Below, piece by piece: positions 1 through 44,888 of a stretch of 44,888 bases of DNA (the first letter of the stretch is position 1; every line of letters starts with the position of its first letter). Source of the DNA: Alphaproteobacteria bacterium (GTDB lineage: Bacteria > Pseudomonadota > Alphaproteobacteria > Caedimonadales > UBA9215). The translations under genes and the position numbers were made by a program. Under the pieces are notes generated by a model. It saw only the letters and a list, made by a program, of their open reading frames with translations. It made no database searches and had not been told where the DNA came from. Location: the NCBI GenBank assembly GCA_024280495.1, contig JAJRPZ010000022.1, positions 1 through 44,888 on the forward strand. The letters are read 5' to 3'.

Positions 1-138
1 CCCTGATAATAGTAGCCTCGAGACATTTCAGCAAGTCCACATTATTTGAGGGAGAGCCAAATTCTTTCGTGTGCTTCCGATATGCTTCCGGATGGTTTTT
101 GGTATCTTTGAGGAAAACCGGAAAACCCTTGAAGGAAT

Positions 139-214
139 TGGTGGGCGCTACAGGATTCGAACCTGTGACCCTCTGATTAAAAGTCAGATGCTCTACCAAC
201 TGAGCTAAGCGCCC
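139..214 (-). tRNA. tRNA-Lys (anticodon UUU), CCA encoded
   Basis: The reverse complement folds as a canonical cloverleaf. Acceptor stem gggcgct/agcgccc, D arm gctc/gagc, anticodon stem tctga/tcaga with loop c-t-TTT-a-a, T arm acagg-ttcgaat-cctgt, then discriminator A and CCA. Confidence 0.93.
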
Positions 215-375
215 TAAAGACTTTTGTAACATAATCAATATTATTAACGACGTCAATGTCTGTTTTACTTTTTTTCTATTTTATTTTAGGATTTGAAAGG
301 AGAGGTGTGATATACCTTTTTTAAAGATGCGCAAATAAATTATCATTTCTATTAAATTAAGGCCCAGGCAAAAAT

Positions 376-1320
376 ATGAGCATTATCATTACATTCAAGC
401 AAGATTCTCAACGTTTTGATCGCTGGGTTAAAAAAGAATACCCTCGTGTGGCTTATGGGGAGCTCCAGCGTTGGATTCGCACAGGCCAAATTCGTGTTAA
501 TAAAAAACGCATAAAGACAAGTTTTCAGCTGTCCAAGGGTGATGAAGTGCGTTTTCCACCACAGTTTCAGAACTTGCAAAAAAACTTTGACTTTGATAAT
601 AAACCCACGGGTAACAAAAAAACCAGGACCTTATTGCAAAATAGCATTATTTATGAAGATGAGACCTGTATCATTCTTAATAAGCCCCAAGGACTTGCAG
701 TGCAGGGAGGGACAAACCTTCGAGATTATATTGATCTTTACCTTGCCAATCTTCTTGAAGGGCAGGAGGACATCTTACGCATCACTCATCGCCTAGATAA
801 AGACACGGCAGGCTTGTTGATTTTGGCAAAAACCCAGGATGCAGCTCGCTATTACACCAAAGCATTTCAATCTAGAACTATTCAAAAAACGTATCATGCT
901 GTGATTGTGGGACGTCCTAAAATTTCAGCTGGTACTATTGATATGCCCATTGGCAAGATGATGGGGGCTGAAAAAGAATTGATGTCTGGAAATGCACCAC
1001 ATGTTGACTCTGCGATGACTGATTACAAAACCCTTCATTTTGATAGTCGTTTAAATCTTTCATTATTGAAATTGACGCCTCATTCAGGACGCACTCATCA
1101 GATTCGTGTGCATCTTTTTGAAGGACTTGGGCGGCCCATCTTAGGAGATGGCAAATATGGTGGGAAAGAAGCCCACCCTGACATTGACCTTGAAGATTTG
1201 CCTTTATGTATTAACAGGCTAACCATGAATTTAGCTGCAACAGGCCTTGTTTTTGACAACCCTGATGGTAAACCACTGCGCCTTCAAATTCCCTTACCAG
1301 ATTTTTTCGTCATCCAATAA
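376..1320 (+). CDS. rluC: RluA/RluC-family 23S rRNA pseudouridine synthase with N-terminal S4-like domain
   Basis: 314-aa ORF. Catalytic motif HRLDKDTAGLLILAK and C-terminal GRTHQIRVH motif. The N-terminal part resembles an S4 RNA-binding domain (RVAYGELQRWIRTGQIRVN). Confidence 0.8.
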   Translation: MSIIITFKQDSQRFDRWVKKEYPRVAYGELQRWIRTGQIRVNKKRIKTSFQLSKGDEVRFPPQFQNLQKNFDFDNKPTGNKKTRTLLQNSIIYEDETCIILNKPQGLAVQGGTNLRDYIDLYLANLLEGQEDILRITHRLDKDTAGLLILAKTQDAARYYTKAFQSRTIQKTYHAVIVGRPKISAGTIDMPIGKMMGAEKELMSGNAPHVDSAMTDYKTLHFDSRLNLSLLKLTPHSGRTHQIRVHLFEGLGRPILGDGKYGGKEAHPDIDLEDLPLCINRLTMNLAATGLVFDNPDGKPLRLQIPLPDFFVIQ

Positions 1321-1379
1321 TGAGTTTTGCTTCCTTTTTGGAATGACTGTATTTGCAATCTTCATGAGTGATATTGTCA

Positions 1380-2384
1380 TTATTTTTTGATTTTTGAGAC
1401 ATGATCTACCTTAAGCCCTGCATTAGCACTAGGGTATGGATTTGCCCCCATGCGTTGAAGGATCATACTGATGCGTCTATTTTGAGCAGAAAAAGGATTA
1501 TCCTTAATTAAAGGATCCGTTGCAGCCTTTCCCGTTACATAAATAATACGACCGGGTTTAATGCCAAATTTTAAAAGATAGCGCCTAGCCGCGTTGGAGC
1601 GATCCGATGAAAGTTCCCAGTTGGTATAATTTCGGCGGTTGCGATAAGGTTTAGCATCGGTGTGTCCAGTAACAGAAATCTTATTAGGCAATTTTTTAAC
1701 AATACGCGCCACAAGCCCTAAAAGTTTAATGGTATGGGGAAGAGGTGTGTAATCTCCAATTTTAAACATGGATGTTTTATCCTGGTCCACAATTTGTATA
1801 CGAAGACCCTCTGGTGTCATATCAATAATAAGATTTTTTGCAAGTTCTTTGAGTTCAGGATCTTCTTGAATGGCTTGCTTTAGAGCTTCTTCAACTTCTT
1901 TAAAATTTTCTTTTTCTATTTTTTCAACTTCTTTTTCTTGTTCATTTAAAGAAGCCGATTGAGAAGGATCATTTAAAAGAGACTCGTCGAGGGATTCTGA
2001 AACCAAGGCACTTTTTTGCTCTTTGCCACTTTCATCGGAATTTTCAGGGACATCCTCAAAGGCTTTTTTACCGAAATGCTCTCCATCTGTTTTACCGTCT
2101 CCCCTTGAAATATCATCCTCCATAAGGCCTTCACTGGAAATGGTGAGACCAGCTAAAACGCCACCGCTCCCCCCAGCCCCTGTTAACTCTCCAGCTGGGC
2201 CAAAATAATTTGAAATTCCCCGTTTTTGTTCTTCTGACGTTGAACTTAATAGCCACATCATTAAGAAAAAAGCCATCATGGCCGTTACAAAGTCAGCATA
2301 GGCAACTTTCCAGGCACCACCATGGTGACCGCCGCCACTGACTTTTTTTACTCTTTTAATAATAGGACGGATTTCATCGACCAT
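1380..2384 (-). CDS. motB: Flagellar motor stator protein MotB (OmpA-like C-terminal domain)
   Basis: N-terminal WKVAYADFVTAMMAFFLMMW transmembrane/plug segment with the conserved Asp. C-terminal OmpA-like peptidoglycan-binding region (GHTD...NWELSSDRSNAARRYL). Lies 21 nt downstream of motA. Confidence 0.85.
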   Translation of the reverse strand: MVDEIRPIIKRVKKVSGGGHHGGAWKVAYADFVTAMMAFFLMMWLLSSTSEEQKRGISNYFGPAGELTGAGGSGGVLAGLTISSEGLMEDDISRGDGKTDGEHFGKKAFEDVPENSDESGKEQKSALVSESLDESLLNDPSQSASLNEQEKEVEKIEKENFKEVEEALKQAIQEDPELKELAKNLIIDMTPEGLRIQIVDQDKTSMFKIGDYTPLPHTIKLLGLVARIVKKLPNKISVTGHTDAKPYRNRRNYTNWELSSDRSNAARRYLLKFGIKPGRIIYVTGKAATDPLIKDNPFSAQNRRISMILQRMGANPYPSANAGLKVDHVSKIKK

Positions 2385-2405
2385 GAGATATAGTATTATC
2401 CTTTT

Positions 2406-3269
2406 TTATACTTTAGGTAAATTTTCAAGTTTTTCTTCAACGTCATAAAAGCTGGGTCGTTGATGTGACATAAGGGATTTTCTAGCAAATTCAAGGGCTA
2501 TGGCAGGAGCATAACCATTCAGGTAAGCTAGCAATCCGATTTTAACACAAGCCAGCATTTTAGAATCTTCTTCATAAACACCTTCTAAATTATGGCCGAT
2601 GGGGCCGACAATACCGTACGCCAAAAACACACCAAGAAATGTACCAACAAGGGCGGAGCCAATCATTTTTCCTAAGATTTCGGGGGGTTGATCAATGGCA
2701 GCCATGGTTTTAATAATACCCAAAACCGCAGCCACAATACCCAGTGCAGGTAAACCATCACCTAAGTTCGAAAAAATGCCAGCAATTTGATGGTCTTCTT
2801 TGTGGTGGACTTCTAGTTCTTCGTTCATGAGATCTTCCATTTGCATGGGATCATCGGATCCCATGGTCATCATACGCAAGTAATCACAAATGAAATCAAT
2901 GATATGATGATCGGCCAAAATGGTGGGGAAATTCTTGAAAATTTCACTTTCTTTGGGGTTTTCCACATGGGCTTCAAGGGCCAGCATGCCTTTTGATTTA
3001 GCCAATTTAAAAATCATATAGAGGAGGCATAAAAGATCTAAATAATCTTCTTTTTTATAGGACGGACCAGAAATGACTTTTTTGAGACCATTGCCTATTT
3101 CACCGAGGGCTTTTTTTGTATTGGCGATCATCATAGCACCAATGGCAGATCCACCAATAATGCCAAGCTCAACGGGGAGGGCTTTCAGGATAATCATAAT
3201 ATTACCGCCAGCCAGCATATAGATAACGAAAACACAGATAAAAACAACGGCAACGCCTGGAATAAACAC
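2406..3269 (-). CDS. motA: Flagellar motor stator protein MotA (proton channel)
   Basis: 287 aa with four predicted TM segments. MotA/TolQ/ExbB-type C-terminal half (GLPALGIVAAVLGIIKTM...GSALVGTFLGVFLAYG). GTG start; N-terminal length matches E. coli MotA. Confidence 0.85.
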   Translation of the reverse strand: MFIPGVAVVFICVFVIYMLAGGNIMIILKALPVELGIIGGSAIGAMMIANTKKALGEIGNGLKKVISGPSYKKEDYLDLLCLLYMIFKLAKSKGMLALEAHVENPKESEIFKNFPTILADHHIIDFICDYLRMMTMGSDDPMQMEDLMNEELEVHHKEDHQIAGIFSNLGDGLPALGIVAAVLGIIKTMAAIDQPPEILGKMIGSALVGTFLGVFLAYGIVGPIGHNLEGVYEEDSKMLACVKIGLLAYLNGYAPAIALEFARKSLMSHQRPSFYDVEEKLENLPKV

Positions 3270-3399
3270 TGATTTTTTTTCCTGTTAAAAACAACTTGTC
3301 TTTAAGTGTAGCTTGTTTTTTTAGGAGCTAGAAGCCTCATTTCAGTGTTTTATTTAATTGTTTAGTTGTATGATAAATAAATCCAATATAATCAAACAG

Positions 3400-4770
3400 T
3401 TATATTTTAACAGGATCAATAAAAGATTCAGAAACAAGGGCGTCTGCTATTTTTTGTAGAATAGGTGCCATTTGTTTTTCATCTTCATGCTCGACCATGA
3501 GGCGAATAAGGGGTTCAGTTCCAGATTTACGTACCAGAATACGGCCTTTACCATCAATTTCTTCCTCAAGACCAGCGATGGTATCCGTAATAATTTTAGA
3601 ATCCATGGGATCGCCATTCTTGAATAGAAAACTGACAAGTCTTTGGGGCATTTTTTCAAAAACTCGACAAATGTGGCTAGCTTTTAAAGCGCTGTTTTCT
3701 CTTTTCGCGTCCACCAAAGCCGATAAAATCTGTAATCCTGCAACGAGGCCGTCCCCTGTTCTTGCAACATCAGATAAAATAACATGTCCAGATTGTTCCC
3801 CCCCAATATTACATTGGTTTGTGCGCATGTATTCACCAACTGCTCTGTCACCAACAGAAGTTCTAACGAGAGTAAGGTCTAAACTTTTAAGATATTTTGC
3901 AATGCCAATATTCGACATAACAGTGCCCACAACTGCCCCCCCCTTGAGGGTTCCTTTTTTATGCATATTAGTGGCAATTAAGGCCATTATTTGATCTCCA
4001 TCAATGAGCTGACCTCTTTCATCACAGGCAATGATACGATCGGCATCCCCGTCAAGGGCAATGCCAATGTCTGCTTCGTGCTCTAAAACTGTTTCACATA
4101 AGGTTTTTGTGGAAACGGCACCAACACCTCTATTAATATTAAGGCCATCAGGTGAGATGCCAATGGAGATGACTTCTGCGCCTAGTTCCCAAAGGACTTT
4201 AGGCGCAACACGGTAGGCAGCACCGTGTGCACAATCTATAACTATTTTTAAACCATCAAATCGAATGTGAGAGGCAACGGAATTTTTGACAAATTCAATA
4301 TAACGACCAGCAGAACCTTCTAGGTAAATTGCTTTTCCTATGGTATCGGGAGTGGCGTATTCATATTTTTTTGAAAAAACTTTTTCTTCAATTTCAACTT
4401 CTTTTTCCGTATCCAGCTTATAGCCGTCAGGACCGAAAAATTTAATACCATTATCGTGATAAGGGTTGTGAGAAGCAGAAATCATGACCCCAAGGTCAGC
4501 GCGCATGGAACGGGTGAGCATAGAAATAGCAGGGGTTGGTAAAACTCCAACGAAAATAACATTCATCCCCATGGAAATAAAACCAGCCCCGAGGGCTTGC
4601 TCTATCATATAACAGGAAAGACGTGTATCTTTCCCGATAACTACAGTATGGCGGTGCTCACCATTTTGAAAAACATGACCTGCTGCCATGGCGACTTGCA
4701 TCATCATATCTGGGGTCATAGGGGCAGTATTTGCGCGACCGCGGATGCCGTCCGTACCAAAAAGTTTCAT
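3400..4770 (-). CDS. glmM: Phosphoglucosamine mutase
   Basis: MKLFGTDGIRG N-terminus, active-site SASHNPYHDNGIKFF, Mg-binding ALDGDADR, and GEQSGH motif. Confidence 0.95.
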   Translation of the reverse strand: MKLFGTDGIRGRANTAPMTPDMMMQVAMAAGHVFQNGEHRHTVVIGKDTRLSCYMIEQALGAGFISMGMNVIFVGVLPTPAISMLTRSMRADLGVMISASHNPYHDNGIKFFGPDGYKLDTEKEVEIEEKVFSKKYEYATPDTIGKAIYLEGSAGRYIEFVKNSVASHIRFDGLKIVIDCAHGAAYRVAPKVLWELGAEVISIGISPDGLNINRGVGAVSTKTLCETVLEHEADIGIALDGDADRIIACDERGQLIDGDQIMALIATNMHKKGTLKGGAVVGTVMSNIGIAKYLKSLDLTLVRTSVGDRAVGEYMRTNQCNIGGEQSGHVILSDVARTGDGLVAGLQILSALVDAKRENSALKASHICRVFEKMPQRLVSFLFKNGDPMDSKIITDTIAGLEEEIDGKGRILVRKSGTEPLIRLMVEHEDEKQMAPILQKIADALVSESFIDPVKI

Positions 4771-4833
4771 AGGGTGCTCACTATTTTTTCATAGGTGTTA
4801 TACTTTAACATATAATTTAAAATATAGTCATTA

Positions 4834-5712
4834 TTAGGGCCATTTGACTTCTGGGGGCATGGACATAAGAATGCCCTCCACATTGCCACCTGTTTTAAGA
4901 CCAAACGTGGTGCCTCTATCATATAACAGATTAAATTCCACATAACGACCACGGCGTACAAGAAGATGCTCACGTTCTTCTTGGGTCCAGGAGGTCATCA
5001 TACGACGGCGAACAATTTCAGGGTAGGCATTCAAAAAAGCACGGCCCACATCCTTTGTAAAGTCAAAGTCATCTTGTTTATTTTTCGTATCGAGGTAATC
5101 ATAAAAAATACCACCAATACCGCGGGGTTCATTGCGATGTTTTAAGAAAAAATACTCGTCACACCACTTTTTAAATTTGGGGTAATACTTTGGATCATGG
5201 GCATTGCAGGCTTTTTCATAGGCCAAATGAAATGTTTTATTATCTTGCTCGTGGGGAAAATAAGGAGTGAGGTCTCCCCCGCCACCAAACCAACTTTTTT
5301 CAGCGGTCACAATATGACGCGTATTCATGTGCACGGCAGGTACATGAGGGTTTTTCATATGTGCCACAAGGGAAATACCACTGGCCCAAAAGGACGGATC
5401 ATTTTCTGTTCCTGGAATTTGTTTTTTAAACTCATGGGAAAACTCACCATGAACCGTTGAAATATTCACACCGATTTTTTCAAAAACATTACCCTTCATC
5501 AGGCCAATAACACCTCCGCCTCCTTCTGAGCGATTCCATGGTGTAAGCTCGAATGTTCCAGGAGTTGAAAGTCCTTTTGCGACAGCGTATTCTTCTTCGA
5601 TTTTCTCAAAAGAGTGCACAATTTGGTCTCGTAAATTTTCAAACCACGCCGACGCACTATCTTTAAAATCAATAATTTGTTTGCTTTCTTCTTTTTTTAA
5701 AAGAGCTGTCAT
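4834..5712 (-). CDS. hemF: Oxygen-dependent coproporphyrinogen III oxidase
   Basis: 292 aa with HemF signatures: [32 protein letters not shown], and the C-terminal SMPPEVKW. Confidence 0.93.
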
Positions 5713-5744
5713 TTTTTACTCCTAAGTTTATTAATCCCATTAAG

Positions 5745-6197
5745 TCATCCCCTGGTTTGTCTCAGGGCCTCTCCCAAAACAAGGGCACCCGCAATGGCGA
5801 CATTCATAGAACGGGTTCCGTCACACATGGGGATAGTGAGCTGATGAGCGATTGTATCAGTAATATCAAGAGGAATACCATCGCTTTCACGCCCCAGCAA
5901 CAGTGTATCATTTTCTTTAAATTCAAAATCTAAATAAGATGTTTTTGCATGGGGAGAGAGATAGACAAGTCGACGTTTTTTTATTTGGCAATAGTCATTA
6001 AAGTGATCCCAGGAAAGATGGCGTTTATAATGGGCAAGATCTAAATAGTCCATACCAGCACGCTTTAGGCGTCTATCGCTGAGACCAAAACCACAAGGGT
6101 CAATGATATCAAGTGTAATCCCAAGGCAAGCAGCAGTGCGCAATAGAGTTCCTGTGTTTTGAGGAATTTCCGGTTGAAATTGAGCAAGATGAATCAT
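5745..6197 (-). CDS. trmL: SpoU/TrmL-type tRNA (cytidine/uridine-2'-O)-methyltransferase
   Basis: 150 aa, SPOUT fold size. Motifs NTGTLLRTAA, LLLGRESDG and SMNVAIAGALVLGE. Confidence 0.82.
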   Translation of the reverse strand: MIHLAQFQPEIPQNTGTLLRTAACLGITLDIIDPCGFGLSDRRLKRAGMDYLDLAHYKRHLSWDHFNDYCQIKKRRLVYLSPHAKTSYLDFEFKENDTLLLGRESDGIPLDITDTIAHQLTIPMCDGTRSMNVAIAGALVLGEALRQTRG

Positions 6198-6209
6198 ATG
6201 ACGTAAACT

Positions 6210-6920
6210 TTATTCTTTTGGGGCTATTTGATCAATGAGGGTTTCTAAAGCTTGACGCTCTAAGCTTTTATATCCCACCACTTTTTTCTTTTTAATTTTT
6301 GTTTTGTTAGGCCCTGCTTTGGGGCTGGATAGACTTTTAACAAGGTCTTCAGGGGAGCGTTTTTCCTTGACTAATTTAGCTTTGCCATACATATGATTTA
6401 AAAGTCTCTTTGGAAAAAAATCATGGGGGATCAAATAAGAGTGCGCTGATTTTGCTACTGCATTCACAACGGGAAGAAGTTTTGCTGTTTGCATGGCATA
6501 GGGTGTTTTTCCAGGTTGATAAAACATTAAGGTACCCCAATAAAGACCAATGAGTAAAACGACAGCCCTAAAAGAACCAGAAATAATACCAAGGGTTCGG
6601 TCAAGGCCGCTTAGAACACTTTGACGTACAAGTCCCGATATTTTTTTTGCCAGAAATACCAGAAGAATCAGAGATAAAACAAAAATGATAAATCCCAAAA
6701 CGATATCTGCAAAAAAGGGTTCAGAAATATAGTTACGTATATAGGGTTGTGCCAGTGGAAAAAAGGCTTTGGTGGATGCAATGGCTCCAAGCCATGTTAA
6801 AAGGCTCAAAATATCATTGGTGAATCCACGAACAACACCAATGATAATAAAGAGTAAGAAACTGCCTGCTATAATGAAATCAACATAACTAACCGACGAT
6901 AATATTTGTGTGTTTTCCAT
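6210..6920 (-). CDS. cvpA: CvpA-family membrane protein (colicin V production protein homologue)
   Basis: Four N-terminal TM helices with the typical start (DFIIAGSFLLFIIIGVVRGF). Sits directly downstream of radA, as in many proteobacteria. Has a basic C-terminal tail. Confidence 0.72.
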   Translation of the reverse strand: MENTQILSSVSYVDFIIAGSFLLFIIIGVVRGFTNDILSLLTWLGAIASTKAFFPLAQPYIRNYISEPFFADIVLGFIIFVLSLILLVFLAKKISGLVRQSVLSGLDRTLGIISGSFRAVVLLIGLYWGTLMFYQPGKTPYAMQTAKLLPVVNAVAKSAHSYLIPHDFFPKRLLNHMYGKAKLVKEKRSPEDLVKSLSSPKAGPNKTKIKKKKVVGYKSLERQALETLIDQIAPKE

Positions 6921-6943
6921 ATCTTTTCCTTAATTTTTCTCTC

Positions 6944-8353
6944 TTAACTGGCTTTTTTCGAAGAGGAATTATTTTGCACACTATCACTATATTTAGGGAC
7001 TTTAAAGAGGCTCGCTAATTCTGATAAAGCTTTTAATTTTGAGACTTGCAAACCATCGGTTCCATTGATTTTTACTTTATTAGATCCTTGATGGGGAATA
7101 TAAACGCTCTTAAAGCCTAATTTTTTAGCCTCTTTCAAACGTGCGTCTAAATGAGTAACCCCGCGCACTTCACCTGACAATCCCACTTCACCACAAAATA
7201 AAGATGCCTTTGGTAAGGGGGTATCACAAAGGGCTGAAATCAAGGCTGCTGCAACTGCAAGATCGGCTGCGGGTTCTTGAGTGCGAAGACCACCAGCAAT
7301 ATTTAAATAAACATCTCGGTTAGAAAGATTCACGCTACACCTTGTTTCAAGAACGGCCAACAACATGGCTAGGCGATTGGTATCCCACCCCACAACAGAG
7401 CGTCTTGGCGTTCCAAAAGACGTTGGAGCAACCAAAGCTTGCACTTCTAATAATATAGGTCTCGTCCCTTCAATACCAGCAAACACAACTGATCCACTGA
7501 TTTGTTCTTCACGCTCACTGATAAAAAGTGAACTGGGATTTAGGACTTCTTGGAGCCCTTTTTGGGTCATTTCAAAAACACCAATTTCATCGGTGGCTCC
7601 AAAGCGATTTTTCACACCTCGTAAGATTCTGAACTGATGTCCTCGTTCGCCTTCGAAATATAAAACCGCATCCACCATGTGCTCTAAAACCCGTGGTCCC
7701 GCAATGGTCCCTTCTTTGGTAACATGTCCCACGATCACAATAATGATATGACGTTTTTTAGCAAATTTAATAAGAGCTTGTGTGCAAAAACGCACCTGAC
7801 TCACACTACCAGGGGCAGCAGCGATACTATCTGCATGCATGGTTTGAATGGAATCAATGACGACAAGCCCTGCTTTCGTATGCTCAAGGGAGGTTAATAT
7901 GTCATTCAAGGACGTTGCTGATGCTAAATGCACCTTGGAATCTCTCACTCCCAGGCGCTCGGCACGCATGCGAACTTGATTAATGGCTTCTTCTCCAGAA
8001 ATGTAATACACATCCATATCTTTTGATAATTTAGCAGTGACTTGTAGTAATAGCGTTGACTTCCCTATACCAGGGTCCCCGCCCACAAGAACCACTGAAC
8101 CTGCCACAAGTCCTCCGCCACAAACACGATCAAATTCTGCGATGTGGCTCAGGAATCGAGGGGGGTTATCGCAAACCGATGATAAATCTGTGAATGCTAA
8201 GGAGGCTCCTTTAGGGATTTTATGAAAGGAAGAGGCTTCTTCTAATTCTTCCGTTAGGGTGTTCCATTCTTCACAGGATTGGCATTGACCGCTCCATTTA
8301 GGTTGGCTACCACCACACCCCTGGCAGACATAACGAACTTTTGATTTTGCCAT
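6944..8353 (-). CDS. radA: DNA repair protein RadA/Sms
   Basis: N-terminal zinc finger CQGCGGSQPKWSGQCQSCEEWNT, Walker A GDPGIGKST, RadA-specific KNRFG motif, and a Lon-like C-terminal domain. Confidence 0.95.
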   Translation of the reverse strand: MAKSKVRYVCQGCGGSQPKWSGQCQSCEEWNTLTEELEEASSFHKIPKGASLAFTDLSSVCDNPPRFLSHIAEFDRVCGGGLVAGSVVLVGGDPGIGKSTLLLQVTAKLSKDMDVYYISGEEAINQVRMRAERLGVRDSKVHLASATSLNDILTSLEHTKAGLVVIDSIQTMHADSIAAAPGSVSQVRFCTQALIKFAKKRHIIIVIVGHVTKEGTIAGPRVLEHMVDAVLYFEGERGHQFRILRGVKNRFGATDEIGVFEMTQKGLQEVLNPSSLFISEREEQISGSVVFAGIEGTRPILLEVQALVAPTSFGTPRRSVVGWDTNRLAMLLAVLETRCSVNLSNRDVYLNIAGGLRTQEPAADLAVAAALISALCDTPLPKASLFCGEVGLSGEVRGVTHLDARLKEAKKLGFKSVYIPHQGSNKVKINGTDGLQVSKLKALSELASLFKVPKYSDSVQNNSSSKKAS

Positions 8354-8358
8354 ATTCT

Positions 8359-9141
8359 TTAAACCTGTAATTGAATGGGGCCATCGCTTTGGCCGTGAAT
8401 AAATTGATGCACAAAAGGATTATCCGTTGTGTCTAACTCTTTTGTGGTACCAATCCAAATGAGCTTTCCCAAATAAAGCATTCCAACTCGATCGGCAATG
8501 CGCCTGGCACTGTTCATATCGTGGGTAATGGAAACGGCCGTTGCCCCTAATTCCTGAACATTTTTGCGGATCAAATCATCAATGACACTCCCCATAATAG
8601 GGTCTAATCCCGTTGTGGGTTCATCAAAGAAAATAATCTCAGGGCTGGACGCCACTGCCCGTGCCAAAGCGACGCGACGCAGCATTCCCCCCGATAACTC
8701 AGAAGGATATAATTCAGCGACTTCTTTATTAAGGCCCACGGTGGGAAGGGATTTTGCAGCAAATTTTTTAGCTTCGGTTCTGGTCATTTTGTTGGTTTGC
8801 AGCGCTAAAAAACAAATATTTTCCCAAACGGGTAAACTATCAAAGAGGGCGTTACCTTGAAAAAGCATACTGATTTTCTGACGCGCTTTTCTTATGTCTT
8901 CTTTGGGTCCCTTGATTACATCCACTCCAGAAATATATATTTCACTGCCAGCATCTGGATCCATCAATCCTAAAATACATTTCAATAAAACCGATTTTCC
9001 AGACCCTGATCCTCCAATAATTAAAAAAGATTCTCCTTCATAAATGTCAAGGGTAATATCACGCAAGACATGATTTGATCCAAAGGTTTTGGAAACATTC
9101 TTAAGGCGAATAATCGGTTTTTTTGTGTGTATTTCCGTCAT
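8359..9141 (-). CDS. mlaF: ABC transporter ATP-binding protein, MlaF-like
   Basis: Walker A GGSGSGKS, signature LSGGMLRRVALARA, Walker B IIFFDEPT. Lies 12 nt downstream of an MlaE-type permease gene. Confidence 0.8.
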   Translation of the reverse strand: MTEIHTKKPIIRLKNVSKTFGSNHVLRDITLDIYEGESFLIIGGSGSGKSVLLKCILGLMDPDAGSEIYISGVDVIKGPKEDIRKARQKISMLFQGNALFDSLPVWENICFLALQTNKMTRTEAKKFAAKSLPTVGLNKEVAELYPSELSGGMLRRVALARAVASSPEIIFFDEPTTGLDPIMGSVIDDLIRKNVQELGATAVSITHDMNSARRIADRVGMLYLGKLIWIGTTKELDTTDNPFVHQFIHGQSDGPIQLQV

Positions 9142-9153
9142 TTTTTTTAGGTC

Positions 9154-9969
9154 CTAAAAAAACAAAGCCGTTAGAAAATAGTTGGTGATCAAAATCAAAA
9201 TAGAAGCAGAGACGACGGCTTTAGTTGTGGCCGCTCCCACCCCTTGAGCGCCACCTTTAGAGTGATATCCATGATAACACCCCATAAGGGCAATGATAAA
9301 ACCAAAGGCCGCTGCTTTCACAAGACCTAAAACAATGTCACGCACTTCAAGGAATTTTACCGTTTGGTGAAGGTAATTGCTGGCATTGAAATCTAACTGA
9401 TAAACAGAGACAATATACCCTCCCATAATCCCAATGATATCACCGATGAACACAAGGCAAGGCAGCATTAAAAGAGCTGCAATTAAGCGTGGCGCCACAA
9501 GATATTTCAGGGGGTTCGTCGACAAAGTGGTTAACGCATCGATTTGTTCTGTCACGCGCATGGTTCCTATTTCTGCAGCCATGGCGGCGCCCACACGCCC
9601 TGCAACCATAAGCCCCGCTAAAACGGGAGCTAATTCTCGCGTTACTGATAAAACAACCACAGTTGCAACGGCGCCTTCTGCTGAAAATCTCGAAAATCCA
9701 GTATAACTTTGTAGGGCTAAAACCATCCCCGTAAAGAGTGCCGTTAGCCCAACAACAGGCAGGGAATTATAGCCAATCTCCCAAAATTGCTTTGCATACT
9801 GGCGCCCATAATAAGGGGGAGTGAAGGCTGAAAAAAAAGAAGATAGTGCAAAAAGTTTAAGACGCCCTACATAGGCTAAAAAACCAAGGGCTGTACGACC
9901 AATAGAGCCTAAAAACACATTAAAAAAACAGTTAAAAGGATGAAAAAGACGCGCTACTATTGTCATCAT
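9154..9969 (-). CDS. mlaE: ABC transporter permease, MlaE-like
   Basis: 271-aa polytopic membrane protein with MlaE/YrbE-type motifs: VTRELAPVLAGLMVAGRVGAAMAAEIGTMRVTEQIDAL. Confidence 0.8.
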   Translation of the reverse strand: MMTIVARLFHPFNCFFNVFLGSIGRTALGFLAYVGRLKLFALSSFFSAFTPPYYGRQYAKQFWEIGYNSLPVVGLTALFTGMVLALQSYTGFSRFSAEGAVATVVVLSVTRELAPVLAGLMVAGRVGAAMAAEIGTMRVTEQIDALTTLSTNPLKYLVAPRLIAALLMLPCLVFIGDIIGIMGGYIVSVYQLDFNASNYLHQTVKFLEVRDIVLGLVKAAAFGFIIALMGCYHGYHSKGGAQGVGAATTKAVVSASILILITNYFLTALFF

Positions 9970-9983
9970 ACTATAAATATTTC

Positions 9984-11141
9984 CTATATTGCTTTCTGTC
10001 CAATATCATAAATACGGTGATATCGTGAGCCGTGTCGCACCATCAATTCATAAACGGAAGTACCTTCGTTTTGGGCAAAATCCATTGTACTTGTAATATC
10101 ACCATAAAGTTTAGCCCACATATGAGCATGAACGGATTCAAGGGGGTGATCTGTGATATCCACCATCAAGACATCCATAGAAACAGTCCCAATAATAGGG
10201 GCTGATTTTCCATTAATCATCACATGGCCTTTGTTTGAGGCAGCACGCATAACACCATCACAATGTCCAATAGATATTAAGGCAACACGGGTATCATGTT
10301 TGCACACATGGGTGCAGTTATAACCGATGCTTTCACCAGAAAGAACAGTCCGAGTTAATAAAATTCGTGCGTAGGCCGCCAAACAAGGTTTTAAATTTAA
10401 GAGAGTACTATAGGTTTCATTTTTATAACCATAAAGAGCCATGCCAGGACGAACCAAATCAAATTGATAATTTTCCCCAAGGGCAATGGCACTGGAATTA
10501 GCAAAGGTCGCAAGTGAGGCTTTGGTATCAGGTAGCAAGTTTCTAGCAGCCAAAAAACGATCCAATTGGACCTTATTTTTTTCAGAACCAGAATTATTGG
10601 AATTAGCCATGTGGCTCATAATATAAAGGATTTCTAGATGGGAATGATGATCACTGCCTTGAACATATTGCCTTAAGTCTTTTTGAGACAATCCCTCACG
10701 CCCCATTCCCGTATCCACATGGAGAATGCAAGGTAATTTCTTTTTTTGTTTTTTGGCAAAATCTGCCCAACGTTGCGCCTGATCTAAACTAATCAAGCAA
10801 GGCACTAGATTATGATCAAAAAATAAATTCTCCGTTCCTGGAAACACGCCATTTAAAACAAAAATCGTTACATCATAGTGCCCAAGGGATTCATGGTGTA
10901 AGCGCGCCTGAATAGCCTCATATATATAAGCAAAAAAGAAATGACGACATCCAACATCATAAAGTGCTTTTCCCACTTGATCTTGCCCCACGCCATAGGC
11001 ATCGGCCTTTAAAACAGCAGAACAAACGGTGCCAGGTTTTACAAAATCCTGGAGCAGTTTATAATTGGATTGAATGGCCGATAAATCCACATAAAGAACA
11101 CAGGATTTTTCGGGCGGAACGGTATTGAATAAATCTTTCAT
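9984..11141 (-). CDS. alr: Alanine racemase
   Basis: PLP-lysine motif AVLKADAYGVG, and the C-terminal region VRPGMALYGY...VSMDVLMVDIT. Confidence 0.9.
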   Translation of the reverse strand: MKDLFNTVPPEKSCVLYVDLSAIQSNYKLLQDFVKPGTVCSAVLKADAYGVGQDQVGKALYDVGCRHFFFAYIYEAIQARLHHESLGHYDVTIFVLNGVFPGTENLFFDHNLVPCLISLDQAQRWADFAKKQKKKLPCILHVDTGMGREGLSQKDLRQYVQGSDHHSHLEILYIMSHMANSNNSGSEKNKVQLDRFLAARNLLPDTKASLATFANSSAIALGENYQFDLVRPGMALYGYKNETYSTLLNLKPCLAAYARILLTRTVLSGESIGYNCTHVCKHDTRVALISIGHCDGVMRAASNKGHVMINGKSAPIIGTVSMDVLMVDITDHPLESVHAHMWAKLYGDITSTMDFAQNEGTSVYELMVRHGSRYHRIYDIGQKAI

Positions 11142-11260
11142 TCTTTAAGTATAGATGATGAAAGACTCTTTGGTAAGATTTATTTTAAAGGGAAGTTACC
11201 CATTAAACAATGTGGGCCTGTTCGATTTTATAGGACCGCCTTTATAATTTATAGGTTTTT

Positions 11261-11947
11261 TTATTTGATATTTAAAGGGCTTTTGATTTTCGAGTTTTTT
11301 GTGCCCACAGGCATTAACCTTTTTTGTGAAGAGGGGGTGATCGATAAATTTTTTATCTTGTTGGGGAGTTGATCTTGGATGGCATGTCCCGTTGTTATAC
11401 CAGAAATAACTCTTTCCATTGATCGTTTTATAATAGAGTTTTTTTCCACAATTTCAGTTTTTCTATTGTCCATAATAATTTTTATTTGCTTCTCTTTTAG
11501 CTCTTTAAGTGCAACTTTTTTTCTTTTTAAAATGGCCGTGTCATAATTTTTTTGAGCCAACAGAGCTTCTTCTCTGAGGTCATCAAAGGCCTCCGCTTTT
11601 GCTTGGTAAGCACTCTCTTGAGGTGTTGGGATGTATCGCATTGATTCAATATCAGGTGATATCTTTGTCACCCTCTTTGAGAAAAGTAGTTTTTGTTTTT
11701 CAGTAAAATTTCTTTTCTTTAAAGGGTAAATACTCATCAGCTCTTTGGCACGTTTTGGATCTGGCGTTGTATAACAATCAGGGGTACCAAGGGTTTTATA
11801 GCAATAAAGAGGTGGTTGTTGTTCTGAATCTTCGACAAAAACTTTTGCCCAACCCTCATCCAAAATTTCTTCTGCAGGACGATATCCCTTACCATGACAA
11901 CCTATGAGCACAAGTGTAACAAAAATAGTAATCAGAGATTTAAACAT
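11261..11947 (-). CDS. Hypothetical lipoprotein with a Lys/Glu-rich coiled-coil-like C-terminal half
   Basis: Signal peptide ending in the lipobox-like VLIGC. No recognisable catalytic motif. 228-aa ORF with no competing ORF. Confidence 0.55.
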   Translation of the reverse strand: MFKSLITIFVTLVLIGCHGKGYRPAEEILDEGWAKVFVEDSEQQPPLYCYKTLGTPDCYTTPDPKRAKELMSIYPLKKRNFTEKQKLLFSKRVTKISPDIESMRYIPTPQESAYQAKAEAFDDLREEALLAQKNYDTAILKRKKVALKELKEKQIKIIMDNRKTEIVEKNSIIKRSMERVISGITTGHAIQDQLPNKIKNLSITPSSQKRLMPVGTKNSKIKSPLNIK

Positions 11948-12238
11948 TATTAATAATCCTGTTTGAATTCTTAAATAGGGTCCGATGTCTTGTAAAACCT
12001 GTCAAGGTATATAAACGTATAAAATTTCAAACAACAATTTATAAAGTTCTTCTCTATGAAAATGTTTTTTGTTGATGACGAAGTTATTTCATGTAGTGAT
12101 TTCCATAATTTTGATATGATTTACACGCTTGCGTAAATCTAAACTGTAAGCCATGAAACTCTTTTTTTATTTAGATTACACATCAGGCGAAACTTTTTGA
12201 GAATTTCTATACGATATGGTTCAACATGAAGAAAAAAG

Positions 12239-12358
12239 TTATCCTCTCTTCTCATTGGATTCTTTACGTTCTGTATTTTTAAGCTCAAACCACATGGCGT
12301 TCAAAATGGCGAATGAACATGCGAGCCCTAAACCTAATACCCAAGAAAAATACCACAT
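12239..12358 (-). CDS. cydX: Cytochrome bd oxidase small subunit CydX (39 aa)
   Basis: Not in the ORF track because it is under 60 aa. The minus-strand ATG at 12358 lies 28 nt downstream of the cydB stop and is preceded by AAGGA. It translates to MWYFSWVLGLGLACSFAILNAMWFELKNTERKESNEKRG, which has the CydX-type MWYF.W.LG start and a single TM helix. Confidence 0.75.
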   Translation of the reverse strand: MWYFSWVLGLGLACSFAILNAMWFELKNTERKESNEKRG

Positions 12359-12386
12359 TTTATTATCCTTTTTAGAAGTGTCTTAT

Positions 12387-13535
12387 TTAATAAGAGTTAC
12401 CCTCTTTCAAAATTGTATCTAAAGAAACTTTTCCCTTGAGAACCCGATAAACCCATGCCGTATAAGCTAAAATTAACGGTAAAAAAATCAGTGTTGCGAT
12501 CAACATTATAAAGAGGGTGAGTTGGGAACTACTGGAATCCCATACAGTAAGGCTATGGCTGGGATTTGTACTGGAGGGCATCAAAAAGGGAAATAAGGAA
12601 CAACCCGCTGTTGTTATTACAAAAAAGGTTGTTAAAGAACTGGTTATAAAAGCCAACATAGATTTTCGTGCAGCTAATAAAAATGTTGTCATTAAGGACA
12701 TTAAGATCGCGACGCCTGGTACGGCAAAGGTTCTGGGATCATCCAAATGCCACTTTACCCAGGCCCCGACTTGGGGTTCAACAACTTTAGCAACTGGGTT
12801 AGAGGGCCCAGCGGTATTAAGTGCACTTACGATTTGATATCCATCGATAAAAACATACAAATACCAACCGCACAAGGCAAAAAGAATAGGAATTAAGACA
12901 CCGAGAAGCATTCCTGCACGTCGTGATCGTTTTTCAACTTTCCCTTCGGTTTTAAGGTAAAGAAATCCTGCCCCCTGCATTAACATCATCAATAATGCCA
13001 GAATGCCACACATCAATGGAAAGGGAGTGAGCAGGTCAAAAAAACCACCCGTATAGGTAGCGCGAAGGTCCTGATCAAAGGAGAAGGGTACCCCAAGAAA
13101 AAGATTACCAAATGCCACACCAAAAATAATAGCGGGTACGAGGCCACCGACAAAAAGACTCATATCCCAAAATTGACGCCAGGCAGGACTCGGCATTTTA
13201 CTGCGAAACTTAAACCCAACGGGGCGAATAATAATGGCAAAAAGCGCCAAGAAAATAGCGAAATAAAATCCTGAAAAAGAAATGGCATACAGAGGAGGCC
13301 AAGCTGCAAAAATAGCACCGCCACCAAGAACCAGCCATACTTGATTACCTTCCCAAACGGGACCAACGGTATTGAGAACAATGCGACGCTCTGCATCATT
13401 GCGCGCAACAAATGGTAAGAGTCCTGCAACTCCAAGGTCGAATCCATCCATAATGGCAAATCCAATGAGCAACACGCCTAATAGTGCCCACCAAACAACT
13501 CTTAAGATTTCATAGTCAATCATACCTGACTCCAT
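12387..13535 (-). CDS. cydB: Cytochrome bd ubiquinol oxidase subunit II
   Basis: 382-aa polytopic protein with a typical CydB start (DYEILRVVWWALLGVLLIGFAIMDGFDLG). Lies 20 nt downstream of cydA. Confidence 0.93.
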   Translation of the reverse strand: MESGMIDYEILRVVWWALLGVLLIGFAIMDGFDLGVAGLLPFVARNDAERRIVLNTVGPVWEGNQVWLVLGGGAIFAAWPPLYAISFSGFYFAIFLALFAIIIRPVGFKFRSKMPSPAWRQFWDMSLFVGGLVPAIIFGVAFGNLFLGVPFSFDQDLRATYTGGFFDLLTPFPLMCGILALLMMLMQGAGFLYLKTEGKVEKRSRRAGMLLGVLIPILFALCGWYLYVFIDGYQIVSALNTAGPSNPVAKVVEPQVGAWVKWHLDDPRTFAVPGVAILMSLMTTFLLAARKSMLAFITSSLTTFFVITTAGCSLFPFLMPSSTNPSHSLTVWDSSSSQLTLFIMLIATLIFLPLILAYTAWVYRVLKGKVSLDTILKEGNSY

Positions 13536-13555
13536 TTTTTAAATTTCAATATCGT

Positions 13556-15085
13556 TTATTGAGAAAGAGCTTTATCAGGGCCTAACTTAATATATTTTTT
13601 CATCAAGATCACATCCACTATCAATAGAACTGTATAAAAAACAATAAAGGCTATGAGGGTCGTCCAAACTTGACCGCTGGAAATTTCAGATCCACTGAGA
13701 AAAGTGGGTAAAATCTCATCAATGGTCCAAGGCTGTCTACCATGTTCAGCTAACAACCAACCACATTGAATGGCAATCCAAGGGAAAGGTAGACTTATAA
13801 TAGACATTTTTAGAAACCAGCGCTTTTCCTGGAAGATTTGACGGGATGAATAGTAAAAAGCCATGGCAAATAATAAAATCATATAGAGGCCGAGGCCAAC
13901 CATGATTCTAAAAGTCCAAAACAGTGTCGGTACATTTGGAACTGTGTAATCGGCTGCTTTTTGTACAATATCAGCACCAGCGTTTTCCACATCATCAGTA
14001 AAACGTTTTAAAAGAAGCCCATACCCAAGGTAAATTTCATTCTCATTCAACAGAGCTCTTGCATGTTTGTCCTGCGGATTTTGACGAACCCGTTGAAGAG
14101 CCCCATAGGCTTTTTGACCTTTGACGATTTTACCTTTTGCTTCCTCCACAAGATCCTTGATACCAGGAACCTTTGTGTTAAAAGTACGTGTAGCAATAAT
14201 ACCAAGGGCCCATGGAATACTAACTTCGTAATGGGTGATTTGTTTTTCCGTATCTGGAATACCAAAAATAGTAAGGCTCGCGGGGGCTTCATGTGTCTCC
14301 CACATAGCCTCCATAGCTGCTAACTTCATTTTTTGGCCATGGGACATGCTATAACCACTTTCATCTCCCAAAACCACGACGGATAAAGCGGATGCTAAGC
14401 CAAAGCTCGCAGCCACAACCATAGAGCGTTTTGCAAAGGCAACGTGGCGGCCCCGTAAAAGATAAAAAGCACTAATGGATAAAACAAACATTGCCCCTGT
14501 TACGTAACCCGCACTCACAGTATGGACGAATTTTGCTTGGGCTACAGGGTTAAATAAAATATCGTAAAAAGACGTCATTTCCATGCGCATAGTTTCAGGA
14601 TTAAATTTAGAACCCACTGGATTTTGCATCCATCCATTGGCGACTAAAATCCAAAGGGCAGAAAAATTAGACCCCAGAGCCACAAGCCAAGTGACCACCA
14701 AATGCGCTACCTTTGATAAACGATTCCAACCAAAGAAAAAAAGGCCAATAAATGTTGCTTCAAGAAAAAATGCCATAAGCCCTTCAATGGCCAATAATGA
14801 ACCAAAAATATCGCCAACATACTGAGAATAATAAGCCCAATTTGTACCAAATTGAAATTCTAGAGGAACGCCAGTACAAACGCCCATGGCAAAGTTAATA
14901 CCAAATAGAATACCCCAGAACTTTGTCATATCCCGCCAGATCACATTTCCAGTCATCACATAAACACTCTCCATAATGGCGAGCATAAAAGAAAGCCCCA
15001 AAGTTAAGGGCACAAACAGAAAGTGATACATGGCAGTCATGCCAAATTGAAGTCTGGATAAATCAAGGGAGCTGATATCAGTCAT
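13556..15085 (-). CDS. cydA: Cytochrome bd ubiquinol oxidase subunit I
   Basis: LSRLQFGMTAMYHFLFVPLTLG N-terminus, a Q-loop region, and the conserved GWLLAEHGRQPWTI motif. Confidence 0.95.
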   Translation of the reverse strand: MTDISSLDLSRLQFGMTAMYHFLFVPLTLGLSFMLAIMESVYVMTGNVIWRDMTKFWGILFGINFAMGVCTGVPLEFQFGTNWAYYSQYVGDIFGSLLAIEGLMAFFLEATFIGLFFFGWNRLSKVAHLVVTWLVALGSNFSALWILVANGWMQNPVGSKFNPETMRMEMTSFYDILFNPVAQAKFVHTVSAGYVTGAMFVLSISAFYLLRGRHVAFAKRSMVVAASFGLASALSVVVLGDESGYSMSHGQKMKLAAMEAMWETHEAPASLTIFGIPDTEKQITHYEVSIPWALGIIATRTFNTKVPGIKDLVEEAKGKIVKGQKAYGALQRVRQNPQDKHARALLNENEIYLGYGLLLKRFTDDVENAGADIVQKAADYTVPNVPTLFWTFRIMVGLGLYMILLFAMAFYYSSRQIFQEKRWFLKMSIISLPFPWIAIQCGWLLAEHGRQPWTIDEILPTFLSGSEISSGQVWTTLIAFIVFYTVLLIVDVILMKKYIKLGPDKALSQ

Positions 15086-15108
15086 AGTATTACTTCCGAT
15101 CCTCTTTC

Positions 15109-15279
15109 TTAGAATTTTTTCTTATTTTTATTGAGGGACGTATAAATATCAGAACGCAGAACGGGGGTACTTGTTTCCTTATGGTGTTTTTTATATTGTG
15201 AAAAAAAATATCCAAGGGCTACAAGCAACGCAATTTTGACGCACAACGCCAATCCAAGATCTTTTTGATATCGTCTCAT
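15109..15279 (-). CDS. Candidate small membrane protein (56 aa) immediately upstream of cydA
   Basis: Minus-strand ATG at 15279 and TAA at 15109-15111, 23 nt before the cydA ATG. Translation: MRRYQKDLGLALCVKIALLVALGYFFSQYKKHHKETSTPVLRSDIYTSLNKNKKKF. That gives a basic N-terminus, one hydrophobic helix and a basic tail. The ribosome-binding site is weak (gaag). Confidence 0.3.
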   Translation of the reverse strand: MRRYQKDLGLALCVKIALLVALGYFFSQYKKHHKETSTPVLRSDIYTSLNKNKKKF

Positions 15280-15358
15280 ACTTCTATCATATCAGAGAAT
15301 AATAGTACGTAAACACCAAATAAATAAAGGGCTACTCACTTTCGAGTTCCTCCTTTTT

Positions 15359-16348
15359 TTAAACTGTCAATACATCTTCTTCTTTTAAATCAAGTTGGTC
15401 CAGAAATTCACGCCATTCACGCCCCCCCATGCCTTTATTATCTGGGTCAATTTTTTGACCAGAGATCAACTTTTTCACGAGTTTTGTGGCTGGTTCGCTG
15501 AGATGCATTGCATTTTTGCGATATTTCATGAAGGCATCATAGGAAAGGGGAACCCATTTCTTAACAAGCTCAAGCATAGTGTTTGCATATTCTTGAATTT
15601 CATATTGTGCGTGAGGATCTGCACGTAAACTGAGAAAATGCATAAGATTATGTAAATCAACTTTCCAATACCATTCTGTATAATAGTTCATTGTTAGATT
15701 CATACGTGCTAACTCGCGAGTTAATCCAGAACGAGATTCATCTAGAATTTTTTCATCTTCATCCTGATTCAGCATTTCCTTATAATGGTCATAACAGCGC
15801 TCTGAATCAGAACGCAAAATATCGAGAACGCGCTCAGATTCTTCTGGAGAAAGAACCCCATCACGACCTTGTTTGTTCAAAGTGGATTGCACGGCCAATT
15901 GCTCTGGCTTTGGAATATAAAATTCCTTTGAAAGAATAGAATAACGCGCAGAATATTCATTAACATTTGCTGTACGATGACGAATCCATTGACGAGCAAT
16001 AAAAATAGGGAGTTTCACGTGAAATTTAATTTCACACATCTCAAAAGGTGTCGTGTGACGATGGCGCATCAAATAATCAATAAGCCCTTTGTCTTTGCTT
16101 AATACTTTAGTACCTTTACCGTAGGAAACACGGGCAGATTGAGTGACTGCAGCATCATTCCCCATGTAATCAACGACCCTAACAAAACCTTTATCAAGAA
16201 CTGGAAACTGATCATACAAAACTGCATCTAATTCTTCGGACATGGCTCGACGGGTTTGGAAGATTTCATCCATATTGTCGCAAGATGCAGCATCGTTTTC
16301 TTTTTGAGGTAGAGTTGTTGTTTTATCCGTTATTTGAACAGTAGACAT
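15359..16348 (-). CDS. thyX: Flavin-dependent thymidylate synthase
   Basis: ThyX motif [14 protein letters not shown], and [20 protein letters not shown] as in rickettsial ThyX. The track's 16378 start is a TTG. The ATG at 16348 (MSTVQ...) has AAGGA 10 nt upstream. An ATG at 16243 would give 294 aa. Confidence 0.88.
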
Positions 16349-16538
16349 GGGATGGTTTCCTTTAACTTTGTACTTCAAAAATGTAGCACAAGAGGTAGAG
16401 CATTGGAAGATACCGTCAAGTCACAACTATGGAGTGATTCCAAGATATCCCAGACGTCCTCAATCCCTCCCGCGCCTATAAGTTTAGGCGTTGTTTCCTC
16501 TACCTAGACCGGAACATTCTTGGAAACAGCATAATCAA

Positions 16539-17087
16539 TTATTTTTTGATAGAAAGTTCTGGAGCGACAACCATCATCATTTGACGACCTTCCATTTTAG
16601 CGTGGGTTTCGATTTTAGCGACACCTTCTAAGTCATCAGTTACACGTTTCATGATTTTAAAACCGATTTCTTTATGGGCAATTTGACGGCCACGAAAACG
16701 CATTGAAAATTTAACTTTGTTGCCAGCATCCAAAAATTTGTGAGCAGATTTCATCTTGATTTGATAGTCATGATTCTCGATGGTGGGACCAAGTTTTAAT
16801 TCTTTAAGCTCAACGGTTTTTTGTTTTTTTCTTGCTTCTGCCAAGCGCTTTTGTTCTTGGTACTTGTATTTACCAAAGTCTGTTATTTTACAAACGGGTG
16901 GTTCGGCATTAGGAGAAACTTCAATCAAATCCAGACCAGAATCAAGAGCCTTTTCAAGGGCAACGGCAATAGGGTGGACTCCCAGCATTTCTCCAGCGTC
17001 ATCTAGAAGGCGGACTTCTTTTGCCGTAATTTCTTTATTAACGCGTGGACCTTTTTTCTTGGGGGACTTTTGGAAAGGGTTACGAAT
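16539..17087 (-). CDS. infC: Translation initiation factor IF-3, AUU start codon
   Basis: The track ORF (16539..16988) is N-terminally truncated. The frame stays open upstream and encodes (I)RNPFQKSPKKKGPRVNKEITAKEVRLLDDAGEMLGV, which is the conserved IF-3 N-domain. An in-frame TAA lies just upstream. AAGGAG sits 7 nt before ATT at 17085-17087. There is no ATG, GTG or TTG in that interval. Confidence 0.9.
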   Translation of the reverse strand: MRNPFQKSPKKKGPRVNKEITAKEVRLLDDAGEMLGVHPIAVALEKALDSGLDLIEVSPNAEPPVCKITDFGKYKYQEQKRLAEARKKQKTVELKELKLGPTIENHDYQIKMKSAHKFLDAGNKVKFSMRFRGRQIAHKEIGFKIMKRVTDDLEGVAKIETHAKMEGRQMMMVVAPELSIKK

Positions 17088-17199
17088 GGGTAGTCTCCTT
17101 TAATTTTTTTAAATCTATTTTATTGTTTTGTATATGATTCTGCAAAAATATACAACTTTAGTTTACGGGATCTGCAACAGGAAGGCAAGCTCACCCTTT

Positions 17200-19122
17200 T
17201 TAACCCTTTGAGGGTGGCGTTGCTTCCTGTGCAATCTCTATTAAGGCCTCATCCAAAGACTTCATAATTTGCTCTTTTGAACCAAGGCGCCTAATGGCAA
17301 CGGTGCGTTCTTCTGTTTCGCGCTTTCCCACAACAAAAATAACGGGGACTTTCCCATGGGAATGCTCACGTATTTTATAAGTCATTTTTTCATTACGAAG
17401 GTCATTTTCAACACGAATACCAAGGGCTTTTAATTTCTCGGTAATTTTTTCTGCATAGGTGTTGTTTTCTGAAGAAATAGGAACAATGACTACCTGTGTT
17501 GGGGCAAGCCATAAGGGGAAACGCCCAGCATAGTTTTCGATCAAAATACCAAGAAAACGCTCAAATGTACCAAGAATAGCACGGTGAATCATAACTGGGC
17601 GGTGTTTTTCACCGTCTTCACCTATATAGGTCGCATCAAGGCGTTCAGGAAGAACAAGGTCAACTTGGAAAGTTCCACATTGCCATTCACGTCCGATGGC
17701 ATCTTTTAGAATAAATTCAAGTTTCGGGCCATAAAAAGCACCCTCACCTGGATTTAAAACATAATCAAGTCCAGCCAATTTTGTAGCTTCAAGCAAAGCT
17801 CCTTCAGCCTTATCCCAGGTTTCATCGGTTCCTGAACGTACTTCTGGTCTGTCGGAAAAACGCACATGAATGGTGTCAAATCCAAAATCTTTATAAATCA
17901 ACTTCAAAAGACGACAAAATTCTTGGGTTTCACTAATAATTTGGTCTTCCGTACAAAAAATATGACCGTCGTCTTGAACCATGGCGCGCACACGCATGAG
18001 CCCATGTAAAGCACCAGATGCTTCATTTCGATGACAACAGCCAAATTCAGCCATGCGCAACGGTAAATCACGATAACTTTTGATGCCTTGTTTGAAAATT
18101 TGAATATGACAGGGACAGTTCATGGGCTTCATGGCCATGGCATTTGCATTGTCGCCATCTTCTGTAGTGAACATGTTTTCTCTGAATTTTTCCCAGTGAC
18201 CTGATTTCTCCCATAAAACACGATCCACTAAAATAGGCGTATTTACTTCTTTGTAATCTGCCTTAATCAAGCGATCTCGTATATAATTTTGAAGGGCTTG
18301 ATAAACGGACCAACCTTTGGGATGCCAAAAAACAGACCCAGGAGCTTCAGGTTGCAAGTGGAAAAGTTCCATTTGTTTACCCAAACGACGGTGATCTCTC
18401 TTTTCTGCTTCTTCAATCATGGTGAGATGAGCGGCTAATTGTTTATCCGTTGCCCAGGCTGTCCCATAAATTCTTTGAAGCATAACGTTTTTTGAGTCAC
18501 CACGCCAATAAGCCCCCGCAAGCTTCATAAGCTTAAAGGCCTTTCCTATTTTAGAAGTAGAAGGTAAATGAGGTCCGCGACAAAGGTCAATAAAATCTCC
18601 TTGACGATACAAAGTTATGGTTTCTCCAGCAGGAATATCAGAAATAATTTCTGCTTTATAATCTTCACCAATTTCTTTGAAAAAATCGATGGCTTTGTCT
18701 CTGTCCCATTCCTCACGAACAATTTCGATATTTTGATCCACTAGGTGACGCATTTTTTTTTCGATAAGCTCAAGATCTTCGGGAGTAAAACTCTTCTCAC
18801 GAAAAAAATCGTAATAAAATCCATTTTCAATGGCAGGGCCGATGGTAACTTGAGTCTCTGGGTAGAGTTCTTGAACGGCTTGGGCCATCAAGTGAGCTGC
18901 ATCATGGCGAATGATTTCAAGGGCCTCATCGTCTTTTTTTGTGACAAGGGAAATAGTGGCATCTCGATCGATGGGGCGGATTAGATCCCACATATCACCA
19001 TTTACCTTAATGGCAACGGACTCTTTCGCGAGGCCTTTACTGATATCCATTGCAATATCGAACCCGCTAATTGGGGAATCAAATTGCTTTTTTTTGCCGT
19101 CTGGGAAAGTAATATGAATCAT
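17200..19122 (-). CDS. thrS: Threonine--tRNA ligase
   Basis: 640 aa with TGS, editing, class II core and anticodon domains. Motifs [26 protein letters not shown] and [11 protein letters not shown]. Lies upstream of infC as in most bacteria. Confidence 0.97.
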
Positions 19123-19212
19123 TGTCTCTCGGAATCTATATGGAGTTAGGTTGCATTATTATAATATTGGGATTGTGGCAATAAAGCAGAAAAAAGACAA
19201 TGGAAAAAATGA

Positions 19213-19371
19213 TTAGCTAACATTTTTACAGGGCTAAGGCGTAGAAGTTCATACCACCAAGGTATCTCAGGAATTGAAAATATAAGAATTATTCAAAAAG
19301 GACAAATCAACAGACAAACACCTCTTGTTAATTATCTTACTAAGGGATTCCTAGATACTTATATTTGGTAG
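19213..19371 (+). pseudogene. Relic of an IS6-family (IS26/IS240-like) transposase C-terminus, about 52 codons with no start codon
   Basis: The open frame translates to LANIFTGLRRRSSYHQGISGIENIRIIQKGQINRQTPLVNYLTKGFLDTYIW*. The segment GLRRRSSYHQGISGIENIRIIQKGQ aligns residue-for-residue with my recollection of the IS26 Tnp tail GFKSMKTAYATIKGIEVMRALRKGQ. There is no ATG and no DDE region upstream. It lies in a 443-bp divergent intergenic region. Confidence 0.45.
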
Positions 19372-19565
19372 CTAAGTATATTTAAGCCTGACCAAAAAAA
19401 GTGGAGGGGTGCCAAAAAACTTGAATGAGGAGGCTCAGTCTTTTTGGATACCCCATCCAAATGAGGCCTTTTCATATACGAAGGGCACCATAATATTTTA
19501 CATTTTTGACCTTAAATATGTTATTTTCTTCTAGTTTTACTCTGTTTTATTGAAAAGACTCTATT

Positions 19566-21173
19566 ATGTTATCATTAAAAAATCTTTCTATGGCCTTTGG
19601 GACACGTTTGCTATTCGACGATGTGACTTTGAATTTAAATAAAGGTAATCGTTATGGATTAGTGGGGGCCAATGGCGCAGGGAAATCCACACTATTGAAA
19701 CTTGTCGCTGGTGAAGATCAACCGACTCTGGGAGAAATAACCTTACATCGCGGTGCAACTCTTGGGTGGCTACGTCAGGATCTCGAAAACTATGAAGGCG
19801 ATCGCATACTTGATGCAGTGATACGCGGAAAACCTCCATTGTGGGAAGCCCTTGTTGAAAAAGAAATACTTATCAAAAATGATGTCTGGAATGATGAAAC
19901 GGGGTGTCGTTTAGGGGAACTAGAAGAAACCATTATGATAAATGATGGATATACAGCAGAGACATTTGCTGCTGACTTACTTGAAGGACTTGGCATTCCA
20001 GAAAAAGTTCATGAACAACCTCTCAGCACCCTTAGCGGAGGATATAAGCTTCGAGTTCTTTTAGCACAATCATTATTTAATAATCCTGATGTTCTTTTGC
20101 TTGACGAACCAACCAATCACTTGGATATCAGGTCCATTGCATGGCTTGAATCCTATTTAGTGGACACTTTCCAAGGGGTATTGGTCTTTATTTCCCATGA
20201 CCAAGATTTTTTGAATAATTTATCGACCCATATCCTCGATATTGATTATGGTGAGGTCATTCCTTATACTGGAAATTATACAAAATTTCTCCAGCAAAAA
20301 ACGGCAAAAGCCGATCAAATGGAACATGAAAAATTAACAGCAGAACGAAAAATTGCAAAAATGCAAAGCTTTGTAGATCGTTTCAAGGCAAAGGCTTCTA
20401 AGGCTAAGCAAGCACAATCCCGCATGCGCATGATTGAAAAAGTAGAAGTTGCCGAAATCAAAGAGTCATCCAGACTTACGCCTGGATTTAGGTTTGAGCA
20501 AGAGCGCCCCAGCGGAAAAACAGTTTTGACAGTGCGCGATATCCATATGTCATATAGTGACAAACAAGTTCTCAGCAAAGTAACATTCGCCGTGCAACGT
20601 GGTGAGAAAATCGCTCTTATTGGACCAAATGGTGTTGGTAAATCAACACTCCTTAAGATTTTAATGGATAAAATTACCCCTGATCAAGGCACTTTTGAGT
20701 GGGGGCACGCCGCCGCACCGTCTTATTTCGCACAAGACCATCATGAAACCCTAACGGAAAGCACGTCTGTTTTAAATTGGTTAACGGGCGCAGTTCCCAG
20801 TGTGACATCCAGCCAAGTACGGTCAGCATTGGGACAGGTTCTTTTCTCCAAGGATGATGTTGATAAAAATATTTTGACTTTGAGTGGGGGGGAAGCAGCA
20901 CGTTTACTACTGGCCCGCGTGATGCTTGAAAAAAGAAATCTCCTCATCCTTGATGAACCCACCAACCATATGGACCTCGAAGCCGTCGAAGCGTTAATCA
21001 AGGCCCTTAAAGCCTATGAAGGTACTCTGATTTTAGTGAGTCACAACCGTCATATTGTAAATAAAGTCACTTCTAGGGTTATTGCACTCACAACAAAAGG
21101 CCTCAATGATCACTTGGGATCCTATGAGGACTATCTAAAAGAAGAAGGTATTGATTATCTAAAAAGGGATTAA
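19566..21173 (+). CDS. ABC-F family ATPase (two ABC domains, no membrane domain; translation-factor type)
   Basis: Two Walker A motifs (GANGAGKST, GPNGVGKST), two signatures (LSGGYKLRVLLA, LSGGEAARLLLA), and an inter-domain Lys/Ala/Gln-rich linker (KASKAKQAQSRMRMIEK). Confidence 0.9.
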   Translation: MLSLKNLSMAFGTRLLFDDVTLNLNKGNRYGLVGANGAGKSTLLKLVAGEDQPTLGEITLHRGATLGWLRQDLENYEGDRILDAVIRGKPPLWEALVEKEILIKNDVWNDETGCRLGELEETIMINDGYTAETFAADLLEGLGIPEKVHEQPLSTLSGGYKLRVLLAQSLFNNPDVLLLDEPTNHLDIRSIAWLESYLVDTFQGVLVFISHDQDFLNNLSTHILDIDYGEVIPYTGNYTKFLQQKTAKADQMEHEKLTAERKIAKMQSFVDRFKAKASKAKQAQSRMRMIEKVEVAEIKESSRLTPGFRFEQERPSGKTVLTVRDIHMSYSDKQVLSKVTFAVQRGEKIALIGPNGVGKSTLLKILMDKITPDQGTFEWGHAAAPSYFAQDHHETLTESTSVLNWLTGAVPSVTSSQVRSALGQVLFSKDDVDKNILTLSGGEAARLLLARVMLEKRNLLILDEPTNHMDLEAVEALIKALKAYEGTLILVSHNRHIVNKVTSRVIALTTKGLNDHLGSYEDYLKEEGIDYLKRD

Positions 21174-21175
21174 AA

Positions 21176-21212
21176 GCCCCTCCCCAGCCTTGTCTATCCC
21201 TTGGCTAGGGGC
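21176..21212. terminator. GC-rich hairpin between the convergent ABC-F and rnr genes (candidate bidirectional terminator)
   Basis: gcccct(21176-81)/aggggc(21207-12) plus agcc(21186-89)/ggct(21203-06), with a cccc bulge and a 13-nt loop. It starts 3 nt after the ABC-F stop and lies 14 nt past the rnr stop. On the minus strand it is followed by tttt; the U-tract on the plus strand is poor. Confidence 0.45.
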
Positions 21213-21225
21213 GACTCTTGTATAT

Positions 21226-23499
21226 TTAAATCTTGGGTCTCTGAAATACACGTGTTTTAACACCAAATTCAGAGGCTTTTTTCTTAATATTAGGCGCCTT
21301 ATTTTCCTCACCTTTGAATTGTCCTTGAGCCCGCTCGAAACGGCGTTCTGCTTTCTTGGGTGGATTGTCAGCATTTCTTTTAAAAACAGGTCGTTTATAA
21401 GGATGCTTGCTGCCGTCACGATCTCCTTTTCCAAGGTCCGATGAAAATACGACACTACCAGAGATAGGATTGGAAAATTCAAGGGTGACATCAATTTCAT
21501 CCCCTAAATTCAAGCGCACATGAGAGCGTCTACCATAAAAACTCTGAGTTTTAGAATCATAGGTAAAATAGTCACCATTCAAATTACGCAAGGGTAAAAT
21601 ACCATCGGATTTGGTTTCAGACAACGTTAGGAAAATAGCAAATTCCGTCATGCCACTGACCACTGCTTTAAATGTTTCACCAAATCTATCTTCCAAATGC
21701 ATGGCAACATATCGATCAATGGTCTCTCGTTCAGCCTTTGTGGATCTACGTTCACATTCAGAGATTTGCTTGCCAATATCACTGAGAGTTTCATGGGTAT
21801 AGGGATATTCTTCAGGTTTTTTATCAATGATAGAACAGATAGCACGATGCACAAGTAAATCAGCATAGCGTCTAATGGGCGACGTAAAATGGGCATAGTG
21901 TGTGAGGTTTAAGCCAAAATGCCCTAGATTTTCTGGTTGATATTCGGCACGGCTTTGGCAACGCAGTACCATTTGATTAATCACGGGATACAAAGGATGC
22001 GCCACGACATTTCTTAAAATTTGAGTGAAATTGAGGGGGGTAATAATATTTCCCTTGGGGAGAGACGCGGGCAAATTTTGTATTTTAAGGTATTGCCCCA
22101 ACTCATCAGTTCGCTCTTCTGCAGGAGATTCGTGAACTCGAAATAAGCAAGGTTTTTTTTTATCAGTGATGAATTTTGCAGCAGATACATTGGCCAGGAC
22201 CATGAATTCTTCGATTAACTGATGGGTTTCTAAGCGGGGGCGTGGTTCTATTTTATCAATACCACCTTTATCCGTTAGAAAAATACGTTGCTCTGGCAAT
22301 TCGATTTCGAGGGTACCTCGTTTTTCACGGGCTTTTTTCAAAACCCCATAAGCGCCAAATAGGGCATCAATATAATTAGTATCAAATCCTTCTGGAAATC
22401 CATGCCCCTCTTTTTTATCATGGTAATTTTGAACGCCGATATAAGTTAATTTACCGTGGGAACGCATTAATCCTCTAAAGAAATCTTGGGATAGCAATTT
22501 ACCTGATTTAGAAATACGCATCCAAACGGCCAAACAAGGACGATCTTCATGGGGACGTAACGAACAAAGATCATTGGAGAGACGTTCTGGTAACATGGGC
22601 ACAACCCGATCTGGAAAATAAGTCGAATTTCCACGGGTAATGGCTTCTTTATCAAGGGCTGACCCTGGCGTGACAAAATAGGATACATCGGCAATGGCCA
22701 CAAGCAAACGCCATCCTCCTTTGTTCCTTTCATCTGTATCGGGTTCCGCATAAACCGCATCATCATGATCACGTGCATCCATATCATCAATGGTCACGAG
22801 AGGAATATCACGTAAATCAGTACGCCTCTCAAGTTCCGTTGGAAGAATTGCCTTTTCGCTTTGATCAATAACTGACTCTGGAAAACTGTCAGGAATTTCA
22901 TAACGTTTAATGGCAAGCATCGATAATTGACGAACGAGCCCTTCTCTTGTTGACAGGACTTCCTTTAAAATCACGAGACCTTTTGCATCTTTTAATCTTT
23001 TTCCATCAGAGGATTTCGCACGACCTTTGGAGATATAGGCTTTTACATAATCTCCAAGTTCAGCCTTTAAATTCTTGATGGATTTTTCATCAACAACATA
23101 AAGGGTGCGGTCTTTACGATCCAAAGGTGCCAGCAATGTACGCCGCTTTTCCCTTTGAAGAATACCCAAAATCACTGAGTTATCGGCGGGCTTCTCAAGG
23201 GTAACCCCAGGGGTGTCTATTTTAGAAACAATCTTTTTTTCTATGGAATTTTTTTCAGCAGGCGCGTCACCGGAAACCCAATAAGACTTTCCTTTTTTCA
23301 GTAGAGTTTCTTGATGCACCATCTCTGAGAGCAATTGTTTTAGGCGACGGCGTGCTGTTTCTCCCTTGATATGAAAGAATTTTGCAATATCGCGACGCAA
23401 AGTTTCTGGGCGCCCTGTTTTTTCGCTATTGGTTCGTAAAAAATCAACGAGAGCCTCGGGAGAAGGAATGTTGTGAGGCGCGTGGTCTGAATGTGTCAA
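21226..23499 (-). CDS. rnr: Ribonuclease R
   Basis: 757 aa. RNB catalytic domain (IDDMDARDHDDAVY, STYFPDRVVPMLPE, HFGLNLTHYAHFTSPIRRYADLLVHR), a C-terminal S1 domain and a basic Lys/Arg tail. Confidence 0.93.
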   Translation of the reverse strand: MTHSDHAPHNIPSPEALVDFLRTNSEKTGRPETLRRDIAKFFHIKGETARRRLKQLLSEMVHQETLLKKGKSYWVSGDAPAEKNSIEKKIVSKIDTPGVTLEKPADNSVILGILQREKRRTLLAPLDRKDRTLYVVDEKSIKNLKAELGDYVKAYISKGRAKSSDGKRLKDAKGLVILKEVLSTREGLVRQLSMLAIKRYEIPDSFPESVIDQSEKAILPTELERRTDLRDIPLVTIDDMDARDHDDAVYAEPDTDERNKGGWRLLVAIADVSYFVTPGSALDKEAITRGNSTYFPDRVVPMLPERLSNDLCSLRPHEDRPCLAVWMRISKSGKLLSQDFFRGLMRSHGKLTYIGVQNYHDKKEGHGFPEGFDTNYIDALFGAYGVLKKAREKRGTLEIELPEQRIFLTDKGGIDKIEPRPRLETHQLIEEFMVLANVSAAKFITDKKKPCLFRVHESPAEERTDELGQYLKIQNLPASLPKGNIITPLNFTQILRNVVAHPLYPVINQMVLRCQSRAEYQPENLGHFGLNLTHYAHFTSPIRRYADLLVHRAICSIIDKKPEEYPYTHETLSDIGKQISECERRSTKAERETIDRYVAMHLEDRFGETFKAVVSGMTEFAIFLTLSETKSDGILPLRNLNGDYFTYDSKTQSFYGRRSHVRLNLGDEIDVTLEFSNPISGSVVFSSDLGKGDRDGSKHPYKRPVFKRNADNPPKKAERRFERAQGQFKGEENKAPNIKKKASEFGVKTRVFQRPKI

Positions 23500-23643
23500 A
23501 TGAAATAATCCTATAAATTCACCTCACAATACGCACCTAGGCTCAAAAACTCAAGTTTTATAAAGAACCAGCATTTACAAAAAGCTTATTTTTGATCAGA
23601 ATAGAGGACGCATTAACCAACATAACACTAGGAGAGACTCACT

Positions 23644-25158
23644 ATGACAATGAAAAACCTCAAGGTTCAATTTCTTAAAGAAGCAACAAACACTGATGTT
23701 GCTATTGTTGTGGGCGTTTTTTCTGGCAAAGAACTTAGTTCTGCGGCGCAATTTTTGAATGATACGACCCATGGTCTTTTAAAAACCGCCATGGACACCA
23801 ATCACTTCAAGGGAAAAATTGGAGACGTTTTAAGTATCGTTGCGCCAAATGATCTTAAGGTTCGTCGTATTATTTTAGCTGGATTTGGCAAAAAAGAAGG
23901 ATTTTCTCAAAAAACCCTTCAAGACATTGGTGGTCATATTTATGGTGCCCTTGCTGCAACCCCTGATAAAGAAGCCGTTTTCCACCTCAGCGATCTTTCC
24001 GAAGGATCTTTGAGTAAAGGTGATGTCGCTGCTATGCTCGCATCAGGAACATTGCTTCGTTCGTGGCATTTTAATAAATATATGACCAAGCAAAAAGAAG
24101 AAGACCTCCCTCAGCTAGAAACACTCACTGTCATTACCGAAGATCCAGAGAGTGCCGAAAAAGCTTTCATTCCCCTAAAAGCCCAAGCTGATGGTGTGTT
24201 TTTATGCCGTGAAGTGGCAACGGAACCTTGTAATATTATCTATCCTGAATCCTATGCAGATAAAATTAAGGATGAGCTAAAGCCTTTGAATGTTGATATT
24301 GATGTTCTCAATGAAAAAGACATGAAAAAATTAGGCATGGGGTGTCTTTTGGGTGTAGGGCAAGGAAGCCGTAAAGAATCACGTCTTGTTGTCATGAAAT
24401 GGAATGGGGGGCCTTCTGACCAGCAACCCGTTGCCTTTGTTGGTAAGGGAGTGACATTTGATACGGGTGGTATCAGCCTTAAGCCAGGCCTGAATATGCA
24501 TGAAATGAAATACGATATGGCAGGGTCTGCAGCGGTTGTTGGTCTCATGAAAACTCTGGCTGCCCGTAAGGCAAAAGTAAATGTTGTTGCCGTCGTTGGT
24601 CTCGTTGAAAATATGCCAGATGGCGATGCCATACGCCCAGGGGATGTTTTAACGTCCATGTCTGGTCAAACCGTTGAGGTTCTTAATACCGATGCCGAAG
24701 GACGTTTGGTTTTGTGTGATGCCCTTTGGTACACACAAGAAAAATTCAACCCTCAGTTTATGATTAACCTCGCAACTCTAACGGGCGCCATTACCATTGC
24801 CCTTGGGGATTTACATGGAGGGCTTTTTTCAAATAACGATGAGCTTTGCGATCGCTTGAAAGATTCTGCCCATAAATCAGGGGATGCTTTGTGGCGTTTG
24901 CCCATGACCGAAGATTATAATAAATTGTTGAAATCCCCTGTGGCTGATATGCAAAACATCAGCAATGGTCGCATGGCAGGTAGCATCACTGCAGCTCAAT
25001 TCCTAGAACGCTTTGTTAACGATGTGCCGTGGGCGCACCTTGATATCGCAGGGACTGCCTGGATTGATAATCGTCAACTGCCAACATCTGCCAAGGGTGC
25101 CACTGGTTACGGTGTGCGTCTTTTGGACCAGCTCATCAAAGATCATTACGAGGCCTAG
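23644..25158 (+). CDS. pepA: Leucyl aminopeptidase (M17)
   Basis: VGKGVTFDTGGISLKP, MKYDMAGSAAV and the NTDAEGRLVLCDAL signature. Confidence 0.95.
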   Translation: MTMKNLKVQFLKEATNTDVAIVVGVFSGKELSSAAQFLNDTTHGLLKTAMDTNHFKGKIGDVLSIVAPNDLKVRRIILAGFGKKEGFSQKTLQDIGGHIYGALAATPDKEAVFHLSDLSEGSLSKGDVAAMLASGTLLRSWHFNKYMTKQKEEDLPQLETLTVITEDPESAEKAFIPLKAQADGVFLCREVATEPCNIIYPESYADKIKDELKPLNVDIDVLNEKDMKKLGMGCLLGVGQGSRKESRLVVMKWNGGPSDQQPVAFVGKGVTFDTGGISLKPGLNMHEMKYDMAGSAAVVGLMKTLAARKAKVNVVAVVGLVENMPDGDAIRPGDVLTSMSGQTVEVLNTDAEGRLVLCDALWYTQEKFNPQFMINLATLTGAITIALGDLHGGLFSNNDELCDRLKDSAHKSGDALWRLPMTEDYNKLLKSPVADMQNISNGRMAGSITAAQFLERFVNDVPWAHLDIAGTAWIDNRQLPTSAKGATGYGVRLLDQLIKDHYEA

Positions 25159-25215
25159 AAAACGTTCTTTGAAAAGCGTAATATAATAGTGGTAAACAAA
25201 AAAATAGGAAAAAAA

Positions 25216-25584
25216 ATGACTGAAACAATCTATGATAAACTAGGTGGGGCCCCTGCAATGGATGCAGCCGTTGATATTTTTTATCGAAAAGTTTTAAGTG
25301 ATGATCGCATCTCAGAATTTTTTGACGGCATAGATATGGACAAACAGCGCTCCAAGCAGAAAGCATTTTTAACAATGGCCTTTGGCGGTCCTAACAAGTA
25401 TACAGGACAAGATATGCGCGAGGGACACAAACACCTTGTTGCAAAAGGTCTGAACGACATGCATTTTGATGCCGTTGTTGAAAATCTAGCCACAACACTG
25501 TCGGAACTCGGTATCAGTGATGCCCTAATCTCAGAAGTGGCAGCAGTTGCTGAAACAACACGTAAAGACATTTTGAATCGTTAA
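25216..25584 (+). CDS. glbN: Group I (N-type) truncated haemoglobin
   Basis: MTETIYDKLGG, Phe-Tyr (B9-B10) in DIFYRKVL, FGGPNKYTG, and proximal His in REGHKHL. Aligns along its length with my recollection of M. tuberculosis trHbN. ATG at 25216 with AGGA 6 nt upstream; the track start at 25189 is a GTG. Confidence 0.88.
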   Translation: MTETIYDKLGGAPAMDAAVDIFYRKVLSDDRISEFFDGIDMDKQRSKQKAFLTMAFGGPNKYTGQDMREGHKHLVAKGLNDMHFDAVVENLATTLSELGISDALISEVAAVAETTRKDILNR

Positions 25585-25587
25585 TTT

Positions 25588-26622
25588 ATGACCAAAATAA
25601 CTTATAAAAATCAAAAACTCTCCTTGAAAGAGGATCAAACTGTTTTGAACGCCCTCCTTGAAGGAGGGTATTCTATTTCCCATGCTTGCGAACAAGGAGT
25701 GTGCCAGAGTTGTATCCTCAAAGCATCTCCTTCCAATGATTTGCCGAAAACGTCACAAATAGGATTAAAATCAACTCAACAAGAGCAAGGTTATTTTCTC
25801 AGCTGCCTTTGTAAACCAACCACCGATCTTGAAATAACAGACGCCGAGGATTTGGGAGTGAAATTTCAAGGAGAAATAATATCAACCCTAAAATTAACCC
25901 CTTCTGTTTATGCTCTACGATTAAAAATTGAGGGAGATTTTCCTTATAAAGCTGGTCAATATATAAATCTCATTAGACCCTCCGACCAAACCATCCGAAG
26001 CTATTCCCTTGCCAGCATTTATGATAAAAATTCTTACCAACAAAAATACACTGAAATTGAACTTCATATTAAAGCTTTCCCTGGAGGGGAAATGTCAAGT
26101 TGGTTATGCAGTGATATAAAAGCTCCAACACAAATTACTGGCCCCATGGGAGACTGCTTTTATAGTTCTTCTTTTAAAGGTAATGATCTTTTGCTCTTGG
26201 GTTGGGGAACGGGACTTGCCCCCCTTTACGGTATATTACAAGAAGCTCTTTCATCGGGACATAAGGGTAATATCCACCTTTACCATTGGGGAAATGAACC
26301 TGAAGACCTTTATTTTCAAAAAGAAATCAATATCATTACGGATCAAAATTCCCATGTTTTTTATAAAGCAGGCCTTCAGTGTGAAAATAAAATAAAAAAT
26401 CTAAAAAATTTAATGTTTGGTGATGCATGCGCCCTTATTCAAAAGGAAATTCCTTCCTTAAAGGATTGGAAAATTTTCTTGTGCGGTAGCGAAGCAAAAG
26501 TGAATAAAGCACGTCGTATTTTTTACCTTTCGGGGGCTGACCTTTCTGATATTTATGCAGATGCTTTTTTTACATGGCAAATTCCAGAATCAACCCCAAA
26601 AGAAGAAAAAATAACTGGCTAA
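25588..26622 (+). CDS. Ferredoxin-NAD(P)H reductase-type oxidoreductase: N-terminal plant-type 2Fe-2S ferredoxin domain plus FAD/NAD(P)-binding domain
   Basis: Cys pattern C-x4-C-x2-C...C (ACEQGVCQSC ... LSCLC), flavin motif IRSYSLAS (RxYS), nucleotide motif LLGWGTGLAP, and a C-terminal FLCGS motif. Its ATG lies 3 nt after the glbN stop. Confidence 0.85.
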   Translation: MTKITYKNQKLSLKEDQTVLNALLEGGYSISHACEQGVCQSCILKASPSNDLPKTSQIGLKSTQQEQGYFLSCLCKPTTDLEITDAEDLGVKFQGEIISTLKLTPSVYALRLKIEGDFPYKAGQYINLIRPSDQTIRSYSLASIYDKNSYQQKYTEIELHIKAFPGGEMSSWLCSDIKAPTQITGPMGDCFYSSSFKGNDLLLLGWGTGLAPLYGILQEALSSGHKGNIHLYHWGNEPEDLYFQKEINIITDQNSHVFYKAGLQCENKIKNLKNLMFGDACALIQKEIPSLKDWKIFLCGSEAKVNKARRIFYLSGADLSDIYADAFFTWQIPESTPKEEKITG

Positions 26623-26651
26623 TTTTATGGGTCAAGAAATAGAAAGAGCAC

Positions 26652-27140
26652 ATGTCAGATACACCTAGTCCTACCCTCGAAATTAGTTTTTACCAAATAA
26701 CTCAAGGCTCCCTTGAAAAAAGTGTGGCTAAATTATTGGAAAAAGTTTACGAAGCAGGTATGAAAAGCGTTTTAAAAGTGGGCTCTACTGAAAGTCTTGA
26801 CTCTTATAACAAGCTCCTTTGGACCTTTAGCTCATTTGCGTTCTTACCTCACAGTGCAAAGGGAGACAAATTTAAAGCAAATCGCCAACCCCTTTATTTA
26901 TCAACGGATATTGAAAATCCAAACAAAGCAACAGTTCTAGCCACCGTTGATGGCACTCAATTGGAGTCAGATTCTGAGGGTATGTCAAATTTCAAAAGAT
27001 GCCTTGACATTTTTAATGGTCACGATGATGATGCCGTTACAAAGGCGCGCTCCCGCTGGAAATATTACAAAACCAAGGGATACGTCTTAACCTATTGGAA
27101 ACAAGATGAAAAAGGACGATGGGCAAAGCAAAATATCTAG
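26652..27140 (+). CDS. holC: DNA polymerase III subunit chi
   Basis: 162 aa. N-terminal pattern FYQIT...[21 protein letters not shown]...LWTF...FLPH matches HolC. Located in the pepA neighbourhood. Confidence 0.78.
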
Positions 27141-27187
27141 CTGACGCGTTACATCATCTTTTTCATCATTATATAAAGGATACCACC

Positions 27188-27610
27188 ATGACAATGGAAA
27201 AAACTTTTTCTATTTTAAAACCAGATGCAACACGTCGCAATTTAACGGGTGCAATCAACGCTCTGATCGAGAAATCTGGCCTTAAAATTATCGCACAAAA
27301 ACGCATACATATGTCAAAAGCTCAGGCAGAAACATTTTATGGAGTGCACAGTGAACGTGCTTTTTTTAACGATCTTGTTGAATTTATGATATCAGGACCT
27401 GTTGTTGTCCAAGTTCTCGAGGGCGAAAATGCCGTTGTTGCTTACCGTGACATTATGGGTGCAACAAATCCAGAAAATGCTGAAGTTGGCACAATTCGTA
27501 AAGAATTTGCAGAATCCATCGAAGCAAATTCTGTTCATGGCTCTGATTCCCTTGAAAATGCAACCATTGAAATGGCATACTTTTTCAGCGGAACTGAACT
27601 GGTAGGCTAA
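27188..27610 (+). CDS. ndk: Nucleoside diphosphate kinase
   Basis: [11 protein letters not shown], the active-site region NSVHGSDS, and YFF near the C-terminus. ATG at 27188 with AAGGA upstream gives the canonical 140 aa. The track start at 27119 overlaps holC and adds a non-homologous extension. Confidence 0.95.
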
Positions 27611-27641
27611 TATAATCAATTCAAAAAATAGGAAGGTTATT

Positions 27642-28796
27642 ATGAGACTTCACTTAAGAACAATCATGACTTGTTTTTTTATCTCTGTATCCTTCTTGTT
27701 TTCTTTGTTAAATGAATTAAATGCCACCATTCAAGTTGATAATATCAAGGTTGATATTGAATCCACAAGTGGTCTCATGGCACGTAACCTCGCCATTGCA
27801 GAGGCCAGGCGCAAAGCTTTTCGACAAATCATAGAAACAACCCCGTCCCTTAATTATAATATAGATAAACGAGGAATGCCATCGGATGCAGCCCTTGAAA
27901 ATGCCATGGATACATTCGAAGTTGAGAAAGAAAAAATTCTTTCTAAACGGTATATTGGCACCCTTTCCATTACATTTTCAGATGTTGGCATGGACCACAT
28001 TTTTTCTGATAATGTTGGCCCCATAGCCCCCGCAAAAAAAATCTCGAATAAATCTGTAAAAATGAAGGTGGATTCTCCCTTTATCCGTGACGTTCTTTTT
28101 GTACCAGCATTCATCACGCCTGATGAATCTCTGTTATGGACCTCCAATATTTGGCGTACTTTTTGGCAACAAAATCAAAATAATGATGTTTTTAAAGTCC
28201 TCGTCCCCCTTGGCGATATTAAAGATATCATGTCGACCTCCATCGAAGATTTCATGACAGGGGATGCCCTAAAAGTGATGGCTTTGTTGAAACGTTACCA
28301 AAAAGATCAGTTGATTTTTGCTTCCCTCCGCCGTCTTTCATATGAGCATAATGAAATGGAATTGCGCGTTAAAATATTCAAGGAAAGTCGCCAAATTTTC
28401 TCAAGCCAACCTATTTTTATCAATGGCACAACAACAGAAGAAGCCTTCAAAGCAGCCTCCCTTGAAATTGGCCGTCTTGTTCAAGACATGGATTTTTCAA
28501 AAGCAAATATGCAAAACATGGCCCTTCAAACCATAGAATTAACGGCAACTTTTAAAGGTTTTGTTCAATGGCAAAAAATTCGTAATACATTGAAAATACC
28601 TGAAATTCATAAATTTAGAATTTCCAGACTTTCACGTAAATCTGCACAAATTAATATTAGAACAGCCTTATCAACAAAAGATCTTGCCAATGCCTTTGCT
28701 CGAAATGGCCTTAATTTTCAAGAAGGGTTTCCTGGAAAATTCAGCCTCTCTATTAATACAACAGAACTATATACCCCAAAGGGTTTTTCACAATGA
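27642..28796 (+). CDS. Hypothetical exported protein (384 aa, N-terminal signal sequence)
   Basis: Long ORF with a hydrophobic N-terminus (MTCFFISVSFLFSLLNELNA). No recognisable motifs. Its stop overlaps the start of the next gene (ATGA at 28793-28796). Confidence 0.6.
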   Translation: MRLHLRTIMTCFFISVSFLFSLLNELNATIQVDNIKVDIESTSGLMARNLAIAEARRKAFRQIIETTPSLNYNIDKRGMPSDAALENAMDTFEVEKEKILSKRYIGTLSITFSDVGMDHIFSDNVGPIAPAKKISNKSVKMKVDSPFIRDVLFVPAFITPDESLLWTSNIWRTFWQQNQNNDVFKVLVPLGDIKDIMSTSIEDFMTGDALKVMALLKRYQKDQLIFASLRRLSYEHNEMELRVKIFKESRQIFSSQPIFINGTTTEEAFKAASLEIGRLVQDMDFSKANMQNMALQTIELTATFKGFVQWQKIRNTLKIPEIHKFRISRLSRKSAQINIRTALSTKDLANAFARNGLNFQEGFPGKFSLSINTTELYTPKGFSQ

Positions 28797-29356
28797 CGGT
28801 TTCCATGATGACCCTTCCCAATTTTATCAGCATTTTTCGTCTCCTCCTTGTGCCAATTGTTGTATGGGCTTTGGTGGATTTGCATTATAGCTATGCCCTT
28901 TTGGGTTTCTTTATTGCAGGAATTTCTGATTTACTTGACGGTTTTTTAGCTCGTGCCATGAAATGTCAAACGGATCTTGGCCGTTATCTTGATCCTCTTG
29001 CGGATAAAGTCCTCCTTATTGCCGTTTATGTTACCCTTGGTATGCAAGGGATTCTCCCTTCTTGGCTTGTTATTCTTGTTGTCTTTAGAGATTTTCTAAT
29101 TCTCTCAGGCGCCCTCCTTGTAAAACTTTTTAATCTTTCCCTTGAAATAAAACCTCTTTTTATTAGTAAAGCCAATACCTTAATGCAACTTTTACTTGTG
29201 GGAATTATCCTCATAGAACTTTCCATTGAGCAGATATATCCCACAACTAATGTTTTTTTGTTTATACTAACTGGATTAATAACCTTTTTATCAGGTGCAA
29301 GTTATGTCAAAAAATGGTTCAGTAGCACCAACGACCAAAATGACACAAGGCCCTAA
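28793..29356 (+). CDS. CDP-alcohol phosphatidyltransferase family protein (PgsA-type or CDP-alcohol-type cardiolipin synthase)
   Basis: Signature D-x2-DG-x2-AR-x8-G-x3-D-x3-D is present as SDLLDGFLARAMKCQTDLGRYLDPLADK. 187 aa and polytopic. Confidence 0.85.
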   Translation: MTVSMMTLPNFISIFRLLLVPIVVWALVDLHYSYALLGFFIAGISDLLDGFLARAMKCQTDLGRYLDPLADKVLLIAVYVTLGMQGILPSWLVILVVFRDFLILSGALLVKLFNLSLEIKPLFISKANTLMQLLLVGIILIELSIEQIYPTTNVFLFILTGLITFLSGASYVKKWFSSTNDQNDTRP

Positions 29357-30488
29357 GGATGATTTAGTTGATTTTAAAATCAAGAAATCTTCTTTAAAAA
29401 CATCCCTGTGGGTCATCATTGGCCTTGGATTTTCAGGCTTTTTTTTCCACCTTTTTGCCCCCATTTTAATGCCGTTTTTGGTAGCATTGATTTTTGCATA
29501 TGCCCTTAACCCTGTTGTTGAACGTTTGCAAAATTGGGGATTGAACCGTTCAGCGGCGACATTTTTATTAGTCCTAAGCGCCTTATCTCTTATTGTGGGT
29601 GTTCTTTTTATTGCCATACCCTTTTTACGGGATGAACTTACAAAGCTCACAACCACTTTACCCAAATATATGACCGATGTTGCGACCTATTACACACCGC
29701 AAATTAAAATTTTTATGTCTCAATTTTCTGAAAATATATCTGGGCGCCTTGAAACTACCCTCACGGACCATGCTTCAAATATGCTCAGATGGAGCCTTAG
29801 TCTGATGACAGGAATTTTTACCAACACTCTTGCCCTTGCTAACATTGTTTCCTTGATTATTTTGTCGCCCTTACTTATTTTCTACTTATTGCGGGATTGG
29901 CCTCTTATTTTAGGGACTCTCCATAAACTTATTCCACCAACCATGACGAAAAAAACCATGAATCTTATTGATCAACTCAATGAAACTTTAAATGGCTATT
30001 TTAGAGGCCAAGCCGCCGTTTGCCTTTTGATGGCTGCGTATTACACAACGGGCCTTTATATCATTGGCCTTGATTACGCCTTTACCGTCGGTATTATTAG
30101 CGGTCTTTTGACATTTATGCCCTATGTCGGTTTTTTAACAGGGCTTGTGGCAGCAGTAGGCGTAGCCCTCGTTCAATTTACTGGTTACAGTGAGGTTATC
30201 CTCATTGCTGGTCTCTATGGCCTTGGAAATGTTTTTGAAGGATTTATTTTAGTGCCACGGCTTGTGGGAAGTAAAATCGGTCTTCACCCAATATGGCTTA
30301 TATTTGCACTCCTAGGCGGGGGGTTTCTCTTTGGATTTCTGGGTATTCTTTTAGCCATTCCCCTTGCTGCTGTTGTTGCCGTTTTTGTACGATTTGGTGT
30401 GAGTCGTTATCACAGCCATTTACAAGAAATTTCACCCCAGAAAAAATCAAAAATAGATGTCAAAAAGAAAAGAAAAAATAGCACATGA
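29304..30488 (+). CDS. AI-2E/PerM-family membrane transporter
   Basis: About 390-aa polytopic protein with the family-typical C-terminal half (FRGQAAVCLLMAAYY...PRLVGSKIGLHPIWLIFALLGGG). Start is uncertain: GTG 29295, ATG 29304 (AGGTG upstream) or ATG 29340. Confidence 0.78.
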   Translation: MSKNGSVAPTTKMTQGPKDDLVDFKIKKSSLKTSLWVIIGLGFSGFFFHLFAPILMPFLVALIFAYALNPVVERLQNWGLNRSAATFLLVLSALSLIVGVLFIAIPFLRDELTKLTTTLPKYMTDVATYYTPQIKIFMSQFSENISGRLETTLTDHASNMLRWSLSLMTGIFTNTLALANIVSLIILSPLLIFYLLRDWPLILGTLHKLIPPTMTKKTMNLIDQLNETLNGYFRGQAAVCLLMAAYYTTGLYIIGLDYAFTVGIISGLLTFMPYVGFLTGLVAAVGVALVQFTGYSEVILIAGLYGLGNVFEGFILVPRLVGSKIGLHPIWLIFALLGGGFLFGFLGILLAIPLAAVVAVFVRFGVSRYHSHLQEISPQKKSKIDVKKKRKNST

Positions 30489-31231
30489 AAAACCTCAAAG
30501 ACACCTCCTTAAAAGAGCCTGTTTTTACAGAACCAGAGCGCCCTCATAAAGTCAAAATGGGTTCAGAAACACAAATTGTTCAAATGGCTTTGGATATTTC
30601 TTTAGATCCGATTTATCGTTGGGAAAATTTTTATATTTCCTCCAGTAATGACGACGCAATATCTCTTTTGCAGCGTTGGCCCCAGTGGGAGCACCGTGTT
30701 CAATTGATTTATGGCCAAAGCGGTAGTGGTAAAACCCATATTGCTCACCTTTGGCGCAATGGAAATCGTGCTTCCTTTGTGGATGATAGCGTTTTAAAAC
30801 TTGATTTTCTCGAAGAATATGTGGCACAAAATCCTTTTTTAATTGTGGATGATGCGGATCGAATCACCTGTCATAAAGGTCTTTTCCACCTTTATAACCT
30901 TATTCAAGAATACCAAGGATATTTGCTTCTCACGTCTAAATATCCAAGTAATCAATGGAATATTGAACTGCCCGATTTGGCTTCAAGACTCCAGAGTATT
31001 CCAGCAACGGAAATATTAGCCCCCGACGACAACTTACTGCGTGCCCTTCTCATTAAGGGTTTTTCAGATCTGCAACTTAAAATTCCTGAAAATGTTTTGA
31101 ATTATATTATCAAACATATGGAACGATCATATGAGGGAGTCCAATACACAACGGCCCTTTTAAATAGGCGTTCCCTTGAAATGAAACGTAATTTAACCCT
31201 CCCTTTAGTCAAAGAAATTTTGAATATATAG
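30485..31231 (+). CDS. hdaA: DnaA regulatory inactivator Hda/HdaA (DnaA-related AAA+)
   Basis: Walker A GQSGSGKTHIAHLW, Walker B-like FLIVDDADR, about 240 aa, and an N-terminal QMALDISL...WENF motif typical of Hda. ATGA overlap with the upstream permease gene. Confidence 0.78.
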   Translation: MKNLKDTSLKEPVFTEPERPHKVKMGSETQIVQMALDISLDPIYRWENFYISSSNDDAISLLQRWPQWEHRVQLIYGQSGSGKTHIAHLWRNGNRASFVDDSVLKLDFLEEYVAQNPFLIVDDADRITCHKGLFHLYNLIQEYQGYLLLTSKYPSNQWNIELPDLASRLQSIPATEILAPDDNLLRALLIKGFSDLQLKIPENVLNYIIKHMERSYEGVQYTTALLNRRSLEMKRNLTLPLVKEILNI

Positions 31232-31249
31232 TTTTCAAAAAAGTCCATT

Positions 31250-32497
31250 CTAAGCGGTTAATGCCTGAATACCTGGTAATTTTCGACCTTCAATGTATTC
31301 AAGAAAAGCACCTCCCCCCGTTGATAGGTAAGTAAAATCATTTTCAACATGGGCAGATTTTAAAACAGAAATTGTTTCACCACCACCAGCAACACTCCGC
31401 AAATGGCCGTTTTTCGTAAATTTCGCCAAGGTTTGTGCTATTTGAATGCTGGCTTGATCAAAGGGTTTATGTTCAAAAAGCCCAACGGGTCCATTCCAAA
31501 TAACGGTTTTTGATTTCACCATAGCTTTACAAATTTCTTTAACGGTTTTGGGACCTATATCAAAAATACTTTTTGAGGGATGAATGTCTTTAACGGAGGT
31601 TGTTATCACCTCTGAAGAAGGTTCTAAATCCTTGGATACGTTGACATCCGTTGGTAAAATCAGTGTGCAATCATGCTCTTTTGCAAGGGCTATGATATTT
31701 TGTGCTGTTTGCACCTCTGAAGGTTCCGCAAGGGATTTTCCAAGATCGTACCCTTTTGCCAAAAGAAATGTATTGGCAATACCACCGCCAACTGCAACGG
31801 TATCAGTCATTGTTACGAGTTTCTTTAAAAGACCAATTTTTGAAGAAATTTTCGCTCCTCCAATAATTGCCATGAGAGGAACAGATTTTTTTTCAAAAAA
31901 ACCATTGAGGTTTTTAATTTCCGCATTCAGTAAAAGTCCAGAAAAAGCTGGTAAAAGCTTTGCAAGGCCGACAACAGATCCGTGGGCACGGTGGGACACT
32001 GAAAAAGCATCATTAATAAAAACCTCTCCTAATTCTGCCAGTGCTTTTGAAAAATTGAGATCATTTTTTTCTTCACCCTCATAAAAGCGGAGGTTTTCTA
32101 ATAAAAGAATTTCTCTATCCTTAAGATGGTTAACTTCTTTTTTAACCTCATCACCTAGAATATTTTCCTGAAAAAAAATGGGGTGAGATAATAAGTTAGA
32201 CAAAGGTTTCACAAGGGGCTTTAAACTCAACTCAAGATCAGATTTAAAAGAAGTGCCTTCAAGATTCGGGCGTCCTCGATGGGCTATTAAAATAATACGT
32301 GCTTTCTTTTCAATCAGATCTTTTAAGGTCGGTAAAATAGCCCGCAAGCGATTATCATCCAAAATAATTTTCCCCTTAAAGGGAGCGTTGAGATCCACAC
32401 GCAGGATCACTCTTTTATGGGCAACATCCGCCCCAGTATAAGTTGGAAGGGGGGGGGGATTTATGAGAGTTGTTGAGTTTTCGTTAAGCTTTGCCAA
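31250..32497 (-). CDS. pgk: Phosphoglycerate kinase
   Basis: KRVILRVDLNAPF, SHRAHGS, GGAKISSKIG, and WNGPVGLFE...GGGETI. TTG start with GGAG 8 nt upstream. Confidence 0.95.
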   Translation of the reverse strand: MAKLNENSTTLINPPPLPTYTGADVAHKRVILRVDLNAPFKGKIILDDNRLRAILPTLKDLIEKKARIILIAHRGRPNLEGTSFKSDLELSLKPLVKPLSNLLSHPIFFQENILGDEVKKEVNHLKDREILLLENLRFYEGEEKNDLNFSKALAELGEVFINDAFSVSHRAHGSVVGLAKLLPAFSGLLLNAEIKNLNGFFEKKSVPLMAIIGGAKISSKIGLLKKLVTMTDTVAVGGGIANTFLLAKGYDLGKSLAEPSEVQTAQNIIALAKEHDCTLILPTDVNVSKDLEPSSEVITTSVKDIHPSKSIFDIGPKTVKEICKAMVKSKTVIWNGPVGLFEHKPFDQASIQIAQTLAKFTKNGHLRSVAGGGETISVLKSAHVENDFTYLSTGGGAFLEYIEGRKLPGIQALTA

Positions 32498-32573
32498 CGT
32501 AAGATCTCCATGTTATGAAAGAAAAGGAAACCTCTAAAAAAGGCTTCAACAATAATATTGGATTTAGTTTAGC

Positions 32574-35500
32574 ATGGCAATTCTGGAACTTCAATTTGGG
32601 TTATCATTTTCTGATCTTCTATCACGTCCTGGACTTTTGAAAGTACAGAATGCCTTTGAGGTTTTTTTAAAGAATCAAGGGGGAAACTTATATAAAGAAT
32701 ATAAGTCAACACACAAAAAAGGACACCCTACGTCGGAATTTCTTTTGCAAATGGCTCCATATCTCGAAGATTTTATAGCAGATCTTTTCCAAATTCAAAC
32801 TGCCGTACAAAAACTGCAACAGAAAAATCTTTCCTATGCTCCCCTTGCGACAGCTAAACGTCAATTTATCCAACGGCGAGTTTCTAAAAAATTATCAAAA
32901 AATCCTGTGAATTATTCAGAAAATTCAGGTGAAAAATATCGCCAAAATCTTTCGATATTCTTGGGAAATGATTTCAACTTTTCAGATCTTGATTTTTCTA
33001 AAAATATCCTCAAATGGCTCCAAAACCCAAAAATAAATGAAAAAGCTCTCGACGCTGCCGAATCCTATGCCCTATGGATAATGTCTTCTTCCCATGGGCA
33101 AGATTTATATAAAAAATTTCACGGGTCTTCTCATTTTTTTGACCTGCCACAGCCCCTTGATTTTGATAATTTAATTGATAGTCACGTAAAAATAAAGCGT
33201 CAACGCCAAGGGTTTTCATTAACGGACAAAGGGTTATCACCTGAAAGTTCTCAAGGGCAATCTGCCTATTGCCTTCTTTGTCATGAGCGTAATAAGGACT
33301 CTTGTCGAACAGGGTTATATAATACTGAGAAAAAAATTCAGAAAAACCCCCTCGGCCGAGATCTTTCTGGTTGTCCTCTGGATCAGAAAATATCAGAAAT
33401 GATGTCTTTAAAACGACACGGTCTGACCATTGCAGCCCTTGCTGTTGTCACAATAGACAACCCACTTGTTGCTGCCACTGGACATCGAATTTGCAATGAT
33501 TGTAGTGCGGCCTGTCTCTTTCAAAGACAAGACCCTGTTGATGTTCCTGGTGTGGAAACAGAAATTCTTAGATCCGTCTTGGCCCTTCCTTGGGGCGTCG
33601 AAATTTATACTCTTCTCACCCTATGGAACCCCCTTCGCTTTGAGGCCCTTCTACCAAAACAAAAAACTATGTCTAAAGTATTAGTTGTTGGATTAGGGCC
33701 TGCTGGATTTACTCTTGCTTACTCCCTTGCCCAACAAGGCCATACAGTTATTGGAATTGATGGTACAAAAATTGAACCATTTCCTAAAGTGTTCAAAGAA
33801 AAACCTATCCATGATCTTAATCATTTTTTTGAGGATCTCGAAATACGTGTCATAGATGGTTTTGGAGGTGTTGCTGAATACGGTATCACGTCCAGGTGGG
33901 ACAAGAATTTTTTAAAACTTATTCGTCTCATTCTCGAGAGATCTCAAGAAATCCTCATCATGGGGGGGGTTCGTTTTGGAAGTTCTCTCACCCCCCAACA
34001 AGGAAAATATGACTATGGTTTTGATCATATAGCTCTTTGCAATGGTGCAGGACAACCCAATATTATTCCCCTTGAGAATATGCTTGTCAAAGGAGTAAGA
34101 CAAGCATCGGATTTTCTCATGGCCCTACAGCTCACGGGTGCCTACAAAAAAAAGGCCCTTGCAAACCTTGAGGTTAACCTCCCTATTATTGTCATTGGTG
34201 GGGGCCTAACCTCAATTGATACGGCAACGGAAGCCCTTGCCTATTATCCAGTTCAAGTTGAAAAATTCCTATCACAACTTGAAGAGTTAGATATCTCCAT
34301 AGATGATCTCAATTTCACAGAATCTGATTTTGAGAAGGCAACCCTTTGGGTGAAACACGCCAAAATATTACGTCAAGAACGCACAAAAAAGAGCCCCGAT
34401 TTTCAAAATCTTTTGCAATCTTGGGGAGGGGCAACTGTTTTATATCGGAAGGCATTGACAAAGGCACCAAGCTATCGCTTGAACGTCAAAGAAATAGAAA
34501 AAGCCCTTGAGGAGGGAATTAAAATAGCACCTTATATAACGCCTCAAAAAATTCAGGTGGATAAATATGGTGAGGCCTCTGGCGTTTTATGCACAGATTC
34601 AACGGGAAAAAAACATAATATCCATGCACGCAGCATATTCATGGCAACTGGTATTTTACCTAACACAACCCTTGCCAAAGAATATCCTCCAGTTTTTAAT
34701 ATGGATGGCATTCACTATAAACCCTCCAAATTGTCTCATTTTCTCATGGTAGACCCTTATTACAGTTTTTTTGGAGATCTTCACCCGACCTATAAAGGAA
34801 GTGTTGTTAAGGCCATCGCCAGCGCGAAAAAGGGCGCCCTTGAAATTGATTTATTATTAACTAGCACAAAACCTCGTAACGAAACAAAAGCCAAGGTTTT
34901 TTGGAAAAAATTCAGAGATGATTTTCAGGCTCATATTATTTCCGTTAAGCGTAAAAGTGACCATGAGGTTGAGCTTTTGGTTAAAGCTCCCATGGCAACA
35001 AAAAACCATAAACCAGGTCAGTTTTTTAGACTCCAAAATTTCACAACCTACGCTCCTGAAGTGAAAAATATCTCCCTGAGTATGGAGGGTCTTGCTCTAA
35101 CTGCCCACCATATTGACGCCGCAGCAGGAATCATTACATTCAAAATTGTTGAGCAAGGCGCGACGTCTCGAATTTGTGCCTTTTTAAAGCCAAATACTCC
35201 TGTTATTTTAATGGGACCTCTTGGTACTCCCACTTTCATCCCCCGAAAGGAAGAAATCTGTTTAATATCTCAATGGCCCTCTTATCCAGGGGTTTCTCTT
35301 CTAGTGAAAGCTTTAACAAAGGCCCCTAATAAAGTCATTGTTTTTGAGGGAAAAGAAATCAATGAACTGGAAGTGAATGACTTAAACCATTTTGATCGAT
35401 TTATGGTCTTTGGTAATGGAAAATTCATGGGACAGATCAATAAACTTCTAAAATCAAAAAAACTAAGACCTAAAAATAAAAAAATCGCAACGGTCAACAG

Positions 35501-35711
35501 TCCTATGCAATGCATGATGAAGGAAATTTGCGGTCAATGTTTACAGCGTCATGTACATCCAAAAACCGGTGTTGAAACTTATGTTTATAGCTGTATGACA
35601 CAAGAACAACCTTTATCCTCCCTAGATACTAACTTTCTTAAAAATAGACTCACTCAAAATAGTCTTCAAGAAAATATTACCAATGAAATTTTAAAAAAGT
35701 ATAGGCAATAG
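32574..35711 (+). CDS. Large fusion oxidoreductase: unknown N-terminal domain, then GltD/SudA-like Fe-S NAD(P)H/FAD module, then PyrK/SudB-like ferredoxin-reductase module with a C-terminal 2Fe-2S motif
   Basis: 1045 aa. Cys233-x2-Cys236-x7-Cys244...Gly-Cys267-Pro, and GHRIC307-x2-C310-x3-C314, resemble the two GltD Fe-S motifs. Two Rossmann motifs (VVGLGPAGF about aa 371, VIGGGLTSIDTA about aa 540) and a GD motif (FFGDL). The C-terminal part has PGQFFRL, MGPLGTP and C980-x5-C986-x2-C989-x17-C1007, as in PyrK. Confidence 0.8.
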   Translation: MAILELQFGLSFSDLLSRPGLLKVQNAFEVFLKNQGGNLYKEYKSTHKKGHPTSEFLLQMAPYLEDFIADLFQIQTAVQKLQQKNLSYAPLATAKRQFIQRRVSKKLSKNPVNYSENSGEKYRQNLSIFLGNDFNFSDLDFSKNILKWLQNPKINEKALDAAESYALWIMSSSHGQDLYKKFHGSSHFFDLPQPLDFDNLIDSHVKIKRQRQGFSLTDKGLSPESSQGQSAYCLLCHERNKDSCRTGLYNTEKKIQKNPLGRDLSGCPLDQKISEMMSLKRHGLTIAALAVVTIDNPLVAATGHRICNDCSAACLFQRQDPVDVPGVETEILRSVLALPWGVEIYTLLTLWNPLRFEALLPKQKTMSKVLVVGLGPAGFTLAYSLAQQGHTVIGIDGTKIEPFPKVFKEKPIHDLNHFFEDLEIRVIDGFGGVAEYGITSRWDKNFLKLIRLILERSQEILIMGGVRFGSSLTPQQGKYDYGFDHIALCNGAGQPNIIPLENMLVKGVRQASDFLMALQLTGAYKKKALANLEVNLPIIVIGGGLTSIDTATEALAYYPVQVEKFLSQLEELDISIDDLNFTESDFEKATLWVKHAKILRQERTKKSPDFQNLLQSWGGATVLYRKALTKAPSYRLNVKEIEKALEEGIKIAPYITPQKIQVDKYGEASGVLCTDSTGKKHNIHARSIFMATGILPNTTLAKEYPPVFNMDGIHYKPSKLSHFLMVDPYYSFFGDLHPTYKGSVVKAIASAKKGALEIDLLLTSTKPRNETKAKVFWKKFRDDFQAHIISVKRKSDHEVELLVKAPMATKNHKPGQFFRLQNFTTYAPEVKNISLSMEGLALTAHHIDAAAGIITFKIVEQGATSRICAFLKPNTPVILMGPLGTPTFIPRKEEICLISQWPSYPGVSLLVKALTKAPNKVIVFEGKEINELEVNDLNHFDRFMVFGNGKFMGQINKLLKSKKLRPKNKKIATVNSPMQCMMKEICGQCLQRHVHPKTGVETYVYSCMTQEQPLSSLDTNFLKNRLTQNSLQENITNEILKKYRQ

Positions 35712-35771
35712 CTTGGAAAACAGGCATGATAAATATTAAGATATAATTTAAGTATAACCCCTTTGGCATGA

Positions 35772-36758
35772 ATGATCCGTCAAATTTCACACTCTCTTTT
35801 TATTTTAATAGCTATAATTTTTTTCGCTCTAGGCTCAGGGTCGAATGCATCAGAGCCTGCACTTATCAAGAAAAATAACCTCAAAAAAGTTACTGTAGTC
35901 ATAACCCAGTTCGTTTCCCATGATGCATTGAACGCTGTTCGTGACGGCGCCGTTAATGCCATTGAAAATTGTGCAAAAAATGAATTTGATGTATCATTCG
36001 AATTTTCCAATGCTAGTGCCAACGCCCTTGTCGCACGTCAAATTGCCCAAAAACACGCGTCCCATAGGCCCGATGTAATTGTGGCTATTTCGACTCTTTC
36101 AGCCCAAAGCATCCTCAGTGCCGTTCGTGGTCATACTCCTATTGTGTTTGGTGCAATTACCGACCCAGAAGCAGCCCAAATTAAGGGCCAAAAGGTAACG
36201 GGGGTCACGGACATGCCCCCCTTTAATGACCAAATAAATTTTGTAAAACAAATTTTACCTCATGTGCGCACTATTGCAGTTTTATATAATCCCAGTGAAG
36301 ATAATTCGAGGGCAGCCCTTTTAGTGCTCCGAGGTGTATTTGAGAAACTCTCCCTTAACCTTTTACCCGTTGCAGTTACAAAAGCTGCAGAAATTAATCA
36401 AGCCGTCGCAAAAATCTCTGGGCAAGCTGACGCAATTTTCATTGCCAATGATAATTTAATTGCCAGCAGCTTTGAATCACTGGTCCGATCTGCCACAAAT
36501 AAGAACATTCCTGTTTTTGCTTCAGACGTTATGTTGGTAAAGCGCGGTGCACTTGGTATGAAAGGCATTGATTATTATCAAACAGGCCAACAAGTCGGCA
36601 TGCAAGTTTGTCAGATCTTGAACGGCACAGATCCAGGAGATATCCCAATGGCTATGCCCACTAATCTAAAAATTAACCTCAATGAAAAAACAGCACATAA
36701 TTTGGGGATTATTTTTACTCAAGACCTCATTCAATCAGCAGATGCTATTTATAAATAA
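35772..36758 (+). CDS. ABC transporter substrate-binding protein (ABC_sub_bind/BMP-like family), exported
   Basis: Signal peptide (LFILIAIIFFALGSGSNA), and periplasmic-binding-fold features (VAVLYNPSEDNS, IFIANDNLIASS, IPVFASD). No permease or ATPase gene lies adjacent. Confidence 0.72.
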   Translation: MIRQISHSLFILIAIIFFALGSGSNASEPALIKKNNLKKVTVVITQFVSHDALNAVRDGAVNAIENCAKNEFDVSFEFSNASANALVARQIAQKHASHRPDVIVAISTLSAQSILSAVRGHTPIVFGAITDPEAAQIKGQKVTGVTDMPPFNDQINFVKQILPHVRTIAVLYNPSEDNSRAALLVLRGVFEKLSLNLLPVAVTKAAEINQAVAKISGQADAIFIANDNLIASSFESLVRSATNKNIPVFASDVMLVKRGALGMKGIDYYQTGQQVGMQVCQILNGTDPGDIPMAMPTNLKINLNEKTAHNLGIIFTQDLIQSADAIYK

Positions 36759-36761
36759 TAA

Positions 36762-36784
36762 TAGACGACGTCTAGAATTTTTTT
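36762..36784 (+). terminator. Weak candidate intrinsic terminator after the substrate-binding protein gene
   Basis: tagac-gac-gtcta hairpin (36762-36774), followed by gaattttttt with a T-run ending at 36784. Confidence 0.3.
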
Positions 36785-36876
36785 GGAATGCCTATGATTC
36801 CATTTATCCACAATTGAAATCTCTACATTTTTCCCTTATGCTAAGACCATAAAAACAATTATGAAAGTTAAGAAAA

Positions 36877-37401
36877 ATGAATGTTGATAAAATTAAAGTT
36901 GGTGAAAATGCACCTTGGGATTGTAATGTTATTATTGAAATAGCTGCTGGAGGAGAACCTGTTAAATACGAATTGGATAAGGAATCAGGAGCATTATTCG
37001 TAGATCGTATGTTGCATACATCGATGCTGTACCCAGCAAATTATGGCTTTATCCCCCACACACTTTCTGATGATGGTGATCCCGTTGATGCTCTTGTATT
37101 GACAAAATCAACTCTAATTCCAGGATGTGTTGTGCGGGCGCGCCCCGTGGGCGTTTTGGTTATGGAAGATGAATCTGGCCAGGATGAAAAAATATTGATG
37201 GTTCCAGTAGATAAGCTCTTTCCCTACCATAAAGATGTAAAAAACCACACAGATATTCCACAAATTGTTTTGGACCAAATAACGCACTTTTTTGAACGCT
37301 ACAAAGACCTTGAATCGAATAAATGGGTGAAAATTATTCGTTGGGGCGATGCTGAAGAAGCCGCTTCATTTATTAGAGCTGGTATGAAAGCAGTATTATA
37401 A
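36877..37401 (+). CDS. ppa: Inorganic pyrophosphatase (family I)
   Basis: VIIEIAAGGEPVKYELD, NYGFIPHTLSDDGDPVDALVL, and a size of 174 aa. Confidence 0.95.
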   Translation: MNVDKIKVGENAPWDCNVIIEIAAGGEPVKYELDKESGALFVDRMLHTSMLYPANYGFIPHTLSDDGDPVDALVLTKSTLIPGCVVRARPVGVLVMEDESGQDEKILMVPVDKLFPYHKDVKNHTDIPQIVLDQITHFFERYKDLESNKWVKIIRWGDAEEAASFIRAGMKAVL

Positions 37402-37504
37402 GACCTTACAAAAACTTAATGTTTTTTCGGGTTTTGAAATGACTATTTATATAAAATCCGACGTTGTTAGCATAGTAAATTATTTAGAGTTTTCTATGAC
37501 TAAT

Positions 37505-37533
37505 TTGACATATGGATATTATATACCTAAAAT
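37505..37533 (+). promoter_or_regulatory. Candidate sigma-70-type promoter for the hsp20 gene
   Basis: TTGACA (37505-37510), exactly 17 nt, then TAAAAT (37528-37533). This would give a leader of about 70 nt before the ATG at 37609. AT-rich context raises the chance-match rate. Confidence 0.4.
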
Positions 37534-37567
37534 AAGAGTATAAAAATGCTTCAAAGAAGGTTTTTAT

Positions 37568-37607
37568 TTCTTAAATATTATTGCTCAATTGAGGATAAGG
37601 AGAAGAA
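37568..37607 (+). promoter_or_regulatory. Candidate ROSE-like RNA-thermometer hairpin overlapping the hsp20 ribosome-binding site
   Basis: ttctt/aagaa (5 bp), ttatt/gataa and ctc/gag, with a bulged G and an aatt loop. A UUGCU motif (37581-37585) lies opposite a GAGGA/AAGGAG region. The SD is only half paired (AA paired, GGAG in an internal loop). Confidence 0.25.
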
Positions 37608-37608
37608 T

Positions 37609-38079
37609 ATGTCACGTTTCGACTTGCAACCCTTTTTTAGATCTACCATCGGATTTGATGAGATTGTTGATATGCTAGATGGCATAGCTGATGCTAATCG
37701 CAAACCCAATCAATACCCTCCCTATAATATCGAAAAACTTGCCGAGGAATTATACCGCATTACCATTGCCGTTGCAGGCTTTCGGGAAGATGACCTTGAC
37801 ATTACAAAACATAATCATGTGCTAAACATAGAAGGGCGCATGACTAGAAAAGCTGAAAAAGACAACTCTGATCACACCTACCTTTATAAAGGCATTGCCG
37901 AGAGGTCTTTTCAATTGCAATTTCGCCTTGCAGATCACATGGCAATTTTAGGAGTAGAACTTGAAAATGGCATGTTGTGCGTTACAATGGAACGTGAAAT
38001 TCCCGAAGCTCTTAAACCCCAAAAACTCAAAATAAATACAAAAATCAAAAAAGAATCAAAATTGATTGAGGGGAAATAG
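37609..38079 (+). CDS. Small heat-shock protein, Hsp20/IbpA family
   Basis: MSRFDLQPFFRSTIGFDE...YPPYNIEK...YRITIAVAGFREDDLDI matches the IbpA-type alpha-crystallin domain. ATG at 37609 with AAGGAG 6 nt upstream; the track start at 37546 adds a non-homologous extension. Confidence 0.9.
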   Translation: MSRFDLQPFFRSTIGFDEIVDMLDGIADANRKPNQYPPYNIEKLAEELYRITIAVAGFREDDLDITKHNHVLNIEGRMTRKAEKDNSDHTYLYKGIAERSFQLQFRLADHMAILGVELENGMLCVTMEREIPEALKPQKLKINTKIKKESKLIEGK

Positions 38080-38084
38080 GGACG

Positions 38085-38852
38085 TTAACACCCCCAATTA
38101 AGGCCTTTAGAATTTGTAAGAATATCTTGAGATTCTTGGGTGTAATCCCCATTTTCCTCATGAACTAAAATTCCAGGTAAAATTTTTGACGGTGATTGAA
38201 CATTTTTACGAGCGCGTACGATGACACGTTTAGACTCACGATTTTTTTTTTGCCAAAGGGGAAAAATCGTTATGTCTCCAAAACCTCCATAAAGGGCATT
38301 TATCAGGTCATCTAATCTTGCTGTTGTAAAAACAAAATGCACATACCCTCTTGGTTTGACCATTTTATAAGCAAAATCAATCCAACTATTTAAAGTAATA
38401 CCTTTATCATGATTAGAAGTTGCTTTGCTTTCAAAAGGAGATTCAACGGATATCTCGCTTTCATAATAGGGAGGGTTGGCCATAACATGATCAAAAGAAC
38501 TGGCAGCAAGGCGTGGGGGCGGTAAAAGCAGGTCCCCTTGCATGGCTTCTAAACGATTTTGAAAGTTATTATTTTTTATATTTTGAACCGCTAACCTCAC
38601 CATATCACGTTGAAATTCTAGGCCAATTCCTTTGATGTTTTTAAGGCGATGAGCTGCTGCGAGAAGCGCTGCTCCAGATCCCGTTCCGATATCTAAAAGG
38701 GTTTGAGATTTGGCCGCGCGCTTTTGCTCAACACTTGCGCCTAGAAAAATAGAATCAATAGAGGCTCTATAACCTGTGATGGGCTGTATGAGTTGTATTT
38801 TACCGCCAAGAATTGTGTTTGTTTTATTTTGAATCAAAGGGGGTTGGTTCAT
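38085..38852 (-). CDS. SAM-dependent N6-adenine methyltransferase (TrmN6/YfiC-like, NPPY motif)
   Basis: SAM motif LLDIGTGSGAALLAAA and catalytic VMANPPYYE. 255 aa. Divergent from ispB. Confidence 0.78.
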   Translation of the reverse strand: MNQPPLIQNKTNTILGGKIQLIQPITGYRASIDSIFLGASVEQKRAAKSQTLLDIGTGSGAALLAAAHRLKNIKGIGLEFQRDMVRLAVQNIKNNNFQNRLEAMQGDLLLPPPRLAASSFDHVMANPPYYESEISVESPFESKATSNHDKGITLNSWIDFAYKMVKPRGYVHFVFTTARLDDLINALYGGFGDITIFPLWQKKNRESKRVIVRARKNVQSPSKILPGILVHEENGDYTQESQDILTNSKGLNWGC

Positions 38853-38961
38853 GGGAAAGGTAAATACTCATTTATTTTTCTTATAATATAAGGCATTATG
38901 AATAACATTCTAGAGACATTTTTTTAGTAAACATTTTTAATAAACATAAAAGAGTATCCAT

Positions 38962-40002
38962 ATGGGTTTAGCCCCTAAAATAATTGATATGCCAAAAAAA
39001 AATAATGAAAATCCGTTGGTCGCATTGACCAAGCTAGTTAGTCATGATTTTGAGTCTGTAAATCAGGTAATTCTCCAAGAAATGCAGAGCGAAATTGATT
39101 TGATTCCTCAACTTTCTGCTCATCTTATTTCTTCTGGTGGTAAACGTGTGCGCCCTCTTTTAACTTTGGCAGCAGCTAAACTTTGTGGGTACGATGGTCC
39201 AAACAAGGCACACATTCAATTGGCGGCTGCCGTCGAGTTTATTCACACAGCAACGTTGCTTCATGATGATGTGGTGGATGAAAGTCTTGTGCGCCGTGGG
39301 AACCCCTCTGCCAATGCCCTATTCGGCAATCAAGCAAGCGTTTTAGTTGGTGATTTTTTATTTTCAAGAGCTTTTCAATTGATGGTCAAAACGGGGTCTT
39401 TAACAGCCTTAGAAAGTTTATCAAGAGCTTCCGCAGTATTGGCTGAGGGTGAAGTAATGCAACTTATGGACCATGGTAATTTGGATATGCATGAAGAACG
39501 TTATCTAGAAATCATAGCCTCAAAAACAGCAACACTTTTTGAATCTGCATGCGAAGTTGGCTCTCTTATTTCTGATAATGAATCCGATGCCAGGACTCAA
39601 GCTTTAAAAAATTATGGATCTGCCCTTGGGATATGTTTTCAAATCATTGATGATATTTTAGATTATGGCTCTTGTGCTCAGACCTTTGGTAAAAATATTG
39701 GGGATGATTTTCGGGAAAAAAAAGTGACCCTTCCTGTGATCTGTGCTTATGGAAAAGGATCTAATAATGAGAAAGAATTCTGGCAGCATGCCTTTGATCT
39801 TAGAAATAAAAAAGACTCTTTTGAGGTAGATTTCACACAAGCACAATCCTATATTCTAAAACATAATACTCTTAAAATTTGTCATGAAAAAGCAGGTTTT
39901 TATGCAGAAAAAGCTAAAAAATCCCTTGATTTTTTTGATGAGAGCCCTTTAAAGAAAAATCTATTGGATCTTATAGATTTTTGTTTATATCGTGATTATT
40001 AA
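38962..40002 (+). CDS. ispB: Polyprenyl (octaprenyl-type) diphosphate synthase
   Basis: First DDxxD-type motif LLHDDVVDES, second FQIIDDILD, and GKRVRP. Confidence 0.9.
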   Translation: MGLAPKIIDMPKKNNENPLVALTKLVSHDFESVNQVILQEMQSEIDLIPQLSAHLISSGGKRVRPLLTLAAAKLCGYDGPNKAHIQLAAAVEFIHTATLLHDDVVDESLVRRGNPSANALFGNQASVLVGDFLFSRAFQLMVKTGSLTALESLSRASAVLAEGEVMQLMDHGNLDMHEERYLEIIASKTATLFESACEVGSLISDNESDARTQALKNYGSALGICFQIIDDILDYGSCAQTFGKNIGDDFREKKVTLPVICAYGKGSNNEKEFWQHAFDLRNKKDSFEVDFTQAQSYILKHNTLKICHEKAGFYAEKAKKSLDFFDESPLKKNLLDLIDFCLYRDY

Positions 40003-40007
40003 TTAAT

Positions 40008-40472
40008 ATGATTATTCCATATGATTCAAAAAAAATTAAAAAAAGGATATCCCCCAAACAGAAAACTATCTTAGTCGGTGGATGTTTCGACGTTTTACAC
40101 TACGGTCATATTTCTTTTTTAAAAAAAGCATCGACTTTGGGAAATCATCTTGTGATTGCCCTTGAGGGCGACGAAACAATAGTGCTGACAAAAGACCGTC
40201 AGGTTTTTCATAGTCAACAACAACGGGCTGAAATATTAGAATCACTTTCCTTTGTTGATGACGTCATATTATTGCCCACGTTCAAAACAGATAAAGATTA
40301 TTTTCAACTTGTTGAAGCAATATATCCCACTGTTATCGCCATGACAGAAGGAGATCCACAATATCATAATAAAATGCGTCAAGCCGCCCACGTTGGTGGT
40401 AATACCATTGTAATCCCCTTTGAAAAAGGATTTTCTACAACGGATCTTTTGAAAAAATACAACTCCCTTTAG
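40008..40472 (+). CDS. Stand-alone cytidylyltransferase-like (HxGH) nucleotidyltransferase
   Basis: GGCFDVLHYGHISFLKKA (HxGH motif) and a C-terminal GFSTTDLL (ISST-like). 154 aa. The ATG lies 5 nt after the ispB stop. Confidence 0.8.
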   Translation: MIIPYDSKKIKKRISPKQKTILVGGCFDVLHYGHISFLKKASTLGNHLVIALEGDETIVLTKDRQVFHSQQQRAEILESLSFVDDVILLPTFKTDKDYFQLVEAIYPTVIAMTEGDPQYHNKMRQAAHVGGNTIVIPFEKGFSTTDLLKKYNSL

Positions 40473-40507
40473 GGCGTACCCTAAAAAACACGGGCAGAAA
40501 TTTATAA

Positions 40508-42631
40508 TTATTTTTTGTACCAAAGACTCCAAGGGCGGTTACCAAGGGTTTGCTTGACTGTTTTTATTTGAATTTTTGTTTTATCGATAAAAATAAAATG
40601 CCCGCCTTTTTTCCTGAAATCAAGGGGCGTTATATCGATGCTTTCTCCATTTTTTCTAAGATTTAAGAAAATATAATTAACCTTTCGTCGCCATCTTTTT
40701 CTTGAAGTGTGATTGATATCAATAAAACAATTTTTACAGGCAATATGGTAACAATCAGCATCGATTTTTCTAAAATTAGGATTTCTATTTTTGTCACTAA
40801 TTTTAGTATGATTTTTCAGAGCTATTTGTTGGAGCCAAGATTTTCTAGCAAAGCGTCCTGATTGATTGGTGTTGGTCCAGGCCTTTTTTGTTTGTTGATC
40901 ATAAAATCCCATAAGATTTTGGTCTTGGGGGATGAAAACATCTGGTTGCTTGACAAAAAGCAGAAGAAAAACTGAAAGGCTTATGGGGATAAGACCATAA
41001 AAACGCCAACTGGTTTGCATGAAAGCCATCCAAATAAGCCCTAAAATACAAAGAACTTTTAAAAAAACTGGAATGGCAGGAACAAGAATAATGGCACCAG
41101 GAAGGCTTTGCCCCCAAAAAGAAAGATGCTGAAGCCCCTCAAGAGAAAGGCTGAGTGGGGAAGATAAAAAAGTTAAGGCAAGGGGACCAAAAACAATAGT
41201 TAGCAAGAGACTTAAAACAATGAGAGGCATTAAAACAAAAGACATAAGGGGGATAGCCATAAGATTCGTAACAAGGGCCACCAGGGAAAAACGATTAAAG
41301 GTAAAAATCGTAAATGGCATGGTGGCGAGGGTCGCTAAGAGGCTGGAAATTAAAAGAGTTGTTATATAAATGGATCCCTTTCGCAATAAAGGAAACCTTG
41401 AATCCCCAGCTTTGGCATAGGAAAAACTCAGCCATCGATTTGTTTTTTCATAAAAAGCCACAAGGGCAATCACGGCAGCAAAAGATAACTGAAAACTGGG
41501 TCCCATAAGGGCATCGGGAATAAAAATAAGCACAAGAAGAGCAGCCAAAGAAACATTACGCAAGGTCAATGCAATGCGGTCCACCATGACGGCTAAAAGA
41601 ATAAGGCCCGTCATAATAAAGGCACGTTGAGCAGGAATGGTCATGCCACTGACAATCAGGTAAGCTAACGTGAATAAGAGGGCGATACCCGCTGCTATTT
41701 TTTTTATATTATAGTTAAGGCTTAAAAAGGGAATGAAACTCAAAACCCCTCGTATGAGGAGAAATATAAGACCAGCCACAAGGCTCAGGTGCAATCCTGA
41801 AATAGCCAAAATATGTGCAATACCAGGATCGGCAAAGGCTTGTCGTGTTTTTTCTTTGATTCCAGAACGATCACCTGTCACAAGGGCTGCCATAATGGCG
41901 CCGCTTTGCCCTGGAATGTTTTTCCTCATGAGATCGGTGAGTTTTGTTCTAAATTTGGCGATGCCATGACGAATTTTTGTGACGAAAGATTTCTTTTTAA
42001 TATTACTGGGTTTTTTAATTAATTCCAGTGGCGCAAGGGCATACCCAACGGCGCCAATGCCTTGGAAATAAGCACGTTGCCTAAAGTCATAACTACCAGG
42101 GGTTATGGGGGGGCTGGGAGGCCGAAGAGATCCAATGGCATGGACGCGTTGTCCTGGCATTAAGAGAGAATCTGGCTGTAGGCGTCCTTTGAGTGTTAGA
42201 CGAATTTTTGTTGGAATAGGTAAATATTTACGCATTTTTTTCGTAAAGGTAACATCTTCAAGGATGACTCGGGTGCCTCTGGGAAGTCGTTGGATATTTT
42301 CGATTGTCCCCTCGAATTTACTGTAGCCGATTTGACCTAAAAGTTGCGGCGTTGAAAGGCGGTCTGTTTTGTATTTAATATTGAAAAAACCAAGGGCTAT
42401 GAGTGCGAGAGCATACCCTATACGTCGATACCACAGAAGATCTGTACGCTTAGCCAGATGCCAGAGATAAAAACTAAAGGCTAAGGTGGTGCCAACACTC
42501 CATAAAGTTATTTTTAAACTTGGTTCTTGAGGAAGAAAAAAATAAAAAACAATACCCAAGCCAAAAAATACAGGCGCCCAATAAAAAAAGTGTGCTTCTT
42601 CCCCCTCTAATTTTTGAGCTATTCTGATCAC
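40508..42631 (-). CDS. comEC: ComEC/Rec2-family DNA internalisation channel protein
   Basis: Polytopic. Competence-domain motifs FADPGIAHILAISGLHLSLV and PAQRAFIMTG, and an N-terminal OB-like region. The longest ORF (GTG 42769) overlaps the divergent gltX by 66 nt. The in-frame GTG at 42631 (residues IRIAQKLEGEEAHFFYWAPVFFG, with the initiating GTG read as Met) gives a typical N-terminus. Confidence 0.8.
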   Translation of the reverse strand: MIRIAQKLEGEEAHFFYWAPVFFGLGIVFYFFLPQEPSLKITLWSVGTTLAFSFYLWHLAKRTDLLWYRRIGYALALIALGFFNIKYKTDRLSTPQLLGQIGYSKFEGTIENIQRLPRGTRVILEDVTFTKKMRKYLPIPTKIRLTLKGRLQPDSLLMPGQRVHAIGSLRPPSPPITPGSYDFRQRAYFQGIGAVGYALAPLELIKKPSNIKKKSFVTKIRHGIAKFRTKLTDLMRKNIPGQSGAIMAALVTGDRSGIKEKTRQAFADPGIAHILAISGLHLSLVAGLIFLLIRGVLSFIPFLSLNYNIKKIAAGIALLFTLAYLIVSGMTIPAQRAFIMTGLILLAVMVDRIALTLRNVSLAALLVLIFIPDALMGPSFQLSFAAVIALVAFYEKTNRWLSFSYAKAGDSRFPLLRKGSIYITTLLISSLLATLATMPFTIFTFNRFSLVALVTNLMAIPLMSFVLMPLIVLSLLLTIVFGPLALTFLSSPLSLSLEGLQHLSFWGQSLPGAIILVPAIPVFLKVLCILGLIWMAFMQTSWRFYGLIPISLSVFLLLFVKQPDVFIPQDQNLMGFYDQQTKKAWTNTNQSGRFARKSWLQQIALKNHTKISDKNRNPNFRKIDADCYHIACKNCFIDINHTSRKRWRRKVNYIFLNLRKNGESIDITPLDFRKKGGHFIFIDKTKIQIKTVKQTLGNRPWSLWYKK

Positions 42632-42721
42632 AAGTTTATTGATGAGCTTTCTGGGCTTGTATGAAATAGCGCTCTCATTTATCTTAGTATTAACCTTAAT
42701 ACCATGAGTTTGTCTTATAAT

Positions 42722-44128
42722 ATGTCCATTGTCACCCGTTTTGCACCTTCCCCCACTGGTTTTCTCCACATTGGCGGCGCCAGAACCGCTTTATTTAATT
42801 ACTTACTTGCCAAAAATAAAGGTGGAAAATTCTTGCTACGCATTGAAGATACCGACCAAAAACGCTCAACCCCCGAGGCAGTTGACGCCATCTTAGATAG
42901 CCTCTCTTGGTTGGGGCTCGAGCATGATGGAGATATTGTTTATCAATTTTCAAGAGCGTCCCACCATAAGGAAATGGTCGAAAAGCTATTATCTGAAGGA
43001 AAAGCATATCATTGTTATGCGTCCCCAGAAGAATTAGAAGCTATGCGAGAAAAGGCGAGAAATGAAAAACGTCCTCCAGGATATGACGGTCGCTGGCGGG
43101 ATCGAGATCCGTCAGAAGCTCCTGAAGGTATTAACCCAGTGGTGCGTTTAAAAACGCCCCAATCTGGGGTCACGACTCTAAAAGATGATGTTCAAGGAGA
43201 AATCAGCGTTGCCAATGATCAGTTGGATGATTTAATTTTACTTCGTTCCGATGGAACACCAACCTATATGCTATCTGTTGTTATCGATGATTATGATATG
43301 GGCGTAACACATATTATGCGTGGCGATGATCACCTCACGAATAGTTTTCGCCAAAAACAAATTTATCAAGCTTTTGGGTGGGAAATGCCAAAGCTTTCTC
43401 ATGTGCCATTGATTCATGGGGCCGATGGTGCAAAGCTCTCCAAGCGCCATGGGGCATTGGGGGCCGATGCTTACCGAGATATGGGGATTTTACCAGAAGC
43501 CCTTTGTAACTATCTTCTTCGGTTGGGGTGGAGTCACGGTGATGATGAAATCATTCCTCGAAATCAAGCCATAGAATGGTTTTCAACGAAACATATTGGA
43601 AAATCTCCAGCACGTTTTGATATGGAGAAACTCCTCAGTTTAAATGCACACTATCTACGAGAAAAAAACAATGACGCGTTAATGTCTTTGATTCAACCTC
43701 TGATGGAAAAAAAACAAAATCGGGAGTTGGAAAGAAGTGAAGTAGAAAAAATCACAAAGGGCATGGCCCCCTTAAAAGAACGTGCGAAAGATTTACATAT
43801 ATTAGCAGAGGGTGCTTCCGTTTATTTGACGCAAAACCCCTTTGTTCTAGAAGACAAACCAAAAAAACAACTCTCAACAGAAGATGCACAAACAGTTCTA
43901 AAATTTGTATATGAAAATATTGATATCATTTCTTGTTGGGATCAAGAAACTCTTGAGGCTGCATTGAGAGAATTGGCCGAACGCCAAGGTCTTAAATTCG
44001 GGAAAGTTGCTGGCCCGTTGCGTGCTGCTATAAGCGGTCGATCTGTCTCTCCAGGTGTTTTTGATCTCATGGCAACTCTCGGACAAAAAGAAACCATGGA
44101 TCGCCTTAAATCCGCCCTAAATTTATAA
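42722..44128 (+). CDS. gltX: Glutamate--tRNA ligase
   Basis: VTRFAPSPTGFLHIGGARTAL (HIGH) and KLSKRHG (KMSKS). The ATG at 42722 gives the canonical MSIVTRFAPSPTG N-terminus. An alternative ATG lies at 42704. Confidence 0.95.
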   Translation: MSIVTRFAPSPTGFLHIGGARTALFNYLLAKNKGGKFLLRIEDTDQKRSTPEAVDAILDSLSWLGLEHDGDIVYQFSRASHHKEMVEKLLSEGKAYHCYASPEELEAMREKARNEKRPPGYDGRWRDRDPSEAPEGINPVVRLKTPQSGVTTLKDDVQGEISVANDQLDDLILLRSDGTPTYMLSVVIDDYDMGVTHIMRGDDHLTNSFRQKQIYQAFGWEMPKLSHVPLIHGADGAKLSKRHGALGADAYRDMGILPEALCNYLLRLGWSHGDDEIIPRNQAIEWFSTKHIGKSPARFDMEKLLSLNAHYLREKNNDALMSLIQPLMEKKQNRELERSEVEKITKGMAPLKERAKDLHILAEGASVYLTQNPFVLEDKPKKQLSTEDAQTVLKFVYENIDIISCWDQETLEAALRELAERQGLKFGKVAGPLRAAISGRSVSPGVFDLMATLGQKETMDRLKSALNL

Positions 44129-44142
44129 TAGACTATTATAGT

Positions 44143-44237
44143 TGATTAGCTTTTTGTTTACACGAGACGTAAGGGACGACGGCTATACTTATAGCCAAGG
44201 AGCATAGTAACAAAGTGTAAACATAAAAATGATTAGC
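44143..44237. repeat. 79-bp inverted-repeat element flanked by 8-bp direct repeats (MITE-like)
   Basis: Direct repeats tgattagc at 44143-44150 and 44230-44237. Terminal inverted repeats tttttgtttacac (44151-44163) and gtgtaaacataaaaa (44215-44229), with 13 matching positions and one indel. Internal perfect hairpin ggctata-ct-tatagcc (44181-44196). Confidence 0.35.
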
Positions 44238-44325
44238 TATAGGTGAATTTTTATACGATTTGTTAATACATTTCATGGAGATATGAAACCATTGAAAATG
44301 CATAAAATAAACAGGAAGGTTAAAC

Positions 44326-44888
44326 ATGAGTAATGCAGCAGAAAACCAAAATACACGTGAGGTTAATTTGAAAGTGCAAGATGGCAATAAAACAAAAACA
44401 ATAACTCTGCCCGTTATGCATGCTTCCATGGGGCCCTCCGTTGTGGATGTCCGTCGTTTGTATGCAGATCATAGCATTTTCACCTATGATCCTGGTTTTA
44501 CTTCCACGGCCAGTTGTGAATCTCAAATCACTTTTATTGATGGAGAAAAAGGTGTGTTGCTGCACCGTGGATATGACATTCAAGAACTTGCCACGAAAAG
44601 TAATTACCTTGATGTTTGTTACTTACTCATGGAAGGTGAATTACCCACCAAGGCTCAACAAGCTGAATTTCGTAATACCATCACCAATCATACTATGTTA
44701 CATGAGCAAATGGCTCATTTTTACCGCGGTTTTAGGCGTGATGCACATCCCATGGCTATTATGGTTGCCGTTGTGGGTGCTTTATCTGCATTTTACCATG
44801 ACTCCCTAGATATTAATGACCCTGATCAACGTCAACTAGCCTCCCATCGCTTGGTTGCCAAAATGCCAACAATTGCAGCCATGGCCTA
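44326..44888 (+). CDS. gltA: Citrate synthase (5' part; runs off the window end)
   Basis: Absent from the track because there is no stop within the window. ATG at 44326 preceded by AGGAAGG. Translation: MSNAAENQ...[62 protein letters not shown]...[11 protein letters not shown], which is typical of type II citrate synthase. Confidence 0.93.

Follow-up and report, generated by a model that had tools for sequence, protein, structure and literature searches.

A truncated haemoglobin gene and an adjoining iron-sulfur flavoprotein reductase gene, a candidate two-component nitric-oxide dioxygenase, between pepA and holC of a Holosporales-like alphaproteobacterium

The closest described counterpart of the locus analysed here is the glbN-lpg2536 pair of Legionella pneumophila, a bicistronic unit in which a ferredoxin-reductase gene comes after the gene for a group 1 truncated haemoglobin ('cyanoglobin'). 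Rodionov et al. (2005, PMC1274295) described this pair as NsrR-controlled and proposed that it performs Hmp-like NO oxidation, and Gardner (2012, PMC3820574) cited it as evidence for ferredoxin reductases as electron donors of truncated haemoglobins (trHbs).

Two other systems follow a related logic. The flavohaemoglobin Hmp passes electrons from NAD(P)H to flavin to haem, and its oxy-haem converts NO to nitrate, all within one polypeptide that has a 3-on-3 globin and no iron-sulfur cluster. The Bradyrhizobium narK-bjgb-flp-nasC operon, which acts in NO detoxification, encodes the globin Bjgb and the reductase Flp as separate genes. By description, this arrangement resembles ours in having a globin and a separately encoded reductase in one operon, but Bjgb is a 3-on-3 single-domain haemoglobin, its flavoprotein is a different one and the operon is tied to nitrate assimilation. 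Bjgb itself is the subject of a separate paper (PMC6965051).

We analysed a 44,888-nt stretch of DNA (contig JAJRPZ010000022.1 of assembly GCA_024280495.1, hereafter the window) from an alphaproteobacterium close to Holosporales-labelled MAGs. A first-pass annotation had placed a truncated haemoglobin gene and a reductase gene (here glbN and fdr) between pepA and holC; both flanking genes were confirmed by Peptidase_M17 and DNA_pol3_chi matches (Table 1). The gene order is, by description, that of Legionella glbN-lpg2536, so the annotation's view that a genetically hard-wired partner of a trHbN is not a described arrangement is contradicted by the 2005 and 2012 papers. With a probability of roughly 0.7, we propose that glbN and fdr encode a two-component nitric-oxide dioxygenase.

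Table 1. Coordinates of the glbN-fdr pair and its surroundings in the window
Feature	Coordinates	Strand	Description	Evidence
pepA	23644..25158	+	leucyl aminopeptidase	Peptidase_M17 1.8e-126; NF002077 676 bits, cut-off 471
pepA-glbN spacer	25159..25215	+	57 nt; TATAAT at 25182-25187, AGGA Shine-Dalgarno-like motif at 25205-25208	
glbN	25216..25584	+	group 1 (N-type) truncated haemoglobin, 122 aa	Pfam Bac_globin match
glbN-fdr junction	25582..25590	+	TAA (25582-25584), TTT, ATG (from 25588); 3-nt gap, same frame, no recognisable fdr Shine-Dalgarno	sequence
fdr	25588..26622	+	three-domain reductase, 344 aa: plant-type [2Fe-2S] (N-terminal), FAD, NAD(P)H	Fer2, FAD_binding_6, NAD_binding_1
holC	26652..27140	+	DNA polymerase III chi	DNA_pol3_chi 9e-28; NF004347 140.7 bits, cut-off 132

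The glbN reading frame is intact, and its product, which starts with MTETIYDKLGG, matches Bac_globin (E 2.7e-19) over profile positions 1-120 of 121 with 70 bits against a cut-off of 21, which places it in the 2-on-2 globin family. The nearest solved structures are Synechocystis GlbN and Tetrahymena trHbN (E ~4e-39). Alignment to 1s69/2hz2 placed F22/Y23 at B9/B10, Q44 at E7, K47 at E10, Q48 at E11 and H71 at F8, and identified the hinge glycines G10-G11 (AB) and G57-G58 (EF), with the GGP..YTG motif spanning 57-64. The F8 histidine, B10 tyrosine, E7 and E11 glutamines and Gly-Gly hinges of group 1 trHbs are thus all present, as are the motifs from which the first-pass annotation had read a 122-aa N-type globin. 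All of these individual residues, including K47, are unchanged in 24 homologues. The nearest relatives share 83-88% identity (one is named 'group 1 truncated hemoglobin [Holosporales bacterium]') and gammaproteobacterial proteins named 'group 1 truncated hemoglobin' share 70-76%, identities by which the glbN product is a member of a highly conserved trHbN clade.

The fdr reading frame is also intact, and the 344-aa length, the start 3 nt behind the glbN stop and the 2Fe-2S, RxYS and GxGxxP motifs noted earlier were all read from the sequence. Fer2 (2e-9), FAD_binding_6 (4e-8) and NAD_binding_1 (3e-7) matched above their cut-offs, as Bac_globin did for glbN, so that the four profile searches suggested as a check of the pair all succeeded. 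All cofactor motifs are present (C34-x4-C39-x2-C42...C73, R137-S-Y-S140 and G207-T-G-L-A-P212); over 19 homologues the four cluster cysteines, RxYS and GLAP do not vary, and G207 and T208 do. An AlphaFold2 model (pLDDT 90.3) has as its closest folds GcoB (5ogx), CarAd (7c3a), T4moF (4wqm) and BenC (1krh), with E from 1e-23 to 3e-28 and 19-24% sequence identity in the fold alignments. The fdr product shares domain order, cofactor motifs and fold with these three-domain Fer2-FAD-NAD(P)H reductases and differs from them in its partner, a globin instead of a Rieske, di-iron or P450 oxygenase. Its NCBIfam equivalog scores stay far below every cut-off (PRK05713 127 against 338, BenC 101 against 430, MmoC 95.5 against 500, AntC 52 against 402), so it has the BenC/GcoB architecture yet is none of those enzymes. 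Some sources automatically annotate homologues of the fdr product as 'CDP-4-dehydro-6-deoxyglucose reductase'.

Within this class GcoB carries the annotation cytochrome P450 reductase, and its direct electron acceptor is a haem protein, the P450 GcoA. By analogy, direct haem reduction by GcoB would be a precedent for what we propose for the fdr architecture. The FAD/NAD module of Hmp belongs to the same FNR-like superfamily as fdr, and 1gvh, 4g1b and 6o0a are among the fold matches. The Hmp model (NCBIfam PRK13289) scores 46.9 against a cut-off of 432, from the FAD/NAD part only, so fdr is not an Hmp member. Where a flavohaemoglobin has a 3-on-3 globin fused to its reductase, the window encodes globin and reductase as two polypeptides in separate ORFs; the globin is 2-on-2, and the reductase has a [2Fe-2S] domain in addition.

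A pattern-limited scan in which each GTDB species was represented by one genome found relatives of fdr in at least 595 species genomes. Among the best 80 reductase loci, which were examined for gene order, a trHbN gene lies directly upstream on the same strand in 79, as it does in the window; the only exception is L073. These loci come from Myxococcota, Zetaproteobacteria, Methylococcales, Acidobacteriota, Phycisphaerae, Hydrogenedentota, Sumerlaeota, Burkholderiales and other lineages. The converse survey started from the 80 best metagenomic globin relatives, 71 of which extend at least 300 nt beyond the globin gene, and a reductase directly follows the globin in 63 of these testable loci; tandem globin arrays account for seven of the eight exceptions. 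Crude ORF calling at high-GC loci produced spurious opposite-strand 'families' (c3, c4 and c6), which were disregarded. Genes around the pair vary by lineage, so the pair travels as a unit. The distance matrices of ~130 paired globin and reductase sequences correlate with r = 0.38, a value that none of 500 permutations reached. Gaps between the two genes at homologous loci are mostly 3-60 nt, and the 3-nt gap in the window suggests translational coupling. The preserved gene order strongly supports glbN and fdr as a functionally coupled unit, as the first-pass annotation had claimed.

Plasmid-borne homologues mark where this association ends. Two reductase homologues on Methylocystis plasmids (36% and 32% identity) adjoin a 'group 1 truncated hemoglobin' in the RefSeq annotation, and plasmid homologues at 28.5-28.7% identity adjoin naphthalene dioxygenase genes or CopA/CueR; judged by these neighbours, the edge of the globin-linked reductase clade is at about 30% identity, below which other partners appear. 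These data bear on whether fdr might really serve an oxygenase or another acceptor in the manner of BenC, AscD or NahAa, with the globin next to it by accident. Its domain architecture and fold are those of oxygenase reductases, and the automated name carried by some homologues points the same way. Against this, globin adjacency holds in the large majority of loci in both surveys across unrelated genomic contexts, the BenC, MmoC and AntC scores are far under their cut-offs, and the genes beside the pair in the window include no oxygenase or AscC-type gene. It had been foreseen that the reductase could group with oxygenase-coupled enzymes and show no linkage to globins; what we found is a globin-linked clade, with oxygenase-linked homologues only at 29% identity or less. 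We regard an oxygenase-reductase role for fdr as scarcely credible, and the neighbourhood survey effectively refutes it.

The regulatory surroundings of the coupled pair point to nitric oxide. A gene of the Rrf2 family adjoins the pair in 38 of 84 reductase-based loci (the 80 genome-scan loci, L001-L006 and the window, with the duplicates L002/L007 dropped) and in 39 of the 71 metagenome loci, either divergently upstream or directly downstream. The encoded proteins score above the Rrf2 superfamily cut-off, and their NsrR and RirA scores are equal, both below the equivalog cut-offs. Of 159 loci searched over the 200 nt upstream of the globin, 78 have the canonical NsrR operator AAGATGYATTTNAAATRCATCTT with at most 5 mismatches, one of them as a perfect match, and none of 690 control windows taken from these loci comes as close; because of this motif, NsrR is favoured over RirA. 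With operators and Rrf2 genes in about half of the loci, the pair is a regular member of the NsrR regulon, and the association with an NsrR gene and operator known from Legionella recurs at that frequency. This agrees with the first-pass annotation, which had recognised in the pair the parts list of a flavohaemoglobin-style NO dioxygenase.

Regulation differs elsewhere and in the window itself. On the Methylocystis plasmids and in Holosporales-like genomes, an ECF sigma factor or an HTH_3 protein takes the place of NsrR as the regulator encoded beside the pair. Unlike the Legionella pair, the window copy lies inside a housekeeping gene string with neither an NsrR operator nor an Rrf2 gene nearby. 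The best operator match upstream of the window glbN has 9 mismatches in 23 positions and those at the cassettes of close relatives have 8-10, which is the background level. NsrR-like matches elsewhere in the window, at 11175 (5 mismatches, half-site-like) and 16695 (6 mismatches), were judged to be noise. Homologues of the Rrf2, HTH_3, SDR and histidine kinase genes and of two hypothetical genes that neighbour the pair ancestrally were absent from the 45-kb window. The link to NO is therefore made by homology alone in the window.

In the proposed reaction, the fdr product would oxidise NAD(P)H by hydride transfer to its FAD, and its N-terminal [2Fe-2S] domain would relay the electrons one at a time to the ferric haem of the glbN globin. 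The ferrous globin would then bind O2, stabilised by Tyr-B10, Gln-E7 and Gln-E11, and the reaction of this O2 with NO would yield nitrate and a ferric haem for fdr to recycle. This set of pocket residues matches that of trHbNs with NO-dioxygenase activity. Together, the NsrR operators and the pocket support NO detoxification by NO dioxygenation. Both the direct transfer of electrons from fdr to the globin and NO as the physiological substrate are what we infer from sequence and gene order. Nearly any haemoglobin dioxygenates NO in vitro (PMC2323109), and globin chemistry alone is thus not diagnostic. The searchable literature, with most subscription journals outside its scope, yielded no biochemical or genetic test of the glbN-fdr pair; an Acinetobacter baumannii paper (PMC11836069) and a Ferrigenium paper deal with other proteins.

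The two proteins might also be coupled in a main reaction other than aerobic NO dioxygenation, such as nitrite or NO reduction at low O2, peroxidase activity, peroxynitrite scavenging, or O2 buffering or sensing with the reductase keeping the haem ferrous. Gene order supports the coupling of the two proteins, and their chemistry is only inferred. The invariant Lys-E10 may gate haem coordination, and in Chlamydomonas THB1 the lysine at this position is a haem ligand. Many hosts of the pair are microaerophiles (Zetaproteobacteria, Gallionellaceae and methanotrophs), and the ECF sigma factor and HTH_3 neighbours described above also fit such a role. A further study reports peroxidase activity of another bacterial trHb (PMC4319818), which counts in the same direction. 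What argues for dioxygenation is that the operator in about half of the loci ties the module specifically to NO or nitrite stress and that the B10, E7 and E11 residues match those of trHbNs with this activity. We consider these other reactions unlikely, though well worth weighing, and retain NO dioxygenation as the preferred function.

The location of the pair in the window is unusual. Three relatives, L087, L088 (assembly GCA_024281375.1) and L089, keep the same 10-kb block of an RNB gene (minus strand), pepA, holC, ndk, DUF2066, CDP-OH transferase, AI-2E and Hda, with pepA and holC abutting or overlapping (ATGA, TAATG) in each of them. The comparison of pepA-holC loci that had been recommended with the annotation thus shows a synteny that is broken in the window, and it supports insertion of the glbN-fdr cassette into an otherwise syntenic housekeeping block. 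For two of the three, matched by assembly or by sample, the cassette lies elsewhere: GCA_024281375.1 has it on a separate contig, downstream of a gene for an HTH_3 protein of ~265 aa, and a TARA relative that shares its sample with L087 likewise has it downstream of an HTH_3 gene. Identity between the window and these relatives is 83-84% for the globin and 58-65% for the reductase, within the 39-84% seen for neighbouring housekeeping genes, so the cassette appears native to the lineage and relocated rather than imported. Foreign origin was also ruled out by composition, as the GC content of the cassette (0.36-0.41) equals that of its flanks. The idea of an inserted accessory module therefore holds for the insertion and fails for a foreign origin. 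Most likely, given these comparisons, the cassette moved from an ancestral site behind the HTH_3 regulator gene into the pepA/holC overlap. No flanking repeats or mobile-element scars were found at the cassette, where only short matches at chance level occur; both junctions contain 'CCTAG', which at 5 nt is too short for interpretation.

The junctions give no support for a separate promoter. The genes pepA, glbN, fdr, holC and then ndk all run in one direction; 57, 3 and 29 nt separate the first four of them, and a terminator scan found no terminator-like site in any of these three gaps. The TATAAT in front of glbN, which had been taken to give the unit its own promoter, is indeed present as a perfect hexamer; the window holds 45 copies of it against 37 expected by chance, and a promoter scan called no sigma-70-type promoter in the spacer, so the hexamer is no evidence of a promoter. 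Upstream of the globin, the relatives show an apparent terminator hairpin of the HTH_3 gene with GATAAT behind it, a region to which the window spacer aligns only weakly. Since no terminator stands on either side of the cassette, glbN and fdr are probably transcribed by read-through with the pepA-holC-ndk string.

An assembly chimera, or a decaying and unexpressed relic in a reduced genome, would also place the pair at this site. The source is apparently a metagenome-assembled contig, and the regulator and operator found at other loci are missing. Yet neither glbN nor fdr is truncated and both keep every invariant residue, the cassette matches its flanks in composition and lies within the housekeeping range of divergence, and its outer junctions are clean, co-directional and short. 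An artefact or relic is accordingly very improbable in our judgement, and we retain the reading of a relocated, intact cassette.

The arrangement of glbN and fdr is not new, and as the functional idea was published in 2005 and 2012 the window adds little to it. What sets the window apart is the unusual location of the pair and its lack of the usual regulator. The locus contributes another lineage that has the pair, a clean case in which both genes moved together and an instance of regulator loss. It is possible, and we offer this only tentatively, that in a Holosporales-like and presumably intracellular lineage an NsrR-switched module was uncoupled from its sensor, spliced into the pepA/holC junction and made constitutively against permanent host NO, and that the fdr clade is the physiological electron donor long sought for N-type truncated haemoglobins in many phyla. 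Re-reduction is regarded as the step that limits the NO-dioxygenase activity of trHbs inside cells (PMC2323109, PMC3820574), and the identity of their in vivo reductant is a gap of long standing. Our results describe one large conserved trHbN clade that nearly always occurs with one specific three-domain reductase, with an NsrR operator in about half of the loci, which makes the glbN-fdr clade an obvious experimental system for the reduction of truncated haemoglobins.

The 10-kb block at 21226-31231 of the window is fully syntenic with three relatives, the exception being the cassette. In relatives, pepA and holC overlap, as TAATG and ATGA (window 26652-26700 compared with L087:5001 and L088:~4707, two relatives' pepA-holC blocks). 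The N-terminus of the window HolC (15 residues, not shown) is longer than the MADISFYQ of relatives, and apparently arose through insertion of the cassette. Downstream, Ndk has 140 aa in relatives against 163 aa for the mechanical ORF in the window, which points to the ATG at 27188 as the probable true start.

Within the cassette, at the junction in window 25582-25590, only TAA-TTT divides the globin and reductase ORFs, which share a common reading frame, and read-through of this single stop codon would yield a globin-reductase fusion. Relatives do not keep this spacing and have 15-22 nt instead, so the shared frame is probably a coincidence.

Two tandem trHbN genes precede a single reductase gene in Zetaproteobacteria/Mariprofundus and related loci. 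In loci of this type the globins lie ~100-700 nt upstream of the reductase, usually accompanied by a divergent Rrf2 gene (NsrR/RirA-like). Tandem arrays of two or three trHbN genes with no adjacent reductase were detected on seven metagenome contigs, and these account for 7 of the 8 exceptions to the rule that the reductase lies directly downstream of the globin in metagenome loci; at the remaining exception, L125, there is just one globin gene. Among the 80 best genome-scan loci, only L073 encodes a reductase homologue but no globin; the reductase gene there has a 400-nt gap upstream, along with a 404-aa ORF that is porin-like.

Coordinates and loci of features in and around trHbN-reductase loci
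Feature	Locus	Coordinates	Remarks
Syntenic block	window	21226-31231	RNB exoribonuclease (minus strand), pepA, holC, ndk, DUF2066, CDP-OH phosphatidyltransferase, AI-2E transporter, Hda
ndk, mechanical ORF	window	27119-27610	start 27119; overlaps holC
HTH_3 (XRE-type) gene before cassette	L001	4701-5510	
HTH_3 (XRE-type) gene before cassette	L004	6707-7492	
HTH_3 (XRE-type) gene before cassette	L005	6934-7755	
HTH_3 (XRE-type) gene before cassette	L006	1508-2320	
Reductase homologue, no globin	L073	4935-5975	
Two trHbN, one reductase	L010, L021, L023, L028, L029, L034, L045, L052, L063, L083, L084		
trHbN arrays, no adjacent reductase	L100, L117, L128, L131, L135, L162, L163		metagenome contigs
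Pair with ECF-type sigma factor gene	L170		NZ_CP044330.1, Methylocystis plasmid
Pair with ECF-type sigma factor gene	L172		NZ_CP046053.1, Methylocystis plasmid

In the closest relatives, the cassette is always preceded by a gene for an HTH_3 (XRE-type) protein of ~265 aa, whose C-terminal half is uncharacterised; a search for a homologue in the window found none. This protein may have taken the place of NsrR as cassette regulator in these relatives. The trHbN-reductase pair is also plasmid-borne, in L170 and L172, and one of these Methylocystis plasmids was typed as mobilizable. On both, the pair adjoins a gene for an RNA polymerase (ECF-type) sigma factor, a neighbour that is another regulator swap.

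What the first reader, a model, noticed from the sequence alone, without database searches (positions are those of the whole stretch)
32574..35711. 1045-aa single-chain SudA/GltD-like and SudB/PyrK-like oxidoreductase with an unrecognisable 230-aa N-terminal domain
Residues about 230-760 look like the small subunit of glutamate synthase, or SudA/NfnB. They contain two Cys clusters (C233-x2-C236-x7-C244...GC267P, and C307-x2-C310-x3-C314), two Rossmann motifs and a GD motif.

Residues about 780-1010 look like PyrK/SudB/NfnA. They contain PGQFFRL, MGPLGTP and the terminal motif C-x5-C-x2-C-x17-C for a 2Fe-2S centre.

In the characterised systems (sulfide dehydrogenase SudAB, NfnAB transhydrogenase, PyrDK) these are two separate polypeptides. 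Here they are fused in the order B-like then A-like, behind about 230 residues with no motif I can place.

The expected flavin-binding RxxS motif of the PyrK-like part is not obvious (the region reads SMEGLALTAHH).

The gene stands alone between pgk and an orphan binding protein, in a genome segment that otherwise indicates aerobic bd-oxidase respiration. Its substrate and electron partner are therefore open questions.
Basis: partly seen in the sequence, partly recalled or inferred. Interest (0 to 1): 0.7.

Follow-up and report, generated by a model that had tools for sequence, protein, structure and literature searches.

The report
Single-chain Nfn-like ferredoxin reductase (RP005 family)
This is a genuine 1045-residue iron-sulfur flavoprotein from a widespread, catalogued but never characterised family (Rickettsia RP005 / PRK06567), which most likely passes electrons from NADPH to a small ferredoxin; this copy has lost one of the family's two nucleotide-binding sites.

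Summary
It is not an assembly artefact: colinear full-length homologues occur in more than 1000 loci.

The architecture is not new. It matches NCBIfam NF005128/PRK06567 end to end (732 bits, below the 1072-bit equivalog cut-off). The N-terminal domain is Pfam PF27156 "RP005_N". A 2013 paper noted such chimeras in nearly every Rickettsiales genome. I found no functional study.

The N-terminal helical domain (residues 1-195) has no detectable relative in the PDB.

Gene context in 160 homologous loci gives the first functional lead:
- A 7Fe ferredoxin gene (fdxA) lies next to the gene in 15 loci.
- Sulfate-assimilation or siroheme sulfite-reductase genes without cysJ lie nearby in 14 loci, in several different arrangements.

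Best explanation: an NADPH:ferredoxin oxidoreductase built like a fused NfnB-NfnA.

The window's copy has lost the Gly-rich NAD motif and about 55 residues of the PyrK-like nucleotide subdomain, which is intact in 147 of 149 relatives. It therefore probably works like the non-bifurcating Xfn/NfnII.

It is a divergent member of a known but uncharacterised family, of moderate interest.

The parts
32574..35711 (+). Complete gene for a 1045-aa single-chain Nfn-like iron-sulfur flavoprotein (RP005 / PRK06567 family), stop codon included
   Evidence: ORF. Full-length match to NF005128, residues 6-1037 against model positions 3-1029 of 1031, E 1e-219. About 8000 homologues at 40-49% identity and 98-100% coverage. 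AF2 model with pLDDT 88.9 and pTM 0.90.
32574..33158 (+). Residues 1-195: all-helical N-terminal domain of ten helices (Pfam PF27156 RP005_N), function unknown; proposed docking or scaffold domain
   Evidence: Helices at residues 12-183 at pLDDT about 90, both in the full model and in the domain-only model. No PDB relative by Foldseek (best E = 7) or by profile (best E = 0.09). No local Pfam hit. PF27156 is listed in the precomputed annotations. Found only at the N-terminus of proteins with this architecture. It contains no conserved Cys or His cluster.
33159..33653 (+). Residues 196-360: NfnB/GltD-type Fe-S domain with seven invariant Cys (233, 236, 244, 267, 307, 310, 314) for two [4Fe-4S] clusters
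   Evidence: Invariant columns in A1. Weak Fer4_20 match at residues 265-329. Aligns to NfnI-L and Xfn as 'TG-RVC..C..C', and residues 207-241 align to the T. maritima NfnB N-terminus.
33654..34868 (+). Residues 361-765: FAD and NADPH-binding Rossmann core (GxGxxG at 373-378; GGG at 542-544; Y624-R625-K626; GD at 734-735) with a family-specific helical insertion of about 60 residues (about 556-617)
   Evidence: Pyr_redox_2 at residues 368-702. Foldseek hits to 5jfc_L, 5vj7_A and 4ylf_B with TM-score 0.79-0.80 normalised to the target. 'VtilYRk' aligns with 'VTIAYRR' of NADPH-binding NfnI-L and Xfn, and profile positions 558-627 have no counterpart in those chains. Helices 545-572, 583-603 and 610-616.
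34929..35228 (+). Residues 786-885: PyrK/NfnA-like flavin beta-barrel (PGQFFRL; EGLALT in place of ERIPLT; EQGATS)
   Evidence: The family profile matches 4ylf_A at 1.3e-17, 5jca_S at 1.6e-17 and 1ep3_B at 2e-9. The residue alignment shows the Thr kept and the Arg replaced by Gly.
35229..35489 (+). Residues 886-972: degenerate nucleotide-binding subdomain of the PyrK/NfnA-like module; the Gly-rich loop is lost ('ISQWPSYPGV' against the family 'VGGGLGNAV') and about 55 residues are deleted
   Evidence: Alignment. The region is 24% identical to other members, which share 52% with each other, and is 87 aa long against about 142. The motif is intact in 147 of 149 homologous loci, where the GPxG-to-MQCMMK segment is 151-171 aa against 98 aa here. 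It is still predicted as a small alpha/beta unit.
35490..35708 (+). Residues 973-1045: [2Fe-2S] site C980-x5-C986-x2-C989-x17-C1007 and a C-terminal helix
Evidence: All four Cys are invariant.
35772..36758 (+). Conserved downstream neighbour: a periplasmic PF04392/TrpX-like substrate-binding protein with no adjacent permease or ATPase gene. Membership of one functional unit with the target is not shown.
   Evidence: NF041285 at 220 bits, below its 390-bit cut-off. The same pgk, target and PF04392 order occurs in L161 and L162. The 60-bp gap contains no terminator-like site.

Best explanation
The gene encodes a divergent member of the RP005/PRK06567 family. This is a single polypeptide that joins an orphan helical domain, an NfnB/GltD-like module (FAD, an NADPH site and two [4Fe-4S] clusters) and an NfnA/PyrK-like module (flavin barrel and an all-Cys [2Fe-2S]).

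Proposed mechanism: NADPH reduces the FAD of the GltD-like core. Electrons leave one at a time through the two [4Fe-4S] clusters to a small soluble ferredoxin, FdxA-type where one is encoded alongside. That ferredoxin then serves ferredoxin-dependent enzymes, notably siroheme sulfite reductase in bacteria that lack CysJ. In other words, the protein would be an NADPH:ferredoxin oxidoreductase.

In most family members the NfnA-like module retains a dinucleotide site. In the window's protein that site has decayed, so this copy should behave like the non-bifurcating P. furiosus NfnII/Xfn, or like stand-alone NfnB-type ferredoxin:NADP+ oxidoreductases. Its [2Fe-2S]/flavin module would then be only a side relay, or an exit to an unknown acceptor.

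What is shown: the gene is real, its family membership, the domain homologies, conservation of the cofactor ligands, loss of the second nucleotide motif, and the gene-neighbourhood associations. What is inferred: NADPH specificity, ferredoxin as the acceptor, the direction of electron flow, and the role of the N-terminal domain (docking or scaffold).
For: Homology:
- Sequence profile and fold match NfnB/NfnI-L/Xfn and NfnA/PyrK.
- Seven plus four Cys ligands, both Rossmann motifs of the core and the 'YR[RK]' NADPH signature are conserved.
- The high-confidence compact model (pTM 0.90) supports one integrated enzyme.

Context in 160 homologous loci:
- fdxA (NF045490, 165-167 bits against a cut-off of 135) lies 5-134 bp upstream on the same strand in 12 loci and nearby in 3 more, in both Beta- and Alphaproteobacteria.
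- Sulfate-assimilation or siroheme-reductase genes lie nearby in 14 loci, in at least four different arrangements. These include cysI-cysH-cysD-cysN followed by the target with a 2-4 bp gap or an overlap, NIR_SIR followed by the target, and NIR_SIR followed by a siroheme-synthase module and then the target. None of the operons examined in detail (L059, L075) contains cysJ.
- L051 has fdxA on one side and cysH-DUF934-cysI on the other.
- pntAB, which generates NADPH, lies within about 4 kb in four loci from two lineages.

Precedents:
- CysJ-less alphaproteobacterial sulfite reductase works with Fd, an FNR and NADPH (PMC13188885).
- Many bacteria with cysI lack cysJ and have no identified NADPH-oxidising donor (10.1101/072470).
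- NfnII/Xfn with an occluded NAD site, and NfnB-type proteins alone, are NADPH-linked ferredoxin oxidoreductases (PMC12221290).

Loss of the second nucleotide motif in the window protein.
Against: - No experiment exists for any family member.
- The window contains no fdxA, cys gene or other obvious partner. Only 28 of 160 loci (17.5%) show either association.
- The independent metagenome sample gave only 2 cys-linked loci out of 80.
- Many linked loci come from a few related lineages, so the counts overstate the number of independent events.
- Rickettsiales endosymbionts keep the gene with no adjacent cys genes. I did not check their genomes for sulfate assimilation. Sulfite reduction is therefore unlikely to be the universal role.
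- The flavin-binding Arg of the PyrK-like barrel is Gly family-wide, so FAD occupancy of that module is uncertain.
- Strong conservation of the [2Fe-2S] site and of the N-terminal domain is not explained by a simple NfnB-type ferredoxin reductase.
- The conserved downstream binding-protein gene is also unexplained.
Confidence: 0.55

Rival explanations
1. It is a true electron-bifurcating Nfn in one chain. It would couple NADPH oxidation to simultaneous reduction of ferredoxin and NAD+, or run the reverse reaction, as NfnAB does.
For: The family norm has the complete Nfn cofactor set and both dinucleotide motifs, with GGG[LIVM]G intact in 147 of 149 loci. The best sequence and structure matches are NfnI, Xfn and NfnAB. 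Fused B-then-A Nfn homologues have been described (PMC6405883). The partner FdxA is, from my own knowledge, a low-potential ferredoxin that NADPH alone reduces poorly.
Against: In the window protein the NfnA-like Gly-rich loop is gone and the subdomain is cut to 87 aa at 24% identity, so NAD(H) cannot bind in the canonical way. The [2Fe-2S] is all-Cys and not Asp plus three Cys, and the flavin-motif Arg is Gly. Both changes lie in the branch that takes the high-potential electron in Nfn. P. furiosus NfnII shows that such changes abolish bifurcation.
Confidence: 0.1
2. It is the dedicated reductase subunit of assimilatory sulfite reductase, a non-homologous replacement for CysJ. It would dock directly on CysI, perhaps through the N-terminal domain, with no free ferredoxin intermediate.
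For: The gene is apparently translationally coupled to the end of cysI-cysH-cysD-cysN operons that lack cysJ, and lies directly after NIR_SIR reductase genes. The electron donor in cysJ-less bacteria is an open question. From my own knowledge, the PyrK-like AsrB serves the siroheme AsrC in Salmonella.
Against: Only 14 of 160 loci are cys-linked. The window has no cys genes. The family persists in Rickettsiales and Ehrlichia genomes, where no adjacent cys genes are seen in the one locus examined. The equally frequent fdxA linkage points to a soluble ferredoxin acceptor.
Confidence: 0.15
3. It has its own small-molecule substrate. Examples would be a polysulfide or sulfide dehydrogenase like SudAB, a quinone or prenylphenol-related reductase as the legacy name suggests, or another acceptor bound by the orphan N-terminal domain or at the decayed nucleotide site (the 'X' of an Xfn).
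For: The N-terminal domain is conserved, family-specific and of unknown function. P. furiosus NfnII is suspected to use an unknown third substrate. The legacy annotation is '2-polyprenylphenol hydroxylase'.
Against: The N-terminal domain has no conserved Cys or His or other catalytic-looking motif; its conserved positions are mostly hydrophobic. The 'UbiB/2-polyprenylphenol hydroxylase' label is, to my knowledge, inherited from an old COG name for PyrK-like domains and not from data. No ubiquinone or sulfur-oxidation genes recur nearby.
Confidence: 0.12
4. It is a glutamate synthase small subunit (GltD) fused to an extra reductase, serving a GltB large subunit.
For: Annotation names, and weak GltD family hits (TIGR01317 at 6e-16; 7mfm_I, 6s6s_E).
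Against: Scores are far below the GltD cut-offs (58 against 448 bits). No GltB-sized gene recurs next to it in 160 loci. Ehrlichia has the orthologue but lacks GOGAT (PMC4251998).
Confidence: 0.02
5. The long ORF is an artefact: two genes joined by a frameshift or an assembly error.
Against: Colinear full-length homologues of 1045-1190 aa exist in 597 of 600 genome-contig candidates and 588 of 600 metagenome-contig candidates, and about 8000 protein clusters match. The compact AF2 model has pTM 0.90. Base composition is uniform across the gene.
Confidence: 0.01

Closest known systems
[quoted passage not shown]
   Same: The architecture is the same end to end (residues 6-1037 against model positions 3-1029 of 1031), including the N-terminal domain, all Cys ligands and the domain order.
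   Different: The score of 732 bits is below the 1072-bit equivalog cut-off. The closest homologue is only 49% identical. The nucleotide subdomain of the PyrK-like module is decayed and about 55 aa shorter. I found no functional study of the family.
[quoted passage not shown]
   Same: The NfnB-like core has FAD, an NADPH site and a pattern of seven Cys for two [4Fe-4S] clusters. The NfnA-like module has a flavin barrel and a [2Fe-2S]. The target-normalised TM-score is 0.79-0.80.
   Different: - One chain, in B-then-A order.
- An extra 195-aa helical N-terminal domain.
- A helical insert of about 60 aa in the NADPH domain.
- An all-Cys [2Fe-2S], where NfnA uses Asp plus three Cys.
- The flavin-motif Arg is Gly.
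- No NAD-binding Gly motif in the window protein.
- About 18% identity.
- The hosts are aerobes.
Pyrococcus furiosus NfnII / Xfn (PDB 5vj7) and Cac_0764-type NfnB-like ferredoxin:NADP+ oxidoreductases
   Same: 5vj7_A is the best profile hit (1.1e-22). In Xfn the NfnA-type NAD(H) site is non-functional, and the enzyme is an NADPH-linked ferredoxin oxidoreductase that does not bifurcate.
   Different: In Xfn the site is occluded; here it has been lost by motif decay and deletion. Xfn is a two-subunit archaeal enzyme from an anaerobe. Cac_0764-type enzymes have no NfnA-like module and no N-terminal domain.
'Pattern C' fused Nfn homologues (Mobiluncus curtisii type; probably NCBIfam PRK12779, 944 aa)
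   Same: The fusion order is the same, with the a-FAD, NAD and [2Fe-2S] module at the C-terminus. They occur in Actinobacteria and Proteobacteria and are uncharacterised (PMC6405883).
   Different: The match to PRK12779 is weak and partial (E 1.5e-18, residues 619-931). Pattern C proteins are about 100-200 aa shorter. Whether they have the RP005_N domain was not tested.
CysJ (sulfite reductase flavoprotein) and ferredoxin/FNR-dependent sulfite reduction
   Same: In 14 of 160 loci the gene sits in or beside sulfate-assimilation operons. In the operons examined in detail (L059, L075) cysJ is absent, so the gene occupies the place of the electron-donor gene.
   Different: It is not homologous to CysJ: there are no flavodoxin or FAD_binding_1 domains. 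The window itself has no cys genes.

Membership tests
RP005 / PRK06567 (NF005128) family | Colinear full-length match to the family model | tested here: met
   Residues 6-1037 against model positions 3-1029 of 1031, E 1.1e-219, 732 bits.
RP005 / PRK06567 (NF005128) family | Score at or above NCBI's curated equivalog cut-off (1072 bits) | tested here: not met
   The score is 732 bits, below 1072. The protein is a divergent member of the wider family, not an equivalog by NCBI's own threshold.
RP005 / PRK06567 (NF005128) family | RP005_N domain (PF27156) followed by Pyr_redox_2 | tested here: met
   Precomputed Pfam annotations list PF27156 and PF07992 for the window protein and its homologues. 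The N-terminal domain aligns along its whole length, with invariant G20, F72 and F98. PF27156 is absent from the local Pfam copy, so I could not rescore it.
RP005 / PRK06567 (NF005128) family | Intact Gly-rich nucleotide motif and a subdomain of about 142 aa in the PyrK-like module (the family norm) | tested here: not met
   The window has 'ISQWPSYPGV' and 87 aa. The motif is intact in 147 of 149 loci.
NfnAB (bifurcating NfnI type) | NfnB-like subunit: FAD, an NADPH site and ligands for two [4Fe-4S] clusters | tested here: met
   Target-normalised TM-score 0.79-0.80 to 5jfc_L and 4ylf_B. Seven invariant Cys, both Rossmann motifs and YR[RK].
NfnAB (bifurcating NfnI type) | NfnA-like subunit with a functional NAD(H) site | tested here: not met
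   The Gly-rich loop is lost and the subdomain truncated.
NfnAB (bifurcating NfnI type) | [2Fe-2S] ligated by Asp plus three Cys, and the flavin motif ERIPLT | tested here: not met
   C980 replaces the Asp, and EGLALT replaces ERIPLT.
NfnAB (bifurcating NfnI type) | Two subunits encoded as nfnA followed by nfnB | tested here: not met
   Single chain, in B-like then A-like order.
NfnAB (bifurcating NfnI type) | NAD+-dependent NADPH:ferredoxin oxidoreductase (bifurcating) activity | not testable with these tools
   Requires an enzyme assay.
Non-bifurcating NfnB-type ferredoxin:NADP+ oxidoreductase (Xfn/NfnII, Cac_0764 type) | NADPH-linked ferredoxin reduction or oxidation without NAD(H) coupling | not testable with these tools
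   Inferred from loss of the NAD motif, fdxA adjacency in homologues and the precedent in PMC12221290.
Glutamate synthase small subunit (GltD) | Score above the GltD model cut-offs, and a gltB partner gene | tested here: not met
   TIGR01317 scores 58 bits against a cut-off of 448. No GltB-like neighbour recurs in 160 loci. Ehrlichia has the orthologue but no GOGAT. Only 44 kb of the window genome is visible.
CysJ (sulfite reductase flavoprotein) | Diflavin architecture (flavodoxin-like FMN domain plus an FNR-like FAD/NADPH domain) | tested here: not met
   No such Pfam or NCBIfam hits. At most a functional analogue.
PyrK (electron-transfer subunit of DHOD B) | FNR-like FAD/NAD module with a C-terminal four-Cys [2Fe-2S], paired with PyrD | tested here: inconclusive
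   The fold and the four-Cys site are present (1ep3_B at 2e-9). No pyrD neighbour is present, the NAD motif is lost, and the Arg of the flavin motif is missing.

The most novel reading that the evidence does not exclude
The RP005 family would be the long-missing NADPH-driven source of low-potential electrons in aerobic Proteobacteria, Acidobacteria, Planctomycetes and Rickettsiales. It would be a single-chain Nfn running in the ferredoxin-reducing direction (2 NADPH + NAD+ + 2 FdxA(ox) giving 2 NADP+ + NADH + 2 FdxA(red)). It would reduce the 7Fe ferredoxin FdxA and so power CysJ-less sulfite reductase and other ferredoxin-dependent enzymes, with the orphan RP005_N domain as the docking platform. 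The window's endosymbiont-type copy would be a natural 'uncoupled' variant that has discarded the NAD+ branch.
Probability: 0.2. Interest if true: 0.75.

Novelty: new member of a known kind. Interest (0 to 1): 0.45.

Why it matters
The family occurs in well over a thousand species, most of them aerobes. According to a 2013 survey it is kept in nearly every Rickettsiales genome, including very reduced ones. It is catalogued by NCBIfam and Pfam, yet I found no experiment on it.

The neighbourhood analysis done here gives it a concrete, testable role as the NADPH-oxidising partner of FdxA-type ferredoxin. Through that ferredoxin it would supply sulfite reductase in the many bacteria that have cysI but no cysJ. 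The NADPH-oxidising donor there is still unidentified; the only published proposal I found is the small protein DUF2849.

If members with both nucleotide motifs intact prove to bifurcate electrons, flavin-based bifurcation of the Nfn type would extend into ordinary aerobic metabolism.

The window's copy has lost the second nucleotide site, so it is a natural experiment on which half of the enzyme is indispensable.

Tried and rejected
- **Frameshift or assembly artefact:** rejected, because the architecture is colinear in more than 1000 loci.
- **Relatives of the N-terminal domain:** none found. I tried Foldseek of a domain-only AF2 model against the PDB (best E = 7), a profile HMM against PDB sequences (best E = 0.09, a heparosan synthase, treated as noise), the local Pfam copy on 20 members (no consistent hit) and a Pfam scan of the window fragment (ABC_N at E 0.027, treated as noise).
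- **Exhaustive phmmer with the N-terminal domain** against 1.84 billion representatives: the short hits looked like stand-alone domains. Inspection showed contig-truncated fragments and mis-called starts in high-GC DNA, so there is no evidence for other architectures.
- **A script error of mine:** the first motif survey anchored on the wrong 'GPxG' in the first Rossmann fold and wrongly called 46 loci degenerate. I corrected it and one search should be ignored.
- **Literature searches** for PRK06567, RP005, PF27156, fused or aerobic Nfn, FdxA reductases and CysJ-less sulfite reduction found only mentions at annotation level.
- **PDB 9n5u 'NfnA'** is the unrelated NfnABC/Bfu class.
- **Other recurrent neighbours** are confined to single lineages and were treated as inherited synteny, not functional linkage. 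They are a Liv-type ABC transporter, an SDR, a gamma-carbonic-anhydrase-like protein, Ate, CtaA and DadA.
- **Promoter and terminator scan** around the gene was uninformative.
- **Not possible with the tools:**
  - I could not read the model coordinates, so Fe-S ligand geometry and the packing of the N-terminal domain were not examined.

Full report
**1.
The window has an uninterrupted ORF at 32574..35711 on the + strand, 1045 aa with an ATG start. Its first residues (MAILELQFG) match the conserved family N-terminus MxxxLxLxFG. Base composition across the gene is like that of its surroundings.

- C233, C236, C244 and C267-P; C307, C310 and C314.
- G373xG375xxG378 and G542-G-G544.
- G734-D735.
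- PGQFFRL (814-820) and MGPLG (880-884).
- C980-x5-C986-x2-C989-x17-C1007.

The neighbours are as described. pgk lies on the opposite strand upstream and a signal-peptide binding protein 60 bp downstream. The window also holds cydAB, hemF, thyX, motAB and other housekeeping genes of a small alphaproteobacterial genome. The closest homologue that carries a source name is from a Holosporales bacterium.

**2. It is not an artefact.**
About 8000 database proteins match over 98-100% of the length at 40-49% identity. Two independent DNA scans found colinear full-length genes in 597 of 600 genome-contig candidates and 588 of 600 metagenome-contig candidates. An AlphaFold2 model of the whole chain is compact and confident, with mean pLDDT 88.9 and pTM 0.90.

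**3. Anatomy.**

*Residues 1-195.* These form a bundle of ten helices, predicted at pLDDT about 90 both in context and alone.

*Residues about 207-360.* This is the canonical NfnB/GltD Fe-S domain. The stretch 'RQRQGFSLTDKGLSPESSQGQSAYC' aligns with the N-terminus of T. maritima NfnB, and 'TGHRICNDCSAAC' aligns with 'TG-RVC..C..C' of NfnI-L and Xfn.

*Residues 361-765.* This is the FAD and NADPH Rossmann core.
- Pfam Pyr_redox_2 matches it.
- Foldseek gives a target-normalised TM-score of 0.79-0.80 to 5jfc_L, 5vj7_A and 4ylf_B, and 0.71-0.76 to GltD.
- 'LYRK' aligns with 'AYRR' of the NADPH-binding Nfn large subunit.
- A helical insert of about 60 residues (about 556-617) has no counterpart in Nfn.

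*Residues 786-1045.* These match the Nfn small subunit (4ylf_A at 1.3e-17, 5jca_S at 1.6e-17) and PyrK (2e-9) when searched with the family profile.
NfnA 'E-R-I-P-L-T' aligns with 'E-G-L-A-L-T', so the Thr is kept and the Arg is Gly throughout the family.
- C980 occupies the position of the Asp ligand of the Nfn [2Fe-2S], so this cluster has four Cys ligands.

**4.
After MGPLGTP, the family has the dinucleotide loop 'LLVGGGLGNAVLFSIG', which aligns with 'LLVGGGVGIATLYPIA' of NfnA. The window protein reads 'CLISQWPSYPGVSLLV' and lacks about 55 residues further on.

Per-domain identity shows the decay is local:

| Region | Window vs other members | Other members vs each other |
|---|---|---|
| PyrK-like nucleotide subdomain | 24% | 52% |
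| All other domains | ratio about 0.73-0.88 of the family value | |

The subdomain is 87 aa here against about 142 aa in the family. Across 149 evaluable homologous loci the motif is intact in 147. The GPxG-to-MQCMMK segment is 151-171 aa in those loci and 98 aa here. An earlier version of this script was wrong and is superseded. Degenerate motifs occur only in the window protein and in some of its nearer relatives, several from Holosporales- or Caedibacter-type genomes: P0011, P0015, P0022, P0032 and P0086, and L040/L118.

**5. The architecture is already catalogued.**
[quoted passage not shown] The E-value is 1e-219 and the score 732 bits, below the 1072-bit equivalog cut-off.
- The precomputed Pfam annotations give PF27156, named RP005_N after Rickettsia prowazekii RP005, plus PF07992.
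- Driscoll et al. [quoted passage not shown]
- The Ehrlichia orthologue ECH_0778 has been cited as a glutamine-converting enzyme purely on its name (PMC4251998).
- Liang et al. 2019 described uncharacterised 'Pattern C' Nfn fusions with the NfnA-like part at the C-terminus (PMC6405883).

I found no functional study of the family.

**6. The N-terminal domain remains an orphan.**
- Foldseek of the domain-only model against the PDB gives nothing (best E = 7).
- A 20-sequence profile against PDB sequences gives nothing credible (best E = 0.09).
- The local Pfam copy gives no consistent hit.
- An exhaustive phmmer against 1.84 billion representative proteins found 398 hits at E ≤ 1e-3. All are at the N-terminus of proteins of about 1000-1170 aa, or are truncated or mis-started fragments of them.
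- Its conserved positions are mainly hydrophobic, with a few charged residues (D14, K95, R96, R101) and no Cys or His cluster.

This fits a structural or docking role better than a catalytic one. That reading is an inference.

**7. Gene context gives the functional lead.**
In the window, and in a genuine Rickettsiales endosymbiont, the gene sits among unrelated housekeeping genes. The window contains no fdxA or cys gene. Across 160 homologous loci two associations recur.

*(a) A 7Fe ferredoxin.* It is confirmed as FdxA by NF045490, with scores of 165-167 bits against a cut-off of 135.
- It lies 5-134 bp upstream on the same strand in 12 loci, and nearby in 3 more.
- The loci come from Burkholderiales and other Betaproteobacteria and from Caulobacteraceae-type Alphaproteobacteria.

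*(b) Sulfate-assimilation genes.* They lie within 8 kb in 14 loci: 12 of 80 genome loci and 2 of 80 metagenome loci. The arrangements differ:
- cysI-(siroheme synthase)-cysH-cysD-cysN(C) followed by the target, with a 2-4 bp gap or an overlap, in Rickettsiales-like MAGs.
- The same order downstream of a LysR-family regulator gene, and followed by pntAB, in Nitrosomonadaceae, including the cultured Nitrosovibrio tenuis.
- A NIR_SIR reductase gene directly upstream (L033).
- A NIR_SIR reductase gene and then a siroheme-synthase module upstream (L043, L138).
- cysH upstream (L036).
- fdxA, then the target, then cysH-DUF934-cysI on the opposite strand (L051).

The two operons I examined gene by gene (L059 and L075) contain no cysJ.

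By a rough estimate of mine, chance adjacency to any one specific gene cluster would be well below 1% per locus, against about 9% observed for each association. Many of the linked loci are phylogenetically related, though, so the number of independent events is nearer two for fdxA and five or six for the cys genes.

**8. Mechanism.**
All characterised relatives of the core (NfnB, GltD, PreT/DPD, SudA) take a hydride from NAD(P)H onto FAD and pass single electrons through two [4Fe-4S] clusters to a partner; this is from my own knowledge of those families. Published work adds three points:
- NfnB alone, and Cac_0764-type NfnB homologues, are NADPH:ferredoxin oxidoreductases.
- P. furiosus NfnII/Xfn, whose NfnA-type NAD(H) site is occluded, cannot bifurcate but has NADPH-linked ferredoxin oxidoreductase activity (PMC12221290). 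Its large subunit, 5vj7_A, is the best profile hit of this family.
- CysJ-less alphaproteobacterial sulfite reductase has been run in vitro with ferredoxin, an FNR and NADPH (PMC13188885). Fitness data show that many bacteria with cysI lack cysJ, and no NADPH-oxidising donor has been identified for them (10.1101/072470).

Putting these together, the best-supported reading is as follows. The family is an NADPH:ferredoxin (FdxA-type) oxidoreductase that feeds ferredoxin-dependent enzymes, with sulfite reductase as a prominent client. The window protein, lacking the second dinucleotide site, is an Xfn-like non-bifurcating version.

Several things remain unexplained: why the [2Fe-2S] site and the N-terminal domain are so well conserved, whether the PyrK-like barrel still binds FAD without its Arg, and why a PF04392 binding-protein gene stays next to the gene in this clade.

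**9. Rivals.**
- *A genuine bifurcating single-chain Nfn.* This is plausible for the intact-motif majority of the family but unlikely for this protein.
- *A direct CysJ-like partner of CysI.* This fits the cys-linked loci but not the fdxA-linked ones or the window.
- *An enzyme with its own small-molecule acceptor.* This cannot be excluded.
- *GltD.* The scores are too low (58 against 448 bits), no GltB-like neighbour recurs, and Ehrlichia has the protein without GOGAT.

**10. Verdict.**
The protein is a divergent member of a known, catalogued, but experimentally uncharacterised family. It is not a new architecture.

Two things are new here: the lineage-specific loss of the second nucleotide site, and a context-based functional hypothesis for the family. 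Interest is moderate. It rests on the size and conservation of an unstudied family, and on its possible link to two open questions: the electron donor of CysJ-less sulfite reductase, and how FdxA is reduced in aerobes.

Noticed in passing
window 25189-26622 (+): A truncated-haemoglobin gene (Bac_globin, 131 aa) is followed 4 bp later by a 344-aa Fer2 + FAD_binding_6 + NAD_binding_1 reductase gene. The pair looks like a two-gene globin and dedicated-reductase unit.
   Followed up: no
window 31250-36758; L161 5743-11302; L162 5735-11369: The order pgk (opposite strand), RP005-family gene, PF04392 periplasmic binding-protein gene is conserved in relatives only 45-49% identical. In all three cases no permease or ATPase gene follows the binding-protein gene. 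The 'orphan' binding protein is thus a conserved neighbour, for an unknown reason.
   Followed up: partly
L013, L037, L049, L058, L064, L066, L072, L088 and others (21 loci): In many Betaproteobacteria a Liv/urea-type binding protein (Peripla_BP_6), with its fused permease and ATPase genes, lies directly beside the RP005-family gene. It is either downstream on the same strand or upstream on the opposite strand. This is a second, unrelated binding-protein family next to the same gene.
   Followed up: partly
L059 11700-14697; L079; L103; L162 1-2934: pntA/pntB, the proton-translocating NAD(P) transhydrogenase that supplies NADPH, lies just downstream of the gene in Nitrosomonadaceae and within about 4 kb in a Holosporales-like genome.
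   Followed up: partly
L075 3193-3633 (+): A 146-aa ORF between cysI and the siroheme-synthase module of a Rickettsiales-like cys operon has no Pfam or NCBIfam match. It sits where DUF934 sits in other cys clusters, such as L051.
   Followed up: no
window residues about 556-617 of the protein (nt about 34239-34424): There is a family-specific helical insertion of about 60 residues between the first and second strands of the NADPH-binding Rossmann fold. It is absent from NfnB, Xfn and GltD, and profile positions 558-627 are unaligned to those chains.
   Followed up: partly
window 11261-11947 (-) and 27642-28796 (+): A 227-aa ORF next to alr has no Pfam match at E ≤ 1e-6. A 384-aa protein carries only a partial DUF2066 match.
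   Followed up: no
window 4834-5712, 12387-15085, 15359-16378 (all -): The oxygen-dependent coproporphyrinogen oxidase HemF, cytochrome bd oxidase CydAB and the flavin-dependent thymidylate synthase ThyX are all present. This fits an aerobic or microaerobic, genome-reduced alphaproteobacterium.
   Followed up: no
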